Origin: Paracoccaceae bacterium
GTDB taxonomy: Bacteria > Pseudomonadota > Alphaproteobacteria > Rhodobacterales > Rhodobacteraceae
Assembly (NCBI GenBank): GCA_052031355.1
Contig: JBPEXR010000383.1
Coordinates: forward strand, 1-25,298
Direction of reading: 5' to 3'
Length of the DNA: 25,298 nt
Below the pieces are notes generated by a model. That model was not told the origin of the DNA. It saw only the letters and a list, made by a program, of their open reading frames with translations, and did not search any database. The number at the start of each line of letters is the position of its first letter. The first letter of the stretch is position 1. The position numbers and the translations under genes are program-made. Below are positions 1-25,298 of this stretch, piece by piece.

Positions 1-4
1 GCGC

Positions 5-595
5 CTAGCCGCCCAGCCGGTCCGGGCCGTGGCGCAGGATCACCGGCACGATCAGCTCTTCCTCGTCCGCGAGGTGCCGCTCCAACTGCCGCGCGAATTC
101 CGCCAGCCCGCCCCGGAAGGCGCCCGCCGCATCGCGCAGCGCCTCCGCCTGCACCGGGCCGCGCCCGGGGGCGAAAGGCGCCAGCACGTCGTTCGCCTGG
201 GCGGTGAAGCCGGCCAGCAGATCGTCCAGCGCGTGGTGGTCGCGGTCGAGGATCTCGAACCCGCGCAGCAGGCGCGGCTCCAGCTCCTGCAGGATGGGAA
301 AGTAGTGATGATCCTCGATCTGGTGGTGCCCGTGCAACTGCTGCACCAGGTGCCCGCCGAGGCGCGAGAGGTTGGCGGCGAACTGCCGCCCCTCCATCTG
401 CCCCTCCAGCATCGCCTCGGCATCGGCCTGAAGGCGGGCGGTCATGCGGCGGAACATCACGTGCCGCTCCATCCAGAACTGGACGAGGCCGGGGAAGTTC
501 GGGTGCCGCTCCCAGCCCTCGCGCGGCATCTCGCGCAGAAGCGCGCGCAACCCCTCCGGCAAAGCGCTGCGCCGGTCCAGCCCCTCGGCCGTCAT
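5..595 (-). CDS. Hemerythrin-like (HHE cation-binding) domain protein, 196 aa
   Basis: Di-iron-type motif series H(VMFRR)...LHGHHQIEDHHYFP...HHALD...HLADEEELIVP. The real start is probably ATG at 595 (MTAEGLDRR), overlapping the upstream stop (ATGA, 592-595). The ORF-track extension to 727 lies inside the ABM gene. Confidence 0.85.
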   Translation of the reverse strand: MTAEGLDRRSALPEGLRALLREMPREGWERHPNFPGLVQFWMERHVMFRRMTARLQADAEAMLEGQMEGRQFAANLSRLGGHLVQQLHGHHQIEDHHYFPILQELEPRLLRGFEILDRDHHALDDLLAGFTAQANDVLAPFAPGRGPVQAEALRDAAGAFRGGLAEFARQLERHLADEEELIVPVILRHGPDRLGG

Positions 596-918
596 CCGCG
601 GTCGTAGACCGCGGCGACGTCGTACATCACCGGCTCGAAGGCGCGGCACAGGGCGTTGAACTGGCGATTGCGCTCGCGCATCTCGGGGGTGCGCAGCATG
701 GCCAGGAAATCCTCGCGGTTGCGCCATTGCGAGTAGTTGGCGATCCGCGTCTGCGCGTCGTTGACATGCAGCCCCGCGGCGATGAACCCCGGCTGGGCCG
801 AGATGAACTGGTCATAGGCCTCGCGCAGCGCCTCCAGCAGGTCCTGGCAGGTGCCGGGCGTGACCTCGAAGGTCGTGATCACGGTCTGGGCGTCGGCTTC
901 GGTGGTGATCTTCGGCAT
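592..918 (-). CDS. Antibiotic-biosynthesis-monooxygenase (ABM, dimeric alpha-beta barrel) family protein, 108 aa
   Basis: C-terminal part of ORF 592..2004: MPKITTEADAQTVITTFEVTPG...QPGFIAAGLHVNDAQTRIANYSQW. The PGF...NYxQW pattern is typical of ABM proteins. GGGGAGG Shine-Dalgarno lies 5-6 nt before ATG 918. Confidence 0.8.
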   Translation of the reverse strand: MPKITTEADAQTVITTFEVTPGTCQDLLEALREAYDQFISAQPGFIAAGLHVNDAQTRIANYSQWRNREDFLAMLRTPEMRERNRQFNALCRAFEPVMYDVAAVYDRG

Positions 919-1004
919 GGCGGCCTCCCCTGTCGCATCGCCCGGCCAGTCTGGCACGAAGCGCGGCGCCGTGACAGGGGGCGGGCCCAGGGGCGCCGGC
1001 CGCC

Positions 1005-2168
1005 CTAGCGCAGAACCGCCGCCCGCTGCACCGGGCGCGGGCCGGGCACCGGCGCACCGCCGGCGCCGAAGCTGTCCAGCGCCACCGCCGTGCCGCTGAG
1101 GGCCGAGGCCTGGGCCGCCAGCCCCATGCGCACCGCCAGCGCGCCGTCGCCGAGGCCCACCTCGGGCTGGCCGCCGCCGCGCACCACCTCCAGGAACCGC
1201 TGGTGCTGGTAGAAGGTGGCGCCGTTGTGATCGCCCGCCTCCAGCAGCGCCGGATCGACGGGGATCTCGCGCACCACGGGCCCCTTGGGGGCGCGCGGGC
1301 TGGTGATCAGCTGCGCCACCGGCGGGGCGCCCAGCTCCTGCGGCCAGAAGCGGGTGGGCCCGGGCACCAGCGCCTCGATCTTTCCGGCGGGACCGAGGGC
1401 GCTGATCTCCTCCTGGTAGCGGGCGCCTTCGGCGAACATGCACAGCTCCAGCATGGCGCGGGCGCCGCCGTCGAAGTCGACCATGGCATAGCCGTGGTCC
1501 CAGATGTCGGGCGCCTCGCCGTCGTAACGCTCTTCGAGATGGTTCACCGCCTGCCCGGCCGAGGCCATGACGCGCACCGGCTCCTGCCCGGTCAGCAGGC
1601 GCATCAGGTCGAAGAAATGACAGCATTTCTCGACGAAGGTGCCGCCGGTGTTGCGGTTGAAGCGGTTCCAGTGGCCGACCTTGGGCAGGAAGGGGAAGCG
1701 ATGCTCGCGGATGGTCAGCATGCGCAGCCCGCCGGTGGCGGCCTGAACCTGGTCCGCCAGGGCCGCGATGGCGGGCATGTAGCGATACTCCATCGCCACC
1801 CAGACGGGCGCGGGGTAGTCGCGCATCAGGGCGGCGACGCGCGGCTCCTCCGCCAGGGCGGTGTAGAGAGGCTTTTCCACCAGCAGCGGCAGCGGGCGAT
1901 GTCGGGCGATCTGCTCCATCTGCGCGACATGCAGCTGGTTGGGCGAGGCGATGACCAGCGCATCGAGGCCGGGCACCGCCAGCAGATCGTCCAGCCGCTC
2001 GCAAAGCACCGCCTCGGGCGCCAGCGCGGCAGAGGCGGCGCGCATGGCCGGGTCCGGCTCGAAGATCGCGGCGACGCGGGTGTCCGCCAGCAGCTTGATG
2101 TTGCGCAGATGCTCCTGCCCCATCATGCCGCAGCCGATGATGCCGTAGTTGACGATGCTCTCGCCCAT
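1005..2168 (-). CDS. sqgA: Gfo/Idh/MocA-fold oxidoreductase; probable NAD+-dependent sulfoquinovosidase (SqgA, GH188-like)
   Basis: Rossmann GIIGCGMMG, LVEKP, MEYRY, EHRFPFLPKVGHWNR, EKCCHFFD, DHNG. Start MGESIVNY at 2168 has an AAGGAGG RBS overlapping the smoD stop. The family is certain; the SqgA assignment rests on smo context and the recalled HRFPFLxK sulfonate-binding motif. No signal peptide. Confidence 0.75.
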   Translation of the reverse strand: MGESIVNYGIIGCGMMGQEHLRNIKLLADTRVAAIFEPDPAMRAASAALAPEAVLCERLDDLLAVPGLDALVIASPNQLHVAQMEQIARHRPLPLLVEKPLYTALAEEPRVAALMRDYPAPVWVAMEYRYMPAIAALADQVQAATGGLRMLTIREHRFPFLPKVGHWNRFNRNTGGTFVEKCCHFFDLMRLLTGQEPVRVMASAGQAVNHLEERYDGEAPDIWDHGYAMVDFDGGARAMLELCMFAEGARYQEEISALGPAGKIEALVPGPTRFWPQELGAPPVAQLITSPRAPKGPVVREIPVDPALLEAGDHNGATFYQHQRFLEVVRGGGQPEVGLGDGALAVRMGLAAQASALSGTAVALDSFGAGGAPVPGPRPVQRAAVLR

Positions 2169-2178
2169 CGGGGCCTCC

Positions 2179-2880
2179 TTACTTGATCCGCGCGACATAG
2201 CGCGCGCGGGCCGTGTCGATCCAGTTGCGTGACACCTCGGCCACCGTGCCGTCCTGCGCCCAGGACCGCCTTTCGGCCAGAAGGCAGGGCTGGCCCGCTT
2301 TCGGGCCGAAGCCCGGCGGCGCCCAGCCCGGCACCGGCCCCATGCCCAGCTGATCCTCGGCCCGGGTGATCCACAGGCCGAACACCCGGCGATAATGCAG
2401 GTAGAGGGATTCGGACAGCCGCCGCGCGTCGATCTGCCGGGCATAGGCGCCGTCCAGCCAGATCTCCTCCAGCACGCAGGGCTGCCCGGAAAGGGAACGC
2501 AGGCGGCGGATGCGGTGCGCCTCCTGCGCGCGGCCGAAGGGCGGCAGATCGTCCGGCTTGACGCATCGATCGACCGACAGAACCTCCGCCGTGGGCAGGC
2601 CGCCGCCGCCGATCAGCTCGACCCGGAAGAAAGCGTAGACGCTTTGCACGTCGGCCCGCACGCGCACGTAGTTGCCCGAGCCCTGGCGCCGCTCCAGCAG
2701 GCCCTTGGCCGTCAGTTCCGCCAGCGCCTTGCGCAGGGTGCCGACGGAGGTGCCAAGCTCGGCCGCCAGCGCGCGCTCAGGCGGCAGACGCTCGCCGTCG
2801 ATGAAGCGGCCGGCGTGAATTTCCCGCACCAGCATCTCGGCGATCTGGATGTAGACTGGCAGGGCGTTCTGGTGCGTCAT
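2179..2880 (-). CDS. smoD: GntR family (HutC/UTRA-type) transcriptional regulator, SmoD-like
   Basis: N-terminal wHTH (LPVYIQIAEML...RLPPERALAAELGTSVGTLRKAL...RRQGSGNYV) plus UTRA-like C-terminus; divergent from smoC. Confidence 0.85.
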   Translation of the reverse strand: MTHQNALPVYIQIAEMLVREIHAGRFIDGERLPPERALAAELGTSVGTLRKALAELTAKGLLERRQGSGNYVRVRADVQSVYAFFRVELIGGGGLPTAEVLSVDRCVKPDDLPPFGRAQEAHRIRRLRSLSGQPCVLEEIWLDGAYARQIDARRLSESLYLHYRRVFGLWITRAEDQLGMGPVPGWAPPGFGPKAGQPCLLAERRSWAQDGTVAEVSRNWIDTARARYVARIK

Positions 2881-2920
2881 CGGGGCGGGCCTGGGGCGGC
2901 GTTTGGGGGGCGGGCGGCAA

Positions 2921-2961
2921 ATTGATGCACCATTGATCTACCCATCGGGCGGTGTTACGCA
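2921..2961 (+). promoter_or_regulatory. Putative smoCBA promoter (-35 TTGATC 2933-2938, 17 nt spacer, TGn-extended -10 TACGCA 2956-2961) overlapped by an 11-bp direct repeat
   Basis: The only AT-rich patch of the smoD-smoC intergenic region. ATTGATGCACC (2921-2931) is followed directly by ATTGATCTACC (2932-2942). Confidence 0.45.
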
Positions 2962-2991
2962 AGGAAAAACGCCACCACGCAGGAGCCGCGG

Positions 2992-4149
2992 ATGACCGTT
3001 GTCCCCATCACCTCGCCGGACCTCGACGCGGTCGAGGTTTCCTGGTTCTCGGCGCTTTGCTCGGACGATTACCGCCACCTTGGCGTGCCGGAGGGGGACC
3101 TGCGCTCTTCCTGGGCGCACTGCCGTGACATCCTGCTGGAGGCCGAGGCCCAGGGCTTTCGCAACATCCTGTGCCCCTCCTCCTACCAGGTCGGGCAGGA
3201 CACGCTCAGCTTCGTGGCCGGCTGCGCGCCGCTGACCCAGCGCATCAACATGCTGGCCGCGGTGCGCTGCGGCGAGATGCAGCCGATCATGCTGGCGCGC
3301 ACCCTCGCCACGCTCGACCACATGCTGGAGGGGCGGCTGACCGTCAACATCATCTCCAGCGACTTCCCCGGGGAAAAGGCCGAGAGCGCCTACCGCTACC
3401 AGCGCAGCCGCGAGGTGGTGGAGATTCTCAAGCAGGCCTGGACGCAGGAGACGATCGACTACCAGGGCGAGATCTACCAGTTCTCCGGCCTGACGACCGA
3501 CCCGGCCAAGCCCTACCAGCAGAACGGCGGGCCGCTGCTGTACTTCGGCGGCTATTCGCCCCCGGCGCTGGAGCTTTGCGGCCAGCATTGCGACGTCTAC
3601 CTGATGTGGCCCGAAACCCGCGAGATGCTGGCCGAACGGATGCGCGCGGTGCACGCGGTGGCCGAACGCTACGGGCGCACGCTCGACTATGGCCTGCGGG
3701 TGCACGTCATCGTTCGCGACACCGAGGCCGAGGCCCGCGAATACGCGGCCGAGCTAGTCGGCAAGCTGGACGATGCCCAGGGCGAGGCGATCCGCGCCCG
3801 CGCGCTGGATTCCACTTCGCTGGGCGTCAGCCACCAGGCGCGCAACCGCGAACTGGCCGACATGGAAGGTTTCATCGAGCCGAACCTCTGGACCGGGATC
3901 GGGCGCGCGCGCTCGGGCTGCGGCGCGGCGCTTGTCGGCTCCACCGATCAGGTTATGTCGGCGCTGGAGGACTATCGGAAGATGGGCATCCGCGCCTTTA
4001 TCCTGTCGGGCTATCCGCATATCGAGGAGGCGCGGCACTTCGGCAGCCGCGTGCTGCCGGGGATGAAGACCTGCTCGCTGCCGCATGAATATGGCCGGGT
4101 GCCGGCCGAAACGCCCAAGACGCCCCTCGGGGCAGGAGACCGCCGCTGA
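2992..4149 (+). CDS. smoC: LLM-class flavin-dependent monooxygenase; sulfoquinovose monooxygenase SmoC-like
   Basis: Luciferase-like/SsuD-related signatures (NILCPSSYQVGQD, LAAVRCGEMQPIMLAR..ATLDHMLEGRLTVNIIS, PLLYFGGYS, FILSGYPH). Closely resembles Agrobacterium SmoC as I recall it. AGGAG RBS present; smoC-smoB-smoA order. Confidence 0.85.
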   Translation: MTVVPITSPDLDAVEVSWFSALCSDDYRHLGVPEGDLRSSWAHCRDILLEAEAQGFRNILCPSSYQVGQDTLSFVAGCAPLTQRINMLAAVRCGEMQPIMLARTLATLDHMLEGRLTVNIISSDFPGEKAESAYRYQRSREVVEILKQAWTQETIDYQGEIYQFSGLTTDPAKPYQQNGGPLLYFGGYSPPALELCGQHCDVYLMWPETREMLAERMRAVHAVAERYGRTLDYGLRVHVIVRDTEAEAREYAAELVGKLDDAQGEAIRARALDSTSLGVSHQARNRELADMEGFIEPNLWTGIGRARSGCGAALVGSTDQVMSALEDYRKMGIRAFILSGYPHIEEARHFGSRVLPGMKTCSLPHEYGRVPAETPKTPLGAGDRR

Positions 4150-5036
4150 TGGAACGCATTTCCCTGACCGACGAGTTGAGCCTGTCGCGCATCGTCTACG
4201 GCATGTGGCGGCTCGGCGACGATGCCGACACCTCGCCCGAGCACGTGCGCGCCAAGATCGAGGCCTGCCTCGAGCAGGGCATCACCTCCATCGACCAGGC
4301 GGACATCTACGGCGACTACGGCGCCGAGGCGCTGCTTGGCGCGGCGCTGACCCCGGACCTGCGCGACCGGGTGGAGATCATCACGAAGTGCGACATCGTC
4401 GCCCCGGTGGGCATCTACGCGGACCGCAGCGTCAAGCACTACGACACCTCGCGCGCGCATATCACCGCCTCGGTCGAGCGCAGCCTCCAGCAGATGCGGA
4501 TCGAGCATATCGACCTGCTGCTGATCCACCGCCCCGACCCGCTGATGGACCACCACGAGACCGGCGCGGCGCTGGACGAGCTGGTGCACGCGGGCAAGGT
4601 GCGCGCGGTGGGCGTGTCCAACTTCCGCCCGCATGACTTCACGCTGCTGCAATCGGCGATGAAAACGCCCCTGGCCACCAACCAGATCGAGCTGTCGCTG
4701 GTCGAGCACGCGCCCTTCACCAACGGCGATCTGGCGTTCCTGCAGGAACGCGGCATCCCGCCCATGGCCTGGTCGCCCCTGGCGGGCGGCGCGCTGCTGG
4801 CGGGGGGCAACCTGAAGCTGGGCGAGGCGCTGCGCGCCGAGGCCGCGCGGCTGGACACCGATCCGGCCGCCGTCGCGGTGGCTTGGCTGCTGGCCCATCC
4901 GGCGCGTATCCTGCCGGTGATGGGCACAAACACGCTTGACCGGATTCGCCGCCTCGGCGCGGCCTGCGACATCGCGCTGGACCGCGAGGCCTGGTTCCGC
5001 CTCTACACCGCTGCCCTGGGACGGGAGGTGGCCTGA
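4149..5036 (+). CDS. smoB: Aldo/keto reductase; 6-oxo-glucose (6-dehydroglucose) reductase SmoB-like
   Basis: AKR motifs LSRIVYGMWR, DQADIYG, ITKC, DLLLIHRPDP, GKVRAVGVSNF, NQIE, MAWSPLAGG, PVMGT. TGATG coupling to smoC. Confidence 0.85.
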   Translation: MERISLTDELSLSRIVYGMWRLGDDADTSPEHVRAKIEACLEQGITSIDQADIYGDYGAEALLGAALTPDLRDRVEIITKCDIVAPVGIYADRSVKHYDTSRAHITASVERSLQQMRIEHIDLLLIHRPDPLMDHHETGAALDELVHAGKVRAVGVSNFRPHDFTLLQSAMKTPLATNQIELSLVEHAPFTNGDLAFLQERGIPPMAWSPLAGGALLAGGNLKLGEALRAEAARLDTDPAAVAVAWLLAHPARILPVMGTNTLDRIRRLGAACDIALDREAWFRLYTAALGREVA

Positions 5037-5551
5037 TGGCCCAACCCCGCCCCCGGACCGAGACCTTTGCCCCCGGCCCCGACAGCACCGGCGATTTCCG
5101 CGCCGCGCTGGGGCGCTTCGGCACTGGCGTGACGGTGGTGACCTGCGACAGCAGCGAGGGGCCGATGGGGATCACCGCGAACAGCTTCGCCTCCGTCTCG
5201 CTGGACCCGCCGCTGGTGCTGTGGTCGCCGGGGCGGTTCTCGCGCCGCTTCGCGCATTACGCCGGGGCCGAGCATTTCGCCATCCACGTCATGGGCAACG
5301 ATCAGATCGAGCTGTGCCGCGGCTTCGCCCGGGCGCCGGACGCCTTCGCGGGCCTCGACTGGCGGCGCAGCGAACGCGGCGTGCCGCTGATCGAGGGGTG
5401 CCTGGCGCGGTTCGAATGCCGGCAGGTCGCCCAGCACGAGGGCGGCGATCACGCGATCATCGTGGCGGAGGTGCTGCGCGTGACCCATCGCGCCGGCGCG
5501 CCGCTATTGTTCTACGATGGGAAATACGGGGGATTCGACGCGCCCGAGTGA
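5036..5551 (+). CDS. smoA: Flavin reductase (NADH:FMN), SmoA-like
   Basis: FRAALGRFGTGVTVVT, GITANSFASVSLDPPLVLWS, GGDHAIIV. TGATG coupling to smoB. Confidence 0.9.
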   Translation: MAQPRPRTETFAPGPDSTGDFRAALGRFGTGVTVVTCDSSEGPMGITANSFASVSLDPPLVLWSPGRFSRRFAHYAGAEHFAIHVMGNDQIELCRGFARAPDAFAGLDWRRSERGVPLIEGCLARFECRQVAQHEGGDHAIIVAEVLRVTHRAGAPLLFYDGKYGGFDAPE

Positions 5552-5597
5552 GGACGGCTGCCCCGCGCCGCGGGGCCGGAGGGAGGGACCGGCGGCC

Positions 5598-6185
5598 ATG
5601 ACCGCGCTACTGGGGCTGATCGCCCCGCTTCAGATCGTCAACGACCATGTCCTGCGGCTGGGCCGCGGGCTGGCCATCGTCGCGCTGGCCGCGATGGTGG
5701 TGGCGATCCTCGTTCAGGTGTTCTTCCGCTACGTGATCGGCAACGCCCTGCCCTGGCCGGACGAGGCCGCCCGTTTCCTGATGCTGTGGATGACCGGGCT
5801 GATCGCCCCCTCGGCCTACCGCCGGGGCGGGTTCGTCGCCATCGACATGGCGGTGCGGCTGCTGCCCCCGCGCGCCGCGGCGGTGCTGGCGCTGGCGCTT
5901 CTGGGCCTGTCGCTGGCAGTGCTGCTGGTCGGGCTGCAGCTCAGCTGGAACCACGTGAATTCCGGCTGGCTCTTTGCCTCTTCCTCGCTGAAGCTGCCGC
6001 TGGGGCTGATCGGCATGAAGGCGGTGAAGATCAAGCTGGCCTGGATGTACATGTCCCTTCTGGTGGGCCTGGTGCTGCTGATCGCCGTGAACGTCGAGCT
6101 GATCCTGCGCAGCCTGGTCGAGCTGCTGGGCGGCGGCGCGCGGCTGCGCCCCCTGCCCGACATGCCCATGCCGGAGGCGGAATGA
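5598..6185 (+). CDS. TRAP transporter small permease (DctQ family)
   Basis: Four hydrophobic segments, QVFFRYV..ALPWPDEAARFLMLW, RGGFVAIDM. Start ATG 5598 after GGGAGG. Confidence 0.9.
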   Translation: MTALLGLIAPLQIVNDHVLRLGRGLAIVALAAMVVAILVQVFFRYVIGNALPWPDEAARFLMLWMTGLIAPSAYRRGGFVAIDMAVRLLPPRAAAVLALALLGLSLAVLLVGLQLSWNHVNSGWLFASSSLKLPLGLIGMKAVKIKLAWMYMSLLVGLVLLIAVNVELILRSLVELLGGGARLRPLPDMPMPEAE

Positions 6186-6186
6186 C

Positions 6187-7476
6187 GTGCTGATCTGGTT
6201 CCTGCCCCTCTTCCTGCTGTTCCTGGCCCTGGGCCTGCCGGTCTTCTTCGGCCTGCTGGCGGCGCCCGGGCTGCTGCTCTGGCTCAACGGGCAGGAGCGC
6301 GACATCGCCCTGCTCTACCGCAACGTCTACAACGGCATGGACAGCTTCCCGCTGATGGCCATCCCCTTCTTCATGCTGGCAGGCGAGTTGATGAACCGCG
6401 GCGGGATCACCATGCGCCTGGTGGAGTTCAGCCAGGCGATGATGGGCCACCTGCGCGGCGGGCTGGCGCATGTGAACGTGCTGTCCTCGATGCTCTTCGC
6501 CGGGCTCTCGGGCTCGGCGGTGGCCGATACCTCGGCGCTGGGCTCGATGCTGATCCCGGCGATGGAGAAACAGGGCTACTCCCGCCGCTTCTCGGCGGCG
6601 ATCACCGCGGCGTCCTCCGTCATCGGGCCGATCATCCCGCCCTCGGGCATCATGATCATCTACGCCTACGTGATGGGCGAAAGCGTCGCGGCGCTGTTCC
6701 TTGCGGGCATCGTGCCGGGCATCCTGGTGGGCCTGGGGCTGATGCTGATGGTCCGCGTCATGGCGCAGCGCTACGACTTCCCGGTCGCCACCCGCCGGCA
6801 CAGCTGGGGCGAGCGGGGCCAGGCCAGCCTCAAGGCCTTCTTCCCGCTGATGACGCCGGTCATCATCCTGGGCGGCATCCTGGGCGGGGTCTTCACCCCG
6901 ACCGAGGCCGCGGCGGTAGCGGTGGCCTATGCGCTGGTGATCGGCCTTTTCGTGCTGCGCACCCTGCGCCCGGGCGATCTGCCGGAGGTGCTGGGCCGGG
7001 CGGCGGCAACCTCGGCGGTGGTGCTGCTGCTGGTGGGCGCGGCGATGGCCTTCAAGACCGTCGTCAGCCTGTCACACGCGCCCGAGATCCTGGCCGAGAT
7101 CATCCTGTCGCTCAGCGAGAACCCCCTGGTCCTTCTGCTGCTCATCAACCTGCTGCTTTTCATCGTCGGCATGTTCCTGGACGCGGGCCCCGCGATCATC
7201 ATCCTGGGGCCGATCCTGGGGCCGATCTTCACCGACCTGGGCGTGCACCCGGTGCATTTCGCCATCATCATGTCGGTGAACCTGACCGTGGGCCTGGCGA
7301 CCCCGCCCATGGGGCTGGTGCTTTTCGTCGCCTCCTCGGTCTCGGGCGAGCGGGTGGAACGGATCGCCCGCGCCATCCTGCCATTCCTGGCGGTGGAGAT
7401 CGCGGTGATCTTCCTGATCACCTATGTCCCCGCCATTTCCATGACGATCCCGCGATTGACGGGCTTCGTGAACTAG
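6187..7476 (+). CDS. TRAP transporter large permease (DctM family)
   Basis: FPLMAIPFFMLAGELM, GLSGSAVAD, GPIIPPS, GVFTPTEAA, DLGVHPVHF, GLATPPMG. GTG start. Confidence 0.93.
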   Translation: MLIWFLPLFLLFLALGLPVFFGLLAAPGLLLWLNGQERDIALLYRNVYNGMDSFPLMAIPFFMLAGELMNRGGITMRLVEFSQAMMGHLRGGLAHVNVLSSMLFAGLSGSAVADTSALGSMLIPAMEKQGYSRRFSAAITAASSVIGPIIPPSGIMIIYAYVMGESVAALFLAGIVPGILVGLGLMLMVRVMAQRYDFPVATRRHSWGERGQASLKAFFPLMTPVIILGGILGGVFTPTEAAAVAVAYALVIGLFVLRTLRPGDLPEVLGRAAATSAVVLLLVGAAMAFKTVVSLSHAPEILAEIILSLSENPLVLLLLINLLLFIVGMFLDAGPAIIILGPILGPIFTDLGVHPVHFAIIMSVNLTVGLATPPMGLVLFVASSVSGERVERIARAILPFLAVEIAVIFLITYVPAISMTIPRLTGFVN

Positions 7477-7504
7477 AACCCAAGGCTTCATCAGGGAGGA
7501 AAAG

Positions 7505-8563
7505 ATGCTGAAGGGAACCATGAAGGCGCTGCTCACGGCCACGTTGCTGGCCGGATCGGCGGTGGCGGCGCAGGCGGCGGATTTCACGCTGCGCGCGACC
7601 GCGAACTCCAACGAGAACGACGAGGATTACGACGGCCTCGTCGTCTTCAAGAATTATGTCGAGGCGGCCTCGAACGGCGCCATCGAGGTGGAGCTGTTCA
7701 TCGGCACGCAGCTTTGCTCCAAGGGGGCGGAATGCCTGCAGGGCGTCGCCGACGGCTCGATCGACATCTACATCTCCACCTCCGGCGGCGCGGCGGGGAT
7801 CTTTCCCTACGTGCAGGTGCTGGACCTGCCCTACCTGATGGCCGACGACCGCGTGGCCGAGGCAGTGCTGCAAAGCGATTTCGTGGACACGGTCCGCGAC
7901 ATGGCGCTGGAGGATTCGGGCGGCAAGATCCGCCTGATGACCATCGGCAACACCGGCGGCTGGCGCAACTTTGCCAACACCAAGCGGCGCATCCAGACCC
8001 CCGCCGACATGGAAGGGCTGAAGATCCGCACCGTGGTCGCCGACCTGCCGCAGGAACTGGTGAAGGCCCTCGGCGCCTCGCCCACCCCGATCCCCTGGCC
8101 GGAGCTGTTCACCTCCTTCCAGACCGGCGTGGTCGAAGGCTCCAAGAACGGCATCACCGACATCATGGGCATGAAGTTCCCCGATGCCGGGCTGCAGTAT
8201 GTCACCCTGGACGGGCACGCCTACATGGGCGCCCTGTGGTGGATGAGCGAGGACCGCTTCCAGTCGCTTCCCGACGATCTGAAGCGCGTGGTGGTGGACG
8301 GCTTCTACCAGCTGCAGCAGGCGACCTTCGCCTCGCCGAAGCGCAAGTCGATCCAGGCCTACGAGGATTTCGTCGCCGGCGGCGGCGATCTTTACGTCCT
8401 GACGCCCGAGGAGAAGGAGCAGTTCAAGACCGCGGCCGAGCCCGTCTACGACTGGTTCAAGTCCAACGTCGATGGCGGCGAGGAGGTCTTCAACGCCCTG
8501 ACCGAGGCCGTCGCCGCGGCCGAGGAAGAGATCGAACAGGCGCGCCAGCGCGCGATGGAATAG
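7505..8563 (+). CDS. TRAP transporter substrate-binding protein (DctP family), probably for sulfoquinovose/sulfoquinovosyl-glycerol
   Basis: Sec signal peptide (..AVAAQAA|DF), LDLPYL, GLKIRT (conserved anion-binding Arg), SPTPIPWPELFTSFQTGVVEG. Substrate inferred from context only. Confidence 0.88.
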   Translation: MLKGTMKALLTATLLAGSAVAAQAADFTLRATANSNENDEDYDGLVVFKNYVEAASNGAIEVELFIGTQLCSKGAECLQGVADGSIDIYISTSGGAAGIFPYVQVLDLPYLMADDRVAEAVLQSDFVDTVRDMALEDSGGKIRLMTIGNTGGWRNFANTKRRIQTPADMEGLKIRTVVADLPQELVKALGASPTPIPWPELFTSFQTGVVEGSKNGITDIMGMKFPDAGLQYVTLDGHAYMGALWWMSEDRFQSLPDDLKRVVVDGFYQLQQATFASPKRKSIQAYEDFVAGGGDLYVLTPEEKEQFKTAAEPVYDWFKSNVDGGEEVFNALTEAVAAAEEEIEQARQRAME

Positions 8564-8570
8564 GCGCCAT

Positions 8571-8594
8571 GGCGGGGCGCTTCGGCGCCCCGTC
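8571..8594 (+). terminator. GC-rich hairpin with C(UUCG)G tetraloop between convergent dctP and the Sel1 gene
   Basis: GGCGGGGCGC-TTCG-GCGCCCCGTC, 10-bp stem with one G-U pair. No U-tract, so it may be a 3' stabiliser or Rho-assisted terminator. Confidence 0.55.
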
Positions 8595-8617
8595 CCACCG
8601 GCCTCTCGCCCCCCGCC

Positions 8618-9145
8618 TCAGCGGAAGGGGTACATCCAGGCCCGGTAATCGTCGATCAGCACATGCGCCTTCTCGATCTGCTCCGCCGTCATCTTCTTGA
8701 CCACCTCTTCCTGGCTGATCGCCGCGTCGGGGTCGCCGCCGATCGCCGAGAGGACGTACCACATGTAGGCGCGCACCAGGTCCGGCGCGGGCAGCCCGAT
8801 CCCCAGCTCGTAATACCAGCCGACGCCCGACTGCGCCCCGGGGTGGCCCTTCATCGCGCTGCGCAGGTACCACTCGAACGCGCGCTCGGGGTCCCGCTCC
8901 ACCCCCAGGCCGAGGGCGTACATCACGCCGATCAACTCCTCCGCGTCGGCGTTGCCGGACCGCGCCGCGGGCCAGAGGGCGGCGCGCGCCTCGGCGAAGC
9001 GGCCGGCCTCCATCAGGTCGCGCGCTTCCTCGATCTCTGCCGCCGCGGGCTGTGCCGCCAGGCCCGCCAGCAGTGCCAGCGCCAAACGGGTGCCGCGGCG
9101 CCCATGGCCGCGCTTCTGGCCGCCGCGCTGGCGCCGCCACTTCAT
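8618..9145 (-). CDS. Secreted Sel1-repeat (SLR/TPR-like) protein
   Basis: Signal-like RLALALLAGLAAQPAAA|E, then Sel1 repeats (GNADAEELIGVMYALGLGVERDPERAFEWYLRSAMKGHPGAQSGVGWYYELGIG..PDLVRAYMWYVLSA). Start is uncertain: ATG 9145 or TTG 9085. Confidence 0.8.
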   Translation of the reverse strand: MKWRRQRGGQKRGHGRRGTRLALALLAGLAAQPAAAEIEEARDLMEAGRFAEARAALWPAARSGNADAEELIGVMYALGLGVERDPERAFEWYLRSAMKGHPGAQSGVGWYYELGIGLPAPDLVRAYMWYVLSAIGGDPDAAISQEEVVKKMTAEQIEKAHVLIDDYRAWMYPFR

Positions 9146-10417
9146 GCCGATACGCAATATCCCCTCCCCCAGCCGATCGATGAGGCCGAGTTTCGCCCGG
9201 TCGAGCCTGCGAAGGCAAGGCTGGGGCAGCTGCTGTTCTACGACCCGATCCTGTCGGGCAATCGCAACATTTCCTGCGGCACCTGCCATCACCACGACCA
9301 CGGCGGCTCCGACGGGCTGAGCCTGGGGATCGGCGAAGGCGGCACCGGGGTGGGCCCGGCCCGGCGCCCGGGCAGCGGGGCTGCGCGCATCGCCAAGCGC
9401 ATCCCGCGCAACGCCCCGGCGCTGTGGAACCTCGGGCACCGCGACATCCGCGTGCTGTTCCACGACGGGCGGCTGGAGCCGTCGGAGCTTTACGGCAACG
9501 GCTTCAACTCCCCGGCCGAGGAATGGCTGCCCGCGGGCCTTTCCAGCCTGCTGGCGGCGCAGGCCCTTTTCCCGCTGGTCGCGCAGTTCGAGATGGCCGG
9601 CAACCCGGCCGAGAACGAGGTCGCCGGCGCCGTGCACGACCGGATCGATGCCGCCTGGCCGATCCTGGCCAAGCGCGTGCGGGTGATCCCCGCCTACGGC
9701 CGCGCCTTCGTGGAAGCCTTCGCCCATATCGACGCGCCCGAGCAGGTGAGCATCGTCGAGATCGCCGAGGCGCTGGCCGCCTTCATCGACGCCGAATGGC
9801 GCAGCCACGACAGCCCCTTCGACGCCCACCTGCGCGGCACCGCCCCGCTGGAAGGCGCAGCCGCCCGCGGGATGCAGCTGTTCTACGGGCGCGCGGGCTG
9901 TGCCGCGTGCCATTCCGGCAAGCTGCTGAGCGACCAGGGGTTTCACGCTCTCGGCCTGCCGGCCTTCGGCCCCGGACGCACCCGGCGGTTCGACCCGATG
10001 CCCCGCGACACCGGGCGCATGGCCGAAAGCGACCGGCTGGAGGATGCTTACCGCTTCCGCACGCCGATGCTGCGCAACGTCGCCCTGACCGCGCCCTACG
10101 GGCACAACGGCGCCTATCCGACGCTGGAGGGGATCGTGCGCCACCACCTGGACCCCGCCGCCGCCCGCGCCGCCTGGACGCCGGACATGGCCCGACTGCC
10201 CGAGGCGCCCTGGCTGGCAGAAATCGATTTCGTCATCGCGCAGGACAGCCGGGAGATGGCGCGCCAGGCGCGCGCGCTCGACATCCGCCCGCGCGTGCTT
10301 TCGGATACGGAGGTCGCCGATCTTGTCGCCTTCCTGCACGCGCTGACCGGTCAAAGCGCGCTGTCGCGCCCGCTGGGGCGGCCCGCGGCGGTGCCCTCGG
10401 GCCTGCCGGTGGACTAG
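9104..10417 (+). CDS. Periplasmic diheme cytochrome c peroxidase/MauG-superfamily enzyme
   Basis: Two CXXCH motifs (CGTCH, CAACH), LGQLLFYDPILSGNRNISC, RNAP, FRTPMLRNVALTAPY, and a short signal MAALLAAALAPPLHA|D at ATG 9104. Confidence 0.9.
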   Translation: MAALLAAALAPPLHADTQYPLPQPIDEAEFRPVEPAKARLGQLLFYDPILSGNRNISCGTCHHHDHGGSDGLSLGIGEGGTGVGPARRPGSGAARIAKRIPRNAPALWNLGHRDIRVLFHDGRLEPSELYGNGFNSPAEEWLPAGLSSLLAAQALFPLVAQFEMAGNPAENEVAGAVHDRIDAAWPILAKRVRVIPAYGRAFVEAFAHIDAPEQVSIVEIAEALAAFIDAEWRSHDSPFDAHLRGTAPLEGAAARGMQLFYGRAGCAACHSGKLLSDQGFHALGLPAFGPGRTRRFDPMPRDTGRMAESDRLEDAYRFRTPMLRNVALTAPYGHNGAYPTLEGIVRHHLDPAAARAAWTPDMARLPEAPWLAEIDFVIAQDSREMARQARALDIRPRVLSDTEVADLVAFLHALTGQSALSRPLGRPAAVPSGLPVD

Positions 10418-10421
10418 GCCG

Positions 10422-11909
<1,488 letters not shown>

Positions 11910-11947
11910 GGCGGCCTCCGCTTTCTGGTTCTGCGTTCAGGGAACAC

Positions 11948-11978
11948 AAAAACGCCGGGGCCCCGCAAGGCCCCGGCG
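11948..11978 (-). terminator. Intrinsic terminator between glpV and glpK
   Basis: Minus strand reads CGCCGGGGCC-TTGCGG-GGCCCCGGCG-TTTTTG: a perfect 10-bp stem plus a U5 tract. Confidence 0.75.
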
Positions 11979-11989
11979 CGTCTTCGGAC

Positions 11990-13705
<1,716 letters not shown>

Positions 13706-13780
13706 GATTTGGCTCCTCCCATTTGAACCGATCTTTCGAAATATTGCCCCCGGCGACGACCGCCGTGGGGAAGCGTCCGC

Positions 13781-14053
13781 CTAGACCCAGCGGAAGACCG
13801 CGAAGGCGTAGATCGCGCAGACGATCAGCGCATAGGCTTGATGCGCATCCGTCAGGCCCAGCCAGGCAAGATTGATGAAGGCCGAGCCCAGAAGGGTAAT
13901 GAACAGCCGGTCGCCGCGCGTCGTCTCGATACGCAGAACGCCGCGGCGCGGGGTTTCGGGAAAGCGGATCGCAAGCACGGTGAACAGCACCAGAAGCGCC
14001 GCGATCACGCCGAAGAAGGCCGCCGTGGGCCATGTCCAGGCCATCCAGCTCAT
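13781..14053 (-). CDS. glpU: Small membrane subunit of the glycerol ABC system (DUF2160, GlpU-like), 90 aa
   Basis: MSWMAWTWPTAAFF...RRGVLRIETTRGDRLFITLLGSAFI. Lies between permease and SBP. Confidence 0.8.
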   Translation of the reverse strand: MSWMAWTWPTAAFFGVIAALLVLFTVLAIRFPETPRRGVLRIETTRGDRLFITLLGSAFINLAWLGLTDAHQAYALIVCAIYAFAVFRWV

Positions 14054-14081
14054 GCCGATACCCTTTCGGTTGGGGTGCGCA

Positions 14082-16950
<2,869 letters not shown>

Positions 16951-16961
16951 GACCCGCTCCT

Positions 16962-18050
16962 TCAAGCCGCTGCGGCGTAGGGCGCCGGCGCGACAAGGGC
17001 GCCGTTCTGCGCGAAGACGTAGACATGCGCGGGGTCGAGGTAGACCCGCAGCGCCTGGCCGGGCTCCAGTTCGTGCACTCCGTGCACTAGCCCGACCCAG
17101 CGTTCAGATCCGTGGTCGAGGTGCACGAAGGTTTCCGATCCTGTCAGCTCGGTCACATGAAGCGTAACCGGGAATTCCATAGCCGTGCCCGACTGGCGAC
17201 GGAGGCCCAGGTGATTGGGCCGAAAGCCCGCGGTGTAGCGCCCATCCGGCACCTCGGCGAGCGCACCCGCGGCCGGGGCCCGCTGGCCTTCGCCGAAATG
17301 CACTTCGGCGCCGCGTTTTTCGACCGGAATGAAGTTCATCGGCGGGTCGGAGAACACACGCGCGGTTGTCGCGTCGACCGGGGCACGGTAGACCTGCGGG
17401 GTCGGGCCGAACTGCGTCACCCGCCCCTCCCAGAGGGTTGCGGTCTGCCCGCCCAGTAGCAGCGCCTCCTCGGGCTCCGTGGTGGCGTAAACGAAGATCG
17501 CGCCGGACTCCTCGAAAATCTTGGGAATCTCGACGCGCAATTCCTCGCGCAGCTTGTAATCGAGATTGGCCAGAGGCTCGTCCAGCAGGACCAGGCCGGC
17601 GCCCTTCACCAGCGCTCGTGCCAGCGCGCATCGCTGTTGCTGGCCACCCGAGAGCTCCAGCGGGCGGCGGTCCAGCAACGCGGTCAGCTGCATCATCTCG
17701 GCCGTCTCTCGCACCGCGCGGTCGATGGTCTGGCGATCCGCCCCCTTCAGACGCAGCGGCGAGGCGATGTTGTCGTAGACTGTCATCGACGGGTAGTTGA
17801 TGAACTGCTGGTAAACCATGGCGACCTGCCGGTCCTGCACCCGCATGCCGGTAACGTCGCGACCCTCCCAGAGGATGCGCCCCTCGGTGGGCACGTCGAG
17901 CCCGGCCATCAGGCGCATCAGCGTGGTCTTGCCCGCTTGCGTCGGCCCAAGCAGCACGTTCATCGTGCCGCCCTGCAACTCCAGATCGGTAGGGTGGATA
18001 TGCACCTGCCCCCCCACTGTCTTTGCCGCGCCGTCCAATACCAAGCTCAT
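16962..18050 (-). CDS. glpS: Glycerol ABC transporter ATP-binding subunit
   Basis: Walker A GPTQAGKT, signature LSGGQQQR, Walker B LLDEP, H-loop altered to YATTE. Confidence 0.88.
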   Translation of the reverse strand: MSLVLDGAAKTVGGQVHIHPTDLELQGGTMNVLLGPTQAGKTTLMRLMAGLDVPTEGRILWEGRDVTGMRVQDRQVAMVYQQFINYPSMTVYDNIASPLRLKGADRQTIDRAVRETAEMMQLTALLDRRPLELSGGQQQRCALARALVKGAGLVLLDEPLANLDYKLREELRVEIPKIFEESGAIFVYATTEPEEALLLGGQTATLWEGRVTQFGPTPQVYRAPVDATTARVFSDPPMNFIPVEKRGAEVHFGEGQRAPAAGALAEVPDGRYTAGFRPNHLGLRRQSGTAMEFPVTLHVTELTGSETFVHLDHGSERWVGLVHGVHELEPGQALRVYLDPAHVYVFAQNGALVAPAPYAAAA

Positions 18051-19681
18051 CTCGCCTCTCCCTGTCCCCGGCCCGCCGCGGCGGCCAGGGGCGCGCGCGT
18101 GTCCGGCGCCCTGCCCAGTAGCCCGGCGATGCAGTCGTCTATGGCCTGCGCCTCGGCGGCGGTCAGGCGCAGCCCCAGCTTGCTGCGGCGCCAGAGCACG
18201 TCCTCGGCGCTGCGGGCGTATTCGCGCTCCACCAGCCAGCGCAGTTCGGCCTCGGTCAGCGTGGCGCCGAAGTCGGTGCCAAGGTCCGCGGCGCGCTGCG
18301 CCTCACCCAGGATCTCCCGCGCTTCGGTGCCGTAGGCGCGCGCCAAGCGGTCGGCCCAGCCCGGGCTGAGAAAAGGATAGTCGCGCCGCAGAGAGTCGAT
18401 CAATGCCGGCACGCCGTCGTGCGGAAAATCGCCCCCCGGCAGGCTGACGCCGGCGGTCCAGTCGCCGCGGCTGTTGCCGAAATGCGGGGCGATCCGGGCC
18501 ATCGCGGCCTCGGCGAGGCGCCGGTAGGTAGTGATCTTGCCGCCGAAGACGTTAAGGATCGGCGCGCCGCCCTTCGTGTCGAGCTTCAGAACGTAGTCGC
18601 GCGTCGCCGCCGTGGCGGAGGTGGCGCCGTCGTCATAAAGGGGGCGCACGCCGGAATAGGTCCAGACGACGTCCGCGTCCGTCAGCTGCTGCTTGAAGTA
18701 GCCATTCGCGAAATCCAGGAGGTAGGCTTGCTCCTCCGGGGTGCAGACCGCGGGCTCTGCGGGGTCGGCGTGGTCGGCATCGGTGGTGCCGATCAGGGTG
18801 AAATCCCGCTCGTAGGGGATGGCGAAGATGATCCGCCCGTCGCTGCCCTGGAAGAAATAGCACTTGTCGTGCTCGTAGAGGCGCCGGGTGACGATATGAC
18901 TGCCGCGCACCAACCGCACCCCGGCGGCGGAGGCGACGCCGGCGGTCTCGCGCAGCACCTGCGCCACCCAGGGCCCGCCGGCGTTCACCAGCATCCGCGC
19001 CCGCTCCTGCCGCTCGGCGCCGGTTTCGGTATCGCGCAGGGTCACCGTCCAGTGGTCGGCGGCCCGCTCGGCGCGCAGAACCTCGGTGCGGGTGAGGATG
19101 CGCGCGCCATGCGCCGCGGCATCGCGGGCGTTCAGCACCACGAGGCGGCTGTCCTCGATCCAGCAGTCGGAATATTCGAAAGCGGTCTGGAACTCCTCGC
19201 GCAGCGGCGCGCCCTCCGGGGTGCCGGGCAGCGACAGCGTGCGGGTGCCGGGCAGGATCTTTCGCCCGCCCATGTGATCGTAAAGGAAAAGGCCCAGCCG
19301 GATCATCCAGCGCGGGCGGCGGCCCTTCATCCAGGGCATGACGCGGGCCAGAAGGCGGCTGGCGGGCGTCTCGCTTTCGAAGCGCATGCCGGGGTGGTAG
19401 GGCAGCACGAAGCGCAGCGGCCAGGAGATATGCGGCATGGCGCGCAGCAGCACCTCGCGTTCGATCAGCGCCTCGCGCACCAGGCGGAACTCGAAATACT
19501 CCAGGTAGCGCAGCCCGCCGTGGAACAGCTTGGTCGATGCCGAGGACGTAGCCGAGGCAAGGTCGTTCTTCTCTGCCAGCGTGACGCTCAGGCCGCGACC
19601 CGCCGCGTCGCGGGCGATGCCGCATCCGTTGATGCCGCCCCCGATGACGAAAAGATCGCTGATCGCGCTGTCCTGGCCCAT
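18047..19681 (-). CDS. glpD: FAD-dependent glycerol-3-phosphate dehydrogenase
   Basis: DLFVIGGGINGCGIARDAAGRGL, ATSSASTKLFHGGLRYLE, RLVRGSHIV, WTYSGVRPL, GGKITTYRRLAE. Start MGQDS at 19681 with GGAGGG RBS; ATGA overlap with glpS. Confidence 0.95.
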   Translation of the reverse strand: MGQDSAISDLFVIGGGINGCGIARDAAGRGLSVTLAEKNDLASATSSASTKLFHGGLRYLEYFEFRLVREALIEREVLLRAMPHISWPLRFVLPYHPGMRFESETPASRLLARVMPWMKGRRPRWMIRLGLFLYDHMGGRKILPGTRTLSLPGTPEGAPLREEFQTAFEYSDCWIEDSRLVVLNARDAAAHGARILTRTEVLRAERAADHWTVTLRDTETGAERQERARMLVNAGGPWVAQVLRETAGVASAAGVRLVRGSHIVTRRLYEHDKCYFFQGSDGRIIFAIPYERDFTLIGTTDADHADPAEPAVCTPEEQAYLLDFANGYFKQQLTDADVVWTYSGVRPLYDDGATSATAATRDYVLKLDTKGGAPILNVFGGKITTYRRLAEAAMARIAPHFGNSRGDWTAGVSLPGGDFPHDGVPALIDSLRRDYPFLSPGWADRLARAYGTEAREILGEAQRAADLGTDFGATLTEAELRWLVEREYARSAEDVLWRRSKLGLRLTAAEAQAIDDCIAGLLGRAPDTRAPLAAAAGRGQGEAR

Positions 19682-19690
19682 GCGCCCTCC

Positions 19691-19855
19691 CGAAACGAAC
19701 ACGAACGAACCACCATTCGCGGCTTCGGTCAAGCTTCACGTTCGATTATATTCGGAAATGCGGGTTGGCAGGCAATATCACCTTAAGAACGCACCTTTTC
19801 GCGCAAGACGGCCCAGTGCCTTGCGAGGGCGCGCAAAATCGAACACGCTGCGAAC
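19691..19855. promoter_or_regulatory. glpD/glpR divergent control region: TATAAT -10 for glpD (minus strand, 19750-19745) and an array of TTCG/CGAA repeats, probable GlpR operators
   Basis: CGAA at 19691, 19696, 19702, 19706, 19840, 19851; TTCG at 19716, 19724, 19741, 19751, 19798. Several pairs are 10-11 bp apart. The core resembles the E. coli GlpR half-site (TGTTCG). Confidence 0.6.
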
Positions 19856-19872
19856 CCAAGCAGGGGAGCCGC

Positions 19873-20634
19873 ATGTCACAGACCTTCCGTCACCCGGAAA
19901 TCCTGGAAATCGCCCGCAAGCAGGGCAAGGTCACGGTCGAGGCGTTGGCCGAACATTTCGACGTGACGGTGCAGACGATTCGCCGCGACCTGACCGAGCT
20001 GGCCGAGGCCGGCAAGCTGGAGCGGGTGCACGGCGGCGCGGTGCTGCCCTCGGGCGTGGCGAACATCGGCTACGAGGACCGGCGCGGGCTGCACGAGGCC
20101 GCCAAGGCCGCCATCGCCCGCGCCTGTGCCGCCGCCATCCCCGAGGAAAGCAGCGTCTTTCTGAACATCGGCACCAGCACCGAGGCGGTGGCGCGCGAGT
20201 TGCTGCATCACCAGCACCTCTTGGTGGTCACCAACAACATGAACGTCGCCAACATCCTGGTGGCGAACCGCTCGTGCGAGATCATCGTCGCGGGGGGGAC
20301 GCTGCGCCGCTCGGACGGCGGACTGATGGGCACGCTGACCACGCGCACGATCGAGCAGTTCAAGTTCGACTACGCCGTCATCGGCTGTTCGGCGATGGAC
20401 GAGGACGGCGACCTGCTGGATTTCGACGTGCAGGAGGTGGGCGTCAGCCAGACGATCATCCGGCAGGCGCGGCGCACCTTCCTGGTTTCCGACCATTCCA
20501 AGTTCCACCGCAGCGCGCCGGCGCGCATCGCCTCGCTGCGCGACATCGACAGTTTCTTCACCGATACGGAGCTGCCCGGCCGCCTGCCCGAGGCCTGCGC
20601 CGAATGGGGCACGCGGGTCGTCATCTGCCAATAG
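19873..20634 (+). CDS. glpR: DeoR-family glycerol-3-phosphate regulon repressor
   Basis: HFDVTVQTIRRDL..L..AGKLERVHGGA, FLNIGTSTEAVA, VVTNN, AGGTLRRSDGG, SDHSKF. Start MSQTFRH at 19873 with GGGGAG RBS. Confidence 0.93.
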   Translation: MSQTFRHPEILEIARKQGKVTVEALAEHFDVTVQTIRRDLTELAEAGKLERVHGGAVLPSGVANIGYEDRRGLHEAAKAAIARACAAAIPEESSVFLNIGTSTEAVARELLHHQHLLVVTNNMNVANILVANRSCEIIVAGGTLRRSDGGLMGTLTTRTIEQFKFDYAVIGCSAMDEDGDLLDFDVQEVGVSQTIIRQARRTFLVSDHSKFHRSAPARIASLRDIDSFFTDTELPGRLPEACAEWGTRVVICQ

Positions 20635-20647
20635 GCGCGCGGAACGC

Positions 20648-20674
20648 AAAAAGGGCGCGCCGCGGCGCGCCCTT
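20648..20674. terminator. Probably bidirectional intrinsic terminator between convergent glpR and the Liv-type SBP gene
   Basis: Perfect 24-bp palindrome AAGGGCGCGCCGCGGCGCGCCCTT (20651-20674). The A5 run at 20648-20652 gives a U-tract on the minus strand. Confidence 0.7.
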
Positions 20675-20703
20675 CTGCAGTCCGGCGGGATGACCTGCCG
20701 GGA

Positions 20704-21870
20704 TCACTCCAGCGTCTGGATCAGCTTCCAGGAGCCGTTCTCGATCGTCGAGACATAAACGGCGTCGGCCGCGACGTGGTCATCGGGGCCCATCTTCACC
20801 TTGTTGCCGGCGATCTTGTCCTCGAACTCCAGCGATTCCATCGCCTGGATGAAGCTTTCCCGCGTCAGGTCCGGGCCGGCCTTCTCCAGCGCCGCGACCA
20901 GCAGCTCGGCGGCCGAGCGGCCCAGCAACGCGCCGGTGCCGGGGAACTTCTCGCCCGTCGCCTCGGTGTAGGCCTTGATCCAGGCGCCCACTTCCGGATC
21001 GGTGGCACGCGCCTCGAGGTCCTGCCAGCCGGCGCCGGCGTAGACGCCTTCCATCACGCCCTGGGCGGCCAGGCCCTTGGCGACGACGGTGTGGAAGCCC
21101 GCGCTCGACAGCACGAAGCGCAGATCATCCATGCCCAGCTTGTTGGCCGTGGCGATCACGTTGATCAGCTGGCCGACGCCCAGCGCCAGGCCGACGGTGT
21201 CGCAGCCGCTGTCCTTGATCTTGCCCAGCGCGCCGGTGAAATCGCTTTCGTCCGGCTTGTGCGTGGTCTCGGCGGCGACTTCCATCCCGCGGTCGGCGGC
21301 GACATCCTTGATCGCGGCCTCGATCTCCTTGCCGAAGTCGGTGGGCAGGGTCATCAGGCAGAAGCCCTTGGTCCCCTGCTCGTCCACCATGTATTCGGCC
21401 GTCGCCTTCACCGCGTCGTAGTAGCTGGCGGTCCCGGCGAACTTCCAGGGCGCCGGCGGGTCGACCATCTGCCGCGCCGCGGTCAGGGGCGAGATGTTCG
21501 GCACGCCCTTCGGCTCCATCAGCTGGAACATGGCCAGGTTGTGCGGCGTGCCGAGGCTGAGCAGCATCGCGAAAACCTCGTCGCGGTTGATCAGCTTGTT
21601 CGCCGCCTGCACCGCCTTGGGCACCTGGTAGCCGTGATCCTCGACGATGTAGTTCAGCTGGCGGCCGTGCACGCCGCCGGCGGCGTTCACTTCCTCGAAG
21701 TAGAGGTTCACCGCCTGCACCGCGGGAACCGAGAAGGGCGCGAAGATGCCCGACAGGTCGTGCGCGCCGCCGATGCGGATCTCGCTGTCGGTGACCCCCG
21801 GCGTCTCGGCCGCAAGCGGCCCGGCGAGGGCCAGCGCGGCGCCGGTTGCCATTGCCAGAATCTTTTTCAT
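20704..21870 (-). CDS. ABC transporter substrate-binding protein, Liv/leucine-binding (PBP1) family; ligand probably a fatty/organic acid
   Basis: Signal peptide, PGVTDSEIRIG, VNAAGGVHGRQL..IVEDHGYQVPKAVQAANKL, AGPDLTRESFI. Confidence 0.85.
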   Translation of the reverse strand: MKKILAMATGAALALAGPLAAETPGVTDSEIRIGGAHDLSGIFAPFSVPAVQAVNLYFEEVNAAGGVHGRQLNYIVEDHGYQVPKAVQAANKLINRDEVFAMLLSLGTPHNLAMFQLMEPKGVPNISPLTAARQMVDPPAPWKFAGTASYYDAVKATAEYMVDEQGTKGFCLMTLPTDFGKEIEAAIKDVAADRGMEVAAETTHKPDESDFTGALGKIKDSGCDTVGLALGVGQLINVIATANKLGMDDLRFVLSSAGFHTVVAKGLAAQGVMEGVYAGAGWQDLEARATDPEVGAWIKAYTEATGEKFPGTGALLGRSAAELLVAALEKAGPDLTRESFIQAMESLEFEDKIAGNKVKMGPDDHVAADAVYVSTIENGSWKLIQTLE

Positions 21871-21913
21871 GTCTTCCTCCCATGTTGGGCCTTGTGACGG
21901 CCCGTTGCGAACC

Positions 21914-21955
21914 GGCCCGGCGCCCGCCCCGACCCCGGGGCGGCGGCGCGGGGCC
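21914..21955. other. Extended GC hairpin between the acyl-CoA ligase stop and the SBP gene (possible mRNA stabilising/processing element)
   Basis: Core stem CGCCCCG-ACCC-CGGGGCG (21925-21942), extendable to GGCCC/GGGCC at 21914/21955. Confidence 0.35.
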
Positions 21956-23805
21956 TAGTACATGCTCTCGATCAGCGCCGCGTGGCGCTGGTTCACGAAG
22001 TTCCGCTTCAGCTTCATCGTCGGCGTTAGCTCCTCGTCCTCGGCGGTCAGCAGCATGTCGATCAGGCGGAAATCCTTGATCTGCTCGACCTGTGCGAACT
22101 CGCGGTTCACTTCCGCCACCACGCTGCCGATCAGCTGCACCACCTCGGGCGCGCGGGTCAGCGAGGCAAAGTCCGAGAAGGGCACCTGCCTCGATTGCGC
22201 GAATTGCTCGACGTTCTCCTGGTCGATCATGATCAGGCAGGTCAGGTACTTGCGCCGGTCGCCGATCACCACGGCGTCGGAGATGTAGGGGCTGAACTTC
22301 AGGCGGCTCTCGATCTCGGCGGGGGTGATGTTCTTGCCCCCCGCGGTGATGATGATGTCCTTGAGGCGACCGGTGATCGTCAGCCGGCCGTTGTTGTCGA
22401 TGCGACCGACATCGCCGGTGCGCAGCCAGCCGTCCTCGGTCATCGTCTCGGCGGTCTTGTCGGGGCGGCCCCAGTAGCCGCCGAAGACGGCGGGGCCGCG
22501 CACCTGCACCTCGTCCCCCTCCCCGAGGCGCACCTCGAGGCCCGGCAGCGGCGGGCCGACGGTGCCGATGTGGTTGTCCTCGGCCGGGTTGACGGAGATG
22601 ACGCCGGCGGTCTCCGTCATGCCGTAGCCTTCGCAAAGGCGCACGCCCAGCGCGGCGTACCAGCGCAGAAGCTCTGGCGCGACGGGGGCCGCGCCCGAGG
22701 TGCAGCGCCGCGCACGGGCCAGGCCCAGCATGCGGCGGATGTTGCGCAGCACCAGCCAGTCGGCCAGCGCGTGGCGCAGCCGCAACCCGGCCCCGGGGGT
22801 GCGCCCGGCCTCCTGAACCTCGGCCATGGCGTGGCCCTGCCGGAAGGCCCAGTCGAACATGCGCCCGCCCAGCCAACCGGCCTCCGAGCGCAGGATCATC
22901 ACCCGGCTCATGACCTTCTCCCAGATCCGCGGCACGCCGGAGAAGGAATGCGGGCTGACCTCGCGCAGGTTGTCGAAGACCGTCTCGGGGCTTTCGGCGA
23001 AGTTCACCGTGCAGCCGGTGAAGATGGCGCTTTCGACGGAGACGAGGCGCTCCAGCACATGGCAGAGCGGCAGGAAGCACAGGAACTCGTCCCCCTCCCG
23101 GAAGTCGAGCACCTCGTTCCCGGCCTCCAGCTGGTACATCATGTTGCGGTGGGTGATGATCGCGCCCTTGGGCGGGCCGGTGGTGCCGGAGGTGTAGATC
23201 AGCATCCGCGGATCGCCCGGCTGCACCTCCCGCAGCGCCGCCTCGAAGGCCTCGGGGCGGGCTTTCTCCTCGGCCTCGCCGAGCTGCAGAAGCTCGTCCA
23301 GGAACATCACCTTGTCGTGGGAGAAATCGGCCAGCCCGTCTCGGTCGAAGACGATGACCTTCTCGACCTCCGGCAGCTGGTCCTCCACCTCCAGGTACTT
23401 GTCGAGCTGCTCGTCGTTCTCGACGAAGAGGAACCGCGCGCCGCTGTCCTGCATCAGGTAGGCCAGCTGGCCGGCGCTGTCGGTGGTGTAGACGCCCGAG
23501 GGGATGCCGCCGATGGCCGCGATGCCCAGGTCGCAATAGAGCCATTCGCGCCGGTCTTCGGAGAGGATCTGCACCGGCTCGCCGCGCCGATGGCCCAGCG
23601 CCCGCAGGGCCAGGCCGATGCGCCGCGCGCCGGCGTAGTAATCGGCCCAGGAATAGCTTTGCCAGATGCCCAGCTTCTTCTCGCGGTGCGCCGTGGCCGC
23701 GCCCAGCTCGGCACAGCGCTTGGCCCAGAGCGCGACGATGGTCTCGCATCCCTCGATCACCACCGGGGCCTGCGCCTCCGGCATCGCCTGCGCGGTCACC
23801 GCCAT
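21955..23805 (-). CDS. Long-chain-fatty-acid--CoA ligase (AMP-dependent synthetase, FadD/ACSL-like)
   Basis: YTSGTTGPPKG, FLPLCHVLER, GYGMTE, GWLRTGDVG, RLKDIIITAGGKNITP. Start probably ATG 23805 (MAVTAQ), overlapping the upstream stop by 10 nt. Confidence 0.9.
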   Translation of the reverse strand: MAVTAQAMPEAQAPVVIEGCETIVALWAKRCAELGAATAHREKKLGIWQSYSWADYYAGARRIGLALRALGHRRGEPVQILSEDRREWLYCDLGIAAIGGIPSGVYTTDSAGQLAYLMQDSGARFLFVENDEQLDKYLEVEDQLPEVEKVIVFDRDGLADFSHDKVMFLDELLQLGEAEEKARPEAFEAALREVQPGDPRMLIYTSGTTGPPKGAIITHRNMMYQLEAGNEVLDFREGDEFLCFLPLCHVLERLVSVESAIFTGCTVNFAESPETVFDNLREVSPHSFSGVPRIWEKVMSRVMILRSEAGWLGGRMFDWAFRQGHAMAEVQEAGRTPGAGLRLRHALADWLVLRNIRRMLGLARARRCTSGAAPVAPELLRWYAALGVRLCEGYGMTETAGVISVNPAEDNHIGTVGPPLPGLEVRLGEGDEVQVRGPAVFGGYWGRPDKTAETMTEDGWLRTGDVGRIDNNGRLTITGRLKDIIITAGGKNITPAEIESRLKFSPYISDAVVIGDRRKYLTCLIMIDQENVEQFAQSRQVPFSDFASLTRAPEVVQLIGSVVAEVNREFAQVEQIKDFRLIDMLLTAEDEELTPTMKLKRNFVNQRHAALIESMY

Positions 23806-24566
23806 GTCTTGCGCCTCTTCCAACGTTTCTGGCCGCGCTGTGTCTCGCCGGTGCGGCCGAGGTAGAACTCCTGGATATCCTCGGAGGCTTTCAGCATCTC
23901 CGCGGCGCCGGCCATGACGATGCGCCCCATCTCCAGCACATAGCCCTTGTGCGCGGTCTCCAGCGCGACATGGGCGTTCTGCTCGACCAGCAGCATGGTC
24001 ACCTTCTGCTCGGCGTTGAGGCGCGAGATGATGCCGAAGATCTCCTGCGTCAGCAGCGGCGACAGGCCCAGGCTCGGCTCGTCCAGCAGCATCAGGCGCG
24101 GGCGCGCCATCAGCCCGCGACCGATCGCCAGCATCTGCTGCTGCCCGCCCGACAGCGTGCCCGCCGGCTGGCGGGCGCGGGCCTTGAGGTCGGGGAAATA
24201 GCCGAAGACCATCTCCATGTCCTGCGCCTGTTCGGCGCTGCGGCTGCCGCGGGCATAGGCGCCCATCTTCAGGTTCTCGGCGACCGACAGGTACGGGAAG
24301 ACCTCGCGCCCTTCGGGCACCAGCACCAGCCCGCGGCGCACCAGGCGGTCGGGCTCCACCCGGTCGATGCGCCCCCCGTCGAAGGTGATCTGGCCCTTCT
24401 CGGGGTCCATCAGCCCGGCGACCGTCTTCATCAGCGTGGTCTTGCCGGCACCGTTGGCGCCCAGGATGGTGACGATCTCGCCCTCCTCGACGTCGATGGA
24501 GACGCCGCGCAGCGCCATGATGGCGCCGTAGAACGTCTCGACGTTGCGGACTTCCAGCACGCTCAT
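23796..24566 (-). CDS. LivF-type ABC transporter ATP-binding protein
   Basis: GANGAGKT, LVPEGREVF, LSGGQQQML, LLDEPSLGL, LVEQN. Confidence 0.92.
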   Translation of the reverse strand: MSVLEVRNVETFYGAIMALRGVSIDVEEGEIVTILGANGAGKTTLMKTVAGLMDPEKGQITFDGGRIDRVEPDRLVRRGLVLVPEGREVFPYLSVAENLKMGAYARGSRSAEQAQDMEMVFGYFPDLKARARQPAGTLSGGQQQMLAIGRGLMARPRLMLLDEPSLGLSPLLTQEIFGIISRLNAEQKVTMLLVEQNAHVALETAHKGYVLEMGRIVMAGAAEMLKASEDIQEFYLGRTGETQRGQKRWKRRKTWR

Positions 24567-25298
24567 GCGGCCACCTGCGTGCCCAGGTAGGCGGCCTGCA
24601 CGTCCGGGTCGGCCTGCACCTCGGCCGGGGTGCCCTGTGCCAGCATGCGCCCGTTGGCCACCGCCAGAACCCGGTCGGAGACCTGGCTGACCAGGCTCAT
24701 GTCATGTTCGACCATCAGCACCGTCAGCCCCATGTCGCGGCGCATGTCCTCGATCCAGAAGGCGACGTCGCGGCTTTCCTCGACCGACAGGCCCGAGGCC
24801 GGCTCGTCCAGCAGGATCAGGCGCGGCCCCATGGCCAGCGCGCGGCCGATCTCGACGACCTTGCGCACGCCGTAGGGCAGCCCGGCGATCAGCTTCTCGC
24901 GGTAGGCTTCCAGCTCCAGGAACTCGATCACCTCCTCGACGCGGCGGCGGTGCGCGCGCTCCTCGGCGCGGACCTTGGGCAGGAAGAGCATGTCCTGGAT
25001 GAAGTTGGTCCGCCGGTGCACGTGCCGCCCCATCAGCAGGTTCGACAGCACCGTGGAATGGTCGAACAGCTCGATGTTCTGGAAAGTGCGCGCGATGCCC
25101 AGGGGGCCGATCTCATGCGCGGCGAGCTTGGTGATGTCCTGCCCGTCGAAGCGGATCATCCCCGCTGTCGGCGTGTAAAGGCGCGAGATCAGGTTGAAGA
25201 TCGTGGACTTGCCCGCCCCGTTCGGCCCGATGATGGAGAAGACCTCCCCCTCCTCGACCTCGAAGCTGACGCCGTCCACGGCCTTCACGCCGCCGAAG
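24563..25298 (-). CDS. LivG-type ABC transporter ATP-binding protein (5'-truncated by window edge)
   Basis: ..[63 protein letters not shown]. The frame is open to the window end. Confidence 0.9.

Follow-up and report, generated by a model that had tools for sequence, protein, structure and literature searches.

Diheme enzymes of the bCcP/MauG superfamily

The diheme peroxidase field recognizes two kinds of enzyme: canonical bacterial cytochrome c peroxidases (bCcPs), which have a His/Met heme 2 and detoxify H2O2, and MauG-type enzymes, which have His/Tyr ligation and form a bis-Fe(IV) state. The closest solved structure to the family described here is MbnH from Methylosinus trichosporium (6E1C), the best solved-structure match of the family profile (E = 6.3e-58) and among the top Foldseek matches. 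MbnH forms bis-Fe(IV), and the 2025 paper on this still presents the inter-heme Trp and the Ca site as strongly conserved features to which only BthA is an exception (PMC11892367). In BthA from Burkholderia thailandensis (6NX0), the only characterised member without this Trp, Ser257 takes its place, and the enzyme illustrates that the inter-heme residue is dispensable (PMC6405878). Replacing the Tyr ligand by His in MauG (Y294H) or BthA (Y463H) abolishes the bis-Fe(IV) signature, and BthA Y463H retains its peroxidase kinetics and H2O2 turnover (PMC6405878).

We analysed a 25,298-nucleotide stretch (the window) of contig JBPEXR010000383.1 from a Paracoccaceae bacterium, which carries a diheme gene beside genes for sulfoquinovose (SQ) uptake and catabolism. 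The gene and the residues discussed below are as follows.

9104 to 10417, + strand: diheme CCP_MauG-superfamily gene (translation, PF03150, AF2 model, Foldseek); start codon uncertain
9275 to 9289, + strand: attachment motif CGTCH of heme 1 (the peroxidatic heme), residues 58-62, with His62 as proximal ligand
9335 to 9337, + strand: Glu78, which takes the place of distal His71 of P. aeruginosa CcP, with GEGG here for the loop GHGW (HMMER alignment to 1EB7)
9410 to 9412, + strand: Asn103 of PRNAP, putative Ca2+ ligand equivalent to MauG Asn66, aligned to prNsp of canonical bCcPs
9458 to 9472, + strand: FHDGR motif (bases TTC CAC GAC GGG CGG), with His120 replacing the inter-heme Trp of FWDGR
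9560 to 9595, + strand: heme-1 distal pocket, Gln153, Pro157, Glu163 and Met164
9899 to 9913, + strand: attachment motif CAACH of heme 2 (the electron-transfer heme), residues 266-270, with His270 as proximal ligand
10088 to 10111, + strand: TAPYGHNG motif with Thr329, Pro331 and His334, invariant in 120 close clusters
10142 to 10147, + strand: His347-His348 pair, with His348 the predicted heme-2 distal ligand at the position of Met275 (P. aeruginosa CcP) and Tyr294 (MauG)

Fold and subfamily of the diheme protein

The frame from 9104 to 10417 (+) is open, without a stop, and its 437-aa product (P0001) matches PF03150 (CCP_MauG) at 114.5 bits against a gathering cut-off of 25.6. It has two c-heme CXXCH motifs, one per domain, in agreement with the original prediction of a diheme bCcP/MauG protein at these coordinates, and a weak PF21419 match at residues 320-345, a point of likeness to the rubber oxygenase RoxA. 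The AF2 model, built without hemes, has a pLDDT of 94.8 and a pTM of 0.92, and Foldseek matched it with probability 1.0 to active-form bCcPs, MbnH, MauG and BthA. The modelled structure is a two-domain bCcP/MauG fold. Comparison by alignment or structure prediction with CcP, MauG, BthA and MbnH, which had been proposed as a check, thus yielded a match in fold, and HMMER and profile alignments support the homology of the individual residues. A scan for consensus promoters and terminators between 8400 and 10600 found none. In DNA data the locus is present in marine-sediment, mangrove, marine and freshwater metagenomes, and no RNA data set was listed for it.

No curated subfamily model matches the family above its cut-off. 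The best for P0001 is TIGR03981 (His-Xaa-Ser system-associated MauG-like), at 241.9 against a cut-off of 340; P0001 also falls below those of TIGR04039 (MbnH; 123.8 bits against 362.85) and TIGR03791 (MauG; 115.7 against 443.85). TIGR03981 is also the best match for all 72 diverse relatives tested (best E-value among them 2.4e-89), yet no His-Xaa-Ser or radical-SAM genes were found by Pfam among the 20 neighbouring ORFs of the window. In 301 alphaproteobacterial genomes there is no MauG orthologue above the TIGR03791 cut-off; the top match to that model, L009, was considered as a true MauG orthologue and rejected, as it is nearer to canonical bCcPs. The wider clade is large, with 643 clusters at 50% identity (E < 1e-30), and has no characterised members that we know of. 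With neither Met nor Tyr at the heme-2 position, no inter-heme Trp, and scores below the MauG, MbnH and TIGR03981 cut-offs, the protein does belong to a distinct bCcP/MauG subfamily, as had been proposed.

Canonical bCcPs (1EB7, Geobacter MacA 4AAM and Shewanella 3O5C) are top Foldseek matches (TMt 0.75-0.80) and resemble P0001 in the Gln/Pro/Glu pocket, in the Ca-site residues and, by prediction for P0001, in an electron-transfer second heme; their Met ligand is present in some P0001 orthologues. They differ in having a His/Met heme 2, the Trp of FWDGR and the distal His loop GHGW, where P0001 has His348, FHDGR and GEGG, and P0001 exceeds them in length by about 100 residues and has insertions at 80-100 and 350-395. 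MbnH has in common with P0001 the two CXXCH motifs, PYxHxG, a C-terminal extension and an adjacent gene for a periplasmic partner, but it has Tyr at the +14 position (DIY against RHH of P0001) and its partner is MbnP, not a Sel1 protein. BthA aligns with P0001 in a single full-length stretch (27-417); unlike P0001, which has His at the ligand position and keeps the Ca-site residues, it has the ligand Tyr463, Lys444 replacing the Ca2+ site, and a C-terminal disulfide.

Heme 1 pocket, Ca2+-site residues and the inter-heme position

At heme 1, alignment A1 shows no variation at C58, C61 or H62. The original prediction took the Q-x3-P-x5-E spacing of the pocket as that of MauG Q103, P107 and E113, a numbering confirmed from PDB entry titles. 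Gln153, Pro157 and Glu163 are indeed present and conserved, but the same spacing is found in canonical bCcPs (QAKGPVQASVEM), in MacA and in 1NML, so that it is a marker of the superfamily and not of MauG. Among 123 diverse representatives, E163 is kept in all, P157 in 118, M164 in 116 and Q153 in 112, and Q153, P157, E163, N103, T329 and P331 are conserved in 120/120 close clusters. Residue 78 is likewise Glu in 120/120 close clusters, and Glu or Thr across the wider family. The Thr and Pro carbonyls of TAPYGHNG-type motifs are Ca2+ ligands in MauG and bCcPs. For MauG, the Ca ligands have been identified by residue, which also gives the numbering of Thr275 and Pro277 (PMC6405878).

Between the hemes, the His codon at 9461-9463 stands where FWDGR has Trp, as had been noted by eye; the family profile puts fhDgR on the fwDgR of Geobacter MacA and CcpA and so bears out the homology. 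Of the 123 diverse representatives, 65 have Trp at residue 120 and 41 have His. In the 120 close clusters it is His in 107 and V, F or Y in the remainder, and V, F, Y, Q or N are found among close relatives, which indicates that His120 is replaceable and non-essential. The prediction that a Trp hole-hopping relay is missing therefore holds as regards the Trp itself, but says little on function, because residue 120 varies among relatives and BthA manages without an inter-heme Trp.

Heme 2 and its predicted ligand

The heme-2 CXXCH motif is invariant in alignment A1. The sequence at 10094-10147 is PYGHNGAYPTLEGIVRHH; it encodes His334 at 10103-10105 and, fourteen residues later, His348 at 10145-10147. 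The original prediction placed this His at the Met/Tyr ligand position, and two alignments agree: HMMER puts ...RHH of P0001 on ...DIY of MbnH (6E1C), and the bridging sequence L009 aligns the +14 residue with the Met of canonical bCcPs. For MauG, the position follows from numbering, since Pro277 + 17 is Tyr294 as Pro331 + 17 is His348, and the HMMER coordinates (315 aligned to 261) are consistent with this. Searches with sub-regions for residue alignments to MauG or BthA gave chance matches only for residues 66-200 and none for 337-437, so that the equivalence to Tyr294 is drawn from the numbering together with the MbnH and bCcP alignments.

In the 123 diverse relatives, the counts for residue 348 are 90 His, 23 Tyr, 3 Lys and 2 Met, and residue 347 is free to vary; the W/H/H combination occurs in 37 of these representatives. 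In the close clusters it is His in 116/120, which, with the 107/120 for His120, goes well past what chance would give. In the 51 sequences made up of P0001 and 50 related genome-locus sequences it is only ever His or Met, with Met in 6 of the 50. His348 has been exchanged for Met at least three times in the Rhodobacteraceae. Residue 348 thus appears, from conservation, to behave as a ligand position. The residue set had been called non-canonical, and H120 and H348 are confirmed, but the set is not singular: in a very large clade, His at +14 is the majority state, usually with the Trp retained.

Heme ligation is predicted here from homology, and the sequence is most naturally read as giving a bis-His heme 2, in line with the His/His heme 2 originally thought probable. 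Either His of the pair may bind the iron: at 348, four close relatives carry Ile or Val, but they keep His347, and in these His347 may be the ligand or heme 2 may be five-coordinate. The exchange of His and Met fits a peroxidase-type electron-transfer heme and not MauG-type bis-Fe(IV) chemistry. MauG Y294H and BthA Y463H, with His exactly at the His348 position and a His/His heme 2, would be laboratory analogues of this natural family; they are mutants of Tyr-ligated enzymes, and the P0001 family also alters the inter-heme residue and has insertions of its own. The CcP-fold diheme rubber oxygenase RoxA, a distant relative, has a bis-His C-terminal heme as well (PMC6311187), but its second His (H641) lies more than 120 residues past PYFH and not at +14, and it is a 71-kDa dioxygenase without peroxidase activity.

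A TRAP-Sel1-diheme module beside sulfoquinovose genes

The genes on one side of the diheme gene point to SQ metabolism.

1005 to 2444, - strand: GFO/IDH/MocA oxidoreductase, candidate NAD+-dependent sulfoquinovosidase (SqgA-like; Pfam match from residue 98)
2992 to 5551, + strand: sulfo-SMO genes, encoding a luciferase-like SQ monooxygenase, an aldo-keto reductase and a flavin reductase (Pfam)
5517 to 8563, + strand: sulfoquinovose-type TRAP transporter DctQ, DctM and DctP (Pfam), conserved on the upstream side of the Sel1-diheme pair
8618 to 9145, - strand: divergent Sel1-repeat gene (PF08238), mature part about 139 aa, its 5' end overlapping or abutting the diheme gene

The true start of the GFO/IDH/MocA gene is probably near 2153. 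Its homologues flank the Sel1-diheme pair in other genomes, and in R. denitrificans the sulfo-SMO cluster has the gene for the GH188 enzyme SqgA upstream of it (PMC12780224).

The original prediction described the diheme gene as lying between smo and glp modules. This is its position in the window, but the conserved unit is TRAP-Sel1-diheme, and the flank on the far (glp) side differs between genomes. The Sel1 gene adjoins the diheme gene in 41 of 45 distinct clade-A loci, and the DctP proteins beside the pair are 78-88% identical to that of the window. The Sel1 proteins, which contain clusters of invariant Trp and Tyr and in nearly all cases the C-terminal sequence WMYPFR, are 73-89% identical across genomes, the diheme enzymes 67-77%. 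A complex prediction of diheme residues 16-437 and two hemes with the Sel1 protein scored 0.01, where the mark is 0.32, a result that speaks neither for nor against a complex. In the 20 ORFs of the window searched with Pfam there is no gene for a substrate protein of the MauG/MbnH type (mau operon, mbnP); the Sel1 gene is there instead.

Thirty-five genomes have both the diheme gene and a SmoC homologue, and in 25 of them the two lie 2.8-10.6 kb apart, in counts for which related genomes are not independent samples. The diheme gene occurs without SmoC in 16 of its 51 genomes, and 52 of 87 SmoC-bearing genomes do without the diheme gene, so that it is not needed for the core SQ pathway. In genomes lacking SmoC we found the order TRAP-Sel1-diheme-[kinase, aldolase, isomerase]-GFO. 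The module thus recurs beside two different SQ pathways; it is also present in three other alphaproteobacterial families, and across these settings the pair and the TRAP genes are 77-88% identical. One genome has a run of eight abutting same-strand genes, sulfoglycolysis-type genes among them, with the diheme gene at its head.

Other members are arranged differently. In the Met348 sub-clade the diheme gene lies directly downstream of the flavin reductase gene and has no Sel1 neighbour. Clade-B paralogues, also without a Sel1 neighbour, are found in ordinary sugar operons with no apparent sulfonate-related gene. The distant relatives P0134 and P0143 sit among housekeeping genes, so that the SQ link is not subfamily-wide. 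A metagenomic sequence (P0124) beside TauD-family and aldo-keto reductase genes was considered as part of a sulfo-SDO cluster and dropped, its reductase being only 25% identical to the SmoB-like protein of the window. In the literature searched we found no paper tying SQ clusters to a cytochrome c peroxidase or a Sel1 protein.

Possible functions of the diheme enzyme

Our best guess is an H2O2-using, peroxidase-like enzyme co-regulated with SQ uptake. We give a probability of about one half (0.5) to the reading that P0001 is a periplasmic, H2O2-reacting enzyme with two c-hemes, part of a transferable module expressed with SQ uptake and catabolism. From the residues, fold, conservation and linkage observed above, we infer heme ligation, H2O2 use and a physiological role as follows. 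Heme 1 (His62) keeps the peroxide-activating pocket of Gln153, Pro157, Glu163 and Met164 and is probably five-coordinate, because the distal His loop is absent (Glu78 for His71); it would then react with H2O2 without reductive activation. Heme 2 (His270) would be low-spin and bis-His, with His348 or its neighbour His347 as sixth ligand, and would serve as an electron-transfer heme like that of canonical peroxidases, and not as half of a MauG-type bis-Fe(IV) pair. The Ca2+-site residues are retained and the inter-heme Trp is replaced by a non-essential His. Expressed together with an SQ-type TRAP transporter and a Sel1 protein, and transferable with them, such an enzyme may, while sulfo-sugars are being used, either remove peroxide or draw on it to oxidize a small substrate in the periplasm.

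Members of the superfamily that modify proteins more typically have a strictly conserved partner gene, which counts against a peroxidase-type enzyme. So do the best HMM matches, which are MauG-like (TIGR03981, MbnH) and not to canonical peroxidases, and the cytoplasmic sugar pathway offers no obvious task for a periplasmic peroxidase.

An alternative that we consider unlikely, although it is the most probable of the three, is a MauG/MbnH-type oxidase that would use H2O2 to oxidize aromatic residues of a dedicated periplasmic partner, the Sel1 protein or DctP, giving a modified residue or cofactor. The nearest curated model and, by profile, the nearest solved structure are MauG-like, heme 1 resembles that of MauG in being without a distal His loop, BthA forms bis-Fe(IV) without an inter-heme Trp, and the Sel1 protein, with its invariant Trp and Tyr and nearly invariant WMYPFR, is more conserved than the enzyme. 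However, the ligand position has no Tyr, and His replacements there abolish bis-Fe(IV) in both MauG and BthA; His348 swaps repeatedly with Met, the canonical peroxidase ligand; and no Sel1 gene adjoins the diheme gene in the Met348 sub-clade or among the clade-B paralogues.

Rather improbable is an ordinary periplasmic H2O2 scavenger, whose adjacency to SQ genes would be inherited synteny without functional meaning. It would account for the genomes that carry only the diheme gene or only SmoC, for the variable far-side flank, and for the more distant members among unrelated housekeeping genes. Yet the pair and the TRAP genes stay together at 77-88% identity beside two SQ pathways and in other families, the diheme gene heads the eight-gene same-strand run with sulfoglycolysis-type genes, and the sub-clade that relocated did so to just after the flavin reductase gene.

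A further alternative draws on the chemistry of the cluster: a peroxide-independent diheme cytochrome would oxidize a periplasmic sulfur- or sugar-derived compound, such as the sulfite from SQ desulfonation, or pass electrons from it to the respiratory chain, or a sulfite peroxidase would use sulfite and H2O2 together. The sulfonate-degrading clusters to which the gene is linked end in sulfite, other marine SQ clusters have periplasmic sulfite dehydrogenase genes (PMC12780224), and chemistry other than that of a peroxidase is carried out by distant relatives whose second heme is bis-His (RoxA; PMC6311187). With bis-His ligation, heme 2 would also be of lower potential than with His/Met, suiting electron output. 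This is nonetheless the least likely of the alternatives, as the peroxide-handling Gln/Pro/Glu/Met pocket is strictly conserved, we know of no precedent for sulfite oxidation in the bCcP/MauG fold, clade-B paralogues occur in sugar operons without an apparent sulfonate-related gene, and sulfo-EMP-like clusters need not release sulfite.

Implications for the family and for sulfo-sugar use

Taken as a whole, the residue observation of the original prediction is confirmed and its interpretation partly supported. What is new here is the gene context of the diheme enzyme, the recurring TRAP-Sel1-diheme module. In the wider clade the natural residue at the heme-2 ligand position is His, and the inter-heme Trp is often absent. 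Its members would be naturally occurring counterparts of the Y294H and Y463H mutants, in which the effect of the ligand on reactivity could be tested.

To our knowledge, the SQ catabolic clusters of the marine Roseobacter group have been described without the Sel1 and diheme periplasmic genes, and the conserved module points to an accessory function that is missing from the picture of sulfo-sugar use. The diheme gene is probably such an undescribed accessory. That it performs a dedicated periplasmic redox step of SQ metabolism, either as a 'sulfite peroxidase' that would use H2O2 to oxidize the sulfite from desulfonation or by oxidative maturation of the Sel1 or binding protein without the Tyr ligand and Trp relay that such chemistry is believed to require, seems to us a long shot; if true, the step would be one that nobody has described.

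Family and fold of the diheme protein

The diheme gene is an open frame whose product carries two c-type heme motifs and matches Pfam CCP_MauG at 114.5 bits (cut-off 25.6).

9104-10417, + strand: diheme gene, intact frame of 437 codons
residues 58-62: c-heme motif CGTCH
residues 266-270: c-heme motif CAACH

The protein fell below the cut-off of every curated subfamily model compared: TIGR03981 (His-Xaa-Ser system-associated MauG-like; the top model, 241.9 bits against 340), the MbnH model TIGR04039 (123.8 against 362.85) and the MauG model TIGR03791 (115.7 against 443.85). A confident AlphaFold2 model (pLDDT 94.8, pTM 0.92; 72 underlying relatives) matched active-form canonical peroxidases (MacA 4AAM, Shewanella 3O5C), MbnH, MauG and BthA in Foldseek, with probability 1.0 throughout and target TM-scores of 0.57-0.80. 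Given these matches and the failed cut-offs, the protein is, on the modelled fold, a true superfamily member near no characterised branch. The original prediction of a distinct subfamily, neither ordinary CcP nor MauG, holds.

The diheme start (ATG 9104, +) lies head to head with that of a Sel1-repeat gene (ATG 9145 or TTG 9085, −), so that the two frames overlap by 42 bp or stand 18 bp apart. With ATG 9104 as its start, the diheme protein has a leader of 15 residues with an uncharged n-region; CTG 9050, the sole upstream in-frame option before the antisense Sel1 body, would yield a normal signal peptide. Several orthologue leaders are annotated equally short, and others are clear (MKKLFH...A-x-A).

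Heme-pocket residues and their distribution

FHDGR, with His120, is encoded by TTC CAC GAC GGG CGG (bases 9458-9472; His codon 9461-9463). The family profile aligns fhDgR over fwDgR of Geobacter MacA and CcpA, and therefore His120 occupies the inter-heme Trp position, as predicted. Bases 10094-10147 encode His334 and His347-His348: PYGHNGAYPTLEGIVRHH. Fourteen residues after the His of TAPYxHNG, His348 was expected at the site of the Met or Tyr ligand, and several alignments bear this out. HMMER places RHH over DIY of MbnH, and a bridging MauG-like sequence puts His348 in the column of the canonical Met ligand. The MauG Ca ligands Thr275 and Pro277 (PMC6405878) correspond to Thr329 and Pro331, so that by numbering Tyr294 (Pro277+17) equals His348 (Pro331+17), with which the HMMER coordinates (315 to 261) are consistent. 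The Ca-site residues Asn103, Thr329 and Pro331 are retained, and Glu78 stands where the P. aeruginosa enzyme has its distal His71. Gln153-x3-Pro157-x5-Glu163 is present, although its proposed MauG-like character was not upheld: canonical peroxidases have identical spacing (QAKGPVQASVEM), and it is therefore a superfamily feature.

An exhaustive search (E below 1e-30) returned relatives in 643 clusters at 50% identity.

Residues at three positions of the diheme family
123 full-length representatives, position 120: Trp 65, His 41
123 full-length representatives, position 347: free variation
123 full-length representatives, position 348: His 90, Tyr 23, Lys 3, Met 2, Glu 2
120 closest clusters (70-77% identity), position 120: His 107, Val 11, Phe 1, Tyr 1
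120 closest clusters, position 347: His 102, Gln 18
120 closest clusters, position 348: His 116

Trp/His/His (37) and then His/His/His (30) are the commonest combinations among the representatives. The residue set is thus a trait that is widespread in the family and in part variable. His348 is much the better candidate iron ligand, but His347 may take that role instead, since Ile or Val follows it in four close relatives. An abundant FVDGR sub-clade (proteins P0062, P0070, P0112 and relatives; one cluster has 103 member sequences on 28 contigs) keeps RHH with Val at position 120, and His120 is therefore not essential.

Among 50 genome-derived sequences and the query, residue 348 is limited to His or Met, with at least three independent changes forced by well-supported branches of the maximum-likelihood tree. 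This free exchange with the canonical peroxidase ligand argues for an electron-transfer heme 2. The engineered analogues of His348, MauG Y294H and BthA Y463H, also favour this role: both lose the bis-Fe(IV) signature, H2O2 turnover is normal in BthA Y463H, and the S257A and S257W variants of BthA show that the residue between the hemes can be dispensed with (PMC6405878).

Gene context

The main new result is the context of the gene, whose neighbours in the window are as follows.

GFO/IDH/MocA oxidoreductase, resembling the NAD+-dependent sulfoquinovosidase reported 5' of the sulfo-SMO cluster in Roseobacter (PMC12780224)
GntR regulator
luciferase-like monooxygenase, aldo-keto reductase and flavin reductase, jointly the sulfo-SMO pathway
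TRAP transporter DctQMP
Sel1-repeat gene, divergent from the diheme gene
glycerol kinase and glycerol-3-phosphate module, convergent with the diheme gene

As a whole, 1005-20634 resembles a sulfoquinovosyl-glycerol utilisation island, with SqgA-like GFO oxidoreductase, GntR, SmoC/B/A and TRAP transporter and then a glycerol part (glycerol kinase, ABC transporter, glycerol-3-phosphate dehydrogenase, DeoR regulator). A frame of 201 aa at the window edge (2-607, +) may not be a real gene; it lacks a Pfam match, and its first-position GC is unusually high (0.93).

In the window the diheme gene lies between smo and glycerol modules, as originally described. Elsewhere its adjacency to the glycerol half is not conserved, and the context that matters is the TRAP-Sel1-diheme module. 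Across 200 genera of the same family, 51 genomes have diheme orthologues (at least 53% identity) and 87 a SmoC homologue; 35 have both, 2.8-10.6 kb apart in 25. Of the 45 distinct loci examined, 41 have the Sel1 gene next to the diheme gene and divergent from it. Its product is 73-89% identical between genomes, above the diheme enzyme, with invariant aromatic clusters and a nearly invariant C-terminal WMYPFR. Where the enzyme occurs without SmoC, 11 of 12 genomes keep the order DctQMP, Sel1, diheme, about 3.3 kb, GFO. In one such genome the diheme gene heads eight abutting same-strand genes, a sulfo-EMP-like set; the seven that follow are:

PfkB kinase
DeoC-type aldolase
isomerase-like protein
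GFO oxidoreductase
aldose epimerase
aldehyde dehydrogenase
2-hydroxyacid dehydrogenase

DctM-DctP-Sel1-diheme also occurs in four genomes of three other alphaproteobacterial families (loci L078-L081 in G259, G110, G297 and G150); all four carry FHDGR, and the three loci reaching that far also have RHH. Identities of 77-86% (Sel1) and 82-88% (DctP) exceed what vertical descent would lead one to expect, which suggests horizontal transfer as a unit. We found no mention of the diheme or Sel1 gene in the accessible literature on sulfoquinovose clusters.

Paralogues of clade B (45-52% identity) also have FHDGR and RHH. Their gene comes last in an ordinary sugar operon (Dak, FGGY kinase, isomerase-like protein, aldose epimerase). 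The window's own genome has a copy (L001, G000:C58:1-2141; FFHDGR), ended by the contig end and directly 3' of an aldose-1-epimerase-like gene. At L054:7251-8795 and L072:1399-2985, clade-B diheme genes adjoin a sugar ABC transporter and face, in convergent orientation, the genes of a conserved secreted protein (FG-GAP/ASPIC-UnbV) and a ROK regulator. Unrelated genes surround more distant family members.

Proposed function

The evidence best supports a periplasmic peroxidase-like enzyme, in which a five-coordinate heme 1 would react with peroxide, heme 2 would transfer electrons with bis-His ligation (His/Met in some orthologues), and a putative Ca2+ site is retained. The first rival is MauG- or MbnH-like modification of the Sel1 protein or DctP, for which the conserved partner gene and the MauG-like HMM affinities speak; it is weakened by the heme-2 ligand chemistry and by sub-clades without Sel1. 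The Met348 sub-clade, nested within the His348 clade, has neither TRAP nor Sel1, its genes lying directly 3' of a flavin reductase gene. Alternatively, the enzyme could serve peroxide-independent electron transfer from sulfite or another compound, or its position beside sulfoquinovose genes could be mere synteny.

For the peroxidase-like enzyme, the best-supported reading includes co-inheritance, and probable co-expression, with the Sel1 accessory protein and with the genes for taking up and breaking down sulfoquinovose. Marine bacteria feeding on algal sulfo-sugars encounter H2O2 from the algae, and peroxide also escapes from flavin monooxygenases; both are plausible reasons for the link between the diheme enzyme and sulfoquinovose.
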